Shown: in pieces, positions 1 through 64,000 of the stretch | How positions within the stretch are numbered: position 1 is the first letter of the stretch | Layout of the letters: the number at the start of each line of letters is the position of its first letter | Assembly: GCA_021799495.1 (NCBI GenBank) | Contig: JAJZAI010000012.1 | Span: forward strand, 4,292 to 68,291 | DNA length: 64,000 nucleotides | Source of the DNA: Deltaproteobacteria bacterium | GTDB taxonomy: Bacteria; Desulfobacterota; Binatia; Binatales; Binataceae | Reading direction: 5' to 3' | Notes under the pieces: generated by a model | Databases searched by the model: none | What the model was told of the DNA's origin: nothing | What the model saw: the letters and a program-made list of their open reading frames with translations, nothing else | Program-made: the position numbers and the translations under genes

Positions 1-2
1 CG

Positions 3-296
3 CACGCGTTCTTTTCGGTTCAGCCGATTGCAGTGGTCGCGAGCCGGCTGGCGCGCGACGCGAACGGCGTCCACGTGACGGCGCGTCTGCACAACACGAG
101 CGACCAGCCGCGCGCGTTCGACATGGAAGTGCATTATTACGACGCGAACGGCCGGCCGCTCGGCGCGGATACGATCGCGATCAAACGCCTCGACGCGGGC
201 GCCACGGCCGATTTCTCCAGCCCTCCGCATCAAATCGCCGCCGTCAAAGATTTTTCGATCTATCTGAACAACGGCCGCAATCCTTACGGCAATTGA
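3..296 (+). CDS. C-terminal part of a hypothetical protein (FxLYD-like beta-sandwich domain), 5' end outside the window
   Basis: The frame of the 33..296 ORF stays open back to the window edge. The peptide HVTARLHNTSDQPRAFDMEVHYYDANGRPLGADTIAIKRLDAG resembles short FxLYD-type domains. High GC3. Confidence 0.4.
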   Translation, partial: HAFFSVQPIAVVASRLARDANGVHVTARLHNTSDQPRAFDMEVHYYDANGRPLGADTIAIKRLDAGATADFSSPPHQIAAVKDFSIYLNNGRNPYGN

Positions 297-540
297 CTCT
301 CGTCCGTCGTCCGTGCGCGACGCGACTGCTAGCCGCCACAGCAACGTAAGTGCATAGCCGCATCGTGAACCTGGAGCCGCGGCACCGGTGGGTGAGATCG
401 GCGCTGGCCTGATTGTCGCGATTGCGACCAAATACAACGATTTTCATGTAAACTTCGCCCAATTTGGCTATTTTCGTTCTTTTCGCGCTAAATTTCAGCA
501 ACTTTTGGTTTCACGCCGCACCATAAAAGATCAAAAATAG

Positions 541-1014
541 TTGGCGAATTTAGAGGACCGGACCACAGCAGGGCGCCGGATTCGAATGATCAGGCGAAAA
601 GAACGAACTTTTGGACAAGTGATTCGCGAGCGACGGCGCGAATTGAATCTCACGCAACGCGAGGTCGCGCGGCGGATCAATACCTCGACCGCATATATCG
701 GCCATCTCGAAGCGGACAAGCGCCATCCCTCGGACAAAATTCTCGGCCGGTTGGCGGAGGTCCTGCGGATAGAAGGACGCGATTTGTATTTCGCCGCCAA
801 TCCGCACACGCTCGCGATGCTTCAATCTGACGGCGGCGGCTCAAATCTGTCGGCCTGGGACGAGCTTCGCAGAGATGCCGGACTGCGCCGTTCGCATGGA
901 ATAAAGAAGGACGAAATGGAGCTGCTGGGGCGGGTGGCGGCGATGGGGAAAATCCCGGGAACACGGGATTTTATCTACATCCTCAACACGATACGTTATG
1001 CTCTAGGCCGTTAA
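541..1014 (+). CDS. XRE-family helix-turn-helix transcriptional regulator
   Basis: FGQVIRERRRELNLTQREVARRINTSTAYIGHLEADKRHPSDKILGRLAEVL is a classic Cro/C1-type HTH. The start is uncertain: TTG at 541 or ATG at 586. Confidence 0.75.
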   Translation: MANLEDRTTAGRRIRMIRRKERTFGQVIRERRRELNLTQREVARRINTSTAYIGHLEADKRHPSDKILGRLAEVLRIEGRDLYFAANPHTLAMLQSDGGGSNLSAWDELRRDAGLRRSHGIKKDEMELLGRVAAMGKIPGTRDFIYILNTIRYALGR

Positions 1015-1061
1015 AACGTGCGAATTCGCCGAATATCCCGGCGCGGTCCGCGGCACCCGCC

Positions 1062-1964
1062 TTGCCATCCGGACCGGCGATGCCTGACCGCGGCAAATCG
1101 GCTAGTCTGAACCGACGGATGCGTAATGTGGTGCTTTTTGCGGCTTCCCCGCGATGGCGAACGCTGGCGGCCAACGCGAACGCGCTCGCGACGGCGGCGG
1201 CGTTCGAGCCGGTCAAGCAAACCGCGCGAATGCTGGCGGGCGTCGCCGAGGTGGACGGCGAGCGGGTCTTTATCAAACGCGTCAGCGAAAGGTCGTGGCT
1301 GAAAGGGTTGCTCACGCGGATTCGCGGTTCGCGCGCGCGGCGCGCAATCCGGGGCGCGGCGATTCTGGCCGGCGGCGGATTTCGCCGGCCCGAATTGCTG
1401 GCGGCGGCCGAGGCGCGATCCTTCGGCGCGGCGCGCGGCAGCCTTATTCTGTGCGAGGCGCTCGACGGCGCTCGCGTTCTGGACGCGGTCTATTTCAGGG
1501 GCGGCAAACCCGCATTCCCCCATCGCCGCCGGCTGGCCATGCTAATCGCCCGCGAAATCCGCCGTCTGCATGACGCGGGCATCTACTCGCGCGATCTGCA
1601 GGAGACCAACCTGATGCTCCGCGAAGCGCACGACGGCGGCGTGTCAGTGTATTTCGTCGATCTGGAAGATATCCGGCGCGCCCGCCGGCTCAGCGAGAAG
1701 CGGCGACTGCTTAATTTGATACATCTGGACCGGACGATCGGGCGTTACGCGCCGCGCGCACGGCGCTTATATTTTCTTTATGCGTATCTGGGCGGCAAGC
1801 CGGAACGCGCGGAAGCCCGCCGGATCGTCGCGCGCGCCTTGAGCATCCGCGCCGCCCAGGAACGCCGCGCGCGCGGCAGGCGGCGTTCGGGCGACGCTCC
1901 CGTCCGCTCCGATACGGCGGAAAACGAACTATCGGCGGCTGGAGCCGGCGAGCGAGCGCAATAA
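1062..1964 (+). CDS. Lipopolysaccharide kinase (Kdo/WaaP/InaA)-family kinase-like protein
   Basis: Kinase catalytic-loop-like YSRDLQETNLML followed by a VYFVDLEDI metal-binding-like motif. The ERVFIKR lysine region and overall size fit the Kdo/WaaP family. Alternative starts at 1080 and 1119. Confidence 0.6.
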   Translation: MPSGPAMPDRGKSASLNRRMRNVVLFAASPRWRTLAANANALATAAAFEPVKQTARMLAGVAEVDGERVFIKRVSERSWLKGLLTRIRGSRARRAIRGAAILAGGGFRRPELLAAAEARSFGAARGSLILCEALDGARVLDAVYFRGGKPAFPHRRRLAMLIAREIRRLHDAGIYSRDLQETNLMLREAHDGGVSVYFVDLEDIRRARRLSEKRRLLNLIHLDRTIGRYAPRARRLYFLYAYLGGKPERAEARRIVARALSIRAAQERRARGRRRSGDAPVRSDTAENELSAAGAGERAQ

Positions 1965-1983
1965 TCGATCGGAACCATGCATC

Positions 1984-2715
1984 ATGGCCACACAAGCGTT
2001 CAAGCGAGAATTCGATCATCATACCGAGCAGGTTCATGCGGCGGGGGGAACGAATCTTCGGGATCTGATGCTGGGCCTGAACGACGGCCTGGTGGCGTCG
2101 TTCGCGGTTACCTCCGGCGTCGCCGGCGCGTTCAGCGTCGCTTCGGTCGTAATCATGGCCGGCATTTCGGAGATGCTTGGCGGAGCGGTCGCGATGGGAC
2201 TGGCGGCGTTCGCCTCGGCGCGCGCGCAGCACGAGTTTTATCAGAGCGAAATCCGGCGCGAGCGCGACGAAATCGAGCGCTGGCCGGAACGCGAGCGCGA
2301 GGAGATTCGCGGAATTTACCGCAACAAAGGCTTCAACGGCCCGTTGCTGGAACAGATTATCGCGCATATCACGTCCGATCCGGCGCGATGGCGCGACGTG
2401 ATGATGCGCGAGGAGCTGGGCTTCGGCAGGGAAGTGGACGATTCGCCGCTGCGGTCGGGATTGACCGTGGGAATTTCCTACCTGCTCGGCGCGATGGCGC
2501 CGGTGGCGCCCTATCTGTTCGTGGCGCCGCCGCTCGGAATCGCGATTTCGGCGATCGCGACGGTATGCGTGCTGTTCGCGGTCGGCGCGGCCAAGACCAT
2601 GATCACGTCGCGCTCGTGGTGGCGCAGCGGGCTCGAAAGCATGGCGATCGGAATCGCCGCGGCGGCGGTGACTTATGGCGCCGGCGCGTTATTCGCGAGC
2701 CGGCGCGGCGGCTGA
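1984..2715 (+). CDS. VIT1/CCC1-family iron/manganese transporter
   Basis: N-terminal LNDGLVASFAVTSGVAGA motif, a central acidic ERDEIERWPEREREEI cytoplasmic region and C-terminal TM helices, typical of VIT family members. Confidence 0.8.
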   Translation: MATQAFKREFDHHTEQVHAAGGTNLRDLMLGLNDGLVASFAVTSGVAGAFSVASVVIMAGISEMLGGAVAMGLAAFASARAQHEFYQSEIRRERDEIERWPEREREEIRGIYRNKGFNGPLLEQIIAHITSDPARWRDVMMREELGFGREVDDSPLRSGLTVGISYLLGAMAPVAPYLFVAPPLGIAISAIATVCVLFAVGAAKTMITSRSWWRSGLESMAIGIAAAAVTYGAGALFASRRGG

Positions 2716-2803
2716 CGCGCCGTGGTTGTGGAAGAGCGACGGCGAATTTATAATCGCCGCGAACCGCTTGGGAAGCAGGAGCATTTCACCGTTGACGCTG
2801 GGA

Positions 2804-3766
2804 ATGGCCGACGATTTATCCGCGACAAAGAGCTCGCCGCCATGCAAGCTCTGCGGCGGAGCGACCGGGCAATTCATCGAGCGCAACTCCCATCCCATCG
2901 TTAAATGCCGCGAATGCGGATTCATGTTCGCGTTGCTGCCGCCGAACGTCAGCGCGGAAACGCAGTATGTGAACGACAGCTATTTTTCAGCCGAAGCGGC
3001 GCATGGCATTACAGATTACGATTCTTTGTGGGACGCTCTGGTTTCGCATATGTACGTCCCGCGCCTGAAAAGAATGCTCGAACTTGGCGGACGCGGCGGA
3101 AAACATCTCGACATAGGATGCGCCGGCGGCAATCTCATCGTCCATGCGTCTGAACTGGGATGGGAATGCTACGGCGTCGAGCTATCGCAAACGATGCGGA
3201 GTTGCGCGGCGCAACGGACGGGAAGGCCGATTTTCGCTTCGCTGAACGAAGCCAGAGAGAGCGGCTTGCGGTTCGACTCCGTCACGATGTTCGGGGTGAT
3301 CGAGCATCTGGAAGATCCGTCGGGGACGATGCGACAGGTCGCCGCCATGACGGCGGCTGACGGAATGATCGCGTTAAGCACGCCGAATTTCGAGAATCCC
3401 TACGCGATATCCGGAGCCTTGATAGATATATGGTTCATACCGCCGGAGCACATATCATATTTCAATCGCAGTACGATTACCGGTTGCATGACGGAAGCCG
3501 GCTATAGAATTTCGGCCATGGACGGCATTTTTGGAGCATGGCGGGCGTGGGCCGGCGACACCTCGTTTCCGCGATGGTTGACGGCGGCGCTGAAGCCGTG
3601 GCGGAAAAACAAGCGGCTGCGGCCGGGCGGCCTGCTCGGCGCGATTCTCAAGCGGGCGTACGGTCCGGCGGCGCGTCCCGAACTTTACCGGCGGCGCGAT
3701 CCCGCCGACCTGAAAAGCGCCGAAGTGCTGGAAATTTATGCGCGGCGCGCCGGGAACGAAACGTGA
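2804..3766 (+). CDS. Class I SAM-dependent methyltransferase with N-terminal Zn-ribbon
   Basis: CKLCGG..(17)..CRECGF zinc-ribbon. SAM motif I is HLDIGCAGGNL, post-I is YGVELS, and FGVIEHLEDP is also present. The ATG at 2804 is preferred over the 2675 track start, which overlaps the VIT1 gene. Confidence 0.75.
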   Translation: MADDLSATKSSPPCKLCGGATGQFIERNSHPIVKCRECGFMFALLPPNVSAETQYVNDSYFSAEAAHGITDYDSLWDALVSHMYVPRLKRMLELGGRGGKHLDIGCAGGNLIVHASELGWECYGVELSQTMRSCAAQRTGRPIFASLNEARESGLRFDSVTMFGVIEHLEDPSGTMRQVAAMTAADGMIALSTPNFENPYAISGALIDIWFIPPEHISYFNRSTITGCMTEAGYRISAMDGIFGAWRAWAGDTSFPRWLTAALKPWRKNKRLRPGGLLGAILKRAYGPAARPELYRRRDPADLKSAEVLEIYARRAGNET

Positions 3767-4620
3767 TACGCGTGATTGGCGGCCGCAGCCTGCGGTTGCC
3801 GGATTTTCTCGGAATTGGCCCGCCGCGCACCGCGACGACATGGCTGGAACGGGTTTTACGCGGCCGTGTGGGGTTGCCCAAGGATATCAAGGAAACGCAG
3901 TTCTTCGTCTGGCGCCATCAACTCGGTCTTGAGTGGTACGCCGCGCATTTTATCGAATGTCCGCCAAATCTGCCCGTGGGCGAGTTCGCTCCGACCTATT
4001 TTGATTCGCCGGAGGCGCGCGATCGCATCGCGCGGGACTTGCCGGAATGCGGGATCATATGCACGCTGCGCGATCCGGTGGAGCGCCTATATTCCCATTA
4101 CCGTTTGTGGCGCAAGATTGGCTATACCAAATCGCCTTTTGAACATGCCGCCTTCAAGCATCGCCAGTTGCTCGACACCGCGCGTTACGCCGACCATTTG
4201 CAGGGTTGGCTGGACCGCTTTGGACGCGAACGCGTGCTGGTGCTCCTGCATGACGATTTGCTGGCGGATCAGCAGGGCTTTCTCGATTCGGTCTGCGACT
4301 TTATCGGAATCGGGCGCTTCGACGTTTCCAGCACCGAACTGGCCAACCGGCGCGTCCACACGGTGGAACGGGCGCCGCGCAGCCATCGCGCCGCGCGCCG
4401 CGCCCAATACCTGAAGCGTAAACTCCATCGGCGCCGGCTTTACCGGTTGGCCAGATTAATTGATCCGCTCTTTGAATATTGTTTCTCGGGCGGAGCGCCG
4501 TTTCCGCCGTTGGAGCCTGAACTGGCCGAGCGAGTTCGCGCTTCCCTGCGCCCGCAAACCGAAGCGCTTGAAAAACTAATCGACCGCGATCTGAGCGCCT
4601 GGAAATATCAGCCCGGGTGA
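3763..4620 (+). CDS. PAPS-type sulfotransferase (paralog 1)
   Basis: LPDFLGIGPPRTATTWL (5'-phosphosulfate-binding loop equivalent) and CTLRDPVERLYSHY (3'-phosphate-binding motif). The GTG start at 3763 overlaps the methyltransferase stop (GTGA). The upstream part of the 3538 track ORF is off-gene. Confidence 0.8.
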   Translation: MIRVIGGRSLRLPDFLGIGPPRTATTWLERVLRGRVGLPKDIKETQFFVWRHQLGLEWYAAHFIECPPNLPVGEFAPTYFDSPEARDRIARDLPECGIICTLRDPVERLYSHYRLWRKIGYTKSPFEHAAFKHRQLLDTARYADHLQGWLDRFGRERVLVLLHDDLLADQQGFLDSVCDFIGIGRFDVSSTELANRRVHTVERAPRSHRAARRAQYLKRKLHRRRLYRLARLIDPLFEYCFSGGAPFPPLEPELAERVRASLRPQTEALEKLIDRDLSAWKYQPG

Positions 4621-4667
4621 GCGGCGGCGCAAGCCATTGTCCGGCGCGCCCCCGGACGCGCGCGACG

Positions 4668-5582
4668 CTATTCGCCGCCCGTCGCGGCGGCGGGCGTCTT
4701 CTCCGCCGCGCCCGCGCGTCCGCCATATTTCCATCGCGACAGATCGCGTCCCAGCAACTCTTCGAGCGCCTCTATTTCAGGGATGAATTCGGCGCGCAAG
4801 CGCGCTTCGTCGCCGGGATCGAGCGGAGGAAATTCCTCGCCTCCACTGAAGCAGTAATTCCACGCACTCTCCCAGCGCTCGCTCAAAAAATAGAGTTTGC
4901 GGCGCCGCAGCCGTTCGCGGAACCTGCGCGCGCGTCGCGCGAGCTTGTAACTGCGCGGCGCCTGGTTCATTTCATTCACTCTGGCGTTTCCAACCGGCGA
5001 ATGAGACAAATCAATCGGCGCGACGCTGATGAAAGTTGTTATCTGATTGAGATAATCCTGGGCGTTCGCCTCCAGGTCGTCATTCAGCGCGACCAGGACA
5101 TTTTCAGCGCCGAACTTCTCGCGCCACGCGCGCACGTGTCCGGCATAGCGGCTGACGCCGAACATATTGCCCAGCCCCTCCCATTTCCGATGCTGGTCCA
5201 TCGCTTTTTCGAGCGAAACTTTTCCCATGAAGCCTTCGTGACGCAATTGGCGGTAATTCGAATACAGGCGATAGACCGGATCGCGCAGCGTGCAGATAAT
5301 TTTGCAATGAGGCAGGTATTGCCGGATCCGGTCACGGGCGAGCGGCGCGTCAAAATAAGTCGGAGTGATCTCGCCGATCGGCAAATCAGGCGGACAGGCG
5401 CTGAAGTGCGCCGCATACCAATCGATCCCGAGATCGAAGTACCACGAAAAGAAGTGGATTTCTTTGACTTTGGCCGGCAGGCCAACGTGGCCGGTCAACA
5501 CGCGATGGAGCCACGTCGTCGCCGTCCGCGGAGGACCTACGGCGATAAAATCAGGCAGCCGGAGTTTGGCGTTGTTGCTCAT
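4668..5582 (-). CDS. PAPS-type sulfotransferase (paralog 2)
   Basis: MSNNAKLRLPDFIAVGPPRTATTWL and CTLRDPVYRLYSNY. Alignable along its whole length with paralogs 1 and 3. ATG at 5582. Confidence 0.8.
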   Translation of the reverse strand: MSNNAKLRLPDFIAVGPPRTATTWLHRVLTGHVGLPAKVKEIHFFSWYFDLGIDWYAAHFSACPPDLPIGEITPTYFDAPLARDRIRQYLPHCKIICTLRDPVYRLYSNYRQLRHEGFMGKVSLEKAMDQHRKWEGLGNMFGVSRYAGHVRAWREKFGAENVLVALNDDLEANAQDYLNQITTFISVAPIDLSHSPVGNARVNEMNQAPRSYKLARRARRFRERLRRRKLYFLSERWESAWNYCFSGGEEFPPLDPGDEARLRAEFIPEIEALEELLGRDLSRWKYGGRAGAAEKTPAAATGGE

Positions 5583-5637
5583 CAGCGGATTGCTCCGTAT
5601 TTTGCGGGGCGGCCGGACGCGCTCGCGAGCCGTTAAT

Positions 5638-6789
5638 CTAGAGCTTTGAACGATCCGCCGCCAGCCATCGGCGCTGGCCGAGGGCGGCGCGGTAGGCGGC
5701 GAGATGGCGTTCGGCCACCGCGCGCCAACTGAAGCGCTCGCGCACCATCGCATACCCGCGGCGGCCCATCGACTCGCGCGCCGCCGCGTCGGAGAGCATC
5801 GTCTGAATCGCGCGCGCCCAGGCGTCGGGTTCCAAACGATCGACCAGCAGGCCGTTGTCGCCGTGAAAGACGATTTCGAGCGCGCCGCCGGCCCCGCTGG
5901 CGATCACCGGCCGCCCGCACGCCATCGCTTCGAGAAACACCAGGCCCAGCCCTTCCGGCATCCGGCTCGGCATCGCGAAACAACGCGCGCCCTTGTAGAG
6001 CGACCAAAGTTCGGCGCGCGGCCGGGCGCCCAGAACCGCAACCCGCCCGCCGAGGCCGCGCGCGGCGGCCAGCGCCGCCAGCTTTTCGCGGTCGGGACCG
6101 TCGCCCGCGATAATCAAATCGACCGACGGAAATTCCCGTGCGGCGAGCGCGAACGCTTCGATCAGCAAATCGAGCGCCTTGTGGCGGAAATCGATGCGCG
6201 CCGCGCTCAAAATATAGGAGCGTTCCGCGCGATACGGCGCCGCGGCCGCGGCCGCGGCCAGATCGACGCCGCCCAGAACGATTTGGGCGCGACGGCAAAC
6301 AGGAGCGAAGCCGGAAAAATAGTCCCGCGTGGCGCGCGAAAGCGCGACGATCCCGGCCGCACGCTTCAGCGAGCGCAGGGCGCCGCGGCCCAGTTTGCCG
6401 GAACCCCACGAATCGTAAAGCGATTGCACGAATGGCGTCCGCGTGCGCCGCGCCGCGCCGGCGACGGTCGGAATTTTGTCCCACGTCCATAGATGCGAGT
6501 TCACGAGATCGGGACGAAAGGCGCGGATTCGCTCGATCAATTCTTCAGCGGCCGGCTGGCGCCAGAGGCGCTCGGGATGGCGCAAATTGATCGCCTTGCG
6601 GCCCGGAATATCTCCATAGACGATCCCGGCTGGCGCCGCGGGCGTGCGTTCAAGGCCGGGCGTGACGTGGGGCGTCGAAAAAATTTCCACCTGATGGCCC
6701 ATCGCGAGCAACTCGACGGCGAGGCGATCGACCAGCTCCTGGATGCCGCCGATCGCGCGGAAATCCTCGACTACGAACAATACGCGCAT
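5638..6789 (-). CDS. Glycosyltransferase family 4 (GT-B, Glycos_transf_1)
   Basis: MRVLFVVEDFRAIGGIQELV N-terminus and a C-terminal FAMPSRMPEGLGLVFLEAMACGRPVIAS (E-x7-E region) typical of GT4 enzymes. Confidence 0.85.
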   Translation of the reverse strand: MRVLFVVEDFRAIGGIQELVDRLAVELLAMGHQVEIFSTPHVTPGLERTPAAPAGIVYGDIPGRKAINLRHPERLWRQPAAEELIERIRAFRPDLVNSHLWTWDKIPTVAGAARRTRTPFVQSLYDSWGSGKLGRGALRSLKRAAGIVALSRATRDYFSGFAPVCRRAQIVLGGVDLAAAAAAAPYRAERSYILSAARIDFRHKALDLLIEAFALAAREFPSVDLIIAGDGPDREKLAALAAARGLGGRVAVLGARPRAELWSLYKGARCFAMPSRMPEGLGLVFLEAMACGRPVIASGAGGALEIVFHGDNGLLVDRLEPDAWARAIQTMLSDAAARESMGRRGYAMVRERFSWRAVAERHLAAYRAALGQRRWLAADRSKL

Positions 6790-6814
6790 CAGAGGGTCTC
6801 CGCTCCGCGCGCGC

Positions 6815-7747
6815 CTATCGAGCCGCCGCGCCCGTGCGTCCGGACAAGGCGCGGGCGAGCGACGGCGGCAGGTAGGTTCGCAGGTAGCGCATGATGTTGC
6901 GCATCCGCCACGGATCGAGCTTGAGCGCGCGGCGAAAGGCTTCGCGCGCGGCGGCGCGGTCGCCGTCGTTGAGCGCGCGCAGGCCGATATAGCCCAGGAT
7001 GCTGCGGCTGGCGCGGGCGCGGCCGGCGATCATCGCGCCGGCCGATACGCCGTAGCGTTCGCGCAAGATCCGATCCAGCAGGGCGACCGCCTCCGGCCGT
7101 TGCCATCCGGTCTTGAATTGCCGCGGGAAAAAAGCGAAGCGCCATTTGGCCAGCGCTTCCGGGATGAACCAGAAAGCGCCCAGCTCGCGCAGCCGCAAAG
7201 TGAACTCCACGTCCTCGAAGCCGAAGCGAAACCGCGCGTCGAAGCCGCCGGCCGATTCGTAGGCCGAGCGCCGCACCATCATCGCGCTCGGCATGATCGG
7301 CCAGAGACGAACCAGCATCTCCGCGAGCGTCGGAGCGTGATCGAACCCGGAACCGATCAAGCGCGCGCCAAGGTCGCGCCCGTCGCTGTCCACCAGCGCG
7401 AGGTTGGCGAAGGCCATCACGCATTCCGGATGGGCGTCAAGGGCGGCGGCGCATTGCTCGGCCATCGCGGGCTCCCAAAGGTCGTCAGCGTCGAGGAAGG
7501 CGAGATATTCTCCCGCGGCCGCGGCGGCGCCCCGGTTGCGCGCGGCTGAACTTCCGGCGTTGGACTGGCGGATTACGCGAATCCGATCGCCGAATTGTTC
7601 GAGCACGGCGGGAGTGGCGTCGGTCGAGCCGTCGTCAACCACGATAATTTCAAGCGCCGAAAAAGTTTGCGCGAGCGCGCCGCGGATCGCCTCGGCGACG
7701 GTCGCGGCGCCGTTGTAAACCGGGATGATGGCGGATACGCGGGTCAT
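6815..7747 (-). CDS. Glycosyltransferase family 2 with C-terminal TPR-like tail
   Basis: VSAIIPVYNGAATVAEAI...IIVVDDGSTDAT...AGSSAARNRGAAAAAGEYLAFLDADDLW (GT-A DxD region). ATG at 7747; alternative start at 7816. Confidence 0.85.
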   Translation of the reverse strand: MTRVSAIIPVYNGAATVAEAIRGALAQTFSALEIIVVDDGSTDATPAVLEQFGDRIRVIRQSNAGSSAARNRGAAAAAGEYLAFLDADDLWEPAMAEQCAAALDAHPECVMAFANLALVDSDGRDLGARLIGSGFDHAPTLAEMLVRLWPIMPSAMMVRRSAYESAGGFDARFRFGFEDVEFTLRLRELGAFWFIPEALAKWRFAFFPRQFKTGWQRPEAVALLDRILRERYGVSAGAMIAGRARASRSILGYIGLRALNDGDRAAAREAFRRALKLDPWRMRNIMRYLRTYLPPSLARALSGRTGAAAR

Positions 7748-7781
7748 CGCAAGCGGCCGGGCGGGCGCGGCGAGCAACGCC

Positions 7782-8648
7782 TCAGGCGCGCTGGCCGGCG
7801 GCGCCGTTCGCGCCAAATTTCCATGCGGAAAGATCGCGGCCGATCAGTTCCTCCAAAGCTTCGACCTCGGAGCGGTAGCGCGCGCGCAGGCGCGCCTCGA
7901 CGGCCGGTTCAAGCGGCGGAAAACGATCGCCGCCGTCGAAACAATAACGCCACAGGCCGGCGCGGCCGAGCAGGTTGATGGTTCCGTAGGCCTCGCGCTT
8001 TTTCAGCCAATCGCGCAGCTTGCGTCCGCGGCGCGCAAGCCTTGGGTTGCGCGGCGGAGCGCTGAAGGTATTGATGCGGCGCGCGCCGACCGCGGTATCG
8101 GCCAGGGAATAAGGCGCGATTCCGATAAAGCGGCAGACGCGGTCGAGAAAGGCCTGCGGGTCCGCCTCGAGATCGTCGTGAATCAGGACCAGCACGTTGT
8201 CGCGGCCGAAATCGTCGAACCATCCGCGCAGGCCCGCGCCGTCGCTGACTTCGTCATTCCGGACCCACGACTCGAAGTCGTCGCTGGTCCATGCGTTGCG
8301 CACCGCCAGCTTGTAGAACGAATAGCGCCGCGCGACCGGATCGCGGAAAGTGCAGATGATCCTGCATCGCGGTAGATGCTTCACGATCCGTTCGCGCGCG
8401 ACCGTGGAAAAATAGCTGGCGCATATTTCGCCGCACGGCAAATCCGGATCGCAGCCGGCGAAATACTTCCTGTACCAGTCGATTCCGCGCGCGTAATTCT
8501 CGATGAAAAAATCGACTTCCTTGATCGCGCGCGGCAGGCCGACATGGCCGCGCAGCACGGCGTCGAGCCACGTGGTCGCGGCGCGCGGCGGTCCCACGCA
8601 AAGAAAATCGGGCAGGCGGCCGGCGGATTCGCGATTATCGGGAACCAT
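7782..8648 (-). CDS. PAPS-type sulfotransferase (paralog 3)
   Basis: RLPDFLCVGPPRAATTWL and CTFRDPVARRYSFY. Shares the C-terminal ELIGRDLSAWKF with the other paralogs. Confidence 0.8.
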   Translation of the reverse strand: MVPDNRESAGRLPDFLCVGPPRAATTWLDAVLRGHVGLPRAIKEVDFFIENYARGIDWYRKYFAGCDPDLPCGEICASYFSTVARERIVKHLPRCRIICTFRDPVARRYSFYKLAVRNAWTSDDFESWVRNDEVSDGAGLRGWFDDFGRDNVLVLIHDDLEADPQAFLDRVCRFIGIAPYSLADTAVGARRINTFSAPPRNPRLARRGRKLRDWLKKREAYGTINLLGRAGLWRYCFDGGDRFPPLEPAVEARLRARYRSEVEALEELIGRDLSAWKFGANGAAGQRA

Positions 8649-8722
8649 CAGCGCGGACCCGACGGGAAAGATTTTCGGGCAAGCATCAAGGGGGAAATTT
8701 TAATTGGCGGCGGCGGCCGGAT

Positions 8723-9043
8723 TCAACCGGCGCTCCGGGACACAGCCACCAGCACGTCGTCGCCTTCGGTTTTGACCCGATAGCACGCCAGTTTCATCGC
8801 CGGATCGTCGACGCAGGCGCCGGTGGTCAAATCGTATTCCCATCCGTGCAGCGGACAGACCACGCGCGCGCCGTAAACGTCGCCCTCGCCAAGCGGTCCG
8901 CCCTCATGCAGGCAGGCGTTGGCGATCGCGCGATACTCGCCGCCGAGATTGAAGACCGCGATCGCCCGGCCGCCGATTTCGACGATTTTGGCGCGGCCTT
9001 CCGGAATTTCATCGCGGCGCGCGGCGATCACGTATTCATCCAT
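8723..9043 (-). CDS. Small Rieske [2Fe-2S] domain protein (NirD-like)
   Basis: Rieske ligand boxes CLHEGGPL and CPLHGWEY with the expected spacing. 106 aa. Confidence 0.8.
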   Translation of the reverse strand: MDEYVIAARRDEIPEGRAKIVEIGGRAIAVFNLGGEYRAIANACLHEGGPLGEGDVYGARVVCPLHGWEYDLTTGACVDDPAMKLACYRVKTEGDDVLVAVSRSAG

Positions 9044-9070
9044 CGTACGGCTTCCCGTTTGCGACCAGCC

Positions 9071-10267
9071 TCAGGTCGTGTATTCCGCGTTGATCTTGAC
9101 GTAACCATAACTCAAATCGCAGGTCAGAATCCGCGCGGCGGCCTTGCCGAGCTTCAAATCGACGGTCAGCGCGAACTCGCGATCGCGCATCCGTTGCGCG
9201 GCGGCGGCGAGCGCTTCGGTATGGAGCGCGCCGCGGCTGGCGAGCTTGATGCCGCCCATCGCGACTTCGATCCGATCGAGATCGATCGCGACGCCGGCCT
9301 TGCCGACCGCCATCAGGATTCGGCCGAAGTTGGGATCGCATCCGAAGAACGCGGTCTTGACCAGCGGCGAATTGGCGATTTGCCGGGCGACGCGATCGGC
9401 GTCCGAAGCGCTGCGCGCGCCGCGCACCTCGACGGTGACGAGCTTGGTCGCGCCTTCGCCGTCGCGCACCAGTTCGCGGGCGAGCGCCGCGGAAATTTCG
9501 GCCACCGCGGCGTTGAAGCGGCCGAGCTCGCGCCCTTCGAGCGGGCGATTGCCGGCGGCTCCGGAAGCCATCAGCAACAGCGTGTCGTTGGTCGACATGT
9601 CGCCATCGACGGTGACCGCGTTGAAGCTGCGCGGCAGGGCGTCGCGCAAGGCGCCCCGCAGAATCGCGGGCGAGACGGCGGCGTCGGTCATCACGAAGGC
9701 GAGCATCGTCGCCATTTTCGGCTCAAGCATGCCCGCGCCCTTGGCGCATCCGGCGAGCGTCACCTCTTTGCCGCCGAGCCTGAGCGTGGCCGAGGCGACT
9801 TTCGGACGCGTGTCGGTGGTCATGATGGCGCGGGCGAAATCCTCGAGCGCGCCGGGGTTGAGCGCGGCGGCCGCGGCGGAAATTCCCTCGCGATAGCGGA
9901 CGAGATCGTACGGCTGTCCGATCACGCCGGTCGAGCAGGGCGCGACCAGTTCCGGCTTGCATCCGAGCACTTGCGCGAGCGCGGCGGTCGAATCGAGCGC
10001 GAGCTTGAGGCCGGGCTTTCCGGTGAAGCAATTGGCCGAGCCGGAGTTCGCGCCGACCGCCCGCAGCCGGCCGCGGCGCACGCGCTCCTGCGCGATCAGC
10101 ACGGGCGCGGCCTTGACGCGATTGGTCGTGAATACGCCGGCGGCCGCGGCGCCGGAATCGGCGGCGATCACGCCCAGGTCCTTGCGGTCCGGTTCGTTGC
10201 GCAATCCGGCGGCGACCCCGGCGAAGCGAAAGCCGGGCACCGCCGCGGGCTCGAGTCGTACGTCCAT
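9071..10267 (-). CDS. argJ: Bifunctional glutamate N-acetyltransferase / amino-acid acetyltransferase
   Basis: GFRFAGVAAGLR N-terminus and the autoprocessing region GMLEPKMATMLAFVMTDA. Length is about 400 aa. Confidence 0.9.
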   Translation of the reverse strand: MDVRLEPAAVPGFRFAGVAAGLRNEPDRKDLGVIAADSGAAAAGVFTTNRVKAAPVLIAQERVRRGRLRAVGANSGSANCFTGKPGLKLALDSTAALAQVLGCKPELVAPCSTGVIGQPYDLVRYREGISAAAAALNPGALEDFARAIMTTDTRPKVASATLRLGGKEVTLAGCAKGAGMLEPKMATMLAFVMTDAAVSPAILRGALRDALPRSFNAVTVDGDMSTNDTLLLMASGAAGNRPLEGRELGRFNAAVAEISAALARELVRDGEGATKLVTVEVRGARSASDADRVARQIANSPLVKTAFFGCDPNFGRILMAVGKAGVAIDLDRIEVAMGGIKLASRGALHTEALAAAAQRMRDREFALTVDLKLGKAAARILTCDLSYGYVKINAEYTT

Positions 10268-10329
10268 CTAAACCTCCGCGCGTGGATTTAACATGCGCGG
10301 CGGCTGCGATCGACCGGCGCAAGTCGGCG

Positions 10330-12996
<2,667 letters not shown>

Positions 12997-13091
12997 TGTG
13001 TGCGATTAAACCTGGAAAGAAGCGGCGCCCGCATCCGGGCCAATTCCATCGTTTGATTCTAGCGCATGAGGCCCGCGATTGCAGCGGCGCG

Positions 13092-13997
13092 CTAACGTTC
13101 GATTCGGACGGCGGATTCCACCTCCGGCCCCAGAAAACGCCGCCCCACCCGCACGAAACGGTCGGGCGTCTCGGTCACGAAAAAGCTCCGCGACCGCGCC
13201 CCGCCGCGCCCGCGATCGAGCCCCAGCGCCCTGAGCCGTTCCCGCACGGCGTTTGCGGTCGCGGTCGCCGAATCGACGATTTTCACCCGTGGGCCAAGCA
13301 CCCGCGCGAACATCGTCCGCAGCAGCGGATAGTGCGTGCAGCCGAGCAGGAGCGTGTCGATTCCGCTCGCTTTGAGGCTTTCGAGGTAATAGGCGACCGT
13401 GCGCTCGGCCACGTCGTTGTCGGTCCATCCCTCTTCGACCAGGGGCACGAGCAGCGGACACGCGCGCGTGTAGATTTCGGCGCGCGGGCGGAGCTTCTGG
13501 ATGGCGCGCGTGTAGGCGCCGGACGCGATCGTCGCCTCGGTGCCAATCACCCCGATTTTGCCGCTGCGCGACGCCGCCGCCGCGGCGGCCGCGCCCGGTT
13601 CGATAACGCCGATCACCGGCGCCATCGTGCCGCGCGCGATTTCCTCCAGCGCGACCGCGCTCGAGGTGTTGCACGCCACCACCAGCATCTTGATTCCCTT
13701 GGCCAGCAGGAACTCGGTGTTTTCGCGCGAATAGCGCACGATTACCTCGTTCGACTTGCTGCCGTAGGGCAGCCGCGCCGTGTCGCCAAGATAGACGAAA
13801 TCCTCGCCGGGCAGCAGCGCGATCAATTCCTTCAGCACGGTCAGGCCGCCGATTCCGGAATCGAACACGCCGATCGGCCGCATCCGCGCGTCGGCCGCAT
13901 GGCGCGTGATCCGGCCGTCGCCGCGCGCGAGTTTGACGACGGTCTTTCTTGCCGCGAGATCGCCCGGTGCAAGCACGCGCCGCTTTCGCTTAGCCAT
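13092..13997 (-). CDS. murI: Glutamate racemase
   Basis: IGVFDSGIGGLTVLKEL, VVACNTSS and LGCTHYPLL catalytic cysteine motifs. The start is uncertain: 13997 overlaps the upstream gene by 8 nt, and ATG 13883 gives a canonical-length protein. Confidence 0.85.
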   Translation of the reverse strand: MAKRKRRVLAPGDLAARKTVVKLARGDGRITRHAADARMRPIGVFDSGIGGLTVLKELIALLPGEDFVYLGDTARLPYGSKSNEVIVRYSRENTEFLLAKGIKMLVVACNTSSAVALEEIARGTMAPVIGVIEPGAAAAAAASRSGKIGVIGTEATIASGAYTRAIQKLRPRAEIYTRACPLLVPLVEEGWTDNDVAERTVAYYLESLKASGIDTLLLGCTHYPLLRTMFARVLGPRVKIVDSATATANAVRERLRALGLDRGRGGARSRSFFVTETPDRFVRVGRRFLGPEVESAVRIER

Positions 13998-15096
13998 CGC
14001 GTCGCTTTCCATCCGCGAGGGCGGCGCCAAGCGCGGCCGGCGCCGGCGGCGCCGCGCCCAGCACGCGCCGGTATATCGCGGCGTTCTCCATGCACAGGTA
14101 CACCCTGGCGCCCGATTTTTCCCTGGCGATCCGCCGGTTGATCGCCTCGTACAGGCGCATCCGCAGCGGCGCGAACGCGCGGTAGCGCCCGTCCGGCGCC
14201 AGCACCTCCTCGCCCAGCAGCATCGGATCGCGCGGAAAGCGGCGGCGCGCCGCGGCGCGCAGGCCGGGCGTCATCCTGAGGCCGCCGAGGCTGATGAACT
14301 CGATGCGCGCCGTCGGGACCGCCGCGAACACTTCATCGAGCAGCGCGGAATAGTCGCGCTCGGCGCCGTCGCAGGCGATTATCGGATCGAGATGGAACCC
14401 GACGCGGTAGCCGGCCTCGAGCACGCGCCGCGCCGCCGCGATACGCGCCGCCGGCGGGGCCGTGCGATGCTCGCTCGAGCGGAAAACGCGCTCGGGCGAA
14501 AGCGTCCACGAAACCAGCGTGCGGCCGCGCGAATCGATCTCGAGAAGATTTTCGATCTCGTCGGTCTTGGTCTTCAGCTCCAGCGTCAGGTCGTCGCGCC
14601 CAGCGAAATAGCGCACGAGGTCGCGGCTCATTCCGGTCAGCGAATCGAACGCCAGCGAATCGGCAAGCTCGCCAGTGCCGATCCTGAGCGGCCGATCGGC
14701 GCCGGCCCGGACGCGGTCGAGTTCGGCGAAGGCGTCGGCGTAATTCGCATAGACCTGAAATCCGGGATTGTCCGCGACGAACTCCTGCAGGAAGCAATAG
14801 CCGCAGTCCATCGGGCAGTTCGACGCCAGTTCCATCACCAGGTAGCCGCAGCAGGCGAATTCATTCGATGCGGCCGGGCAGCCGGTGAGAAAGCGCGACC
14901 GCCGGCGCATGATCACCATCCGGCGCTTGCCGGCGGCGAAGGGATCGGCGGCGGCGCGATCCGCGCGCGCGGCGATCCGGCCGTCGGGAACGTGACGGAT
15001 CGGCACGCCGGGCGGCAGCGCGGCGATCACGCGGCGGGCCAGCGCCGTCGCGCGCATCTCTTCTTCGACGTAAACCGCGTCCAGTTCAAATCTCAT
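13990..15096 (-). CDS. Spore-photoproduct-lyase (SplB)-family radical SAM protein
   Basis: Radical SAM cluster motif CPMDCGYC (CxxxCxxC) within ELASNCPMDCGYCFLQEF. Size and layout fit the SPL / DNA-photolyase-like radical SAM family. ATG at 15096. Confidence 0.7.
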   Translation of the reverse strand: MRFELDAVYVEEEMRATALARRVIAALPPGVPIRHVPDGRIAARADRAAADPFAAGKRRMVIMRRRSRFLTGCPAASNEFACCGYLVMELASNCPMDCGYCFLQEFVADNPGFQVYANYADAFAELDRVRAGADRPLRIGTGELADSLAFDSLTGMSRDLVRYFAGRDDLTLELKTKTDEIENLLEIDSRGRTLVSWTLSPERVFRSSEHRTAPPAARIAAARRVLEAGYRVGFHLDPIIACDGAERDYSALLDEVFAAVPTARIEFISLGGLRMTPGLRAAARRRFPRDPMLLGEEVLAPDGRYRAFAPLRMRLYEAINRRIAREKSGARVYLCMENAAIYRRVLGAAPPAPAALGAALADGKRRDG

Positions 15097-15640
15097 CGTC
15101 GTTCCAACCCACGCCCGCGACCAAATCCGCGATTCGCGCCAGCTCCGCCGCCCGGCGCGAGAGCGCGTCAAGCAATCCTCTCAAGTCCTCGCTCCCATGC
15201 GCGGCCAGCTCGATTCTGATTTCGCCGGAGGCAAGCTCGCGCGGCGGCGCAATTCGGATTCCGCGCGGCAGGCCCAGCGCCGCGATTTCGCACGTAATCC
15301 GCTCCGTCGCGCGCGCCAGGCGGGGAAATCGAATGGCGCGCAACGCTCCAAGCAGCGCGGCGGCGCGGCCCGGTCCCGAGCCGCTTCCGTCCAGTATCCG
15401 CCGCACCTCGGCGCGGGCGAGAATCGCGGCGACCGGACGCGCGTCGCGCACGGAAATTTCTTCCATCAAATCGAACGCCGCGATCAACTGCCCCGCGCGC
15501 ATCCTGAGCCCCACGGCCGTTTCGAGCAGCGCCGCCCGATCCTCAGGGCCAAGCTCCAGCCATCGCGCCAGATACGGCGCAGGCAGCCGCCGCGCCGCAG
15601 CCCACTCGCGAATCGCCGCTTCATCCGCTGGAGCGCTCAT
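15086..15640 (-). CDS. Hypothetical protein (Ala/Arg/Leu-rich, no recognisable motif)
   Basis: ATG 15640 overlaps the upstream GT2 stop (ATGA). The stop overlaps the SPL-family start by 11 nt. High GC3 in this frame. No motif recognised. Confidence 0.5.
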   Translation of the reverse strand: MSAPADEAAIREWAAARRLPAPYLARWLELGPEDRAALLETAVGLRMRAGQLIAAFDLMEEISVRDARPVAAILARAEVRRILDGSGSGPGRAAALLGALRAIRFPRLARATERITCEIAALGLPRGIRIAPPRELASGEIRIELAAHGSEDLRGLLDALSRRAAELARIADLVAGVGWNDDEI

Positions 15641-16626
15641 TGCGCAGCCTCCGCGGCCGTGATCGCGCCGCACTCGTCCCGCCGGATCAGCGCGCGCATC
15701 CGGCCGATTAAAATCCGTGACTCCGGCGCCGCCGCAGCGCGCCATGCGCCATTCGCCGCCGCGCCGATTTCGCCGATCAACCCGGCTTCGCGAAGCCGCG
15801 CCCGGCGATAAAGTCCGTGCGCGTAAATCGAACATTTTTCGGCCAGCGCGGCGCAGGCCGCCGCACGCCGCGCCGCCGAAAGATCGGAATGCGCCAAAAG
15901 CTTCATCAAGGCCAGAATCCTGAATCGATCGATCGCCGGCACGGTCGCGGAAAGCTGTCCCGGATGGCCCGCGCGGCGTATCACGAGCGGCTTGTCAAGC
16001 AGTCCCGCTTCGTGGCGCGCGAGCAACCGCAGCCACAAATCGTAATCTTCGGCGGCGCGAAAATCCGCGTCGAAGCCGCCAGCGTTCTGAAAAATTTCGC
16101 GGCGCATAATCACGCCTGACGGACTGATCAGGCATACCCGCAGCGATCGCTCGAAAATATCGCCGGCGGCCTTGCGATGACGCCGGCCGGGATTCACGCG
16201 CCGGCCGCCGCGTATCCAGATTTCCTCGCATTGGGCAATTGCGCAGCCGGGATTCGCGCGCAGGTGCGCGAGTTGCCGGTTCAGCTTGTCCGGACGCCAT
16301 AAATCGTCGGAATCGAGAAAAGCCAGATATTCGCCGCGGGCAATCGCGGCGCCGGCGTTGCGCGCGGCCGCGGCGCCGCGATTATCGATATGCAAGCCGC
16401 GCATGATCTCGCGCCCGGCGTCCTCGTTGGCGCGCGCGGCGATTTCCAGCAGGCCGGTCCACGTTCCGTCGGTCGAGCCGTCATCGACGACGATCAACTC
16501 GAAGTCAGCGTCGTGTTGCGCTAGCACCGACGCCGCCGCCTCTCCCATCATCGCGCGCCGATTGAAGGTCGGGATAATTACGCTGACCGCGGGATTCATG
16601 GATGCAACCGGCCGGGCGGGGGTCAT
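15637..16626 (-). CDS. Glycosyltransferase family 2
   Basis: VSVIIPTFNRRAMMGEAAASVLAQHDADFELIVVDDGSTDGT and GEYLAFLDSDDLWRPDKL. ATG 16626 overlaps the engB stop (ATGA); alternative ATG at 16599. Confidence 0.8.
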   Translation of the reverse strand: MTPARPVASMNPAVSVIIPTFNRRAMMGEAAASVLAQHDADFELIVVDDGSTDGTWTGLLEIAARANEDAGREIMRGLHIDNRGAAAARNAGAAIARGEYLAFLDSDDLWRPDKLNRQLAHLRANPGCAIAQCEEIWIRGGRRVNPGRRHRKAAGDIFERSLRVCLISPSGVIMRREIFQNAGGFDADFRAAEDYDLWLRLLARHEAGLLDKPLVIRRAGHPGQLSATVPAIDRFRILALMKLLAHSDLSAARRAAACAALAEKCSIYAHGLYRRARLREAGLIGEIGAAANGAWRAAAAPESRILIGRMRALIRRDECGAITAAEAAQ

Positions 16627-17231
16627 GCCGCCGCGATCGGCCTGGGCCGGCCGCCGTCCGGCGCGCGGCGCGCGCACTCGCGAATCCGGCCGCGCAGGCG
16701 ATCGATTCCCTCGCCGGTCAGCGCGGAACACGCGATCGGCTCCGCCGCGAGCGGGGCGAAGCGCCTGATCGCGGCGGCGCGCGCGGAATTTTTGAGCTTG
16801 TCGAATTTGGTGGCGACCACGATCAAATCGAGCCCGCGTTCGCGGACTTCAGCCGCCAGCGCCAACTCCTCCACTTCGGGACCGCGGCGCGCGTCGATCA
16901 AGATCGCCAGCGCGGCGAGATTTGGACGGCGGCGCAAGTATTCGCGCATCAAGGCGGCGATTTTGGCGGCTTCCGCACGTCCCATCCGCGCATAGCCGTA
17001 ACCGGGCAAATCGACCAGCGCCAACTCCTCGCCTACAGAAAAAAAATTCAGGCAGCGCGTCCGGCCGGGCGTTTTGCTGGTGCGGGCAAGCCCTTTGGAT
17101 TGGGCGAGCGCATTGAGCAGCGAGCTCTTGCCGACGTTGGACCGGCCGGCCAGCGCGACTTCCGCGCGGGTCCAGCGCGGGCAAGCGGAATATTCGAGCG
17201 CGGAGGCGGCGAATTCGGCGTCTAACCGCAT
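16623..17231 (-). CDS. engB: Ribosome-biogenesis GTPase EngB/YsxC/YihA
   Basis: G1 GRSNVGKSSLLNAL, G3 DLPGYGYA, G4 TKFDKL. ATG 17231 gives a canonical protein of about 200 aa; the track start at 17315 is probably too long. Confidence 0.85.
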   Translation of the reverse strand: MRLDAEFAASALEYSACPRWTRAEVALAGRSNVGKSSLLNALAQSKGLARTSKTPGRTRCLNFFSVGEELALVDLPGYGYARMGRAEAAKIAALMREYLRRRPNLAALAILIDARRGPEVEELALAAEVRERGLDLIVVATKFDKLKNSARAAAIRRFAPLAAEPIACSALTGEGIDRLRGRIRECARRAPDGGRPRPIAAA

Positions 17232-17334
17232 CCAACGATCTTTAGCACGGCGCCGGGTGATGCGCAGCGGCACGTTCCATCCGGGCGGCGCGCCCGGTTT
17301 CATTCGGTCCGGCATGGCCGGGAAGCGCCGGCGT

Positions 17335-17889
17335 TTATCGCGCGAACGTTCCGACCAGATCGGTGACCGCCAATTCGTGCCCCTTCATCGCCTCAACCAC
17401 CTCCTCGTAGGTCGCCGCCGGTTTCAGGTCGAGCGTCGTGTCCAGCGCGTAGAGCCGGAAGTGGTAGTGATGCGCGGGGCCGGGCGGAGGGCATGGCCCG
17501 TGATAGCCGATCGTGCCGCGTTCGTTCGTGCCCTGAACGCCGCCGCCGGCGAGCGTCAGCGATGCTGGCAAGTCGGCCGGCAGACTATCCGTCGAGGGCG
17601 ACAGATTGTAGACAATCCAGTGCTTGTAAACCCCGTTCGGCGCGTCAGGATCGGTCACCAGCAAGGCGAAGGACTTCACGCCGGCGGGCGCGCCGCTCCA
17701 TTTTAGGGCCGGCGAACGGTTGGCGCCGGAGCAGGTGTCGGCGGTCGGAATCGGCGCGCCGGGCGCGAAGTCGGCGCTGTGCAGCGTGAACTTTGATTGG
17801 CTGGATTGTGCGTTAACCGATTTTAATCCGCCAAACATTAATCCACAGATTCCTGCCACAATTGCGCATGCTAATATTTCTCGGCGCAT
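17335..17889 (-). CDS. YbhB/YbcL-family PEBP (Raf kinase inhibitor-like) protein, secreted
   Basis: GYHGPCPPPGPAHHYHFRLYALD signature and an N-terminal signal-peptide-like MRREILACAIVAGICGLMFGG. Confidence 0.85.
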   Translation of the reverse strand: MRREILACAIVAGICGLMFGGLKSVNAQSSQSKFTLHSADFAPGAPIPTADTCSGANRSPALKWSGAPAGVKSFALLVTDPDAPNGVYKHWIVYNLSPSTDSLPADLPASLTLAGGGVQGTNERGTIGYHGPCPPPGPAHHYHFRLYALDTTLDLKPAATYEEVVEAMKGHELAVTDLVGTFAR

Positions 17890-18165
17890 AGGCTTGTCAC
17901 CCCGTTAAAAACCGTTGCAAATCTGCAATAATCTGAAATAGGCTCGTTTGCCAAGCTTCCGCGGCGAGATCGGCGTCGTTCATTCCGGATCGATAAAGCT
18001 CGAATAAGCCAAAAATTCCCTCTTGACCCACAATTGTACTTTTGGCTACGTTTGATGTTGTCAAAACAGGCTTAATTCAGCCTTGAAGTTTGGAAAGTCA
18101 AAATACCACTGCGAACCCACGGCCGATCAGGCTGTGAAAGCCGTGGTGGCGATCGGAGAAAAGCC

Positions 18166-18384
18166 GTGGCGGAAGTTAAATACAATTTGCCCCGCGTGAT
18201 GACGGTCAGGGAACTCTCGGCGTATCTGCGCGTCCACCCATCGACGATTTACAAACTGCTGCGCCGTGGCGAACTGCCGGGATTCCGGATCGGAACCGAC
18301 TGGCGCTTCAATGCGGAAGTAATCGATCGCTGGTGCCTTGAACGCAACATGAAGCCGGCCGACGAACTGATGCGCGGCAACTGA
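18166..18384 (+). CDS. Excisionase-family (MerR-like HTH_17) DNA-binding protein
   Basis: MTVRELSAYLRVHPSTIYKLLRRGELPGFRIGTDWRF matches the excisionase/HTH_17 pattern. Start is GTG 18166 or ATG 18199. Confidence 0.7.
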   Translation: MAEVKYNLPRVMTVRELSAYLRVHPSTIYKLLRRGELPGFRIGTDWRFNAEVIDRWCLERNMKPADELMRGN

Positions 18385-18402
18385 AGGTTCAACCGGTTAT
18401 GA

Positions 18403-18450
18403 GCGATCGCCGCCGAGATTAGCTTGACGGCGATCGTCTTTCTGTTTCGT
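18403..18450 (+). terminator. Rho-independent terminator after the HTH gene
   Basis: Stem gcgatcgccg (18403-18412) pairs with cggcgatcgt (18428-18437), with a 15-nt loop. It is followed by the T-rich ctttctgtttcgtt. Confidence 0.6.
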
Positions 18451-18498
18451 TCCAGCTAGGTTGCGCGTCTGATATCGAACAGGCTGTGCGGTTCAAGC

Positions 18499-19275
18499 TC
18501 AGGATGTTTTGCGCGATCCGGGCGCGGCGGGGACTTCAACCAACCGTGCACCGGTGGGACGGACCTCGATAGCCCGTCCGAACAGGCTGTCGTCCTCGAC
18601 CAGCCGCAAGACGGCTTCGGCTATCTGAATCGGTTGTAGAATCTTGCCCGGAATTCCGGCGGTGTGTCCGGCCCGCTTCGCCGCTTCGATTCCCCGGCGC
18701 ACCAGCGGAGTATCGACCACTCCGGGACATACGCAATTCACGCGGATATTGCGTTTCGACGCCCACGGCGCCAGCGAATAGGTGAAATTAACCACGCCCG
18801 CCTTGGCCGCGCCGTAAACCGGATCTTCCTTGTACGGATACAGGCCGGCCATCGACGCGGTGTTGACGATTACGCCGCCCTTCGGATCCATCATCGGAGC
18901 CGCCAGATGGCATCCAAGGATGACCGCCTGCAAATCGATATCGATCACGCGCCGCCAGCGCTTGATTTCGGCCAACGGATAACCCGGCAGGCCGACAGCG
19001 ATGCCGGCGTTGTTATAGAGAATGTCGAGGCTGCCGAACCGCTTCACGGCCAGCTCGAGCATCCGGCGCGCATCGTCCTCGTCGGTGACGTCGGCCTTGA
19101 TAAAAGCGGCGCGGCCGCCGGCCGCTTCGATCGCCTTGACGGTTTCGGCGCCTTGTGCCTCGACCAGGTCGGCAATCACCACAGACGCGCCCTTGCATGC
19201 GAGCAATTCCGCCGTCGCACGGCCGATGCCCGATGCGCCGCCGGTAATCACCGCCGATTTGCCATTTACATCCAT
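18499..19275 (-). CDS. Short-chain dehydrogenase/reductase (SDR)
   Basis: AVITGGASGIGRATA (TGxxxGxG), NNAGI, and YGAAKAGV (YxxxK catalytic motif). Confidence 0.85.
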   Translation of the reverse strand: MDVNGKSAVITGGASGIGRATAELLACKGASVVIADLVEAQGAETVKAIEAAGGRAAFIKADVTDEDDARRMLELAVKRFGSLDILYNNAGIAVGLPGYPLAEIKRWRRVIDIDLQAVILGCHLAAPMMDPKGGVIVNTASMAGLYPYKEDPVYGAAKAGVVNFTYSLAPWASKRNIRVNCVCPGVVDTPLVRRGIEAAKRAGHTAGIPGKILQPIQIAEAVLRLVEDDSLFGRAIEVRPTGARLVEVPAAPGSRKTS

Positions 19276-19326
19276 AGATTCCCCCTCCCGACCGCGGCGA
19301 TCGGCAATTCACCGGCGCGCGCGGGC

Positions 19327-19749
19327 TCAGCCGATTCGCCCGAGCGCCATGCCCAACAGCAGCCCGCTCAGAACATACGCCGTGGCCGCGACGTAGATAT
19401 AATCGCGATCTTTCAGAAACAGCACAAAGGTGAACGCGACGCGCACCAGCGGCACCAGCGTCAGGATATAAAGCCCGATGGTCATGATTGCGTGCGGGTC
19501 GCCGGCGGCGGCTTGGCGGAGAATCGTCGAAAATTGTTCGGTCGCGTGCATTTGGCCCTTTTGCAGGGCGTGAAATCGCTCGATATAGAAGCCGGACGAG
19601 TGCAGGACGGTGGCGGCGATCCCCGTAATCAAAACGATCGTGCTGACGATCAAGACCGTGCGCAGCATCAGTGGCGTCCAAGTGCGCAGGATCCGGTCTT
19701 CTTCGGCGATGGCCGGCGACGGCGAATATGTTTCGGGATGATTCATCAT
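19327..19749 (-). CDS. DUF1634-like small membrane protein (TauE partner)
   Basis: About 140 aa with three predicted TM helices. ATG 19749 overlaps the TauE/SafE stop (ATGA). DUF1634 genes characteristically follow TauE/SafE genes. Confidence 0.5.
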   Translation of the reverse strand: MMNHPETYSPSPAIAEEDRILRTWTPLMLRTVLIVSTIVLITGIAATVLHSSGFYIERFHALQKGQMHATEQFSTILRQAAAGDPHAIMTIGLYILTLVPLVRVAFTFVLFLKDRDYIYVAATAYVLSGLLLGMALGRIG

Positions 19750-20573
19750 CTTCCGGATAGCGCGCGCCAACCCATCTCGACCGCGATCAGGACGAGAATG
19801 GTGGCGAACAGTTTGCGCAGATAACTAACATTGGCGTGCGGAAGCACGCGGCTTCCGACCAGTGCGCCGCCGGTGACGCCGATCGCGACCGGCGCGGCGA
19901 CGGCCGCGGCAACGTCGCCGCGCGAGAGAAAGACCAGCGCGCCGGCCCCCGCGGTAACGCCGATCATGAAATTGCTGGTCGCGCTCGAAACCTTGAGCGG
20001 CAGTTTCATGAGATGGTCCATCGCGGCGACTTTGAGCGCGCCGGACCCAATTCCCAGCAATCCCGACATGACGCCCGCGATAACCATCAGAACCGCGCCG
20101 CCGGGCAAATTTCTCACCCCGTACGGCGTCATCCGGCCGTCGTCGCCGGGAATTTCTCCGCCCAGCCGCAGCCGTTCGCAGATAGGGTCGGACTGGGACA
20201 GCAATTCGTCTCCGTGCTTGGTGATCGAATAATAGGCTGACTGCAGCATCATCAGCGCGAACAGCATCTCGAGCACCGGCTGCGAGATCACGCCGGCGAG
20301 ATAAGCTCCCGTCAGCGCTCCGGTCACCGTCGCGCACTCCAGGATGATGGCGACGCGCAGATTGGTCCAGCCGTCGCGCACGAACGCGACGCTGGCGCCG
20401 GCGCTGGTCGCAACCACCGAGATCAGGCTCGCGCCAACCGCGACCTGCATCGGCACGTGCGCCAGGATCACCAATCCGGGAACTATAAAAACGCCGCCTC
20501 CCAATCCTGAGAGCGCGCCGACAAAGCCGGCGAGAATCGCAAGCGCCAACAGCCCACCAAGGATCGTCAACAT
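19746..20573 (-). CDS. TauE/SafE-family sulfite/sulfonate exporter-type permease
   Basis: Gly-rich polytopic membrane protein with internal duplication (LSGLGGGVFIVPGLV ... LLGIGSGALKVAAM), typical of the TauE/SafE family. Confidence 0.75.
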   Translation of the reverse strand: MLTILGGLLALAILAGFVGALSGLGGGVFIVPGLVILAHVPMQVAVGASLISVVATSAGASVAFVRDGWTNLRVAIILECATVTGALTGAYLAGVISQPVLEMLFALMMLQSAYYSITKHGDELLSQSDPICERLRLGGEIPGDDGRMTPYGVRNLPGGAVLMVIAGVMSGLLGIGSGALKVAAMDHLMKLPLKVSSATSNFMIGVTAGAGALVFLSRGDVAAAVAAPVAIGVTGGALVGSRVLPHANVSYLRKLFATILVLIAVEMGWRALSGR

Positions 20574-20828
20574 GACGCAATTATCCGAGATTTCGGAATC
20601 ATTCGGCTTCTCCGTCCATTCACATGACGCGACAGCTCCGCGCCATTGATCAAAATGCTAGTTGGGAGTGCGGCAAGAGACAATCAAGAGCGCGCGAACG
20701 GGTTTGACGATCATTAAACCGTTTGGGCGAGAATGGGTTTGAATATCGCTCGATACATCAAGCTAGCCGATAGGAAATTCGAATATTATGCGGTCGCAAC
20801 TTCGCGGCGAGATCGAATCTCGCTCGCG

Positions 20829-20848
20829 GGGACCGCGCGCGGTCCCCG
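20829..20848 (-). terminator. GC-rich palindrome immediately after the cinA stop (possible terminator)
   Basis: ggggaccgcgcgcggtcccc is a perfect 20-nt palindrome 4 nt downstream of the cinA stop. There is no clear U-tract. Confidence 0.3.
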
Positions 20849-20851
20849 GAA

Positions 20852-22135
20852 TCACTTGCGGAAGAGCGCGGACTCGCCGATCGGCATTTCGAGCGCGAAG
20901 CGCCGCAGCCAGTCCAGCGCGACCTGCGAAGTCAGCAGTTTGATCCATTCGCGATTGCCGCGCAGGTTGAAGCGCCGCGCGGCTTTGACCGACTCGGAAT
21001 CGAGCGCGACGCAGACCGTGCCGACCGGATGTTCGGGCGTGCCGCCGGCCGGTCCCGCGACGCCGGAGGTCGCGATCGCCACATCCGCGCCGGCGGCGGC
21101 GCGCGCTCCCGCCGCCATTTCGCGCACGCATTCGACGCTGACCGCGCCGAATTCCCTGAGCGTCGCTTCCTTCACGCCGAGCAGTCCCGTCTTGAGCTCG
21201 TTCGAATAGGTGACGAAGTCGCCGCAAAAGTAGCCCGAACTGCCGGCGACGTTGGTGATGCGGTGGCCGATCAGGCCGCCGGTGCACGACTCGGCGACCG
21301 CGAGCTTGAGCCGTTTTTCGGTGTAAAGCTCGCCAATCACTTCTTCCATCGAGCGTTCGCCTTCCGCGTAGATGAATTCGCCGACGCGGGCGCGCACCCG
21401 TTCGCTCAATTCCTCCAACCGCCGCTCGGCGCGGCCGGGCGCGTCCTCGACCATCACCTTCATTGAAATCTGGGGAAAACTGGCGCGAAAGCCGACCTTG
21501 GCCTCCTCCGGCCGAATCAAGCCAACGACCGCCTGATCCAACCCGGACTCGCTGATGCCGAAGGTCTGGAAAATGCGCGTGGCGAAAATTTTGTCCGAGC
21601 CGCGGTTCTGCCGAATCCACGGGATCACTTCGTTCTCGAACATCGGCTTCATTTCGCGCGGCACGCCCGGCATCACGACCAGATGCGCCGTATGGTTCTT
21701 CATCAACACGGGCATCCGAAATCCCGGCGCCGTTCCGAGCGGGTTTGGAATCACTTCGGCGGTCTCGGGAAAGAGCGCCTGCTTGATATTGTTCTCCGGC
21801 ATCACGCGGCCAACCGATTCAAACAGCCGCCGCATGTGTTCGACGGACGGCTCGTGGCGCCACAACTTCTTGCCGGTCAGGCGCGCGATCGTCTCGGTGG
21901 TCAAATCGTCGGCCGTCGGTCCGATACCGCCGGTCGAAAGCACCACGTCGCCCATTTCCATCGCGGTCCGCCATGCCCATTCGAGCCGTTCGTGCACGTC
22001 GCCCACCGTAATCACGGCGATCAGATCGACGCCGATTTCGTTGAGCTTGTCGGCAAGATAATTGGAATTGCTGTCGACCACCTTGCCGGTGGTGATTTCA
22101 TCGCCGGTGGAAAGAATCACGGCACGTTCGATCAT
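20852..22135 (-). CDS. cinA: CinA-family competence/damage-inducible protein (MoCF-like plus PncC nicotinamide-nucleotide amidase domains)
   Basis: MIERAVILSTGDEITTGKVVDSNSNYLADKL N-terminus and C-terminal AESCTGGLIG ... ATSGVAGPAGG PncC motifs. Confidence 0.85.
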   Translation of the reverse strand: MIERAVILSTGDEITTGKVVDSNSNYLADKLNEIGVDLIAVITVGDVHERLEWAWRTAMEMGDVVLSTGGIGPTADDLTTETIARLTGKKLWRHEPSVEHMRRLFESVGRVMPENNIKQALFPETAEVIPNPLGTAPGFRMPVLMKNHTAHLVVMPGVPREMKPMFENEVIPWIRQNRGSDKIFATRIFQTFGISESGLDQAVVGLIRPEEAKVGFRASFPQISMKVMVEDAPGRAERRLEELSERVRARVGEFIYAEGERSMEEVIGELYTEKRLKLAVAESCTGGLIGHRITNVAGSSGYFCGDFVTYSNELKTGLLGVKEATLREFGAVSVECVREMAAGARAAAGADVAIATSGVAGPAGGTPEHPVGTVCVALDSESVKAARRFNLRGNREWIKLLTSQVALDWLRRFALEMPIGESALFRK

Positions 22136-22176
22136 GGCTCGCTCCCTGGGCGGCCGTCGGCGCCGCCAAACTGACC

Positions 22177-22650
22177 TTATAGCAGCCGGCGCGCGGCCTG
22201 CAGCACCAGGTTGGCATAGATGCCCGCGGCCAAATCGTCAAGCATCACGCCCGCGCCGCCGCCGACCCGGCGGTCAAAGTAACTGGCCGGAAAGGGCTTG
22301 AGAATATCGAAAAAACGGAAAATCACGAAACCCGCCCCGACCCACAAAGCGCCGGTCGGATTCATGAACATCGCCGCGACCATCCCGAAAATTTCATCGA
22401 GCACGATTTTCGAGCTGTCATGCTCGCCCAGAATCCATTCGGCCGCCCCGGCCACGCCGCATCCGCCGACGAACGCGATTCCGAAGCACAGGGCAAAACC
22501 CAACGAATAGGCTCGCCAAAGCGGCGCTAGAACGAAATAGCCAAGCGCCAGCCCAACGACCGAACCGGCGGTTCCCGGCGCGATCGGCGCGTAGCCACTG
22601 CCGGCGCCGGTCGCCAGAAACATCACGATTCCGCGAATTACGCTGCGCAC
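22177..22650 (-). CDS. pgpA: Phosphatidylglycerophosphatase A
   Basis: GAGSGYAPIAPGTAGSVVG and FRFFDILKPFP motifs. 157 aa. Confidence 0.85.
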   Translation of the reverse strand: MRSVIRGIVMFLATGAGSGYAPIAPGTAGSVVGLALGYFVLAPLWRAYSLGFALCFGIAFVGGCGVAGAAEWILGEHDSSKIVLDEIFGMVAAMFMNPTGALWVGAGFVIFRFFDILKPFPASYFDRRVGGGAGVMLDDLAAGIYANLVLQAARRLL

Positions 22651-22732
22651 GGCGCGCCGACGATATCATTCCCGGCGCGGCGGCGCAGCCCGCGGCGGCC
22701 GCCGGATAATCGGCGCGAGGCCGGGCCGCGGA

Positions 22733-23554
22733 TCAGGCGGGACGGACGGGCGTCGCGCTTTCTTCGGCGTTGACCTCGACCGCGCTGACGCCTTCGACAT
22801 TACGCGCCACGCTCCCGATCAGGTCATCCCACGGCGGCACCAATCCGGGACCGTTGACCTGCACTTTCCCGCTCAGACAGTTCACTTCGAGCGGAGCGTG
22901 GCCGATCTTCGGATGGGACATCAGGGTCGCGCGGACTTCGGCCGCGAGCGCTTCATCGCACAATCTTTGACGGCTGTCCGCCGGAGCGCTCCGATCGATT
23001 TCCGCCGCCGCCTCGCTGAGCATTTTCAAGAGCGCGGAGATCGGCGTGGAGTGGGTATTGAGCGTCAGATGATGAAATAGCGGATCTTCGATATCGACAT
23101 TGAATAACGTCTGCATGCGCGCGCGAACTTCGCGGTCATACTCGCGCACCCGGCGCTCGGCCACGGCCGGCGCAAGATTTTCCTCGGCCGCAATGGCGGC
23201 GATCCGTTCCTTCATCGGCGCCACCAGCCGCACGCGCAAGCCTCTCCCGACTTCCGGCAGTAAAATCGCGACCGACCGGCCGAGAATCACGAGGTTATCC
23301 GACGCCATGAATTTGAGCGTGGCGGCGCGGAATAATGGAATGAAGCGCGCGGTGTCGGTCTTAAGCCGCTCCCAGAAATGCGTCCGGCGTTCATCGACAA
23401 TGACAAGTTGTTCCGGCGTAACCTTGAAGCGGCTCGCCGCCTCGTCGATCACCATCTGGGAATTCAGGAACCGATAGCCGAGCCGGTCGGCGACGAGCCG
23501 GCCCAGCTCGTCGGCGCGCGTGCCGATGTGCTGGGTAATCGCGATGATCGCCAT
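22733..23554 (-). CDS. Cytidylate-kinase-like family protein with C-terminal BON domain
   Basis: IAITQHIGTRADELGRLVADRLGYRFL resembles the cytidylate-kinase-like (non-canonical P-loop) family. The C-terminal SGKVQVNGPGLVPPWDDLIGSVARNVEGVSAVEVN is BON-like. Confidence 0.55.
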   Translation of the reverse strand: MAIIAITQHIGTRADELGRLVADRLGYRFLNSQMVIDEAASRFKVTPEQLVIVDERRTHFWERLKTDTARFIPLFRAATLKFMASDNLVILGRSVAILLPEVGRGLRVRLVAPMKERIAAIAAEENLAPAVAERRVREYDREVRARMQTLFNVDIEDPLFHHLTLNTHSTPISALLKMLSEAAAEIDRSAPADSRQRLCDEALAAEVRATLMSHPKIGHAPLEVNCLSGKVQVNGPGLVPPWDDLIGSVARNVEGVSAVEVNAEESATPVRPA

Positions 23555-23771
23555 ATGAACCCCCGAGAACTGTCCCCATCGCCAATCTTAGGGCGATGGC
23601 GGCGGATGCGCAAATCAGTCAAATCTATCTGACGCGCCGAAATTGACGCATCACGGCGAAAATCCGCCGGCGACGCCGCCGCATGGAATCGGCCCGCCGC
23701 GACCGCTACGATAACGCCTTAATCTCTTGCGCCAGCCGCGGCCCGCCCGAGGCCGGCTTTACGGAACTTCG

Positions 23772-24932
23772 ATGGCCCGAAATACACCGTCAGTCGAGCG
23801 GATCGCCGGCGCTCGCATCAATCCCGCCGGAGTCACCGGACGCATGTCCGCGGCGGATCTCGTCGATACCGCCTTTCTCGCCTACAATGGCCGCCGCTTG
23901 CGCGAGGCCTGCCGCCTGTTCGCCGAAAAAATGCTCGCCGATGACGTCGTCGTCGGCGTCAGCCTGACCGGCGCCTTGACGCCGGCCGGACTCGGAATGT
24001 CCTGCATCATTCCGCTGATCGAAAACGGCTTCATCGACTGGATGGTCTCGACGGGCGCCAATCTCTATCACGACGCCCATTTCGGGCTGGGCCTGAAGAT
24101 GTACCAGGGTTCGGCGGAAGCCGACGACGTGGCGCTGCGCAAAGCGGGCGTGGTGCGGATTTACGATATTTTTTTCGATTACCGGGTGCTGCTCTCCACC
24201 GACGCCTTCTTCCGCGAAATCGCGCGCCAGCCCGAGTTTCAGCGCGCGATGGGCACGGCGGAATTCCATTACCTGGCGGGCCGCTACGTCGCCGAGCGCG
24301 AACGCGTGCTCAAGCTGCAACGCCGCTCGCTGCTGGCGGCGGCGTACAAGCATGCGCTGCCGGTTTACACCTCGTCGCCGGGGGATTCGTCGATCGGGAT
24401 GAATCTGGCGGCGCTCGAAATCGAGGGCTACGAACTGCGCATTGACCCGCTCACCGACGTCAACGAAACCGCCGCGATCGTGTACGACGCGAAAGCGCGC
24501 GGGATGAAGTCGGCGGTATTCATCCTCGGCGGCGGATCACCGAAAAATTTCATGTTGCAGACCGAGCCGCAGATTCAGGAAGTGATGGGCGTGGCGGAAA
24601 AAGGCCACGACTATTTCCTGCAGGTGACCGACGCGCGGCCCGACACCGGCGGACTCTCGGGCGCGACGCCGGCCGAAGCGGTCAGTTGGGGTAAAATAGA
24701 TCCCGATCGGTTGCCCGATTCCGTGGTCTGCTACGTTGACAGCACGGTCGCGTTGCCCCTGATCACGGCCTACGCGCTCGCCCGGCGCAAGGCGCGCAAA
24801 CCGCGCCGGATGTACGAGCGGCGCGACGAGATGATGGCGCGGCTCAAGTCGTCATACGAAAAGGTGCTGCGCAAACGCGCCGCCGCCGAAGCCAAAGCGG
24901 CGCGCGGCGCGAAAAGGAAAACCGCGGAATGA
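23772..24932 (+). CDS. Deoxyhypusine synthase-like protein
   Basis: [41 protein letters not shown] and [10 protein letters not shown] are characteristic of the DHS family. ATG at 23772. Confidence 0.8.
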
Positions 24933-25759
24933 AAGAAGCTGAAGCAGCCGCCCGGGACCCGCGGCGCTGGAAATTCGCGCGCGAGCTCGAGGCCGCCCGG
25001 CAGGCGGCGCTCGCAGCCGGCGCGATCCTCGAGCGCCACTATCGCGAACGCGGCTACGACATCGATTCCAAAGGCAAGGACAATCCCGTCACCACCGCGG
25101 ATTTCGAGGCCGACGCGCGCCTGAAACAGCTCCTGCGCGGCGGCTTTCCCGAATACGGATGGCTCTCGGAGGAAACCGCCGACGATGGCGGCCGGCTCAA
25201 CCGCGAGCGCGTATGGATCGTCGATCCGCTCGACGGCACCAAGGAATTCATCAAGGGCATTCCGGAATTCGTCGTCGCGATCGCGTTGATCGAGGATGGC
25301 GCGCCGGCGCTCGGAGTGACCTACAATCCGATCAAGCGCGAACTCTTCGCCGGCGGCGCGGGTTTCGGATGCTTCGTCGATCATGCGCCGGCGGCGGTAA
25401 GCTCCACCAGCACGCTCGAGCGGGCGACGATCCTCGCCAGCCGCAGCGAAACCTCGCGCGGGGAATGGAAAGCCTATGAGGGTTCGATGACCGTGCGGGC
25501 GATCGGCAGCGTCGCCTACAAGCTCGCGCTGGTCGCCGCCGGACGGGCTGACGCGACTTTCACGCTCACGCCGAAAAGCGAATGGGATATCGCCTCCGGC
25601 GCTGCGCTGATCCTCGCGGCCGGCGGCGCGGTCACGGACGTTCACGGCGATCCGCTCGTTTTCAACAAAAAGTCGGTGAAGGCGCCCGGCCTGATCGCGA
25701 GCAACGGCCATCTGCACGCCGCGCTCGAAGGGCTGATCGGCGTGCGGCGCAAGCGCTGA
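24929..25759 (+). CDS. Inositol-monophosphatase superfamily phosphatase, CysQ-like (3'(2'),5'-bisphosphate nucleotidase candidate)
   Basis: [20 protein letters not shown] and [16 protein letters not shown] motifs. The DPLDGTKEF variant is the form typical of CysQ rather than SuhB. The ATG overlaps the DHS-like stop (ATGA). Confidence 0.7.
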
Positions 25760-25789
25760 TCCGGCGCGCGATCGCGCGGCGCAGGCGCG

Positions 25790-27088
25790 TCAGATTTTGC
25801 GTTCGCCGCTCGCCATCGCGAGATAACAAACCATCCCGGTCAGATAGATCGCGACGGTCAGGTAAAAAGCGCCGTTGAACGAACCGGTGCGCTGCAGGAT
25901 AAACCCGGTCACGGCCACGCCCACGATTCCCGGCACGGTCGCCGCCGTGTTCGACAGCCCCATCAGGATGCCCGCGTAGCGCGGCGCGACGTCGAGATGG
26001 TTCACGGCGAAAGCGCCGGAGCCAATCGCGGTGCCGGCCAGCGACAACGTGACCAGCGCGACCGCCGCCGCCGGCGAACGCATCGCGGGCAGCAACAGCA
26101 GCGGCGCGGTGCCGATCATAAACGCCGCCGCCTGCATCGATTTGCGCACCACCGTCAGCGAAACTCCGCGCCGGCGCCATCCGTCGGCGATCCATCCGCT
26201 CAGATTCTGCACGATAAACGCCGCGATCCACGGCACGACCGAAAACATCCCGAGCCGCGCCATCGTCACGCCGAAGGTCGCCTTCAGATAGCTCGGCAGC
26301 CACAGCAGGATTATGTAGAAGCCGAAATTGTTGCAGAGATGGGCGATCACGATCGCCCACACCGCCTTCTCGCGCATGATCGCCCGCCACGGAATCGAAT
26401 CGGCCAGCGTGATCTGATCGGCGCGGCCGGCGGCGATGGTCGCCATCTCGGCCTCGCTCACGCCGCGGCATTCCTCGGGACCGTCGGCCGCTTTGATCTG
26501 CCACGCCGCAAGCCACAGGATGCCGAGCGCGCCCGAGATATAAAAGACGGCCGGCCATCCATACCGCAGAATGATGATCGGGCTGAGCAGCATCGCGACG
26601 ATCGTGCCGAAGGCGACGCCGCTGAAATGAAGCGAAATCGCCCGCGCGCGTTCGGACGCGATCGTCCAGCGCGCCGCGATACTGTGCACCGCCGGAAAAT
26701 TCACCGCCTCGCCCGCGCCCAGCATCGCACGCATAGCGAGCAGCGCGCCGAAGGACCACGACGCCGCGAGCGGCGTCAGGAACGTCGCGACCGACCAGAG
26801 CGCGACTCCGGCCGCCAGCACGCGCTTGCCGCCGAACCGATCGGCCATCCATCCGCCCACCATCTGCAACCACAGGTAGCCCCAGAAGAACGACGACAGC
26901 ACCAGCCCCGTCTGCTCCGGGTCGTACCCGTGATCGTGCGCGAGCGGAATAATCGCGATCGCTATATTGGTGCGATCGACGTAACAGAGCGCCGTCGCCA
27001 GCGCGAACATCAGGACGACCGTGTAGCGCCGCGGCCAGCGGACCGCTTCCGCCCGCGCGATCGCAATCGAAGCCTGCGTCTCGGCCAT
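25790..27088 (-). CDS. MFS transporter (anion:cation symporter-like)
   Basis: 12-TM layout. YVDRTNIAIAIIP, the MADRFGGKRVL loop 2-3 motif and GWIADGWRRRG are typical of ACS-type MFS transporters. Confidence 0.8.
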   Translation of the reverse strand: MAETQASIAIARAEAVRWPRRYTVVLMFALATALCYVDRTNIAIAIIPLAHDHGYDPEQTGLVLSSFFWGYLWLQMVGGWMADRFGGKRVLAAGVALWSVATFLTPLAASWSFGALLAMRAMLGAGEAVNFPAVHSIAARWTIASERARAISLHFSGVAFGTIVAMLLSPIIILRYGWPAVFYISGALGILWLAAWQIKAADGPEECRGVSEAEMATIAAGRADQITLADSIPWRAIMREKAVWAIVIAHLCNNFGFYIILLWLPSYLKATFGVTMARLGMFSVVPWIAAFIVQNLSGWIADGWRRRGVSLTVVRKSMQAAAFMIGTAPLLLLPAMRSPAAAVALVTLSLAGTAIGSGAFAVNHLDVAPRYAGILMGLSNTAATVPGIVGVAVTGFILQRTGSFNGAFYLTVAIYLTGMVCYLAMASGERKI

Positions 27089-27194
27089 TCCTGCGTTCTC
27101 CCCGGCGCGAGCTTAGCGGCGCCGCCCCCGATTTGCCATCGCGCTGGCGCGCCGAGCCGCCTGTGTGACAGCCGCTATGCTAGATTCGTCCGCG

Positions 27195-28169
27195 ATGGCG
27201 CGCGTGTCGGCAGTGATTCCGGTTTACAACGGCGCGGCGACGATCGCCCGCGCGGTCGCAAGCGCGCTCGCCCAACAATTCGACGGCGCGGTCGAGACGA
27301 TCGTCGTCGATGACGGCTCGACCGATGCCACTCGCGCTATTCTTTCCGGTTTCGGCGATCGGATTCGCACGATCCATCAGCCGAACCGCGGCCCGGCCGC
27401 CGCGCGCAACGCCGGCGCCCGGCTGGCCGCCGGAGAATACCTCGCCTTCCTCGACGCCGACGACGAATGGATGCCGGAAAAGCTCGCGCGCACCGTGCCG
27501 CTGCTTGAGGGACGCTCCGAGGTCGTGCTCGTTTTCAGCGACGCGATTCCGATCGACGCGGCCGGCAATCCCGCGGCTGATTCGTATGTCACGCCGGATT
27601 GCGCCCGGGCGCCGTCGATGGCCGACATGCTCGCGCGCTGGTGGCCGATTATTCCGAGCGCCGCCGTGATGCGCCGCGAGGCGTTTCTCGCGACGGGCGG
27701 CTTCGCCGAGGAATTCAAATCCGCTGCGTACGAAGACCCGTTCCTTTTCATCGTGATGCGCGAGCGGGGCGAGTTCGCCTACGTTCCCGAGCGGCTGGTG
27801 CGCTACCGATGGGAATCGCCGGGCGCGCGAATTGAAAAATATCTTCCTTACCAGGAAATTTTCATCCGCGGATTGCGCGAGCGCTACGGCGCGGCCGCGC
27901 GCGGCCTGATTCGAGGAACCCGCCGCGCCGCGGCGAGCGCATGGGGCTACGAGGGCTTGATTGCGCTGCGTGCCGGCGACCGCCGCGCGGCGCGCGATTA
28001 TTTCCTGCGCGCGTTGCGGGCGCGTCCGGCGGATTTCAAAACGATCCTCCGTCTCGCGCGCACCTTCATGCCGGCGGCGCTCGCGCGCGCGATGAGCGGC
28101 AGGACGGCGCGAAACGCGACGGCCCGAACGCCGGATAATTCAGCGTCCGGGCCGCGCGATCAGTCGTAA
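27195..28169 (+). CDS. Glycosyltransferase family 2 with C-terminal TPR-like tail (paralog of 6815-7747)
   Basis: VSAVIPVYNGAATIARAV...TIVVDDGSTDAT...GPAAARNAGARLAAGEYLAFLDADDEW. Collinear with the 6815-7747 protein, including the tail ...LRLARTFMPAALARAMSGRT. Confidence 0.85.
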   Translation: MARVSAVIPVYNGAATIARAVASALAQQFDGAVETIVVDDGSTDATRAILSGFGDRIRTIHQPNRGPAAARNAGARLAAGEYLAFLDADDEWMPEKLARTVPLLEGRSEVVLVFSDAIPIDAAGNPAADSYVTPDCARAPSMADMLARWWPIIPSAAVMRREAFLATGGFAEEFKSAAYEDPFLFIVMRERGEFAYVPERLVRYRWESPGARIEKYLPYQEIFIRGLRERYGAAARGLIRGTRRAAASAWGYEGLIALRAGDRRAARDYFLRALRARPADFKTILRLARTFMPAALARAMSGRTARNATARTPDNSASGPRDQS

Positions 28170-28191
28170 AGCAGACGTCGCCGGAAGGCGC

Positions 28192-29208
28192 TCAGCCGTT
28201 CATCTGCTTGCACAGCCGCCGCCAGATCGCGTCGTCGAACGCGGCCTTGTACGGCACGTAAAAGTTCACGCGATCGAGCAGGCCGTCGAAACGCTCCCGC
28301 ACCTTCTCGCCGATATTCTCGTAGGTGCCGGTGACCGCGTAAACGTCGAGCATCTCGTCCGTAATCAGCTTCGGCATCCCGGCCCAATCGCCCTTGGCGG
28401 CGAGTTCGTTGAGCTTCGGCGCCACGTCGCCCCATCCGTGCGTTTCGAGCACCACCTGGTACGTGCGGGTCGAGGCGTAGAACGAAATCTGCTGGCGCAC
28501 GCCGGCTTTGGCGCGTTCGATCTCGTCGGCGTTGCGGCCGACGATCACGAACGGCGTCGTGGTGATCGTGAAGTCTTTGCGCGCCCGTCCCGATTTCGCG
28601 AGACCTTCATGGATATGCGGCACGAGATACTCGCGCAGATATTTGGCGGAAGTGAACGGATGGGCGTGCAGGCCGTCGCAGATTTCGCCCGCCATCCGCA
28701 GGATATGCGCGTTCACGCCCGCAACGTAAATCGGAATCTGATAGTTGTGCGGCTTGGGCGCGAAGAACGGCGTCATCAGCGACAGGTTGTAGAATTTGCC
28801 CGCATACGAAAGTTTTTTCCCGCCTTCCTGCCAGCACTTGAAAATCGCGCGGAGCGCCTGCACGTAATCGCGCAGCTTCGCCACCGGCGGCTCCCATTTT
28901 ACGCCGTAGCGCCGCTCGATATGGCCTTTGACCTGCGTGCCAAGTCCCAGGATGAAGCGGCCCTTCGACAGCGCGCTCAGGTCCCACGCCGCGTATGCCA
29001 TCGCCATCGGGCTGCGCGGAAAAGCGATCGCGACCGCGGGGCCCAGCTTGACGCGCCGCGTATGTTCGGCGGCGATCGCCAGCGGCAACATGCCGTCATT
29101 GCCCGCCTCCATCGACCAGATCGCGTCGAAACCCTGGTCTTCGGCCTGGCGCGCCAGTTCCGCGACCTCCCTCAGGTCGCGCGTGGTGAGAGTCGTATCG
29201 AGCTTCAT
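28192..29208 (-). CDS. Luciferase-like monooxygenase (LLM) class flavin/F420-dependent oxidoreductase
   Basis: MKLDTTL...AELARQAEDQGFDAIWSMEAGNDGMLPLA and the TIM-barrel LLM layout. The cofactor (F420 or FMN) cannot be decided by eye. Confidence 0.75.
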   Translation of the reverse strand: MKLDTTLTTRDLREVAELARQAEDQGFDAIWSMEAGNDGMLPLAIAAEHTRRVKLGPAVAIAFPRSPMAMAYAAWDLSALSKGRFILGLGTQVKGHIERRYGVKWEPPVAKLRDYVQALRAIFKCWQEGGKKLSYAGKFYNLSLMTPFFAPKPHNYQIPIYVAGVNAHILRMAGEICDGLHAHPFTSAKYLREYLVPHIHEGLAKSGRARKDFTITTTPFVIVGRNADEIERAKAGVRQQISFYASTRTYQVVLETHGWGDVAPKLNELAAKGDWAGMPKLITDEMLDVYAVTGTYENIGEKVRERFDGLLDRVNFYVPYKAAFDDAIWRRLCKQMNG

Positions 29209-29295
29209 CATAATGCTCTCCGTCAGTTTCGATTTATCGAAAGACGCCGAATCCTAACAAAAGCCCGCGCGCGCGGGAAAGCTCATTCTCGCGCT

Positions 29296-31779
29296 TCAGA
29301 GGGCGCGCACGGCGCCTTCAACCCGCCGCGCGAGCGCGGCATAGTCGTCGCCGCTCAATTCGATCGGATCGCCGAACGCCACTTCAACCGCGCCGCGCCG
29401 AATCCATCGCGCTCCGCGCGGCAGAACGCGATCGACTCCGCGGAGTCGCACCGGCGCCACCGCGACGCGCATCCGCGCCCCGATCATTCCAACGCCGGCA
29501 TGGAATGCTTCAACGTCGCCGGTGGTTGAACGTTCGCCTTCAGGAAAGATTAAAATCGACCACCCGTCGCTGACCAGATCGCCGATGTGGCGCAACGAGC
29601 CGCGCAGGCCGATTTCTTCCTGTGAAATCGGAAATGCGTTGAAGACCAGCATCGCAAGGTAAAGCGCGGCGGCGCTGGCCGCGCGGCGCGCGCGCGATCG
29701 GCCCTCCGGATGGAAATGCGCGTCGAAGAATTCTCGCCACATCGCGGGCGCGATCCGGTAGCGCCATCGCCGCGGCAAGGCCGCAAGTATCACCGGAGCG
29801 TCGAGATGGCTCTGATGGTTCGCGGCGAAAATCAACGGTCCCTTGAGCGATTCGATCCGGTCGAGGCCGCTGACACGAATTCGCGCGGCCCTGCGGGTAA
29901 GCGGAATGACAATCGCGCCGAGCAGGATACGCCGAAGCAGCCGCGCCGGCGCGCGTCGATTCCAGTCCGCGATACCCGCGTCCTCCGTCGGCGGCGCGGC
30001 GCCGGCGATCCTCGCGGCCAGGTCGCCCACGCGAATCGCGCCGCTCAATGCGCTTTCGTCAACCGCCAGGTTGAACCGTTCTTCGAGATCGACCATCAGC
30101 TCGACCTGCTCGAGCGAAGTGAGGCCCAAGTCGTCGAGCGTGGTCTCATCGTCGATTCGCCGCGCCGGCGCATACTTGCGCAGAATCGCCGCAATCTCGC
30201 CCGAAGGACTCGACGCGGCCGGCGGCGCGCCGCCGTCGACCCAGCGCTGAATCGCGGCGCGCATGAGCTTGCCGGCGCCTTCGGTGCGCGGCAACTCGCC
30301 GTTTGTCCAGACGGATACCTCGCGAATCCGCTGATGGTCTTCGAGCGCCGCGTTCGCGCGGCGCACGATCTCCTCCGCATTAACGCCTGGATCGAGGACC
30401 AGCACCGCATGCACCCGCTCGCGGCCGACCGCCGCGGAATCGCGCACGCCGGGAATTCGGTTGAGCGCGAGTTCGACATCCTCTGGAAAGACCTTGAGGC
30501 CCTCCGGAGTGACGATCAGCTCTTTTTTGCGTCCGCGAATCGTTAGGTAGCCGTCCGCGTCGATCGCGCCGATGTCGCCCGTATGAAACCATCCGTCCGC
30601 GAAGGCTTCCGACGCCGCCGCGGGCGCGTTGAAATAACCAGGCGTAACGATATCGCCGCGCACCAGTATCTCGCCGTCAGGCGCAATCCTGAGCTCTACG
30701 CCGTCCAGCGGTTTGCCCACCGTATGCGGCTTCAGGTGAAACGGATGGTTGAACGAAACGATCGGCGCGGTCTCGGTCAGCCCGTAACCCTGCACCACCA
30801 TGAATCCGAGTTGACGCCAGAAACGCTCGAGCCCGCGCTCCAATGACGCGCCGCCCACCACGAAGCCGATGAATTTAATTCCGAACAGGCGATGGATACT
30901 GCGATAGCGCAAGCGTCGCACGAACCATGGCGAATCGTCGCCGCCGATCTGAGCAAGTTCTGGAAATTGTTTGAGAACGAACTGCCGCAGCAGCTCGAGC
31001 ATCTTCGGCGCGCCGACCATGAAAGCGACGCGGCAAGCGCGAATCTGCCGGATGACGTCGCGCGCGGCGTAACTGCGCGTGAAAACCGCCGCGCCCGGAA
31101 GCATCGGCGGAAAAAATGTCGCGAGCGCCTGTCCGAACATATGGCTTAGCGGCATCAAGTCGAGGAACCGCAGCGGTCGGAGTATCCGCACCAGCCGCCG
31201 ATACTTCGCGACTTCCCGCTCAATCGGCGCGAGGTCGGCGACGATATTGCGATGCGTGATGATCACGCCCTTGGGCGCCGCCGTCGAACCGGAAGTGAAA
31301 ACCAATTCGACGGCGTCGTCCGGCGCGATCGCGGCAGGCGAGATGCGAAGCGAAGCGGAATGCGCGGACAGATCGATCTCGGCGAGCCGCCAGACCGGCG
31401 GACTATCGCCGAGCGCGGCGGCCTCAACCTCTTCGCCGACTACAATCGCGCGCGGACGAACGGCTCGCGCGACGTTTCGCATCGCTTCCGCCGAAAACCG
31501 GTAATCAACGGGTACGACGATCACGCCGCACCATACCGCGCCCCAGAAAGCCGCAAGCCATTCAGGCCGGTTTTCCGACCAAATCAGGATTTTGTCACCT
31601 TTGGCGATTTCTGCGGCGCGCAGCTTGACGGCAAAGGCTTGGGCCGATTGCGCAATTTGACGATAGGAATAGCTCCATCGCCGAAACCCGTCGTCGTAAA
31701 CCACGAACTCAGACTCGCGGTCCGCAAATTCGGAAAAGAAATCGACAAGCGTACGTCCGGCCGGATTCGAGTTCGTCAT
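29296..31779 (-). CDS. Tri-domain fusion: acyl-adenylate-forming enzyme (AMP-binding) + phosphopantetheine carrier domain + PlsC-type acyltransferase
   Basis: The AMP-binding core is FTSGSTAAPKGVIITHRNI, with GYGLTE and GDIG..DADGYLTIRGRKKE. The carrier motif is LDDLGLTSLEQVELMVDLEERF. The acyltransferase HX4D box is FAANHQSHLDAPV, with FPEGERS. Confidence 0.85.
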   Translation of the reverse strand: MTNSNPAGRTLVDFFSEFADRESEFVVYDDGFRRWSYSYRQIAQSAQAFAVKLRAAEIAKGDKILIWSENRPEWLAAFWGAVWCGVIVVPVDYRFSAEAMRNVARAVRPRAIVVGEEVEAAALGDSPPVWRLAEIDLSAHSASLRISPAAIAPDDAVELVFTSGSTAAPKGVIITHRNIVADLAPIEREVAKYRRLVRILRPLRFLDLMPLSHMFGQALATFFPPMLPGAAVFTRSYAARDVIRQIRACRVAFMVGAPKMLELLRQFVLKQFPELAQIGGDDSPWFVRRLRYRSIHRLFGIKFIGFVVGGASLERGLERFWRQLGFMVVQGYGLTETAPIVSFNHPFHLKPHTVGKPLDGVELRIAPDGEILVRGDIVTPGYFNAPAAASEAFADGWFHTGDIGAIDADGYLTIRGRKKELIVTPEGLKVFPEDVELALNRIPGVRDSAAVGRERVHAVLVLDPGVNAEEIVRRANAALEDHQRIREVSVWTNGELPRTEGAGKLMRAAIQRWVDGGAPPAASSPSGEIAAILRKYAPARRIDDETTLDDLGLTSLEQVELMVDLEERFNLAVDESALSGAIRVGDLAARIAGAAPPTEDAGIADWNRRAPARLLRRILLGAIVIPLTRRAARIRVSGLDRIESLKGPLIFAANHQSHLDAPVILAALPRRWRYRIAPAMWREFFDAHFHPEGRSRARRAASAAALYLAMLVFNAFPISQEEIGLRGSLRHIGDLVSDGWSILIFPEGERSTTGDVEAFHAGVGMIGARMRVAVAPVRLRGVDRVLPRGARWIRRGAVEVAFGDPIELSGDDYAALARRVEGAVRAL

Positions 31780-31875
31780 CTGATTTCTCGCGATTCCGCC
31801 GGATCAAGCGCGGGCCGGTCGTCGTCTCCATGTAACGGCGACTGGCAAATCCCGGCATTTAATCGCTCTATTTAG

Positions 31876-32718
31876 TTAATCTTGGAGACGGTGCGAGAAA
31901 CCAGAGTCCGTGATGATTCCGTCCACGCCGATTTGCAGCAGGGCGCGCATCTCGGCGGCGTCGTTGACCGTCCAGACGTGAACTTCGAGGCCGGCGCGAT
32001 GGGCCGCGGCGACGCTTTCCGCCGTCGCCAGCTTCCATCCGTGATATTCCGGCGGAATCTGCAAAGCGGCGCCGCGCGGCAAATAGGGGCCGGCGCCCGA
32101 TGGCAGCGAGCGAAAAAATTCGCCCGTTTCGAGACTCGGCAGATTTGTCGGGATAAAGGGCGCGGCGGCGCGAATCTCGTCGATCGGTTCCTGGTGCTCG
32201 CTGGCGATCAGCACCCGCTCGATCATCCCGGCCCACTCGATCGCGGCCAGCAAGCGCTCCGTCAGACTGGGCGATGATTGCTTGATTTCAATTATGAAGC
32301 GCTGGCGAGCGCATCTATCGAATACTTCTGCCAGTTCGGGAACCTTCACTCCCGCGCCGCGAAACGGAAATTCGGCGCGTCCGGGCGCGACAAAGTTATA
32401 GCCGGCGTCGTAATTGCGAAGTTCGTCGAATGCGAGTTCGACGATCCGGCCGGGCCGGCCCGCCATCCGTTCGAGATCGTCGTCATGCGCGACCACGATC
32501 CTGCCGTCGCGCGTCATGTGCACGTCAAGTTCGATATAGGCGACGCCCAAATCCGCCGCGGCCGCGAACGCCGGCATCGTGTTCTCCGGGAAGGCGGCGC
32601 TGGCCCCGCGATGCGCGATTATTCGCGGATGCGGTCCGGCAAAGAATTCGCTCTTCATGGCAATCATTAGCCCGAAACCGACCTCGCGCGGACGGGCGCT
32701 GGCGCCCGCGGCCCTCAC
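31876..32718 (-). CDS. Glycerophosphodiester phosphodiesterase (GDPD family)
   Basis: IIAHRGASAAFPENTMPAF...IELDVHMTRDGRIVVAHDDDLER signature. GTG 32718 overlaps the rpe stop (GTGA); alternative ATGs at 32667 and 32658. Confidence 0.85.
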   Translation of the reverse strand: MRAAGASARPREVGFGLMIAMKSEFFAGPHPRIIAHRGASAAFPENTMPAFAAAADLGVAYIELDVHMTRDGRIVVAHDDDLERMAGRPGRIVELAFDELRNYDAGYNFVAPGRAEFPFRGAGVKVPELAEVFDRCARQRFIIEIKQSSPSLTERLLAAIEWAGMIERVLIASEHQEPIDEIRAAAPFIPTNLPSLETGEFFRSLPSGAGPYLPRGAALQIPPEYHGWKLATAESVAAAHRAGLEVHVWTVNDAAEMRALLQIGVDGIITDSGFSHRLQD

Positions 32719-33383
32719 GCGGCGCCGATCCGCGACCTCATCGCGCCGATAATCGCGCCGTAATCCGGATTGCCAAAAATGCCCGATCCGGAGACAAAAA
32801 CATTGGCGCCGGCGTTAGCCGCCCGATCGATATTATCGACCTTGATTCCGCCGTCGATCTCGATATCCAAAGCGAGGCCGCGGCGCTCGAGGCCGGCGCG
32901 AATCGTCCGCACCTTGTCGAGCGTTTCCGGAATAAATCCCTGGCCGCCGAAGCCCGGATGCACGCTCATCACGAGAATCATGTCGAAGTCGCCAGCCGCC
33001 TGCAGCGTCCGATCGGGCGGCGTTTCGGGATTGATCGCAACGGAAGCCCGCACTCCCAGTTTGCGCATCTGCGCGGCTATCGCGGGCAGGTCCGGACATA
33101 CTTCAGCATGCACGGAAATCGAATCGGCGCCCGCCTTGGCGAACGCTTCGAGATAGCGTTCGGGCCGTTCGATCATCAAATGGGCGTCAAGCGGCAAGCG
33201 CGTAATCTTGCGCAGAGATTCCAGCACCGGAATTCCGATGGACAAATTAGGCACGAAATGGCCATCCATAACGTCAAAATGGATGAGATCGGCGCCCGCG
33301 ACTTCGACTTTATGAATTTCCTCGCCCAGACGCGCGAAATCGGCCGAAAGAATAGAGGGTGCAATCTTGAAAATCCGCGCCAT
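32715..33383 (-). CDS. rpe: Ribulose-phosphate 3-epimerase
   Basis: IAPSILSADFARLGEEI, IHFDVMDGHFVPNLS and VMSVHPGFGGQGFI motifs. Confidence 0.92.
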   Translation of the reverse strand: MARIFKIAPSILSADFARLGEEIHKVEVAGADLIHFDVMDGHFVPNLSIGIPVLESLRKITRLPLDAHLMIERPERYLEAFAKAGADSISVHAEVCPDLPAIAAQMRKLGVRASVAINPETPPDRTLQAAGDFDMILVMSVHPGFGGQGFIPETLDKVRTIRAGLERRGLALDIEIDGGIKVDNIDRAANAGANVFVSGSGIFGNPDYGAIIGAMRSRIGAA

Positions 33384-33653
33384 CAATCGTGAGCTTAGCG
33401 CCGATCCTGAAGCGCCGCAAAACCGCAACTGATTTTGGCGCGCCGACCTTACCGACCAAGAAGCGACCGGTAATTTTTACACGATCCCTCGGGATGCGGA
33501 TCGATAATTGGTTCTTATAAGTTGTCAAAGATCGCCAATCCGACATGAAAGCGCTTGGCGCCTTGGTTGCTGAAGTGCGTTTCGATGGCGCAACTGACTG
33601 AAAACAAAGCGAAAGTTGCATGCCAGCACGACCGCTCGACAATCCGTGCGCGA

Positions 33654-34199
33654 ATGGCCAGTGCGTTCGCATCGATGCCGTTGGCTGGATTGGCCATTTT
33701 GGCGGCGATGGCGGTCAGCGGATGCGGCGGCTATTCGATGTCCAACCTTTTCGGTCAACCCGCCAATCCGTATCTCTATTCGTCACATCGGGTTCATCAG
33801 AACGAATATTCCGGCGAATTGCCACATACCCAGATAGTTCGCGCATCATGGTACGGACAGGAATTCGCGAACCGCAAGACCGCCGACGGCGAGCGGTTTA
33901 ATCCCGATGCGCTCACGGCCGCCTCGCGAACGCTGCCGCTTGGCTCGGTGGTGCGCGTGACCAACCTGAAGAACGGCCGCTCGGTTTATGTCCGGATCAA
34001 CGATCACGGACCATACGTGCGCGGCCGGAGCCTCGATCTATCGCGGCGGGCGGCCCAGGATATCGGCATGATGAATACGGGCGTCGCCCGCGTAAAAATC
34101 ACGCCGGTCTCCGTTCCGTCCCATGCGACGCATCGTTACTACGTTCGCAGAAAAAGGCGCTATCGGTACAAATCTGGCTCTTACGCAAGCGTTTACTAA
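33654..34199 (+). CDS. rlpA: Septal-ring lytic transglycosylase RlpA-family lipoprotein (DPBB domain)
   Basis: Lipobox LAAMAVSGC, then ASWYGQEFANRKTADGERFNPDALTAASRTLPLGSVVRVTNLKNGRSVYVRINDHGPY. Confidence 0.8.
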   Translation: MASAFASMPLAGLAILAAMAVSGCGGYSMSNLFGQPANPYLYSSHRVHQNEYSGELPHTQIVRASWYGQEFANRKTADGERFNPDALTAASRTLPLGSVVRVTNLKNGRSVYVRINDHGPYVRGRSLDLSRRAAQDIGMMNTGVARVKITPVSVPSHATHRYYVRRKRRYRYKSGSYASVY

Positions 34200-34247
34200 A
34201 AATTTCCTCTTGTCGCACCAGATTCAGTCTGACGGATATTCATAAAT

Positions 34248-35705
34248 TCAGCCGATTCTTTTCAGGCGCACGGCGAAAAATCCGTCGAGGCCGCCACGAT
34301 CGGGCCGCGTACGCATCATGCCGTCCGCATCGATGAAACCTGTGAACGGTCGCACCGCCGGGTTAGCCTCAGGATCGAACCATTCGCGGTCAATCGCGAA
34401 ATTCGGATGGTCCGCCAGGAACCGGCGCATCAGCAGTTCGCCCTCGTCGGGCGCAAAGCTGCATACCGAATAGACGATTACGCCGCCCGGCCGGACCAGC
34501 GTCGCGGCGTTGCGCAACATCGCGAACTGTACCACCGCAAAGCGCGCAAAATCCTTCGATTGCAAGCGCCAGCGAATCTCTGGATGCTCCCGCAGGGTGC
34601 CGATTCCGCTGCACGGCGCATCAAGCAGCACGAAATCGAAGCGCGTCGCCGGCAACGGCAGGGCTGCGCCTGTATCGGCGCGGATTGGAAAGACCCGGCG
34701 ATGGCCGAGCCGCGCCGCGACATCGCGAACTTTTTTCAATCCGGTGAAATTCACATCGATGGCCAAGACCGTCCCGGACGGGCCAGCGAGCTCCGCCAAA
34801 TGGCTCGTTTTGCCGCCTGGCGCCGCCGCGCAATCCACGACGGTCGCGCCGCAGACAGGAGCGAGCATCCGCGCGACCAACTGCGACGCTTCGGATTGGA
34901 CATGGCACAACCCATCGCTGATCGCGGATGAGTCAAAAGGCGGCGCCGCCGCGAGGATAACCGTCTCAGGCAAATGGCCGCGCGCCGCGATCTCGAAGCT
35001 CGCGGCCTCGAGCCGCGCGATTAGCTCATCAGGCGCGCCGCGCGACAGGTTCAAGCGCAGCGCGGTCGGCGCCGGCTCGTTGTTTGCGGCGATCAAGCTT
35101 TCGGCGCCTGCGACGCCGAACCATGCGATAAATTTTTCGACCATCCAGCGCGGATGCGATCCTGCCAGCGCGAGCCATCCGGCCGCGTCCGCTCCGCGCG
35201 GCGGCATCTCGAAACCGGTTCGCAAAGCGGCGCGCAGGACGCCGTTGACGAAGCCCGCCGCGCCGGCGCCGGCAACTTCGCGCGCCAGGGTCACGGCGGT
35301 ATCGACGGCGGCATGATGCGGCACGCGATCGAGGAAGCGGAGCTGAAACAGCGCAGCGCGCAGAATCGCCAGCACCGCCGGATCGAGCGAATCGATCGGA
35401 CGTGAGCTGACGCGCGACAACTCATGGTCCAGCCGCGACCGCATCGCGATCGCGCCCAGCACGATTCGCGTCAGCAAACGGCGGTCGGCGGGATTGGCGA
35501 AGCCGGGCAGGCGATGCCCGAGCAGAACGTCGGCAAAGGCGCGATCGCGCTCGACCCGCATCAGGATTTCCTCGGCGGCGCGGCGCAGTTCGAGACCGGC
35601 GGCGCCGTTGCGCGCGGACGCACGGCGTTGCGTGGTTGCGGTTGGCCGGCGGCGCAGGATCGCGCGCGGGCGCGGTTCCGGCTGGCGCGGCGGACGTTCG
35701 CTCAT
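34248..35705 (-). CDS. rsmB: 16S rRNA (cytosine967-C5)-methyltransferase RsmB/Sun
   Basis: N-terminal NusB-like region, VVDCAAAPGGKT SAM motif, DFVLLDAPCSGIGTLREHPEIRW and catalytic YSVCS. Located downstream of fmt as usual. Confidence 0.9.
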   Translation of the reverse strand: MSERPPRQPEPRPRAILRRRPTATTQRRASARNGAAGLELRRAAEEILMRVERDRAFADVLLGHRLPGFANPADRRLLTRIVLGAIAMRSRLDHELSRVSSRPIDSLDPAVLAILRAALFQLRFLDRVPHHAAVDTAVTLAREVAGAGAAGFVNGVLRAALRTGFEMPPRGADAAGWLALAGSHPRWMVEKFIAWFGVAGAESLIAANNEPAPTALRLNLSRGAPDELIARLEAASFEIAARGHLPETVILAAAPPFDSSAISDGLCHVQSEASQLVARMLAPVCGATVVDCAAAPGGKTSHLAELAGPSGTVLAIDVNFTGLKKVRDVAARLGHRRVFPIRADTGAALPLPATRFDFVLLDAPCSGIGTLREHPEIRWRLQSKDFARFAVVQFAMLRNAATLVRPGGVIVYSVCSFAPDEGELLMRRFLADHPNFAIDREWFDPEANPAVRPFTGFIDADGMMRTRPDRGGLDGFFAVRLKRIG

Positions 35706-36661
35706 TGACCGAGACGCGCGCCGACTTCGACGCGCCGGCCGCGAAAGAAGTCCGCCGCGGCCATCCGGCGCCGGCCGGCAAACTGCACCTCAATTAGTGC
35801 GAGCAACCCCGAACCGCATTTCACGATCGGTTCGGGTTTCATGCGCACGATCGTTCCCGACGCCGCGGCCGCCACCTCCGGCGCGCCGGCCAGCGCGGCA
35901 TCGTCGATGACGCGCGCACGCCAGACCAGCAGTTCGCCGCCAAGCACGGTGCGCGCGACGGGCCACGGATCGAACGCGCGCGTCATCCGTTCGATCCGCG
36001 CCGCGTCGGCGGACCAATCGATTATCGAATCTTCTTTTTTGATTTGCGCGGTGTAGGTCGCCGCACTTTCGTCCTGCGGAATTTCAGCGATCGGACCGCG
36101 CCGCAAGATCGCGAGCGTCTCCAGCAGCGCGGAGGCCCCAAGCTCGGCGAGCTTTTCCTTGAGCGAACCCTGGGTTTCATCGAGCGCGAGCGGAATCGCG
36201 CGTCGCAGCAGGATCGGCCCCGCGTCCATCCGTTCGACCACGCGCATGATAGTCACGCCCGATTCGCGATCGCCCGCGAGAATCGCGCCTTCGATCGGCG
36301 CGGCGCCGCGATGACGCGGCAGCAGCGAAGCGTGAACATTGATCGGCATGATGCGCGGCGCGTCCAGCACGCCATTGGGCAGAATTCGGCCGTAGGCGGC
36401 GACGACCAGCAGGTCTGGCGCGTATGATTTCAATTCGGCGAGAAAATCAGGCGTGCGGATTTTGACCGGTTTCAGGGTCGGCAGATCATGGCGCGCGGCG
36501 ACCGCGCCGACCTCGGACGGCTCCAGCCGCATCCCGCGATTCCGCGGCTGGTCCGGACGCGTGACTACGGCGACGACCACAAAATCCTTACCCGACGCGG
36601 CGACAAGGCGTTCGAGAATATGCGCGGCGAGCGCCGGCGTGCCCATGAACACTATCCGCAT
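35702..36661 (-). CDS. fmt: Methionyl-tRNA formyltransferase
   Basis: MRIVFMGTPALAA start, INVHASLLPRHRGAAPIEGAIL motif, in def-fmt synteny. Confidence 0.92.
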   Translation of the reverse strand: MRIVFMGTPALAAHILERLVAASGKDFVVVAVVTRPDQPRNRGMRLEPSEVGAVAARHDLPTLKPVKIRTPDFLAELKSYAPDLLVVAAYGRILPNGVLDAPRIMPINVHASLLPRHRGAAPIEGAILAGDRESGVTIMRVVERMDAGPILLRRAIPLALDETQGSLKEKLAELGASALLETLAILRRGPIAEIPQDESAATYTAQIKKEDSIIDWSADAARIERMTRAFDPWPVARTVLGGELLVWRARVIDDAALAGAPEVAAAASGTIVRMKPEPIVKCGSGLLALIEVQFAGRRRMAAADFFRGRRVEVGARLGQ

Positions 36662-36686
36662 CGGCAAATTGCCGGAGGGGGGCGAT

Positions 36687-37229
36687 TCAGATGCGAGCGG
36701 CGGCGGGGGGCTTACCATCGGGTTTGCCCTCCTTGATCATCTTGAGGCGCTTGCGGCGGTAAAGTTCGCGCTTGATCCGGCTGATACGGTCGATAAACAG
36801 GCGGCCGTCGAGATGGTCGATTTCGTGCTGGAGCGCGACGGCGAGCAGATCGGTCGCCTCGATTTCGATTTCCTTTTCGTCAAGCGTCCATGCGCGGACC
36901 AGAACTTTCGCGTGCCGCTCGACATCGGCGGTGAAATCAACCACCGAGAGGCATCCTTCCTCCCAGGTGATTGTTCCTTCGGCCGCGGCGATAACGGGAT
37001 TGATCAGTTTCAGGAGATGCTTGCCAAGATTTTCGTGATCGGTGTCGAGCACGATAATCCGGCGGGAGTCGCCGACCTGCGGCGCGGCGAGACCGACGCC
37101 CGGCGCGGCGTACATCGTCTGGGTCATGCTCTCGACGAAGGAATTGAGCGAGCCGTTGATATTTTCGACCGGACGGGCGGGCTCCTTGAGCACGTCGTCG
37201 GGATATTTACGGATTTTCAGCAGAGCCAT
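36687..37229 (-). CDS. def: Peptide deformylase
   Basis: GVGLAAPQVG, EGCLSV and QHEIDHLDG metal-binding motifs. Confidence 0.93.
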   Translation of the reverse strand: MALLKIRKYPDDVLKEPARPVENINGSLNSFVESMTQTMYAAPGVGLAAPQVGDSRRIIVLDTDHENLGKHLLKLINPVIAAAEGTITWEEGCLSVVDFTADVERHAKVLVRAWTLDEKEIEIEATDLLAVALQHEIDHLDGRLFIDRISRIKRELYRRKRLKMIKEGKPDGKPPAAARI

Positions 37230-37369
37230 CGGTTAAGCGCATTATCATTCCAATCTAGCAAAGCTAATCGACGCCTAGAAGGCGGCGCGAATCAACGAAG
37301 TGGAAATGCCATAAAGTACACCGAGGTTCGGACGAACATTGCGCCGACGCTTGTTACGGCGAACGGGCG

Positions 37370-38224
37370 TCAGATAACGACCTTTGCGGACGGGCGCACG
37401 GAAAGCGAGTAGCGGCCGGCTTTCAGGCGCAGGCGCACGGGCGCGCCGAATGCGCGCGAGAGCGTCGCCGACGTCAGCACGCGCGGCTTCGGTCCCTGCG
37501 CGAGCACGCGTCCGCCGACCAGCACCAGCACGTGCGAAAAGGCCGGCATGATCTCCTCGACATGATGGGTGACGAGCAGCAGCGTCGGCGCGCCGCGGCG
37601 GCGGGCGAGCCGTTCGAGGAATTGAACGAAATGTTCGCGCGCGACCGGATCGAGCCCCGCGCACGGTTCGTCCAGGATCAGCAGTTCCGGCCGGGCCATC
37701 AGCGCCCGCCCGATCAGGACGCGCTGGCGTTCGCCCTGCGATAGAAACCGCCAGGAGCGATCGCGCAGATGGGCCGCCTCGATCTGGCGCAGGATGCGCA
37801 TCGCGTCGGCGCGTTCGCCCGCGCCGACTTCGCCCCACATCCCGAGCATCGCATGCCGTCCGCTGATCACGGCGGAGAGGGCGGTCTCGTGCCCTTCCAT
37901 CAGGTTGAGGATCGCGGAGCTGATGATGCCGACACGCTTGCGCAGCTCGCGCCAATCGCTGCGCCCGTACGTTTCGCCGAGCATCACGATTTCGCCGGCG
38001 GTCGGCGGCATGTAGCCGGTCAGCGTGCTCAGCATCGAAGTCTTGCCCGAGCCGTTGGCGCCAAGGATGACCCAGTGCTCGCCGCGCGCGACGCGCCAGT
38101 CAATGGATTTGAGAATCGGCGCGTCGCGTTCGACGACCAGGCCGTTGATCGCGACGACCGGCGGCGGGATGCGGCGGCGCGCCGCTTTGGCGGGCGCTTC
38201 AGGATGCGCGGGAGATTTTTTCAC
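37370..38224 (-). CDS. ABC transporter ATP-binding protein (stand-alone, YlmA/ModF-like)
   Basis: Walker A GANGSGKTSML, signature LSQGERQRVLIGRAL, Walker B LLILDEP. There is no adjacent permease gene. Confidence 0.8.
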   Translation of the reverse strand: MKKSPAHPEAPAKAARRRIPPPVVAINGLVVERDAPILKSIDWRVARGEHWVILGANGSGKTSMLSTLTGYMPPTAGEIVMLGETYGRSDWRELRKRVGIISSAILNLMEGHETALSAVISGRHAMLGMWGEVGAGERADAMRILRQIEAAHLRDRSWRFLSQGERQRVLIGRALMARPELLILDEPCAGLDPVAREHFVQFLERLARRRGAPTLLLVTHHVEEIMPAFSHVLVLVGGRVLAQGPKPRVLTSATLSRAFGAPVRLRLKAGRYSLSVRPSAKVVI

Positions 38225-38239
38225 GTTCGGAAGGACCGG

Positions 38240-39136
38240 TCAGTCGATGAATTTACGCGCGCGCAGGAAAGTTTCCATCGCGCGGATACACTCGGCGGGT
38301 TTTTCGATTTGCAGAAAATGGGTCGTGTCCGGAATGAACTCGTACTCGACCGGCGCTTCCGCGGAAATCGCCTTTCCGACCAGCGCCGGGCCGTCGCCGA
38401 ATTTCGGATCCGCGCAAATCAGCTTGACCGCAGCCGGGATGCGCCCGAGCGCGGTCCATCCGGTGGTTTCGCGATTGCTGCGAAAAACGTGCGCCTCGAA
38501 CTCGCGCGGACAGGCGAGCGTCCAGCGCCTTGCGGCAGCGTCGAACCTGAGCGTGGCGCGGGCCATCAGTTCATGCGCGCCGGGAACCCAGTTGGGAAAG
38601 TATTTGCGGAATTGCCGCGCGAGATCCTCCGGATCGGCGAAGTTTTCGTTGCGGCGCGCGGCGCGCTCGGCGATGCCGTCTTCACCGGCGACGTGGCGAT
38701 CGCGCAGCGGATGGCCGTCGCGGGGATAGAACGGCGGATCGAACAGCACCAGCGGATCGAAGCGCGGCCCGTACTGATGCGCATGCATCGTGGCGGTGAC
38801 GGCCGAAAGCGAATGAAAGACGCCGGCGATCGGCTTGCGGCCCAATTCCGCCTCGATCTTGCGATGGACGACTTCGAGGTCACGGATGAAATTCGGCCAA
38901 TTGTGATTGGCGAAGCGATGGAGCGGATTGCGGCCGTGATTGCGGAAATCGAACAGAATCAGTTCGTAGCGCGCGCAGAGCGGCCGCCAGAACGGCAGGT
39001 AGCCGTCGATCGCAAGGCCGTTGCCGTGGCTCAGCGCGAGGCGCGGACCGGCGGGATTGCCGTGCTGGCGGATCCGGATGATCGCCCCGTCGTCCATCAC
39101 GGCGTCAAGCTCATGAATCGGCGCCGGAATTTCCAT
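38240..39136 (-). CDS. Alpha/beta-fold hydrolase
   Basis: The HG oxyanion motif LSHGNGLAIDGY, the nucleophile-elbow-like GVFHSLSAV and the size fit an alpha/beta hydrolase. ATG 39136 is preferred; the upstream part of the track ORF is Arg-rich noise. Confidence 0.65.
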   Translation of the reverse strand: MEIPAPIHELDAVMDDGAIIRIRQHGNPAGPRLALSHGNGLAIDGYLPFWRPLCARYELILFDFRNHGRNPLHRFANHNWPNFIRDLEVVHRKIEAELGRKPIAGVFHSLSAVTATMHAHQYGPRFDPLVLFDPPFYPRDGHPLRDRHVAGEDGIAERAARRNENFADPEDLARQFRKYFPNWVPGAHELMARATLRFDAAARRWTLACPREFEAHVFRSNRETTGWTALGRIPAAVKLICADPKFGDGPALVGKAISAEAPVEYEFIPDTTHFLQIEKPAECIRAMETFLRARKFID

Positions 39137-39283
39137 CGCGCTCAATGCTCCTCGGCGCCGCGCGCGGGCGCGGCGGCATCGGCGATGGTAGCGAAATCGG
39201 CGCGATTGGCAAAATTGCCGGCGGCGGAGATCGCGGTATGAAAACGGATTGCCGATCGCCGGATCCGCGTTTACGCTCGTCGA

Positions 39284-39631
39284 ATGGACAGCGATGACGC
39301 TATCGACAAAGTAATTGTCTCGACGATGAACGATCTGCCCGGCTACGAAGTCACGCAAGTGCTGGGCGAGGTGTTCGGCCTGGTGGTGCGGGCGCGCAAC
39401 GCTTTTTCAAATTTCGGCGCGAGCCTGCGCACGGTTTTCGGCGGAGAGGCGAGCGGCTATACGCGGCTGCTGTCGGACAGCCGCAACCAGGCGATCGAGC
39501 GGCTGCGGCTGGAGGCGATGGAACGGGGCGGCAACGCGGTGTTGGCGATGCGCTTCGATTGCAACGAAATCGCGGGCATGATGAGCGAGATCGCGGCGTA
39601 CGGCACCGCGGTGATCGTGCGCCGGAAATAA
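39284..39631 (+). CDS. YbjQ-family (UPF0145) protein
   Basis: VSTMNDLPGYEVTQVLGEVFGLVVRARN ... GGNAVLAMRFD ... AYGTAVIV is the conserved YbjQ pattern. Confidence 0.8.
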   Translation: MDSDDAIDKVIVSTMNDLPGYEVTQVLGEVFGLVVRARNAFSNFGASLRTVFGGEASGYTRLLSDSRNQAIERLRLEAMERGGNAVLAMRFDCNEIAGMMSEIAAYGTAVIVRRK

Positions 39632-39648
39632 AGCCGCGGCGAATCCTG

Positions 39649-42150
39649 TCAGAGCATGTTGACGGGATCGATATCGATGGCGAGGCGCACGCGATCGCGC
39701 GCGGCCCGCGGCGCGATTTGCGCGCGCATCGCGGCAAGCGCGTCGCGCAGGTGCTTCAGTTCGATCGCCTTCAGCATCACCTGAAAACGGTAGCGCCCCT
39801 TGATGCGCTCGATCGGCGCGGGGGCCGGCCCCAGCACGCGCATCGAGTCGGGTTTCGCATCGCGGGCGAGGGCCGCGGCGGCGGACGCCGCGAGCGCTCC
39901 GGCGCGCGCGGCGTCCATGCCTTCGACCCGCACCAGCGCCAGCCGCGCGAACGGCGGATACATCAGGTCGCGCCGCAGCTCGAGTTCGCGCCGGATGAAA
40001 CGCGCGTAATCCTGATCGCGGGCGGCGCGGATGCTGTAATGGTGGGGGGCGTAGGTCTGGATCAGCACGCGGCCCGGCCGCTCGCCGCGTCCGGCGCGCC
40101 CGGCGACCTGCGTCAGCAACTGGAACGTGCGCTCGGCCGATCGATAGTCGGGCAGATTGAGCGTGAGATCGGCCATCACCACGCCGACCAGCGTAACGCC
40201 GGGGAAATCGAAACCCTTGGCGATCATCTGCGTGCCGACCAGAATATCCAGTTCGCCGCGCGCGAGCCGGGCGAGAATCGCGGCGCGGGCGCCGCGCCGG
40301 CCGCTGGTGTCGCTGTCCATCCGTTCGATACGCGCGTCGGGCAGCAATTCCGCAAGCGCCTGCGCCAGCCGCTCGGTGCCGAAGCCCTGTCCCGCCAATC
40401 CATAGCCGTCGCATTCCGGGCAGCGATCCGGTGCGGCGGCGCTGGCGCCGCAGTAGTGGCATCGCAGCGAGCGATCCCGCAGATGGAACGTCAGGCTGAC
40501 CGAGCAATTGCCGCAGGCGATGACGTTGCCGCAGAGATGGCACTGCAGAAAATTGTGATAGCCGCGGCGGTTCAGAAAAATCACCGACTGGCCGCCGGCG
40601 GCGAGATTCGCGCGCAGCGCGGCGAGCAACGGCGGCGAGAGCGGCACGGCGTCGGGCGGCGGCGGTTCCGCGGACGGCTGGCCTTGGCGATCGCGATCCG
40701 CGGCATGCGGATGCTCGCGCAAGTCGATGATTTCGACTTCGGCAAGCGCGCGATCGCCGATCCGGCGCGGCATCCGCAGCATCCGGTAGCGTCCGCGCCG
40801 CGCGTTGACAAAGGATTCGGCCGAGGGCGTCGCCGAACCGAGAATCACCGGGCAACCGCTGAAACGTCCAAGCGCGACGGCGAGATCGCGCGCGTGGTAG
40901 CGGATGCCTTCCTCGTTCTTGTAGGCGGGGTCGTGCTCCTCGTCCACGACGATCAGGCCGAGGTCGCCCATCGGCGCGAAAACCGCCGAGCGCGGACCGA
41001 TCATGATGCGGCAATCGCCGGCCAGCGCAGCCGACCACGAAGCCCATCGCTCGGCGATGTTCTGCGCGCTGTGGACCACGCCGACTTGCGCGCCGAAGCG
41101 GGCGCGGAAGGCGCGAACGATCTGGTCGGCCAGCGCGATTTCCGGAACCATCACGAGCGCGCGCCGGTTTTGCGCCAGCGCTTCGGCGGCAAGGCGCAGA
41201 TAGACTTCGGTCTTGCCGCTGGCGGTCACGCCCCAGAGCAAAAAGGCCTCGAAGCGGCGATCGCGAAGCGCGGGCGTGACGGCGGCGATCGCGGCGGATT
41301 GATCGGGCGTCGGTTCGTATGGAATTCGAGCGCCGGCCGCGGCGTCGCCGGACCGGACAGCCGGCGCGATTTCCACCAGGCCGCGGGCGGAAAGCGCGCG
41401 CACGACTTCGCGCGCCGCCGGCATCCCAGCGCCAAGCGCGGCAAGCTCGATTCCGTCCGCGCCGGCGCGATCGAGCCGCTCGAGAAGCTCGCGCTGGCGT
41501 GCGCCGCGCACGGGAATCGCGGCGGCTTGCGTGGCGCGGCGCACGACGAGGCTGGCCGCATGCCGATGGCGGCCGCGGGTCGCGTCGCGAACGACGACGA
41601 GACCGTCTCCAACAAGACGCGCGAGCGCGCTCTCGACCTCGCGGCGGTCGCCGAAACGCGCAAGCTGCCGCGCGGTGCGCGGGCGTGCATCCAGCGCGGC
41701 AAGCAGCGATCTCTCCAGGGAACCCAGCGCGGCTGACTGCAACGCGTTGGGCCGCGCGCCGAGCTGGTAGGCGCGGCCGGTTTCGACGCGCGCCGCCGCC
41801 GGCATCACGGCGCGGTAGGCCTCGGCGACGGAAGCCAGATAATAGGCCGAAAGAAATTCGATGAGGCGGATATGGGCGCGATCGAAAAGCGGCGCCGCCT
41901 CCAGCAGCTCGATGATTTCGCGCGGCTCGGCGCCGCCGCTTTCGAGATTCGCGCCGACTTCGGTGACGAGGCCGGTCATCCGGCGCGAGCGCAGAGGAAC
42001 CAGCACGCGATGGCCGCATGCGACGCGTCCGGCGAGGGCGGGCGGAATCGCATAGGTGAGCTGCTCGACCCCGCCCGCCACGCCGACGATTACCACCCGC
42101 GCTCTCATCGCCAGCGACGAATGTATATCGGCGCGGCGCGGCGCGGCCAT
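39649..42150 (-). CDS. priA: Primosomal protein N' (replication restart helicase PriA)
   Basis: LLWGVTASGKTEVYL Walker A, the IVVDEEHD DEAH-type box, and a Cys-rich Zn-binding insert CHLCGNVIACGNCSVSLTFH...CHYCG...CPEC. Alternative start at 42108. Confidence 0.9.
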   Translation of the reverse strand: MAAPRRADIHSSLAMRARVVIVGVAGGVEQLTYAIPPALAGRVACGHRVLVPLRSRRMTGLVTEVGANLESGGAEPREIIELLEAAPLFDRAHIRLIEFLSAYYLASVAEAYRAVMPAAARVETGRAYQLGARPNALQSAALGSLERSLLAALDARPRTARQLARFGDRREVESALARLVGDGLVVVRDATRGRHRHAASLVVRRATQAAAIPVRGARQRELLERLDRAGADGIELAALGAGMPAAREVVRALSARGLVEIAPAVRSGDAAAGARIPYEPTPDQSAAIAAVTPALRDRRFEAFLLWGVTASGKTEVYLRLAAEALAQNRRALVMVPEIALADQIVRAFRARFGAQVGVVHSAQNIAERWASWSAALAGDCRIMIGPRSAVFAPMGDLGLIVVDEEHDPAYKNEEGIRYHARDLAVALGRFSGCPVILGSATPSAESFVNARRGRYRMLRMPRRIGDRALAEVEIIDLREHPHAADRDRQGQPSAEPPPPDAVPLSPPLLAALRANLAAGGQSVIFLNRRGYHNFLQCHLCGNVIACGNCSVSLTFHLRDRSLRCHYCGASAAAPDRCPECDGYGLAGQGFGTERLAQALAELLPDARIERMDSDTSGRRGARAAILARLARGELDILVGTQMIAKGFDFPGVTLVGVVMADLTLNLPDYRSAERTFQLLTQVAGRAGRGERPGRVLIQTYAPHHYSIRAARDQDYARFIRRELELRRDLMYPPFARLALVRVEGMDAARAGALAASAAAALARDAKPDSMRVLGPAPAPIERIKGRYRFQVMLKAIELKHLRDALAAMRAQIAPRAARDRVRLAIDIDPVNML

Positions 42151-42220
42151 ACGCGCCGCGCTGTACGGCGGAATCCGGTTGCGCTACAAGCCGGTTAGTT
42201 CGACGAAGGAGACTCGCGCG

Positions 42221-42991
42221 ATGAAGCTGGAAAACAAGATTGCGATCATCACGGGCGCGGGACGCGGGATGGGCCGCGCGATGGCGCTCCGCTTCGCGGC
42301 GGAAGGCGCGCAGGTCGTCGCCGCCGAGGTCGACCGCGAAAGCGGCGAAGCGGTGATGGGCGAGATTGGCGGGCGCGGCCTGCTGATGCACACCGACCTG
42401 TCGAAAGTCGAGGAAATAGACGAACTGGTACGCCGGACCACCGCCGAATTCGGCCGCGTGGACATCCTCGTCAACAACGCCGGCGTCACCCGCAGCCTCG
42501 GCTTTTTCGACGTGACCGAGGCCGACTGGGACTGGATGCACGCGGTCAACGCGCGCGGCCTGTTTTTCTGCATGCAGCGGGCGGCGCGCGAGATGGCCCG
42601 GCAAAAATCGGGGAAAATTATCAATATCGCGTCGATCGCCGGCAAAGGCTATCGCGGCACGTCGAATATCGCCTACGCCGGCACGAAGGGCGCGGTAATC
42701 GCGATGACGCGCGTGGCGGCGGCGCAACTCGCCCGCCACAATATCAACGTCAACGCGATCTGTCCCGGCGTCACCCGCACGCACATGTTCGACACGCTGA
42801 TGAAGGAGATGGCGCCAAAGCGCGGCGTCAGCGAAGAGGAAGCGGTGCGCCGGCTCGACGCGACGATACCGCTGGGCCGATCGAATTCGCCCGACGATAT
42901 CGCGAAGGTCGCAGCCTTCCTCGCGTCGTCCGACGCCGACAATATAACCGGTCAATCGATCAATGTTGACGGCGGACTGGTGTGGGACTGA
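42221..42991 (+). CDS. SDR-family oxidoreductase (FabG-like 3-oxoacyl reductase type)
   Basis: IAIITGAGRGMGRA, NNAGV, YAGTKGAV (YxxxK) and the C-terminal ITGQSINVDGG. ATG 42221 is preceded by a gaagga RBS. The 42056 track start lies inside priA. Confidence 0.85.
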   Translation: MKLENKIAIITGAGRGMGRAMALRFAAEGAQVVAAEVDRESGEAVMGEIGGRGLLMHTDLSKVEEIDELVRRTTAEFGRVDILVNNAGVTRSLGFFDVTEADWDWMHAVNARGLFFCMQRAAREMARQKSGKIINIASIAGKGYRGTSNIAYAGTKGAVIAMTRVAAAQLARHNINVNAICPGVTRTHMFDTLMKEMAPKRGVSEEEAVRRLDATIPLGRSNSPDDIAKVAAFLASSDADNITGQSINVDGGLVWD

Positions 42992-43030
42992 GTAGAGGAT
43001 TGAGAATAAATCGTTTCTGAAAGGAAAATC

Positions 43031-43492
43031 ATGGAAGCCCGGTATTTCGAGGATTGGAAGGTCGGCGACCGGATCGAAACGCTTTCGCGGACGGTCGGCG
43101 ACGCTGAAATTTCACAGTTCGTGGCGCTTGGCGGATTCTTCGAGGAGTTGTTCATCAGCGAGGAATACGTAAAACGCAAATCGCTGTATCCGAAGCGGTT
43201 CGCTCCCGGCGCGCTGATTTTTTCATTCACCGAGGGGTTGATAATTCTGAGCGGATGCATCCACGGCGTCGGGCTTGCGCTGGTTGGCGTGGACAAGATG
43301 GCCTTCAAACGGCCGCTCTTCGCCGGCGACACGATGCGCGTCACGGTCGAAGTGACGGCGGCGCGCCCGACCAGCAAGGGCGATCGCGGCATCGTGACAT
43401 TCGTCCATCGCGTGCTGAATCAAAACAGCGAGGAAGTGATGGAATGCACCGTGTCGCGGATGCTCAAGGGCCGCAATTACAAGGACGCTTGA
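43031..43492 (+). CDS. MaoC-like (R)-hydratase / hotdog-fold dehydratase
   Basis: FEDWKVGDRIET..RTVGDAEISQFVALGG and FKRPLFAGDTMRVTVEV, typical of MaoC dehydratase domains. Confidence 0.8.
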   Translation: MEARYFEDWKVGDRIETLSRTVGDAEISQFVALGGFFEELFISEEYVKRKSLYPKRFAPGALIFSFTEGLIILSGCIHGVGLALVGVDKMAFKRPLFAGDTMRVTVEVTAARPTSKGDRGIVTFVHRVLNQNSEEVMECTVSRMLKGRNYKDA

Positions 43493-43773
43493 CGCCCTAT
43501 TGTCGGCGGTTCAAACGCACCTAGGGTGGGGGGTCTCGATACACCTTCATTAAAGAAGGACGATTGCATCCATTTTCTTAAACAGGGCTTCGGGAAAGAA
43601 TATACGGCAGATCGTCACGATATCAATCGGCGCTTTAATTTATTCCGACAGCTTTTCCAATGCATCATTGTGTTTGGCTGTCCGCCGGCTGACTCTTCCC
43701 CGAAACGGGCTTCTCTGGTTGAATCAAAAGCCCCCGGATGCGCCCAAGCACGCTTCCGGGTAAAGTTATCCAG

Positions 43774-44940
43774 ATGTTGCGTTTTCTCACCGCAGGCGAA
43801 TCGCACGGACCCGAGCTGGTCGCTGTTATCGAAGGCGCGCCAGCAGGGTTTGAGATCGATCTGGCCGCCATCAACCAGGATCTTGCGCGACGGCAGAAAG
43901 GTTATGGGCGGGGCGGCCGGATGGCGATCGAGCGGGACGAGGCGCGGGTCGTTTCAGGAATTCGATTCGGCCGCACGATCGGCAGCCCGGTTACGCTGAT
44001 CGTCGAAAATCGCGATTTCAAAAATTGGGAAAAGCGGATGTCCGCGAATCCCGCCGATCGCGGCGAGGCCAAGGTCGTCACGCGTCCCCGGCCGGGTCAC
44101 GCCGACCTTGCCGGTGTTCTAAAATACAATCTCGAAGATATCCGCGACGTGTTGGAACGCGCCTCGGCGCGGGAAACCACGATGCGGGTGGCGGCGGGTT
44201 CGTTCGCCCGCCAACTGATTTCGCCTTTCGGCGTGAAAGTGCTCGGCTACGTCGCCAGCATCGGATCGACCGCGGCGCGCGTGCCGCCAAATATCGGCCT
44301 TGATGAGCTTGCGCGGATAACCGAAGAGTCGCAGGTGCGCGTCGCCGACGCCGAGGCGGAGCGGGCGATTATCGCGGAAATCGACGCCTGCAAGAAGGAA
44401 GGCGACACGCTCGGCGGCGTGGTTGAAGTGATTGCCGCCGGACTGCCGGTCGGTCTCGGCAGCCACGTCCAATGGGATCGCAAGCTCGACGGCCGCCTGG
44501 CACAGGCGTTACTCAGCCTGCAGGCGGTCAAGGGAGTCGAAATCGGAATCGGCTTTCAGGCCGCGCGCGTGCGCGGTTCCGAACTGCACGATGAAATCGG
44601 CTACGACGCATCCGCGCGCCGGTTCACCCGGCATTCCAACAACTCCGGCGGCACGGAAGGCGGCATGACGACCGGCGAGCCGATGCGCGTGCGCGTCGCA
44701 TTCAAGCCGCTTTCGACCTTGATGCGCCCGCTGAAGTCGGTTGACCTCAAAACCAAGGCGGAGGCCGTGGGCGCGATCGAGCGGTCCGACGTTTGCGCGA
44801 TTCCGGCCGCCGCCGTGATCGCGGAAACCGTGGTCGCATTCGAGTTGGCGCGCGCATTTATGGAAAAGTTCGGCGGCGATTCGCTGGCCGAAATCACGCG
44901 CAATTACCGCGGCTACCTCGATCAGGTCCGCGATTATTGA
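43774..44940 (+). CDS. aroC: Chorismate synthase
   Basis: MLRFLTAGESHGPELVAVIEG start and the RPGHAD, SARETTMRVAAG and GGTEGGMTTG motifs. Confidence 0.95.
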   Translation: MLRFLTAGESHGPELVAVIEGAPAGFEIDLAAINQDLARRQKGYGRGGRMAIERDEARVVSGIRFGRTIGSPVTLIVENRDFKNWEKRMSANPADRGEAKVVTRPRPGHADLAGVLKYNLEDIRDVLERASARETTMRVAAGSFARQLISPFGVKVLGYVASIGSTAARVPPNIGLDELARITEESQVRVADAEAERAIIAEIDACKKEGDTLGGVVEVIAAGLPVGLGSHVQWDRKLDGRLAQALLSLQAVKGVEIGIGFQAARVRGSELHDEIGYDASARRFTRHSNNSGGTEGGMTTGEPMRVRVAFKPLSTLMRPLKSVDLKTKAEAVGAIERSDVCAIPAAAVIAETVVAFELARAFMEKFGGDSLAEITRNYRGYLDQVRDY

Positions 44941-44956
44941 ACGAAGCGCAGCGGCG

Positions 44957-45532
44957 ATGGCGCCGAAGTTAATCCTGACCGGCTTCATGGCCACCGGCAA
45001 AAGCGTGGCCGCGAAAGCCTGCGCCGAAATTCTCGGCTGGCGCCTGATCGATTGCGACGCCATGATCGTCGCGCGCGCCGGGATGCCGATTGCCGAAATT
45101 TTTCGTGAGCAGGGCGAAGCCTGCTTCCGCAAACTCGAGCGCGAGCTGATCGCGGAACTGGCCGGCGAGAGCCTGCGCTGTCCGCAGTCCGGCCGGCCGC
45201 TGCCCGCGGTTATCGCGACCGGCGGCGGCGCGCTCGTCGATTCCCGCAACTTCGACGCCCTCAGCCGTATCGGCGTGATCGTATGCCTAACGGCGCGGCC
45301 CGAGGTGATTGCGCGGCGCATCGGAGCGGCCGCGGCGTCGCGCCCGATGCTCACGCAAGGCGGCAAACCGCTCAACGACCGAATCGCCGAATTGATTGAA
45401 GCGCGGCGCGAGGCCTACGCCCGCGCGCATCTTGCGGTTGACACTTCCGACCTGACGATCGATGAGACGGCCGCCGCGATTATCGATGCGTTCGGCCGGC
45501 ACGGACGCAAATCATGGGCGACTTCCACGTAA
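44957..45532 (+). CDS. aroK: Shikimate kinase
   Basis: LTGFMATGKS Walker A, DCDAMI, FRKLERE and IATGGGA motifs, in aroC-aroK-aroB synteny. Confidence 0.85.
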   Translation: MAPKLILTGFMATGKSVAAKACAEILGWRLIDCDAMIVARAGMPIAEIFREQGEACFRKLERELIAELAGESLRCPQSGRPLPAVIATGGGALVDSRNFDALSRIGVIVCLTARPEVIARRIGAAAASRPMLTQGGKPLNDRIAELIEARREAYARAHLAVDTSDLTIDETAAAIIDAFGRHGRKSWATST

Positions 45533-46590
45533 ATCTCGGCCCGCACGCCCATCCGGTGCAGGTCGGCGCGGGCGCGCTCGATCGCGTCGGCGAGCTTGCC
45601 CGCGCCACCGGCCTGAAACCGGGCCGCGCCGCGATCGTGACCGATTCGGTTGTCGCACCAATGTATGCCGAGCGCGTGGCGATTTCGCTCCGCGCGGCGG
45701 GTTTCGAGCCGGCGACCGTGGTCGTCGCGGCCGGCGAGGCCAGCAAGTCGCTCGCGACGCTCTCCGACCTGTTCGACCGTTTCGCCGCCGCCGGACTCGA
45801 TCGTTCGAGCGCCGTCTTCGCGCTCGGCGGGGGCGTGGTCGGCGACCTCGCGGGCTTCGCCGCCGCCGTCTGGATGCGCGGTATCGCGGTCGTGCAAATT
45901 CCCACCACGATGCTGGCGCAGGTCGATTCGGCGCTCGGCGGCAAAACCGGAATCAACCATGCGTCGGCGAAAAATCTGATCGGCGCGTTCCATCAGCCGC
46001 GCCTCGTCGTCGCCGACGTCGCCGCGCTCGCGACCCTGCCCGATCGCGCCTTTCGCGAGGGACTCGCCGAAGTGATCAAGTATGGCGCGATCACGGACGC
46101 GCCGATGATCGCCGCGCTGGAAGCCGCGATGCCCGCGATACTGCGCCGCGATCCGGAGACGCTGGTCGAATTCGTCGAACGCTCGCTGCGGCACAAGACG
46201 TTTGTCGTCGAGAACGACGAACGCGAAAGCGGCTTGCGCAAGATTCTCAACTTCGGCCATACCGTCGGCCACGCGCTCGAAGCCTCGGCCGGCTACGGCA
46301 GCCTGCTGCATGGCGAGGCGGTCGCGATCGGGATGGGCGCGGCGACCGCGCTGTCGCGCGCATACGCGAATCTCTCCGAAACCGACGCCGAGCGGCTGCT
46401 CGCGCTGATTCGATCCGCCGGGCTCGAGACCCGGTTGCCCTCCGGATGGCGCGGCGCGGAGTTCGAGCGCGCGCTCAAACTCGACAAAAAACGCGCCGGC
46501 GCCGGCGTCGAATTCGTTCTGATCGACCGGCTCGGCCACGCCTTCACGAAACAACTCGGCTTCGACGAAATCATCTCCGCGCTCGCCTGA
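45514..46590 (+). CDS. aroB: 3-dehydroquinate synthase
   Basis: FALGGGVVGDLAGFAAA, IPTTMLAQVDSALGGKTGINH and NFGHTVGHALE. Overlaps aroK by 19 nt. Confidence 0.92.
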   Translation: MGDFHVNLGPHAHPVQVGAGALDRVGELARATGLKPGRAAIVTDSVVAPMYAERVAISLRAAGFEPATVVVAAGEASKSLATLSDLFDRFAAAGLDRSSAVFALGGGVVGDLAGFAAAVWMRGIAVVQIPTTMLAQVDSALGGKTGINHASAKNLIGAFHQPRLVVADVAALATLPDRAFREGLAEVIKYGAITDAPMIAALEAAMPAILRRDPETLVEFVERSLRHKTFVVENDERESGLRKILNFGHTVGHALEASAGYGSLLHGEAVAIGMGAATALSRAYANLSETDAERLLALIRSAGLETRLPSGWRGAEFERALKLDKKRAGAGVEFVLIDRLGHAFTKQLGFDEIISALA

Positions 46591-46608
46591 CGGCGCGTCT
46601 CCAGCGCG

Positions 46609-46642
46609 AAAAAAAACGGGAAGGGCCGCATCGCCCCTCCCG
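46609..46642 (-). terminator. Rho-independent terminator of the phosphotriesterase-like gene
   Basis: On the minus strand, stem cgggagggg/ccccttcccg-type (46617-46625 pairs with 46634-46642, one mismatch) with an 8-nt loop. It is followed by a run of 8 U (46609-46616). Confidence 0.6.
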
Positions 46643-46666
46643 TCCGAATCGATCCCGGCGCGCCGC

Positions 46667-47623
46667 TCAGGCCTCGAAGTAGCGCCGCGGATTCTCGACC
46701 ATCATCGCGTCGATCTTGCGCTGGGTCACTCCGGCTTCCTTCAGCGCCGGCACGATATGTTTGAAAATGTGCGTCGGGTTCCAGTTCTCGATCAGCTTGC
46801 GGGTCTTTTCGTCCATGTCCGGCAATCCTTTGCCGAGCCAACACGCGACCGAATCATGCGACAGCACGAGTTGCTTTTCGAAACCAACTCCGACCAGCCC
46901 GATCAGCGCCGCCAGCCGCAGGCGGTCCGGATGCAAAAAGTCGAGTCCGAAACGATCGAAGCCCAAATAGCATCCACGATCGAGCATGTCAGTGTGGTAG
47001 CGCAGGTCGGAGGCGCCGCAGCTATGGCCGATCACGACGTGCGCGAAATCCACGCCTTCCGACGCGAATATGTCGAGCTGCTCGCGGCCCATCGTGCCTT
47101 CGTCGGTATGCGTCGTGATCGGCGCGCCGGTGCGCTTCGACGCGCGCGCCGCCGCGCGCAGGCACTTCTCTTCGTACTCGGTAATCCGGTCCTTGCCGGT
47201 CGCGCACTTGATAATGCCGGCCCTGATTCCGGTCTCGCCGATTCCCCTGGTCAATTCGGTCGCGTAAACGTCGGCGATTTCCTCGATCGAGCGCTGCTTG
47301 AAATACGGCGTATTGCCGAGGTCTTCCTTGTACAGACCGGTCGCGCAAATCACGTTGATTCCGGTCTTTTCGGCGACTTCGGCCATGAACACGACGTCGC
47401 GCCCGATATCGTTCGGACACGGATCGACGAACGTGCTCAGCCCCAGGTCCTTCAGCTCCTTGAGCCGCTCGCTCGCCTGCGTGAGCGCCGTCTTGCGATC
47501 GAAGCGGGGCGCCGTGCAATCCAGCTCCCATCCGGCCCAGCCGATCAGCAGATGCTCATGCATCAGCGTGACGCCGAGTTTGTCCGTGTTTACCGTGCCG
47601 GTGACTGTATTGATCGTTTTCAT
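46667..47623 (-). CDS. Phosphotriesterase-related protein (PTER / aryldialkylphosphatase family amidohydrolase)
   Basis: LGVTLMHEHLLIG (HxH metal site), IKCATG, ITTHT and VIGHS motifs. Confidence 0.85.
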   Translation of the reverse strand: MKTINTVTGTVNTDKLGVTLMHEHLLIGWAGWELDCTAPRFDRKTALTQASERLKELKDLGLSTFVDPCPNDIGRDVVFMAEVAEKTGINVICATGLYKEDLGNTPYFKQRSIEEIADVYATELTRGIGETGIRAGIIKCATGKDRITEYEEKCLRAAARASKRTGAPITTHTDEGTMGREQLDIFASEGVDFAHVVIGHSCGASDLRYHTDMLDRGCYLGFDRFGLDFLHPDRLRLAALIGLVGVGFEKQLVLSHDSVACWLGKGLPDMDEKTRKLIENWNPTHIFKHIVPALKEAGVTQRKIDAMMVENPRRYFEA

Positions 47624-47698
47624 CGCCGCTTCGCTCCCCGAAGCCGCGGCTTTGTCGCCGCGTGTTTGACTTACGCTAGCCGCGCTCCCGCCGCGCCG

Positions 47699-48238
47699 TC
47701 AAACTGCGCGCGCGGCGGCGCGGTCGTCCAGCCAGGTGAACAGCAGAATCATCGCGACCCCGATCGTGATCGCCGAATCCGCGACATTGAACACCGGATA
47801 GCTGAAGCTCGCGTGATGGAAATAGATGAAATCGGTGACCAGGCCTCGCGACAGTCGATCGATCAGATTGCCGATCGTGCCGCCCAGCACCAGGGCGAAC
47901 GCCGCGGCGATCCGCGCCGGCGTCGTCCGCCGCGCCATCAGGACGCCCAGCACCACGATCGCCGCGAAGGAAATTCCCATGAAGAAGCCGTGCCGGAACC
48001 ATTGCGGCATCGTGGCGAACAGGCTGAACGCCGCGCCGGGGTTCCGCGTGTAGGTCACGTCGAGCCAGCCCGGAATCAGCGGCATCGTCTGGTTCAACGC
48101 GAAATGGGCGCGCACGTAGATCTTGCTGAGCTGATCGATCAGCACCACCGGCGCGGTCACGAACGCGAGCATTGGCCCGAGCCAGCTTCGGCCTTGCCGA
48201 TCGCGTCCGGCGCCGGCGGCGGGCGCTGGCCGCGCCAT
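47699..48238 (-). CDS. lspA: Lipoprotein signal peptidase (signal peptidase II)
   Basis: LIDQLSK, NPGAAFS and FNVADSAITIG catalytic Asp motifs. Immediately downstream of ileS as in many bacteria. ATG 48238; alternative start at 48274. Confidence 0.85.
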   Translation of the reverse strand: MARPAPAAGAGRDRQGRSWLGPMLAFVTAPVVLIDQLSKIYVRAHFALNQTMPLIPGWLDVTYTRNPGAAFSLFATMPQWFRHGFFMGISFAAIVVLGVLMARRTTPARIAAAFALVLGGTIGNLIDRLSRGLVTDFIYFHHASFSYPVFNVADSAITIGVAMILLFTWLDDRAAARAV

Positions 48239-48242
48239 CGTT

Positions 48243-51164
48243 TCAGCCACCGACGACCGTCCGGCAGCGCTCATCGAGCTCCCCTTCGCCCTCGAAATAT
48301 TTCCAGCATCGCGGACACTTCCGCCCCGCCGCCTTGCGCCCGATCACGCTGATCGGCGGAAGGTCCGGCAGATGCGCGGCGACTCGATGAAATGGATTCT
48401 CTGAGTTTTGTTCGCCGCCGCCGTCATGCGGCGCGGTTTCGGGCGCCGCGCCGTTCGACAGAACTTTCACCTCGGAAACGATGAATAAATCCTTGAGTTG
48501 GTCGCGATAATTTTTAAGCATCGCGGCGGCGGGATTTTGCAGGCCGACCACGATCTCCGCCTCCAGCGGCGCGCCGATTGCGCTCGCCTGCCGCATCGCT
48601 TCCAGCACCTTCAGCGCTTCGCCCCGTACGGCGAGCAGCCGGTCCCAGCGCGCGTCCAGCTCGGCGTCAACGAATCGATCATCCGCGGGCGCGAGCGTCA
48701 GCAGATGCACGCTGTCGCCGGTTCGTCCCGGAATATGCGAATGGATTTCGTCGGCGGTGTACGGGATCAGCGGCGCGAGCATCCGCGCCAGCCCGTCGAC
48801 CATCAGATACAGCGCGCTTTGCGCCGAGCGCCGCTCGCGCGAATTTGCCGCGTCGCAGTAGAGCCGATCGCGCGTCACGTCGATATAGAGCGAGCTCAGC
48901 TCGACCACCACAAAATTCAGCATCGCGCGATATGCCGCCTGAAAGTCATACGCCTCATATGCGTTTACGACTTCGGCCTTGAGCTTCTCGAAGCGGCCCA
49001 GGATATAGCGGTCGAATTCGAGCATCGCCGGCGGCGCGAGTGCGTCGCCCGCCGGATCGAAATCGTAGAGGTTGCCGAGCATGTAACGGCAGGTGTTGCG
49101 AATCTTGCGATACGATTCGGAGACCGAATTGTAGATCGTCGGACCCAGCGCCAGCTCGCTGGTGTAATCGAGCGACGCATAGACCAGCCGCAGCACGTCG
49201 GCGCCGATCCGGTTGATCGCGTCGGCCGCGTCCTCGGAATTGCCGAGCGACTTCGACATTTTGCGGCCCTGCTCATCGACCGTCAGCCCGTGGCTGATCA
49301 CGCTGCGAAACGGGGCGTGGCCGCGCTCGGCGACCGCGCAGGTGAGCGACGAACCGAACCATCCGCGCGCCTGCTCGACCGCCTCGAGATAGGCGTCGGC
49401 CGGCCACGACAACTCGGGCCGCTTGCCGAGCACGGCGGCCTGCGACGAACCCGAATCGAACCAGACGTCGAGCACGTCCTCTTCTTTCGCGAAATCGACG
49501 CCACCGCAATTCGCGCACTTTATCGAACGCGCGAAATCGCCGGCCGGACGCACGAACCACGCGTCAGATCCTTCGCGCGCGAAAATCTCCTCCGCCGCAC
49601 GCATCGCCTCGTCGTACAACTCGACCCGTCCGCATCCCGCGCAGCGCAGCGCCGGAATCGGCACGCCCCAGGCGCGCTGGCGCGAAAGGCACCAGTCCGG
49701 CCGCGTCTCAGTCATGTTGCGAATCCGATCGCGCGACCACGCCGGAATCCATTTCACCGCGTCGATTTCGGCAATTACCCGCTCGCGCAGCCGGTCGTGG
49801 TCGATACGCAAAAACCATTGCTCGGCGGCAAGGAAAATCAGCGGATTCTTGCATCGCCAGCAATGTGGATAGCTGTGCGTGTAGTCGTGCGCGTGGAGCA
49901 GCGCGCCAATCTCGCGCAGCTTCGCGACGATCGCCGGGTTCGCCTTGAAGACGTTCTGTCCCGCCCATTCGCCCGCCTCGGCGGTGAAGGTTCCCGTGCG
50001 ATCCACGGGCGTGAACGGCTGGAGCCCGTATTGATTGCCAACCACGAAGTCCTCGTAGCCGTGGCCGGGCGCGGTATGCACCAGGCCCGTGCCGGCCTCG
50101 GCCGTCACATGATCGCCGTACATCAGCTTCACGTCGCGTCCGGCGAACGGATGACGGAAAATATCGCGGCCGTCGCGCGCGCGCAGCGCGGCGGAATCGA
50201 GCGCGATAGTCTTTTCGACCGTCAGTCCGCATTCTTTGGCGACCGCTTCGGCCAGCCGCTCGGCCACGACGTAATAGCTGTCGCCGGCCTTGAGCGCGAC
50301 GTACTCGAATGTCGGGTTCAGGCTGATGCCGAGATTCGCCGGCAGCGTCCACGGCGTAGTGGTCCAGATCACGGCGAACAATTTGCCCGCGCGCCGCGCT
50401 TCTTCCAGTTCGGTGCCGTCCGCCGGATTCGCGGCAAGTTCGGCGGCGTCGCCGGCCGCGTCGTTGAACGCGAAGGCGACGTAAATCGACGGCGATTTAT
50501 GTTCGCGGTATTCGACCTCCGCCTCGGCCAGCGCGGTGCGATCGGAAAAGCACCAATGAACCGGGCGCAGGCCGCGATAGACGTAGCCGGCCGCCGTGAG
50601 CTTGCGCAGCACGCCGATTTCGGCCGCGTCGTACTCCGGATCCATCGTGATATACGGCCGATACCAGTCGCCGACGCATCCGAGCCGCATGAAATCCGCG
50701 CGCTGAATATCGATCCATTTTTCCGCTTCAACGCGGCACAGCCGGCGCAATTCGAGCTTGGAAAGCGTGCGCGCTTTCTCGCCCAGATCGCGCGAAACTT
50801 TGAACTCGATCGGCATCCCGTGACAGTCCCATCCCGGCACATACGGCGTCCGGAACCCCATCATCGAGCGCGACCGCACCACGAAATCCTTGAGCGCCTT
50901 GTTGAGCGCCGTGCCCATGTGCACGCGGCCGTTCGCGTAAGGCGGCCCGTCGTGCAGTATCCAGCTTTGGGCGGATGCGCGCGCCTCAAGGATGCGCGCG
51001 TAGAGATTCGTCTCGTTCCAGCGCTTGAGCAGGTCCGGCTCCCGCTTCGGCAGGTTCGCCTTCATCGGGAAGTCGGTCTTGGGCAATTTCAGCGTCGCTT
51101 TATAGTCGGTCTCGGCCACGGGCGGATTCGGCGCGCGGCGGCGAACAGCCGGCGCGGCCGTCAA
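48243..51164 (-). CDS. ileS: Isoleucine--tRNA ligase
   Basis: HDGPPYANGRVHMGTALNK (HIGH), KMSKSLGN (KMSKS), and C-terminal Zn-binding CPRCW. Confidence 0.97.
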   Translation of the reverse strand: MTAAPAVRRRAPNPPVAETDYKATLKLPKTDFPMKANLPKREPDLLKRWNETNLYARILEARASAQSWILHDGPPYANGRVHMGTALNKALKDFVVRSRSMMGFRTPYVPGWDCHGMPIEFKVSRDLGEKARTLSKLELRRLCRVEAEKWIDIQRADFMRLGCVGDWYRPYITMDPEYDAAEIGVLRKLTAAGYVYRGLRPVHWCFSDRTALAEAEVEYREHKSPSIYVAFAFNDAAGDAAELAANPADGTELEEARRAGKLFAVIWTTTPWTLPANLGISLNPTFEYVALKAGDSYYVVAERLAEAVAKECGLTVEKTIALDSAALRARDGRDIFRHPFAGRDVKLMYGDHVTAEAGTGLVHTAPGHGYEDFVVGNQYGLQPFTPVDRTGTFTAEAGEWAGQNVFKANPAIVAKLREIGALLHAHDYTHSYPHCWRCKNPLIFLAAEQWFLRIDHDRLRERVIAEIDAVKWIPAWSRDRIRNMTETRPDWCLSRQRAWGVPIPALRCAGCGRVELYDEAMRAAEEIFAREGSDAWFVRPAGDFARSIKCANCGGVDFAKEEDVLDVWFDSGSSQAAVLGKRPELSWPADAYLEAVEQARGWFGSSLTCAVAERGHAPFRSVISHGLTVDEQGRKMSKSLGNSEDAADAINRIGADVLRLVYASLDYTSELALGPTIYNSVSESYRKIRNTCRYMLGNLYDFDPAGDALAPPAMLEFDRYILGRFEKLKAEVVNAYEAYDFQAAYRAMLNFVVVELSSLYIDVTRDRLYCDAANSRERRSAQSALYLMVDGLARMLAPLIPYTADEIHSHIPGRTGDSVHLLTLAPADDRFVDAELDARWDRLLAVRGEALKVLEAMRQASAIGAPLEAEIVVGLQNPAAAMLKNYRDQLKDLFIVSEVKVLSNGAAPETAPHDGGGEQNSENPFHRVAAHLPDLPPISVIGRKAAGRKCPRCWKYFEGEGELDERCRTVVGG

Positions 51165-51248
51165 ACTCCTTCGTTTGCACGCGAATACGCGCTAATCGAA
51201 TTCAGAATAGCCGATCGAATCGCGCTGGCGCGAGTCTCGCCGCGGCGC

Positions 51249-51902
51249 TCAGGCGAGCGCGCGTCCGGCCGTAATCGCCAGATGAACCGTCAGCATCACG
51301 GCGACCAGCACCAGCACGACCGCCAGCAGACCCATCAGAACCGCTCCCAACGCCCGCCATGCCGAAAACCCGTGCGCCTCGCCAAGGCATTTGAGCGAGA
51401 TCACGAACGCCCAAAGCGTGACGATCACTTCAATCAGGCCGAACGACGAATGTTGCGGATAGACCCCCGCCGGCGCGCCGGTAAGACCGAGCGCCGCCAC
51501 GATTATGCCCACGATCGTCAGGTAAATTTCTGGCACCTGCGCCCACGCCAGCGCCGCCCGCACCTGAACCGCGTCCGCCGCGCCGCCCAGCATCGCGCCC
51601 GACCATCGGTAGAGCGCGCCGAACACGAACAGCATCGCGACATTCGCTCCGCCCATGAACAACGCCGCGAGCGCGAGCCCCAACGGCCCGATTTGCGGCA
51701 GCCGCATATGCATGTGCGGCATCGGCGCATTGACCAGATTCGCGCGTATATTCACCATCGCGAGCGCGCCCGCCACGAACGCGATTCCGACCGCGAACTT
51801 GCGCGGATCCGCATCGATGATGCGCCGGATCGTCGCGCGCGGCCGCACCCAAATCGACAGCCACGCCTCAACCCAGATATCGCCCGTCGCTGTTCCGTCC
51901 AT
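51249..51902 (-). CDS. Yip1-domain integral membrane protein
   Basis: WLSIWVRPRATIRRII N-terminal segment followed by five hydrophobic helices. This layout is typical of bacterial Yip1 family members. ATG at 51902. Confidence 0.5.
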   Translation of the reverse strand: MDGTATGDIWVEAWLSIWVRPRATIRRIIDADPRKFAVGIAFVAGALAMVNIRANLVNAPMPHMHMRLPQIGPLGLALAALFMGGANVAMLFVFGALYRWSGAMLGGAADAVQVRAALAWAQVPEIYLTIVGIIVAALGLTGAPAGVYPQHSSFGLIEVIVTLWAFVISLKCLGEAHGFSAWRALGAVLMGLLAVVLVLVAVMLTVHLAITAGRALA

Positions 51903-52071
51903 ATTCGTCCCCGCTCGCGCCAGCGTTCGCGCCAAGCGGAATTTGAAAACCCGCCGGCGGTTCCCATATAGTCCCGGCCAATCGTAACGATCTGTCAGCG
52001 ATGTCGCGAGCGGCTATGCGCGGCGCATTTGCCGCCGCGCCGCGCGAACGCGCCACGAAAGGATTGCGCAA

Positions 52072-53277
52072 TTGAACGACGATGGAGCGCTTGCCGGGCT
52101 CAAAGTGCTCGACCTAACCACCGCCAGGGGCCATCTGTGCGGCAGGATTCTCGCTGACATGGGCGCCAACGTGATCAAAATCGAACCACGCGGCGGCGAC
52201 GCCGGGCGGCGGTTCGGCCCGTTTCTCGACGACCGGCCGCATCCCGATCGCAGCCTCTTTTTCTGGTTCTACAACCTCAACAAACGCTCGCTCACGCTCG
52301 ATCTGAAAAATCCGCGCGGACGTGAAATTCTGCTCGCGCTGGCGCGCGGCGCCGATCTTGTAATCGAAAGTTTCGCGCCCGGCGCAATCGCCGAAATTGG
52401 CGCCGGATGGAAGGAGCTGCACGCGGCGAATCCCGCGCTCATCCTGCTCTCGATCGCGCCGTTCGGACAGACCGGCCCGTACCGCGATTTCGCCGCCGAC
52501 GACGCGATCCTGACCGCGATGGCAGGCATGCTTTACGTCAACGGCTCGCCCGGCCGCAAGCCGGTCCGGCCACTTGGACCGCAGGCGTATCATTCCTCGG
52601 CGTATTACGCCGCAATCTCCGCGATGTGCGCGCTGTTCGCGCGCGATCGGATCGGACACGGCCAGTGGATCGATCTGAGCATGCAGGAGGCGACGATCAG
52701 CGCGGTCGAGCACGTCGCCGGCGGCTACTTCGCCGAGGGCCGTGTCGAGCCGCGCCGCGGCACGCTGCATTGGAGCCGCTACTTCAGGGTCGCGCGATGC
52801 CGTGACGGGTACGTGATGCACTGTTCGCTGGGCGATTGGACCTCGCTCGTGCAATGGGTCGCGGGCGACGGCAAGGCGCGGGACCTCGTCAATCCCGAAT
52901 GGGAAGACGTCGTCTATCGCGCCGAGCACGCCGAGCATCTGTTCGACGTGCTCGACGAATGGGTCAAAGACTACTCGCGCGATGAATTGCTCGAGCGGGC
53001 GCAGATGCTGCGGCTGCCCTACGCCAGCGTCCGCCGGCCGGAGGCGTTGTTCGAGGACGAGCAGCTTGCCGCGCGCGGCTACTTCGTCGAAGTGGAACAT
53101 CCCGAGCTCGGCCGCAAGATTCGTTATCCTGGCGCGCCATTTCTGTTCAACGGTACGCCCTGGCGCGTGCGGCGCCGGCCGCCGCTGATCGGCGAGCACA
53201 GCGAGGAAATCCTGCGCGAAGAATTGGGCCTCGACGCGGCCGAAATCGCGACGCTCGCGGCGGAAGGGGTGATTTGA
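52072..53277 (+). CDS. Family III CoA-transferase (CaiB/BaiF-type)
   Basis: LAGLKVLDLTTARGHLCGRILADMGANVIKIEPRGGD is the signature N-terminus. TTG start with an aagga RBS upstream. Confidence 0.85.
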   Translation: MNDDGALAGLKVLDLTTARGHLCGRILADMGANVIKIEPRGGDAGRRFGPFLDDRPHPDRSLFFWFYNLNKRSLTLDLKNPRGREILLALARGADLVIESFAPGAIAEIGAGWKELHAANPALILLSIAPFGQTGPYRDFAADDAILTAMAGMLYVNGSPGRKPVRPLGPQAYHSSAYYAAISAMCALFARDRIGHGQWIDLSMQEATISAVEHVAGGYFAEGRVEPRRGTLHWSRYFRVARCRDGYVMHCSLGDWTSLVQWVAGDGKARDLVNPEWEDVVYRAEHAEHLFDVLDEWVKDYSRDELLERAQMLRLPYASVRRPEALFEDEQLAARGYFVEVEHPELGRKIRYPGAPFLFNGTPWRVRRRPPLIGEHSEEILREELGLDAAEIATLAAEGVI

Positions 53278-53279
53278 CG

Positions 53280-54479
53280 ATGGCGCCGATGCCGCTCGAA
53301 GGAATACGCGTGCTCGATTTCACGTGGGTCGTCGCCGGTCCGGTGGCGACCCGGATTCTGGCCGACCAGGGCGCCGAAGTGATCAAACTGGAGCGCAAAC
53401 CCGGCCCGCCCGGCTCGCGCCAAATCGGCTTGCAGGGCGACCTGCATCGCAACAAGCGCTCGATCGCGGTCAACATGAGCCATCCGCAAGGCGTCGAAAT
53501 CGCGCGCCGGCTCGCGCAAATCAGCAACCTGGTGATCGACAATTTCTCGGCCCGCGTGATGCGCATGTGGGGGATGGACTTCGCGAGCCTGAGCCAGGTC
53601 AACCCGGGCATCGTATGTGTCAGCATGTCCGGCCTGGGACATACCGGGCCGCGCTCCAGCTACGTCAGCTATGGCCCGACGCTGCAAGCTTTGGGCGGCT
53701 ATACGATGCTGATGGCGGAAGAATCGGGCGAACCGTCCGGCTTCGGTTACTCCTATGCCGACATGTCCGGCGGATACACGGGCGCGCTCGCTTCGCTGAT
53801 CGCGCTATGGGCGCGCAAGCGGACCGGCAAGGGCCAGTTTGTCGATCTTTCGCAATTCGAGGCGGCGATCAGCGTAATTGGTCCCGCCCTGCTCGATATT
53901 GCCGCGAACCGTCGCGAGCAAACTCCTCCCGGATGGACGTGCCAGGAGGGCCCGGCGGCGCCACATGGCGCCTATCGATGCCGCCCGCGCGACGGCGACG
54001 ACGATCGCTGGCTCGCGATCAGCGTCCGCACGCAGGCCGAATGGGATCGCTTCGTGGCGGCGATCGGCGCCCCCGGATGGGCCGCGGACGCGAAATTCCG
54101 CACGCTCTATCTGCGGATGCGCAATCGTTCCGAACTGGACGCGCACGTCGCCGCATGGGCGGCTGGTCAATCCGCCGAAACCGCGATGCAACTTCTGCAA
54201 AGCGTTGGAGTCGCCGCTGGCCTCGTCGCCAACGGCGCCGATATCTGCGCCCGCGACCCGCATCTGAAGGCGCGCAATTTCTGGGGTACGGTAACTCTGC
54301 CGGACGGCCTCACCACCCACGTCACCGGAATTCCGATGAAACTCTCGGCGACGCCGGGCGCGATCCGAACGGTATCGCCCGAGATCGGCTCGTCCAACGA
54401 TTACGTGCTGGGCGAACTGCTCGGCCTCGGCCGCGCCGAGCGCGACGGGCTGATCGCCGACGGCGCCGTCTGGCCATGA
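53280..54479 (+). CDS. Family III CoA-transferase (CaiB/BaiF-type), second copy
   Basis: LEGIRVLDFTWVVAGPVATRILADQGAEVIKLERK. ATG 53280 lies just after the upstream stop, with a ggaagggg RBS. Confidence 0.85.
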   Translation: MAPMPLEGIRVLDFTWVVAGPVATRILADQGAEVIKLERKPGPPGSRQIGLQGDLHRNKRSIAVNMSHPQGVEIARRLAQISNLVIDNFSARVMRMWGMDFASLSQVNPGIVCVSMSGLGHTGPRSSYVSYGPTLQALGGYTMLMAEESGEPSGFGYSYADMSGGYTGALASLIALWARKRTGKGQFVDLSQFEAAISVIGPALLDIAANRREQTPPGWTCQEGPAAPHGAYRCRPRDGDDDRWLAISVRTQAEWDRFVAAIGAPGWAADAKFRTLYLRMRNRSELDAHVAAWAAGQSAETAMQLLQSVGVAAGLVANGADICARDPHLKARNFWGTVTLPDGLTTHVTGIPMKLSATPGAIRTVSPEIGSSNDYVLGELLGLGRAERDGLIADGAVWP

Positions 54480-54580
54480 GTTTCGTTACGCGCGGACTTG
54501 CGTTAACGCGGCGGGAATTGTTCTATTGTCGATAAATTTTCGCTCGAACAGGCCGCCTGCGCGGCCCGAACGGTATCGCC

Positions 54581-56113
54581 TTGCTCGCCAGCGTACTGTC
54601 CAGCGCACTTGCCGGAGTCGACGCCTTTCCGGTCGAAGTCGAAATCGATATCAGCGCCGGAATTCCAGGCTTCCGGATGGTCGGTCTGCCTGACGGTGCC
54701 GTGCGCGAAGCCTTCGACCGCATCAAATCAGCGATCACCAACTCCGGCTTCGAATTTCCCAACCGCAAAATCACGATCAACCTCGCTCCCGCCGACGTTC
54801 GCAAGGAGGGATCGGCGTTCGACCTGCCGATGGCGCTCGGGATTCTCGCGGCCAAGGATGACATCCAGAAGCGCAACCGGTTGCGCGGCTATCTCGTGCT
54901 CGGCGAACTCGCGCTCGACGGCCGGATCAAGGGAATCAAGGGCGCCCTGCCCAGCGCCCTCCTCGCGCGGAACCGGAACCTGGCCGGCGTCGTATTGCCG
55001 CGCGAAAACGCCGCCGAGGCTTCCGTGGTCGGCGAAGCGGTGCGCGTGCTCGGCGTCGAAACCCTGCGCGAGGCGTTCGAGTTTTTCGAGGAACTGCTCG
55101 AGATCCCGCCGACCCACGTCAATCTGAACGAACTGTTCGACGCGGCCAGCCGTTACGACCTCGATTTCAGCGAGGTCAAAGGGCAAGAGCAGGCCAAGCG
55201 CGCGTTAGAAGTCGCCGCCGCCGGCGGCCATAACGTCCTGATGATCGGCCCGCCCGGCTCGGGCAAAACGATGCTCGCGAAGCGCTTGCCGACGATCCTG
55301 CCGGGGATGAGCTTCGAGGAAGCGATCGAAACCACCAAGGTCCACAGCGTCGCTGGCTTGCTCGATGGACGGGCGCTGATCGCGACGCGGCCCTTCCGCG
55401 CACCGCATCATACGATATCGGACGCAGGACTGATCGGCGGCGGCCCGATCCCGCGCCCCGGCGAAGTCAGCTTAGGCCATAACGGCGTTCTCTTTTTGGA
55501 CGAACTGCCGGAATTCCGCAAAAACGTCCTCGAAGTCCTGCGCCAGCCGCTCGAAGACCGCCGCATCACGATCGCCCGCGTGATGGGCACGATGACGTTT
55601 CCGGCCAGCGTGATGATGGTCGCGGCGATGAATCCGTGTCCGTGCGGCTTCTACACCGATTCGCAGCACGAATGCGTCTGTTCGCCGATGATTATCCAGC
55701 GCTATCGCTCGCGCATTTCCGGGCCGCTGCTCGACCGGCTGGATATCCATATTGAAGTGCCGGCGGTGAAGTACAAGGAGCTGGCCGACCGCGGCGCCGG
55801 CGAACCCTCGACCGCGATTCGCGACCGGGTGAATCAGGCCCGCAACCTGCAACTGGAACGGTTTCGCGGCACGCCCTATTTCTGCAACGCGCAGATGGGC
55901 GCGCGCGAATTGCGCGAGCATTGCGCGATCGACGCTTCGGGCGAACGCCTGCTTGAACTAGCGATCAACCGGCTTGGCCTGAGCGCGCGCGCCTACACGC
56001 GCACGCTCAAGGTCGCCCGCACGATCGCCGACCTCGACGGCGGCGGCCCGATTCAGGCGTTCCATCTGAGCGAGGCGATCCAGTACCGCTCCCTCGACAG
56101 GATGGCGATGTGA
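54581..56113 (+). CDS. yifB: YifB/ComM-family Mg-chelatase-like AAA+ ATPase
   Basis: [26 protein letters not shown]-terminus (Lon-protease-like domain). Walker A is [13 protein letters not shown] and Walker B is [11 protein letters not shown]. Confidence 0.9.
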
Positions 56114-56223
56114 GGAAATGTGGCCGAGGTCGTCCTTTATTTTAAGAGCGAAAGCGCTCCGGTCCGTCCTGATCGAAGTGCGAACGATAGCTTATAAGAA
56201 GCCCTTTAAAAATATAAAATGCT

Positions 56224-56251
56224 TTGACAGTCAGCTTGAAACAATGATAAA
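56224..56251 (+). promoter_or_regulatory. Sigma-70-like promoter candidate for the islet genes
   Basis: TTGACA (56224-56229), a 16-nt spacer, then GATAAA (56246-56251), about 10 nt upstream of the 56261 GTG. Confidence 0.3.
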
Positions 56252-56260
56252 CGCCTCGAT

Positions 56261-56632
56261 GTGGCTGATAAGAAATCCATGGAAGCTCGTAAGCTCGAGC
56301 TCCGGTACCAATTTTTATTCCGAATTATTGACTTAGCTTCGCGCACGATTGATCAGGGTATCCCGGCGCTAACAGTGGTCCTAATAGTCTATTTCGGCAT
56401 ATTTCGCACAGCGCACGAATTGGCGAGTAAGACAACCATGGCTGCGTTCGGTATGAGATTATTTGCGGACGCTAAGCCAGATGAGCTAGTCTCTTATCTA
56501 GCGGCAGTGGTCGGATGGCTTTTTGGAATAAACGCGCAACGATTAAGACGGAATACGACGGAGAGGTTGACACGCCGAATTCACGAATTGGAGCATCATA
56601 TAGACCCGACACGAACACCACTAGCGGTTTGA
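56261..56632 (+). CDS. Hypothetical two-TM membrane protein (islet ORF 1)
   Basis: Hydrophobic helices IPALTVVLIVYFGIF and LVSYLAAVVGWLFGI, and a basic/coiled C-terminus RRNTTERLTRRIHELEHH. Start is GTG 56261 or ATG 56279. No motif recognised. Confidence 0.45.
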   Translation: MADKKSMEARKLELRYQFLFRIIDLASRTIDQGIPALTVVLIVYFGIFRTAHELASKTTMAAFGMRLFADAKPDELVSYLAAVVGWLFGINAQRLRRNTTERLTRRIHELEHHIDPTRTPLAV

Positions 56633-56668
56633 CAACACAAGGTCAGACACCAAAAGAGGTTAATTAAC

Positions 56669-57223
56669 GTGGATATCGTGATAGCAGCGCGAATAATTCG
56701 CTTCTGCACGGGAGCTATTTTTGTTTGGGGAGTTTTTTATCTTAGCTTCAGACAATTCTTGCTTGATAATCTTCGACAAAATCTCTTCCAAATCAGGGAT
56801 GATGTCTTCGACTTTGCGGCCGATGGCGGAATTGAATTTAGCGACTTCTGTTATCGTTCGCTTCGAGACGATATCAACAGTCTGCTTTTATTTGCAGATA
56901 AGCTTTCGTTCGGTAGATTAATTTTCGCTCAGGTGGCTCTCAAGAGAAATCCCGAAATCACCAGCCAAATTGAACTATGGTTTAAAAAGATCGATCATCT
57001 CTCCCCATTGGCCCGAAAGACCCTTTCCGAAGCTCGGTTAAGGGTCTGGTGGGAGATAGTTTATTACATGATAAATCGGTCGATCATTTTGTTTCTGTTC
57101 TTCCATATTTTGCGCTTGATCTCGCTTTGGGTGAACAAACCACGAAATCTTTATCAAAGCCTTCCCAATTTCGCTAAACCGTTAGAGGCGCAAGCCCACG
57201 ACGAATACCATCTTGCTGCATAA
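56669..57223 (+). CDS. Hypothetical membrane protein (islet ORF 2)
   Basis: N-terminal TM IIRFCTGAIFVWGVFYLSF and C-terminal TM RSIILFLFFHILRLISLW. It is the longest ORF in the AT-rich segment in any frame. No motif recognised. Confidence 0.5.
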   Translation: MDIVIAARIIRFCTGAIFVWGVFYLSFRQFLLDNLRQNLFQIRDDVFDFAADGGIEFSDFCYRSLRDDINSLLLFADKLSFGRLIFAQVALKRNPEITSQIELWFKKIDHLSPLARKTLSEARLRVWWEIVYYMINRSIILFLFFHILRLISLWVNKPRNLYQSLPNFAKPLEAQAHDEYHLAA

Positions 57224-57420
57224 TCAGCAGGAGCGTTTTATCCAGCTTTGGTGCCATAAACTGCAAAGCGCGCTTGCTTTTGGAACGAGCCACATCGTGA
57301 CCGCAACGGGTATGATGATTGACGAACCGCGCTTGACCGTTGGATCGCCTGCCGTTTTTCCCGAGTCCATGATTTGACTTCAATTTTCAGCTAGCGTTGG
57401 CGCGGCTAGCGGGTGCTGCG

Positions 57421-57449
57421 TTGACATCGGGGGCGGGCGGGTTTACGCT
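57421..57449 (+). promoter_or_regulatory. Sigma-70-like promoter candidate upstream of ffh
   Basis: TTGACA (57421-57426), a 17-nt spacer, then TACGCT (57444-57449), about 90 nt upstream of the ffh ATG. Confidence 0.4.
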
Positions 57450-57539
57450 CTGATGCTTGGAATAAAGCCTGCGCCGACTTCCGAGGCATCAGAATAATCC
57501 GGACCACCCGGCCGTCTCTTCTTACATCCAGTTCCGATT

Positions 57540-58880
57540 ATGTTCGACACGCTCAGCGACCGCCTCGAAGGCGTCTTTAAGAAATTAAAAGGCCAAGGTC
57601 GCATCACCGAGCGTAATATCGACGAAGCGCTCCGTGAAGTCCGCCTCGCCCTGCTCGAGGCCGACGTCAATATTAAAGTCGTCCGCGATTTCGTCGAACA
57701 CGTAAAGAAGAAGGCGCTCGGGCAGGAGGTGCTGCGCTCGCTCACCCCCGAGCAGCATCTGGTGAAATTCGTCGCCGCCGAGCTGTGCGAGGTGATGGGC
57801 GGCAGCGCCCGCGAACTAGACCTCAAGGTCAAGCCGCCCGCCAAAATCATGGTGGCCGGCCTGCAGGGTTCGGGCAAAACCACTTCGCTGGCCAAGCTCG
57901 CGCGTTTTCTCAAGACCGAGCGCAAGCGCCATCCGCTGATGGTCTCGACCGACGTGCGGCGGCCCGCCGCGATGGAGCAGTTGCGGATTCTGGGCGCGCA
58001 AATCGGCGTGCCGGTCGCGGAGAGCCGCGAGACCGAGGATCCGGTCGAGATCGTAAGCCGGGCGCTGATGCGGGCCGAAGTCGGCGGCCACGACGCGCTG
58101 CTGATCGACACCGCCGGCCGGCTGCAAATCGACGACGAACTGATGGAGGAGTTGGACCGGCTCAAGGTCGCCGCGAATCCCCATCATACGATTCTGGTGG
58201 CCGACGCGATGACCGGCCAGGACGCGGTCAACGTCGCGCAGGGCTTTCACGATCGGCTCAAGATTTCGGGTCTGATCCTGACGAAGCTCGACAGCGACGC
58301 GCGCGGCGGCGCCGCGCTTTCGGTGCGCGCGATCACCGGAGCGCCGATCCTGTTCGCCGGCATGGGCGAAAAGCTCGACGCCTTCGAGGTGTTCCATCCG
58401 GACCGCCTCGCCTCGCGCATTCTGGGCATGGGCGACATGCTCAGCCTGATCGAAAAGACCCAGCAAAATTACGATCAGAACAAGGCCAAAGAGCTCGAGC
58501 GCAAGCTCAAGAAAAACGAGTTTTCGATCGAGGATTTCGCCGAACAGCTCCGCACGATCCGCAAGATGGGATCGATCGGCGACCTGCTCGGGATGATTCC
58601 GGGGCTGAAGAAAATCGCCGGCCAGGCCGATTCCGAGGAGGCGAAGGCCGAACTCAAGCGGGTGCAGGCGATAATCGACTCGATGACCCGGCAGGAACGG
58701 CAGAACCATCTGATTTTGAACGGCAAGCGGCGCGCGCGAATCGCGGCCGGCAGCGGCGCCTCCGTGCAGGAGGTCAACCGCTTCGTCAAGCAGTTCGAGC
58801 AGACCCGCAAAATGATGAAGAAAATCACCCGAATGGGCGTAGGCGGCCCCCTGATGCGCAGCCTGGGCTTCGGGCGCTAG
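57540..58880 (+). CDS. ffh: Signal recognition particle protein Ffh
   Basis: MFDTLSDRLEGVFKKLKG start, GLQGSGKTTS, DTAGRL, TKLDSDARGG and a Met-rich M domain. Confidence 0.97.
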   Translation: MFDTLSDRLEGVFKKLKGQGRITERNIDEALREVRLALLEADVNIKVVRDFVEHVKKKALGQEVLRSLTPEQHLVKFVAAELCEVMGGSARELDLKVKPPAKIMVAGLQGSGKTTSLAKLARFLKTERKRHPLMVSTDVRRPAAMEQLRILGAQIGVPVAESRETEDPVEIVSRALMRAEVGGHDALLIDTAGRLQIDDELMEELDRLKVAANPHHTILVADAMTGQDAVNVAQGFHDRLKISGLILTKLDSDARGGAALSVRAITGAPILFAGMGEKLDAFEVFHPDRLASRILGMGDMLSLIEKTQQNYDQNKAKELERKLKKNEFSIEDFAEQLRTIRKMGSIGDLLGMIPGLKKIAGQADSEEAKAELKRVQAIIDSMTRQERQNHLILNGKRRARIAAGSGASVQEVNRFVKQFEQTRKMMKKITRMGVGGPLMRSLGFGR

Positions 58881-58908
58881 AATAGTCGAGGGAGAAAGAA
58901 TCGCAGGT

Positions 58909-59163
58909 ATGGCACTGGTAATCCGGCTGCGCCGCCATGGCGCGCGCAAGAAACCGTTTTTTCGCATCGTAGTGGCCGATTCGAGTTCGCCGCGCGACGG
59001 ACGTTTCGTCGCTCAGATCGGCACTTACGACCCGGCCTTCAATCCGCCCAAGGTCACGCTCAAAGCCGAAGAGGCGGACCGATGGCTTAAATCGGGCGCC
59101 CAGCCCAGCGACACCGTGAGGAAGCTGCTCAAGCAAGCGACAAGCGCCGCTCAATCAGCCTGA
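58909..59163 (+). CDS. rpsP: 30S ribosomal protein S16
   Basis: MALVIRLRRHGARKKPFFRIVVADSSSPRDGRF is canonical bS16. Confidence 0.95.
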   Translation: MALVIRLRRHGARKKPFFRIVVADSSSPRDGRFVAQIGTYDPAFNPPKVTLKAEEADRWLKSGAQPSDTVRKLLKQATSAAQSA

Positions 59164-59183
59164 CGCCTTCCAGGGAGCCTGCC

Positions 59184-59420
59184 ATGAAGGAGCTAGTCCA
59201 GTTCCTGGCGCAGCAGTTGGTCAACAATCCTGACGCGGTCGAAGTCAAGGAGACCCAGGGCGATACCGCCTCGGTGCTCGAACTGCGGGTGGCGAAGGAA
59301 GACCTCGGCCGCGTTATCGGCAAGCAGGGACGGACGGCCAAGTCGATCCGCACGATCCTGAATGCGGTCGCCTCGCGCACCAACCGCAAGGTCGTGCTGG
59401 AGATTATCGAAGACAAATAG
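59184..59420 (+). CDS. KH-domain RNA-binding protein (YlqC/UPF0109)
   Basis: LGRVIGKQGRTAKSIRTIL (GxxG KH motif). Conserved position between rpsP and rimM. Confidence 0.85.
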   Translation: MKELVQFLAQQLVNNPDAVEVKETQGDTASVLELRVAKEDLGRVIGKQGRTAKSIRTILNAVASRTNRKVVLEIIEDK

Positions 59421-59426
59421 GCCGGA

Positions 59427-59990
59427 ATGGACGCGGCCGGCAGGTTTCCGACGCTGAACGAATCGAATCCGGCCGCGCCGGGCGGCTTGGTGCGGATTGG
59501 CTATATCGCCGGCGCCCACGGCCTCAAGGGCGCCCTTCGGCTCAGACCGGACGATGCGGAGTCGTCGATTCTGGAAACGATTCGACGCCTCTTTTTATCG
59601 CACGGCGGCGCGCCGCCGCGGGAATACCGGTTGAACGCGATCGCGCGGCTCAATCGGACGACGCTCAGAATCGCGCTCGAAGGAATCGCGACGCCGGAGG
59701 CGGCCGACGCGCTGCGCGGCGCGATCGTCGCGGTCGCGGCCGACGAGATGCCGGCGCTTGCCGAAGGCGAGTTCTATTATTATCAGACGATCGGCTGCGA
59801 AGTGACGACCGCGGCGGGCGAAAGAATCGGCGTGGTTGAGGAAGTTTTCAGCAACGGCGCGAACGACGTCCTGGTCGTGCGCGAGGGTGCGCGCGAAATT
59901 CTGATTCCGGCGATCGCCGACGTGATCCATTCACTCGATCTCGACCGGCGCCGGATCGTTATCGAGGCGGTTCCCGGCCTGCTCGAATAG
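59427..59990 (+). CDS. rimM: 16S rRNA processing protein RimM
   Basis: [30 protein letters not shown] and [20 protein letters not shown] (PRC barrel). The start may lie further downstream. Confidence 0.85.
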
Positions 59991-60030
59991 AATTTCCGGC
60001 CTTATGGGCGTGGCGCAAAACCGTTCGGCG

Positions 60031-60720
60031 ATGGAATTTCACGTAATCACGCTTTTTCCCGAGATGTTCGCGGCGCTCGACGCCGGCCTGATCGGCCGCG
60101 CGCGCGGTCAGGGCCTGATCGCGATTTCCGCGCACAATCTGCGCGAGCATGGTCTCGGCGCGTACCATCAGGTGGACGACGCACCCTACGGCGGCGGCAG
60201 CGGGATGGTGATGCGGCCGGAGCCGATCGCCGCCGCGATCGACGCGGTCGAAAGCGAAGCGCCCGGGCTGGTGAAAATCCTGATGACGCCGCAAGGCGAG
60301 CCGTTCAGCCAGCGCGTGGCGCGCGATCTCGCCTCGGCGGCGCGCGGCCTGATGCTGATCGCGGGGCGTTACGAAGGCTTCGACGAACGCGTGCGCGCGA
60401 TGGTCGATCGGGAAATTTCGATCGGCGATTACGTGCTGACCGGCGGCGAACTGCCCGCGATGGTCGTGATCGAGGCGGTCGCGCGGCTGCTGCCCGGCGT
60501 GCTCGGGAATCCCGCCTCGCTGGAGGAGGAATCGTTCGCGGGCGGCGAACTACTGGAATATCCGCAGTACACGCGGCCCGAGGAATTCCGCGGGATGCGC
60601 GTGCCGGAAGTGCTGCTGAGCGGCGATCACGGCAAAATCCGCGCATGGCGACGCGAAGAGGCGCGGCGGCGCACCGGACGGCGGCGACCCGATTTGGGCA
60701 GCGCGCCGCGCAAGGGCTGA
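60031..60720 (+). CDS. trmD: tRNA (guanine37-N1)-methyltransferase
   Basis: [37 protein letters not shown] and [16 protein letters not shown] motifs. Confidence 0.93.
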
Positions 60721-60721
60721 C

Positions 60722-61279
60722 GTGGCTGACCTGCATATCGCGCTCGCGCATTATCCGGTGATCGATCGCACCGGCAAAATCGTCACCTCCGCGATCACCA
60801 GCCTCGATCTGCACGATCTCGCGCGGGCGGCGCGGACCTACGGGGCGAAGGCGTTTTTCGTCATCCATCCCACCCCCGACCAGCGCGCGTTCGCGGCCCG
60901 GGTGCTCGAACACTGGCGGATCGGCCACGGCCGCCAATTCGATTCGCGCCGGCGCGAGGCGCTCGACCTGATTCAAATCGTGCCCGCGTTCGACGACGCG
61001 CTCGCCGCGATCGAAGCGCTGAGCGGGATGCGTCCGCTGGTCGCGTTCACCTCGGCGCGGGCCGAAGGCGGACTGCCCTGGAGCGCGGCGCGCGCGATGC
61101 TTCAGCAGGACGACGGCCCGCCGCTGATGGTGCTGTTCGGAACGGGATTCGGGATGGCGCCGGCGCTGGCCGAGCGCGCGGATCTCACCCTGCCGCCGAT
61201 TCTCGGCGCGGGCGATTACAATCATTTGTCGGTGCGCGCGGCGGCCGGAATAATTCTCGATCGATTGTGCGGGCGATAG
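60722..61279 (+). CDS. Predicted SPOUT-type RNA methyltransferase (Methyltrn_RNA_4-like)
   Basis: HYPVIDRTGKIVTSAITSLDLHDLARAARTYG ... LFGTGFGM ... DYNHLSVRAAAGIILDRL. As I recall, this pattern matches the family commonly found between trmD and rplS. Confidence 0.6.
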   Translation: MADLHIALAHYPVIDRTGKIVTSAITSLDLHDLARAARTYGAKAFFVIHPTPDQRAFAARVLEHWRIGHGRQFDSRRREALDLIQIVPAFDDALAAIEALSGMRPLVAFTSARAEGGLPWSAARAMLQQDDGPPLMVLFGTGFGMAPALAERADLTLPPILGAGDYNHLSVRAAAGIILDRLCGR

Positions 61280-61371
61280 GGCGTACTGCGAATGGCCGCG
61301 CGGCGCGCACGATGCGATAATGCGCGGCGGCGCGCCGCGCGTACGATACGGGCGGCCGGCGCGGTAATACG

Positions 61372-61578
61372 ATGAAAATAATCACCGACCTGATGATCTT
61401 CTTCGGCGCGGTTATCCTGGTGACCGGCACGGACCTCGTAATCGAAACCGCCGGGCAGGACCTGGCGAGCGTCGGCGGACTGCTCGGCACGCTGCTCTCG
61501 ATCGTCGGCGTCTCGCTGCTGGCGGCCGGATTGCTGAGCTATCGCAACCGCGCCGCCGGCGACAAGGACGCAGCCTGA
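61372..61578 (+). CDS. Small two-TM membrane protein (hypothetical)
   Basis: 68 aa, with helices LMIFFGAVILVTG and LLGTLLSIVGVSLLAAGLL. Strong GC3 bias in this frame. Confidence 0.45.
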   Translation: MKIITDLMIFFGAVILVTGTDLVIETAGQDLASVGGLLGTLLSIVGVSLLAAGLLSYRNRAAGDKDAA

Positions 61579-61582
61579 TGGA

Positions 61583-61948
61583 ATGCGGCGGCGCAAATCG
61601 CCGGCCTTGCGCGATCGCGCGATGACGGCGGAAGAAACGGCGGCGCGCGGCCGGATCCGGCGGGAGCGCAGGTGGCTGCTGGGATGGGCGGCGACGCTCG
61701 GGCCGGCGCTCTGGGTCGCGGCCCGCGCGGCGGATTGCGAAATCGCGCTGGCGGGCGTGGCGCTGGTCTGGACGATCGGAATCGCGCTCGCGGCCGGGCG
61801 GCTGATGTTCGCGCGCTGCCCGCGCTGCGGCCAGCTTTTCCATTCGTCAAACGGCGCGCCGAGCGTAACCAAGTTGTTCGCCAGCCGCTGCGGCCAGTGC
61901 GGGATGCGCCTCAAGCCGGAACGGGTCATCTACCCGAGCCTGGAATAA
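61583..61948 (+). CDS. Hypothetical membrane protein with C-terminal zinc-ribbon
   Basis: TM segments WLLGWAATLGPALWVAA and LAGVALVWTIGIALAAG, followed by CPRCG..(18)..CGQCG. High GC3. Alternative start at ATG 61622. Confidence 0.45.
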   Translation: MRRRKSPALRDRAMTAEETAARGRIRRERRWLLGWAATLGPALWVAARAADCEIALAGVALVWTIGIALAAGRLMFARCPRCGQLFHSSNGAPSVTKLFASRCGQCGMRLKPERVIYPSLE

Positions 61949-62021
61949 ATCGCAGCAGGCCGTTGTTACATCGCGGCGAATTAGCTAAATTATTTGGCTC
62001 ATCTTCGGGGGTGGGACTCCC

Positions 62022-62366
62022 ATGAACAGCGTAATCCAGAAAATTGAAGAGCGCGCCTTGCGCACCGACCTCCCCGAGTTTCGCGTTGGCGATACGGTGC
62101 GGTTGCAGGTCAAGGTGGTCGAAGGCGAAAAAGAGCGAATCCAGCCCTTCGAGGGCGTGGTTATCAAGATGAACCGCGGCGGCAGCCGCGCGACCTTCAC
62201 CGTGCGGAAAATCTCCTACGGTATCGGCGTCGAACGAATTTTCCCCTTCCACTCGCCGCGAATCGAAAAAATCCAGGTGCTGACCCGGGGCAAAGTCCGC
62301 CGCGCGAAGCTCTATTATCTGCGCGGACTCTCGGGCAAAGCGGCGCGAATCCAGAGCGCGGGCTGA
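62022..62366 (+). CDS. rplS: 50S ribosomal protein L19
   Basis: [29 protein letters not shown] ... RRAKLYYLR is canonical bL19. Confidence 0.95.
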
Positions 62367-62400
62367 TCTTCAGTCGTCCGCCCGCGCGCCGGGCGAACAA

Positions 62401-62877
62401 TCAGGATTCGGATTTATCGGGCGCGAGGCCGGCGTTCGCGGGATGACCGACGACGAGATCGGCTTCGATGCGGGCGCCTTCGTTGACCGTCAGCCGTTCG
62501 GCCTCGACGCGCCCTTTGACGCGCGCCGCCGGGCCGATTATCACGGCCCTGGCGCCCAGCACTTCGCCGTGAAATTCGCCGAGGATCAATATCCGCGGCG
62601 TGCGCACGCGCGCGTCAACCGCGCCCGTTTCGGAGATCACCACCAGGTCGTTTGAGCTGATTTCGCCGCGGAACTGGCCGTCGATGCGGGCCGGGCCGGT
62701 AAACGCGAGCTTTCCCGAAATATTGATATTGTGGCCGACCGCCACGCGAATCCGGTCGTCAATCCATCCATGGCCGGATACTTGCGCCGCCGCGACGTGC
62801 GCGCGGCCCGGCTCCGCGCCGGCCGCCGGTGCGGACGGCGTCGCCGCCGGATCGTTGGTGCGGTTCGTCAATCGCAT
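62401..62877 (-). CDS. Bactofilin-family cytoskeletal protein
   Basis: Beta-helical repeat pattern ISGKLAFTGPARIDGQFRGEISSNDLVVISETGAVDARVRTPRILILGEFHGEV, flanked by disordered termini. Confidence 0.8.
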   Translation of the reverse strand: MRLTNRTNDPAATPSAPAAGAEPGRAHVAAAQVSGHGWIDDRIRVAVGHNINISGKLAFTGPARIDGQFRGEISSNDLVVISETGAVDARVRTPRILILGEFHGEVLGARAVIIGPAARVKGRVEAERLTVNEGARIEADLVVGHPANAGLAPDKSES

Positions 62878-62895
62878 CGGCAGGCCCCGGACGGT

Positions 62896-63906
62896 TCAGA
62901 GCGCGGGAAAGACGTGACACGCCACAGCGTGTCCGTTTTTTCCGGCGACGAGCGCGGGCGTCACGGTCTTGCAGATATCTTTCGCATAGGGGCATCGCGG
63001 ATGGAAGCCGCATCCGGGCGGCGGATCGAGCGGGCTGGGAACTTCGCCGGGCAGCTTGATGCGTTCGGGGCGGGCGGCGGCGTCGATTGCGGGAATCGCG
63101 GAAAGCAGCGCGCGCGTATAGGGATGGCGCGGCGCGGCGTAAATCTCCTCGCGCCCGGCCAGCTCCACGATTTTCCCCAGGTACATGATCGCGACGCGGC
63201 GGCTGATGTGCTCGACCACGCGCAAATCGTGCGCGATAAAGAGGTAGGTCAGCCGCAGATCGTCCTGCAAATCCTGAAGCAGATTGATGATCTGCGCCTG
63301 AATCGACACGTCGAGCGCGGACACCGGCTCGTCGAGCACCAAAAAGCGCGGCTCGACCGCGAGCGCGCGCGCGATGCCGATACGCTGGCGCTGGCCGCCG
63401 GAAAATTCGTGCGGAAGACGGTCGAGCGCGTCGGGTCCAAGACCGACCCGCTCGAGCATCTTCACCACGCGTTCTTCTTTTTCCTTGCCGCGCGCGAGGC
63501 CGTGAATTTCGATGCCCTCGGCGACGATCGCCCGCACCCGCATCCGCGGATTCAACGACGAATACGGATCCTGAAAAACGACCTGCATCCGCCGCCGCAT
63601 CTGGCGCATCTCGTCGCGGCTGAGCGCCGCCAGATCGCGCCCCTCGAAGAAAATCTGTCCGGCGGTCGGCTCGATCAGCCGCAGGATCAGCCGTCCCAGC
63701 GTCGATTTGCCGGAGCCGGATTCGCCGACCAGTCCAACCGTTTCGCCGGGCGCGATTTCGAGATCGATTCCATCGACCGCCTTGACCGTCAGGCGCTGGC
63801 CGCCGAGCAATCCCGCCTGACCGGCCGGAAACTCCTTGCGCACGCCGGCGCATCGCACCAGCACCGCCGCGGCCATGCCAAGTTCAGACGCGGATGCAGG
63901 CGACAT
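62896..63906 (-). CDS. Oligopeptide/dipeptide ABC transporter ATP-binding protein (OppF/DppF-type)
   Basis: Walker [10 protein letters not shown], signature [15 protein letters not shown], Walker B FLVLDEP, and the C-terminal oligopeptide-ABC extension HPYTRALL...[10 protein letters not shown]. Start is 63906 or 63876. Confidence 0.85.
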
Positions 63907-64000
63907 GATGGGCGGGGGCCTTTTCTTCGAGCGGCGGTTCGATCCGCGCGCAATCCTCAATCGCGTTGGGGCAGCGCGGATGAAACCGGCATCCGGAGGG
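63884..64000 (-). CDS. C-terminal end of an OppD/DppD-type ABC ATP-binding protein (partial, continues beyond the window)
   Basis: Manual translation of the minus strand from the window edge gives [38 protein letters not shown] with a stop at 63884-63886. This is the typical oligopeptide ABC C-terminal Cys-rich motif. Confidence 0.6.

Follow-up and report, generated by a model that had tools for sequence, protein, structure and literature searches.

An adenylation-carrier-acyltransferase protein of the Binataceae: its relation to ElbD and Aas, and a possible role in lipid salvage

Introduction

Can a single polypeptide activate a fatty acid, hold it on a carrier of its own and pass it to a lipid, and if so, what does it acylate? 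The question is raised by a gene in a 64,000-nucleotide stretch of DNA from a member of the Binataceae (the window). An earlier note on this DNA had recognized one 827-residue open reading frame with adenylation, carrier and acyltransferase domains in that order (A-T-AT), had proposed an in-cis relay of activation, tethering and transfer, and had compared the protein with Escherichia coli Aas and with the ether-lipid enzyme ElbD.

Reductase-less homologs of ElbD were reportedly listed by Lorenzen in 2014, and to our knowledge the acyltransferase step of ElbD has never been reconstituted. Purified Myxococcus xanthus ElbD lacking its reductase has synthetase and carrier activity in vitro, and acyltransferase activity was not detected for the purified protein (PMC9131029). 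Other phyla are reported to have ElbD-like homologs without the reductase, whose lipids have been analyzed little or not at all (PMC9131029), and split elbD genes have been described from Poribacteria and from Acidobacteria of soil (bioRxiv 10.64898/2026.06.23.733905). The A-T-AT layout is already on record and common, the reductase-less ElbD-like records being compared here by description. The layout is therefore not unrecorded, while the anatomy, the idea of a relay and the parallels drawn with Aas and ElbD stand. We found no characterized A-T-AT protein with a defined product in the literature searched, mostly openly readable papers, and to that extent the claim to novelty holds. The new findings are the separation of this family from ElbD, the changes in its acyltransferase motifs, its accessory distribution and a partial link to a class of gene islands.

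Results

The gene is intact

The coding region is as follows.

29296..31779, minus strand: whole A-T-AT gene, 827 amino acids (open reading frame call, Pfam, homolog clusters, contigs of sequencing runs)

All of the motifs quoted in the earlier note are present in this single frame, namely FTSGSTAAPKG at residue 161, GYGLTE at 331, GRKKE at 416, the carrier motif at 549-561 with Ser555, NHQSHLD at 654 and FPEGERS at 745. Pfam gives matches above cut-off in the expected order, to AMP-binding (residues 20-383, E 3e-59), PP-binding (532-591, E 6e-9) and Acyltransferase (633-779, E 4e-14), and AlphaFold predicts three folded domains. The note had recognized that a sequencing frameshift might have fused two genes artificially. 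This is ruled out, since the domain junctions are free of indels in contigs of four sequencing runs (two of which, X9 and X11, come from other studies), and since the best 120 of the 6,338 homolog clusters at E<=1e-50 are all full-length, 119 of them with all three domains annotated. Many further full-length relatives are found among the 50%-identity representatives. The gene is real and intact. One low-depth contig of X9 carries a compensating -1/+1 pair at 31393-31395.

The nearest homologs lie in Candidatus Binataceae (64% identity) and in Acidobacteriota (about 50-56%), and the best-matching sequencing runs are mine-drainage and sediment metagenomes, the majority marked as possible origins of this DNA. 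In 246 full-length homologs, down to about 30% identity, the carrier serine whose conservation the note had made decisive is invariant (Ser555, 100%), and the A10 lysine Lys504, His655, Asp660 and the FPEG motif are each conserved at 98-100%.

The ligase is not a FAAL

The N-terminal part of the protein is an adenylation domain.

30244..31722, minus strand: adenylation domain, residues about 20-512, of acyl-CoA-ligase type (P-loop 161-171, YGLTE at 332, TGD 400-402, A10 Lys504; without the FAAL insertion)

[quoted passage not shown] It is absent. The spacer between YGxTE and GEI measures 31-33 residues in 197 family proteins and 37 in ElbD, against 67-70 in two FAAL controls, which rules out FAAL identity. 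The best NCBIfam and PDB matches of the adenylation part are CoA ligases, all under cut-off, and no FAAL model is found among the top 25 NCBIfam matches of the window protein; the control L205 does have them. Stand-alone adenylation domains of the window family also exist (L147, L149, L153).

The carrier domain and its priming

The central domain contains the predicted site of modification.

30007..30186, minus strand: carrier domain, residues 532-591, four-helix ACP fold, acidic (net -7 over residues 525-595) (Pfam, structure match)
30115..30117, minus strand: Ser555 codon, predicted phosphopantetheine attachment site

Residues 520-600 match carrier proteins in structure comparison (Z about 10), with Ser555 at the start of helix II. 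The residue preceding the serine is Thr or Ser, where Asp is usual. The genome has just three carrier domains, those of the fatty acid synthase ACP, of ElbD and of the window protein. The phosphopantetheinyl transferase that the note called for is present as AcpS, on contig C35; no Sfp-type transferase was found in the genome with PF22624.

The acyltransferase domain lacks the motif II Arg of PlsC

The C-terminal domain has the PlsC fold.

29299..29952, minus strand: PlsC-fold acyltransferase, residues 610-827, with His655/Asp660, FPEG 745-748 and Arg750 (Pfam, conservation, structure match)
29620..29622, minus strand: Gln720 codon, where stand-alone PlsC has the motif II Arg

Its closest structure is Thermotoga maritima PlsC (Z 18.9, rmsd 2.9, 186 aligned), followed by GPATs (Z 17.6 and 15.9), PatA (10.4) and LpxM (9.9). 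There are hydrophobic helices at 610-631 and 696-713, and a clear transmembrane segment is absent.

Motif II of lysophosphatidic acid (LPA) acyltransferases contains an Arg, and in T. maritima PlsC K105 and R159 are the proposed ligands of the LPA phosphate (PMC6688108). In a set of 12 stand-alone PlsC-like proteins, which includes E. coli PlsC and that of the genome itself, all have the Arg of motif II and that of motif III, and 11/12 have the Lys of the AKKE motif. The window family departs from this pattern at one of the three positions and apparently at a second. The motif II Arg, which is found in PlsC and in ElbD, is replaced by Gln720 (100% in the near clade, 98% in the Acidobacteriota clade). 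By spacing to a conserved Glu the equivalent of K105 is Trp681, followed by Lys/Arg682, the register being uncertain between Trp681 and Arg682. The one basic residue certainly kept is Arg750 of motif III, at 86-100% in the two nearest clades. Between motifs I and II there is an insert of some 15 residues that is specific to the clade, and Arg726, six residues past Gln720 and conserved in the near clade, could compensate for the missing motif II Arg.

None of the three basic residues is present at these positions in E. coli Aas. The best NCBIfam matches of the acyltransferase part are Aas-type acyl-ACP--phospholipid O-acyltransferases, far under cut-off, and in a tree of acyltransferase domains the window family does not group with Aas; by this criterion the likeness of motifs is shared loss, not kinship. 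Since two of the three basic residues of PlsC appear to be missing, as in Aas, an acceptor other than plain LPA is hinted at, and the changes may mark a shift toward a lysolipid with a head group or a non-phosphorylated acceptor.

The genome also encodes PlsY and a separate PlsC of its own, and with AcpS present as well, de novo synthesis does not need the window gene. No Aas-type gene is found among the genome's three PF01553 matches. Two Acidobacteriota genomes have a window-family protein together with a genuine Aas-LplT fusion, so that the family is not simply a substitute for Aas.

The window family is distinct from ElbD

Contig C12 of the same genome has genes for a HAD protein (elbB), a Lar_N protein (elbC) and a 1,472-residue reductase-A-T-AT protein, an intact elbBCD arranged as in M. 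xanthus (PMC9131029). The window gene is thus an accessory paralog. Its product aligns with the last three domains of the genome's ElbD at 29% identity over 871 columns. The reductase domain (NAD_binding_4, Sterile) gives no match in the window protein and is present in the C12 paralog; this comparison and Pfam both agree with the earlier description of an order reversed relative to Aas, a built-in carrier and no reductase. Homologs of the reductase, elbB and elbC are absent from the window, from 80 homologous loci and from 16 family loci.

In a tree of adenylation domains (FastTree) the window family and ElbD are split with support 100, and in the acyltransferase tree they form separate clades (support 97 for ElbD, 88 for the window family); the ElbD rows of these trees were picked by domain content and elbBC context, and M. 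xanthus ElbD itself is absent from the set. The protein L148, which has no reductase, falls with ElbD in the adenylation tree, and its placement indicates two kinds of A-T-AT protein, split ElbD and the window family. The two genes also differ in distribution. The ElbD reductase part is found in 151/165 genomes of the family (92%) and the window gene in 18/165 (11%); 17 of these 18 carriers have ElbD as well, the remaining one (G008, 98% complete) giving no match. A split ElbD with a neighboring reductase is ruled out by the lack of a reductase near the 80 loci and by the separate clades in both trees. As judged from the sequences, the window family is a sister family of ElbD and not a clipped ElbD.

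The genomic neighborhood is variable

The gene lies between two others on the same strand.

31876..32718, minus strand: upstream neighbor, glycerophosphodiester phosphodiesterase (GDPD), conserved with or without the A-T-AT gene
28192..29211, minus strand: downstream neighbor, TIGR03617 F420-dependent LLM oxidoreductase, following GDPD immediately where relatives lack the A-T-AT gene
29289..31903, no strand assigned: presence/absence segment bearing the gene (joint 29288->31904; blastn against G112)
29264..29277, minus strand: short terminator-like hairpin after the stop codon, present also at the empty site of G112 and, alone, not above chance

Segment 29289-31903 is exactly missing in the same-genus genome G112 by blastn, and the same empty joint occurs in the strain of run X11. 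In five relatives the GDPD and LLM genes are separated by 130-250 bp with nothing between, and no GDPD is found near the gene at 80 mostly Acidobacteriota homologous loci. A co-evolved lipid-turnover operon of GDPD, A-T-AT and LLM genes is therefore unsupported. Its residual support is that, from genus to genus, the A-T-AT gene occupies three separate points of this chromosomal region; the gene could be a long-standing resident with many losses, or it could have been inserted repeatedly. The variable site has no terminal repeats and its GC content resembles that of its neighbors, giving no sign of a mobile element, and a search for FNR-like boxes upstream of the gene gave nothing consistent.

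At 6/16 family loci a gene for an oxalate/monocarboxylate-type MFS protein lies directly 3', often overlapping the stop codon. None of the adjacent MFS proteins of the relatives matches LplT at E<=0.001; the models matched are monocarboxylate/OFA, which rules out LplT. The MFS gene is absent beside the window copy. One same-genus genome has the order GDPD, A-T-AT, MFS, LLM, and from this the window copy may have lost its MFS partner.

Discussion

Our best reading is that the protein is an accessory salvage enzyme that re-acylates lysophospholipids via its own carrier, doing the job of Aas without being Aas; we regard this as about evenly poised between right and wrong. AcpS would prime Ser555 with phosphopantetheine. 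The adenylation domain, whose motifs are present, would convert a free long-chain fatty acid and ATP into acyl-AMP, as is known for its family. The acyl group would then be passed in cis to the protein's own carrier, a step suggested by the fusion and seen in vitro with the part of M. xanthus ElbD that is homologous. Finally, the His/Asp acyltransferase would esterify a free hydroxyl of a lyso-glycerophospholipid at the membrane surface. From the motifs, a lysolipid with a head group (lyso-PE or lyso-PG) is a more likely acceptor than plain LPA. The private carrier would keep the salvaged fatty acid outside the CoA and FAS-ACP pools. The relay put forward in the earlier note thus survives as an idea drawn from the fusion of the domains.

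Re-acylation is favored by the joint conservation of the catalytic residues of the three domains, by the closeness of the acyltransferase domain to PlsC and then to GPATs, by the Aas-type NCBIfam matches and the Aas-like loss of residues, and by the synthetase and carrier activity of reductase-less ElbD. It is favored also by the occurrence of the gene in a minority of the family, in a genome with its own PlsC and PlsY and with no Aas-type gene among its PF01553 matches. The Thr/Ser before the carrier serine and the lack of an Sfp-type match (PF22624) count against the priming step, and since acyltransferase activity was not detected for ElbD, the last step is without biochemical precedent in the A-T-AT layout. 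The genuine Aas-LplT fusions found beside the family in two Acidobacteriota genomes, the MFS partner that is not LplT and the placement of the acyltransferase domain apart from Aas likewise speak against this reading.

The same relay might instead serve a neutral or unusual lipid acceptor (a mono- or diacylglycerol, a glycolipid or a hydroxy acid), making a lipid for storage or protection in low-oxygen dormancy, comparable to the products of Tgs1 (DosR) or PHA synthase (lxa). The fixed loss of the motif II Arg, the insert between motifs I and II and the monocarboxylate-type MFS gene at 6/16 loci point this way, as does the setting of some relatives. Several of these lie among genes for Usp, CBS, BON, HSP20, NAPRTase, phosphoribosyltransferase, CapA-like and S30AE proteins, with PfkB, class II RNR, RtcB, archease and baeRF also found around them. 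The relatives so placed span three lineages and have CtpF-like genes among their neighbors; two distant relatives (35%) have a cation P-type ATPase directly next, one of them with RtcB and archease nearby. Usp, CBS, HSP20 and baeRF proteins have counterparts among individual DosR genes. Families of these kinds make up the DosR regulon of Mycobacterium tuberculosis and the lxa locus of Burkholderia cenocepacia (PMC5309233, PMC3721108).

At least two marker families lie within about 8 kb at 6/16 family loci and at 0/20 control windows of the same genomes (Fisher p 0.004); for loci not used in choosing the markers the figures are 3/11 and 0/20 (p 0.037), and for at least one marker family 6/11 and 4/20 (p 0.11), but some of the markers were taken from these loci, and related loci are not independent; these p values therefore overstate the association. 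Against it, no dormancy-island genes surround the window copy, and at least two marker families occur at 1/80 mostly Acidobacteriota loci (L004 only; 6-kb flanks). A family-wide link is thus unsupported; it holds in some clades only, and is a lead, not a result. For the salvage enzyme of our best reading, a role during low-oxygen growth arrest in some lineages is possible but less likely than not. For the non-lysophospholipid acceptor there is the further objection that Arg750, equivalent to a phosphate ligand of T. maritima PlsC, is kept, and we consider this acceptor somewhat doubtful. The fullest version, of a self-contained, CoA-independent acylating lineage distinct from ElbD and Aas, lying in DosR/lxa-like low-oxygen dormancy islands of soil and sediment bacteria (Binataceae, Terriglobia and one more class of that phylum) and making or repairing lipid with a non-LPA acceptor, and hence a dormancy lipid arm outside mycobacteria, we think unlikely.

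A tie to ether lipids, whether as a split or clipped ElbD supplying a reductase in trans or as an enzyme acylating the lyso-alkyl lipid of ElbBCD, would fit the domain order and identity shared with the genome's ElbD, the existence of split elbD genes and the presence of ElbD in 17/18 family carriers. Yet ElbD is found in 92% of the family regardless, and the carrier G008 is without a match. The lack of reductase, elbB or elbC genes near the 80 loci, the separate clades in both trees and the motif II Arg kept in ElbD also argue against such a tie. Among the large acyltransferase frames of five Acidobacteriota carriers there is no protein of ElbD type, and ElbD is reportedly missing from S. usitatus. 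We judge the tie to be quite improbable. A second de novo LPA acyltransferase, a duplicate of PlsC that would turn free fatty acids into phosphatidic acid, agrees with PlsC as the best structural match and with the intact HX4D, FPEG and Arg750, but is very improbable given the separate plsC in the genome and the change of one, and apparently of a second, of the basic positions that hardly vary among stand-alone PlsC proteins. An ordinary acyl-CoA synthetase with a vestigial carrier and transferase, for which the missing FAAL insertion, the CoA ligases as top PDB matches and the stand-alone adenylation domains of the family might speak, is scarcely credible when the distant clade, too, conserves Ser555, His655, Asp660 and FPEG at 99-100%.

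The distinction from ElbD has a practical side. Searches for producers of brGDGTs use BLAST matches to M. xanthus ElbD at >=30% identity (PMC11868695). With about 29% identity to an ElbD over three domains, and no reductase or elb context, the window family may inflate counts of such producers; to tell it from ElbD, both the reductase domain and the residue in motif II must be considered. One cultured organism, Acidobacteriaceae KBS 146, carries a member of the family, and a soluble three-domain relative with a cultured carrier makes the ElbD-type acyltransferase step testable. If the low-oxygen island link is true, there would be unrecognized lipid remodeling in dormant soil bacteria.

Comparison with known systems

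The window protein departs from ElbD, Aas and FAALs in their defining features, while it would probably work most like Aas. With FAALs that load fused ACPs it shares the predicted loading of a carrier in place of release of a diffusible product, but not the insertion. T. maritima PlsC (PDB 5KYM, LPAAT family) has the same fold, the HX4D and FPEGxR motifs and, in R159, an equivalent of Arg750; in contrast, the window domain is fused to a ligase and a carrier and lacks the motif II Arg, and the match starts at PlsC residue 38, the first anchoring helix being without a clear counterpart.

ElbD (MXAN_1528-type; reductase, acyl-CoA synthetase, ACP, AGPAT-like) has its last three domains in the same order, and its ligase too is non-FAAL. 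The window protein differs in having no reductase and no elbB/elbC neighbors, in falling in a separate clade, in the Gln and the insert where ElbD keeps the motif II Arg, and in being accessory (11%) where ElbD is near-core (92%). Aas (b2836), like the window protein, unites a ligase and an HX4D acyltransferase on one chain, and both lack the motif II Arg, with the PlsC Lys missing from Aas and apparently from the window protein; just as Aas goes with LplT, genes of the window family are often followed by an MFS gene. However, the domain order is opposite and the carrier built in, the window protein scores 143-150 bits with the NCBIfam models of Aas and LplT-Aas fusions (NF006386/NF005291/NF005959) against cut-offs of 1221-1349, the MFS partner of the relatives is not LplT, and the acyltransferase domain falls outside the Aas clade.

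Ether-Lipid Genes in the Binataceae

The genome that contains the window also carries an intact elbB-elbC-elbD cluster on another contig (C12), as do loci L209-L211. The reductase part of the ether-lipid synthetase ElbD is present in 151 of the 165 genomes of the family Binataceae. Given these genes, we predict that alkyl-ether lipid production is a general trait of the Binataceae; no statement to this effect was found in the literature searched. The three genes directly 3′ of elbD could possibly form a head-group module for such lipids.

L001:8203-15062 (contig C12), elbB-elbC-elbD
L001:5945-8185, zinc phospholipase C/S1-P1-like; dual-specificity phosphatase (PgpA-replacement-like); CDP-alcohol phosphatidyltransferase

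Gene Neighborhoods

Two relatives have the adenylation-carrier-acyltransferase (A-T-AT) gene directly after a deoxyhypusine-synthase-like gene, whose window counterpart overlaps an inositol-monophosphatase-family gene. An MCRA-family gene lies on the same strand, 3.5 kb 3′ of a distant A-T-AT homologue.

Window:23727-24932 (+), bacterial deoxyhypusine-synthase-like
L226:2421-3992, MCRA-family (oleate hydratase)
L231 (contig C28, same genome as the window), about 10000-15300, NAPRTase-LonC-Usp cluster
L216:79-18436 and L123:4357-16620, compact DosR-like islands, Terriglobia-type contigs

The C28 cluster resembles that beside the A-T-AT homologue P0033, but lacks an A-T-AT gene. The two islands contain three Usp, two CBS, HSP20, NAPRTase, isochorismatase, RtcB, archease, baeRF10 and phosphoribosyltransferases.

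Broken, Stand-Alone and Fused Forms

Frameshifts or stops interrupt the A-T-AT gene in L238, L246 and L248 (genomes G607, G576 and G673), and in L248 the adjoining island genes are broken too. These copies may reflect decay or long-read errors.

The stand-alone adenylation proteins L147, L149 and L153 (524-577 aa) nest within the A-T-AT family in the adenylation-domain tree, suggesting that their carrier-transferase part was secondarily lost or split off.

In the Vicinamibacterales, L205 and L206 encode a fusion of 929-997 aa with a true fatty acyl-AMP ligase (FAAL) insertion; their genomes also encode the A-T-AT family.

L205:6717-9506 and L206:6511-9504, carrier-FAAL-PlsC-type acyltransferase

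This constitutes a third fused layout, in which the carrier comes first, followed by the FAAL and then the acyltransferase.

Follow-up and report, generated by a model that had tools for sequence, protein, structure and literature searches.

A low-GC cassette between yifB and ffh carries a mobile pair of membrane-protein genes, a probable TIR-less relative of the Rst_2TM_1TM_TIR locus of phage AC1

Between yifB (comM) and ffh, in a 64,000-nucleotide stretch of a Binataceae genome (the window), lies a low-GC cassette with two genes for small membrane proteins, here called ORF1 and ORF2. The pair is a conserved, selected and mobile unit. Since no TIR gene accompanies it and the homology of both proteins to those of phage AC1 is remote, sequence comparison would make it a TIR-less relative of the locus Rst_2TM_1TM_TIR and not a member of it. 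A role in defence appears likely, and there is an even chance that this mobile pair, standing alone without a TIR protein, works as an abortive-infection switch with the design of a toxin-antitoxin pair. A sequence-only reading of the same DNA had proposed a novel two-gene membrane-acting defence or addiction module made of orphan proteins. The module part of that proposal gains from the patchy distribution of the pair, its carriage by prophages, the other occupants of the insertion slot and the homology to AC1; its novelty was put too strongly, as the pair is related to two-thirds of a catalogued system. Nor are the proteins orphans, the ORF2 family comprising 2,774 clusters (50% level) at E≤0.001 and that of ORF1 at least 120 homologues.

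Directly after the yifB stop the composition drops, with a G+C content of 0.447 over positions 56114-57223 versus 0.637 genome-wide in the source genome of the window (G000), and the islet is the lowest 1.1-kb stretch of G+C anywhere in that genome. The AT-rich islet and the aberrant codon composition that had been noticed by eye are thus borne out by calculation, GC3 being 0.46-0.48 in the two ORFs versus 0.81-0.84 in yifB and ffh. ORF1 (56261-56632) and ORF2 (56669-57223) lie on the forward strand where they had been placed, each with two hydrophobic segments, and each is single-copy in the genome. To the left, yifB/comM (54581-56113, forward strand) is intact, as had been supposed, with its Pfam domains ChlI, Mg_chelatase and Mg_chelatase_C all complete. 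To the right, and outside the cassette, stands a promoter-like site of the host for ffh (57421-57449, forward strand; TTGACA-17-TACGCT), and relatives carry a TTGACA at the equivalent place upstream of ffh. The limits of the cassette, to which no strand is assigned, are fixed by a second allele in run X3, a contig of which connects 56113 with 57417 through other DNA: the swappable low-GC segment runs from 56114 to 57416, that is from the yifB stop to the -35 of the ffh promoter. The start originally given for the islet holds, and its end moves from 57400 to about 57416. At the cassette ends neither an integrase nor an Rfam RNA was found and no flanking repeat stands out, in agreement with what had been seen by eye. 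A hairpin at 57211-57232, considered as a terminator, was rejected as it is not conserved in L083, the closest intact copy of the cassette. Elsewhere in the window, a 185-aa gene directly after trmD (60722-61279) encodes a product that we take, by eye, to resemble a SPOUT-type RNA methyltransferase.

When the yifB-ffh junction is compared among relatives, as had been suggested, the cassette proves patchy and the contents of the slot differ. Only the flanks are shared, the last part of yifB on one side and the ffh promoter on the other, with about 155 bp to 7.9 kb between them. In the three closest species the cargo is low in GC and of defence type; the slot of G007 holds an AIPR protein, that of G012 an NYN protein and that of G002 an AAA_21 ATPase with a partner, and in some sister species there is nothing in the slot. 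The same cassette occupies the same slot in another sample (L083), where it is 82% identical and its flanks are identical to those of G007 over the short stretches available. In run X3 the second allele, with other DNA in the slot, has a similar depth (22 versus 27), which suggests that slot content differs among close strains within one sample. Named homologues and loci would place the DNA in Candidatus Binataceae, with mine drainage and sediment as the sample types. The simplest reading, we infer, is that the cassette would enter the yifB-ffh slot by recombination within the conserved flanks. The analogy that had been drawn with the comM insertion hotspot does not carry over, as AbaR/Tn7-like islands need insertion inside comM, a transposase and a target duplication, whereas here comM is intact, the exchange takes place between flanks that stay conserved and there is no integrase, transposase or target duplication.

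Other occupants of the slot deserve mention in their own right. In G002 (L047:1059-2659) the AAA_21 ATPase is followed by a 158-aa protein without a Pfam or PADLOC match, and the two together are a candidate defence system judging by sequence. The slot of G006 (L051:926-2552) has three small low-GC genes, likewise without a Pfam or PADLOC match. From the slots of G003, G009 and G020 (L048, L054 and L060) it is evident that the cargo can also have a host-like GC content; such cargo includes a 441-aa lipoprotein-like gene, and the slot of G020 is filled by a 7.9-kb block of mixed genes.

The two genes also travel together outside this slot. Of the 28 distinct loci with DNA, most of them found through ORF2 alone, 26 have an ORF1-family gene, or what is left of one, immediately ahead of ORF2; the exceptions are a Leptospira plasmid locus and L098. 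In a comparison of 19 sites the G+C content of the pair falls 2-14 points short of that of the flanking DNA, and the pair is present in 11 of 165 genomes of the family and in 0 of the 12 other genomes of the genus. P2-like Burkholderia phages carry it in moron positions between integrase and portal, and it is also found in other prophage or tail regions. Patchiness, low GC at many sites and prophage carriage all speak for horizontal acquisition, as had been proposed for the islet. Many copies stand isolated between housekeeping genes rather than in defence islands. The purifying selection by which the proposal of a functional module could be judged is visible in both genes when they are compared with L083, dN/dS being 0.16 for ORF2 and 0.22 for the part of ORF1 upstream of its break. 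Two loci differ in their surroundings. On the Leptospira interrogans plasmid (L084:3448-4552) a clear ORF2 homologue is preceded by a gene for a DUF2335 protein, a swap of partners; DUF2335 was tried as a relative of ORF1 and gave no match. At L080:4729-6821, genes for a HipA-like kinase and a DUF3037 protein are found between the pair and a phage portal gene.

ORF1 encodes a 2TM protein of 124 aa in its present form, with TM1 at about residues 30-47 and TM2 at about residues 76-91, followed by a basic coiled helix. Charge bias predicts that both ends are inside, and a conserved loop motif is predicted to face outward. The structure model is poor (pLDDT 67, pTM 0.31). ORF1 matches phrog_27816 (E 1e-6), no family in Pfam or NCBIfam reached the cut-off for either protein, and the Binatia ORF1 alignment had no match as a query in IMG/VR. 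LapA_dom is weakly matched over TM2 and the next helix, both in ORF1 and in the 2TM protein of AC1; this and the ABC-permease matches were discarded as reflections of hydrophobic helices.

Although ORF1 had been taken as a whole gene, it is shortened by a frameshift. DNA alignment with L083 places two extra bases (AC) at about 56615-56616 (forward strand), so that ORF1 stops at 56632 and the remnant of its tail, with the motif S-x-L-T-x-x-G-x-T, is read in another frame at 56617-56667. This tail is conserved: the C-terminus of nearly all full-length homologues reads D-P-x-R-x-S-S-x-L-T-x-x-G-x-T, 90 of 99 family members have the core motif, and 4 of the 8 invariant columns of alignment A5 fall in the tail. 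Four runs, drawn from two studies, gave contigs without an indel relative to the window, a count to be read with the proviso that three of the four runs may be the window's own source and that contigs drop rare variants; because the same allele recurs in them, an assembly error is unlikely. Programmed slippage was dismissed, there being no homopolymer run at the site, as was ATG 56279 as the start, which is TTG in L083 and is replaced in the homologues by a start at the GTG position. With the conserved tail lost, the window's copy is probably inactive.

ORF2 is intact, and its 185-aa product would be a membrane-anchored helical-bundle protein of the 1TM family. Its AlphaFold model is all-helical with a pLDDT of 94, and charge bias predicts the conserved bundle to be inside, the second hydrophobic helix being ambiguous; the C-terminus may lie on either side of the membrane. 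The fold search that had been recommended was uninformative for this protein: nothing in the PDB matched at E≤0.001, the best VIA Z of 7.8 led to generic helical bundles, and Atlas TM was 0.44 or less, a result that should not be taken as proof of a new fold. The best viral fold match, with a TM of 0.58 and an E of 0.02, is PhancyPhin gp28 (KX756439; L096:6412-7008, reverse strand), which is annotated as a 'minor tail protein' although its gene is on the reverse strand and falls within the variable centre of the genome of a cluster N phage. By sequence its resemblance to ORF2 is weak (pairwise E 1e-5), and it is possibly a misannotated lone relative of ORF2.

The C-terminus of ORF2 (57188-57220, forward strand) is ssrA-like and ends in DEYHLAA, compared with NGYALAA at the end of the host tmRNA tag. 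Of the 144 ORF2 cluster representatives, 30 have AA at the C-terminus and 70 have A as the last residue. The background for AA is 1.2% at internal positions, 4% in long ORFs of the host and 0 of 92 at the ends of the ORF1 family. A degron-like trend is also visible at the ends of the E. coli 1TM proteins. Ends of the ssrA type serve as recognition signals for ClpXP, FtsH or Prc.

The signals for expression point to unequal output of the two genes. Upstream of ORF1 is a promoter-like element (56224-56253, forward strand) in which TTGACA (56224-56229) is separated by 18 nt from a -10 preceded by TG (TG-A-TAAACG, 56245-56253), set by comparison with relatives. It had been read as TTGACA-N16-GATAAA; the TTGACA is conserved and stands, while the -10 and the 16-nt spacing give way. 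The same spacing is seen in L083, L031, L035 and L041, with 6-7 nt to the GTG, and in L044 and L071 the -10 is 5 nt from an ATG; the arrangement is thus kept across six different insertion sites. More generally, a TTGAC-17/18-TA shape precedes the ORF1 start by 5-7 nt in seven Binatia-like loci. It was not found in nine further loci searched, and a consensus promoter scan did not flag the site at 56224-56253. As 7 nt separate the end of the -10 from the GTG of ORF1 (56261), the message is probably leaderless. ORF2 has a strong ribosome-binding site (GAGG, 56656-56659) inside the ORF1 tail; a purine-rich GAG/GGA site lies within this tail in 10 of 10 loci inspected. In the loci inspected for gene spacing, the stop of ORF1 and the start of ORF2 overlap or are a few bases apart. 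Output from a leaderless ORF1 and an ORF2 with a ribosome site should favour ORF2. In run X8, contig 29 matches the window from 56235 on and has 514 other bases before this point; the DNA upstream of the pair has there been replaced from inside the promoter spacer, and the -35 is cut off.

The closest described system is a 2TM + 1TM + TIR locus from the P2-like phage AC1; cloned whole, it makes E. coli resistant to the phages lambda, LF82_P8 and P2 (Rousset et al., 2022; PMC9122126). Its authors propose TIR signalling with the membrane pair as effector; as the three genes were cloned together and never tested separately in that study (PMC9122126), TIR alone could explain the protection. Literature searches brought up no later work on the AC1 membrane proteins, and one survey reports no Rst_2TM_1TM_TIR in its set of bacterial genomes (10.1101/2024.10.26.620412). 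Components of the system are represented in PADLOC by the models PDLC02977 and PDLC02978; a search of genomes for the latter brought up no significant match. The PADLOC comparison that had been advised gives one match for each ORF, the two matched models being partners. The outcome differs in strength, with an E of 1.7e-5 for ORF2 against 1TM-TIR and of 0.025 for ORF1 against 2TM-TIR, its sole match at E≤1.

For ORF2, 108 of 150 relatives match the same 1TM-TIR model (best 6e-12), the family matches AC1-type 1TM proteins with single-comparison E values of 1e-6 to 3e-5, none of 1,000 shuffles reaches the direct score, and the hhalign probability is 80%. There is good reason to regard ORF2 as a remote homologue of the AC1 1TM protein, as far as sequence comparison can tell. 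The case for ORF1 is weaker and relies partly on gene order: a pairwise E of 4e-6 over residues 18-123 of 133 against the AC1 2TM protein, and 0, 1 and 6 of 1,000 shuffles reaching the score in three tests, are set against an hhalign probability of 6% or less and 0 of 99 family members recognised by PADLOC at E≤0.001.

What the pair lacks is the third gene. There is none in the cassette, and the 45 neighbours examined at 16 loci include no TIR; the AC1 TIR domain as a query matched none of the pair loci and nothing in G000, and TIR_2 was absent from G000 (98% complete). PDLC02976, tried as a TIR model, is not TIR. In an AC1-type locus of E. coli D7 (L097:3416-3654), 1TM and TIR are set apart by 240 bp and by a strong terminator hairpin, which suggests two transcription units; the two sides also differ in G+C (0.41 versus 0.36). 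In a lambdoid prophage of E. coli, an AC1-type pair (62% and 53% identical) occurs without TIR. The window's pair resembles Rst_2TM_1TM_TIR in gene order and protein sizes (124 and 185 aa here versus about 134 and 184) and in the non-polar C-terminus of the second protein. It differs in the absence of a TIR gene from its surroundings and from the genome, in the S-x-L-T-x-x-G-x-T tail of the ORF1 family that the AC1 2TM protein does not have, in its chromosomal slot as opposed to a P2 hotspot, and in the frameshift of this copy. That the two membrane proteins form the effector part of a system of TIR signalling, with TIR supplied from elsewhere in the genome, in line with the proposal made for AC1 (PMC9122126) and with the occurrence of the three genes together in 14 E. 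coli genomes, is very improbable, since those copies are at least 99% identical and of one lineage and neither TIR_2 nor an AC1-like TIR was found in G000, nor any TIR in the pair loci searched.

Damage to the pair bears on which protein does what. In six damaged loci, a small set in which some breaks may be assembly errors, ORF1 alone is broken in two (the window and L046), both genes in three (L045, L070 and L074), and in L098 ORF2 is broken and ORF1 absent; an intact ORF1 with a broken ORF2 was seen in none of the six. Together with the ssrA-like ends of ORF2 and the probably leaderless ORF1, this one-sided pattern tentatively suggests that ORF1 may be a membrane effector and ORF2 its labile restraining partner. 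ORF1 would be made sparingly from its leaderless GTG start and would damage the membrane, while ORF2 would be made in excess, be turned over through its C-terminal degron and restrain ORF1. Shut-off of host expression by a phage, or a phage protein, would then remove ORF2 and free ORF1.

Protease-labile antitoxins are a feature of type II toxin-antitoxin and abortive-infection pairs. Like these, the genes here form a tightly coupled two-gene operon, and the degron-like end on one partner (in the ORF2 relatives) and one-sided gene loss are further likenesses to type II modules; unlike those, both products are membrane proteins and the putative toxin comes first. Lambda RexAB is a two-gene prophage defence cassette with a membrane protein. 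Together with the pairs of the actinobacteriophages Sbash, CarolAnn and Butters it belongs to the small prophage pairs with membrane components for which lysogen defence is reported; the one link seen to the present pair is the weak resemblance of ORF2, in fold and sequence, to gp28 of the cluster N phage PhancyPhin.

Other arrangements of the two proteins would account for part of the data. They might form an entry- or superinfection-exclusion complex that interferes with the injection of DNA or the timing of lysis and does not kill the cell, with the degron merely tuning the level of the complex. Two small, translationally coupled membrane proteins in moron slots of temperate phages, including slots beside lysis and tail genes, would suit such a complex, as would the outward-facing loop motif of ORF1. 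We nevertheless consider it unlikely, as most conserved residues of the two proteins map to the side predicted to be cytoplasmic, the family is found across very different envelopes and the damage is one-sided. Selfish addiction, or a non-defence accessory membrane complex with the AC1 phenotype due to TIR, would fit the many isolated chromosomal copies with few defence neighbours, their frequent decay and the fact that the AC1 genes were never tested separately (PMC9122126); it is quite unlikely in view of the repeated carriage in prophage accessory slots and of a chromosomal slot shared with defence-type genes. A reversal of polarity, with ORF2 as an effector whose level is held down by proteolysis and rises once ClpXP, FtsH or Prc is inhibited by a phage, and with ORF1 as sensor, chaperone or co-subunit, would agree equally well with the enrichment of degrons. 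In its favour, ORF2 pairs with the unrelated DUF2335 in Leptospira and so may be the constant core. The persistence of an intact ORF2 after the break of ORF1 in the window and L046 tells against it if ORF1 were a needed antidote, though not if it were a needed activator, and we rate this reversal as improbable.

Returning to the abortive-infection switch with ORF1 as effector, its furthest extension is speculative and on balance doubtful: the 2TM + 1TM pair could be a widespread, self-sufficient anti-phage system of thousands of sequence clusters, miscatalogued as an accessory of TIR, and would act as an all-membrane dead-man switch in which a leaderless-translated effector is held by a partner with an ssrA-mimic degron and is triggered by host shut-off or altered protease activity. 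If the pair does defend alone, detection rules that need all three genes would miss it, and the TIR-messenger mechanism proposed for AC1 would need revising. The frameshifted allele of the window, beside the intact allele of L083, provides a natural negative control, and the yifB-ffh junction offers a compact site that can be mined for defence-type genes in a lineage without cultured members.
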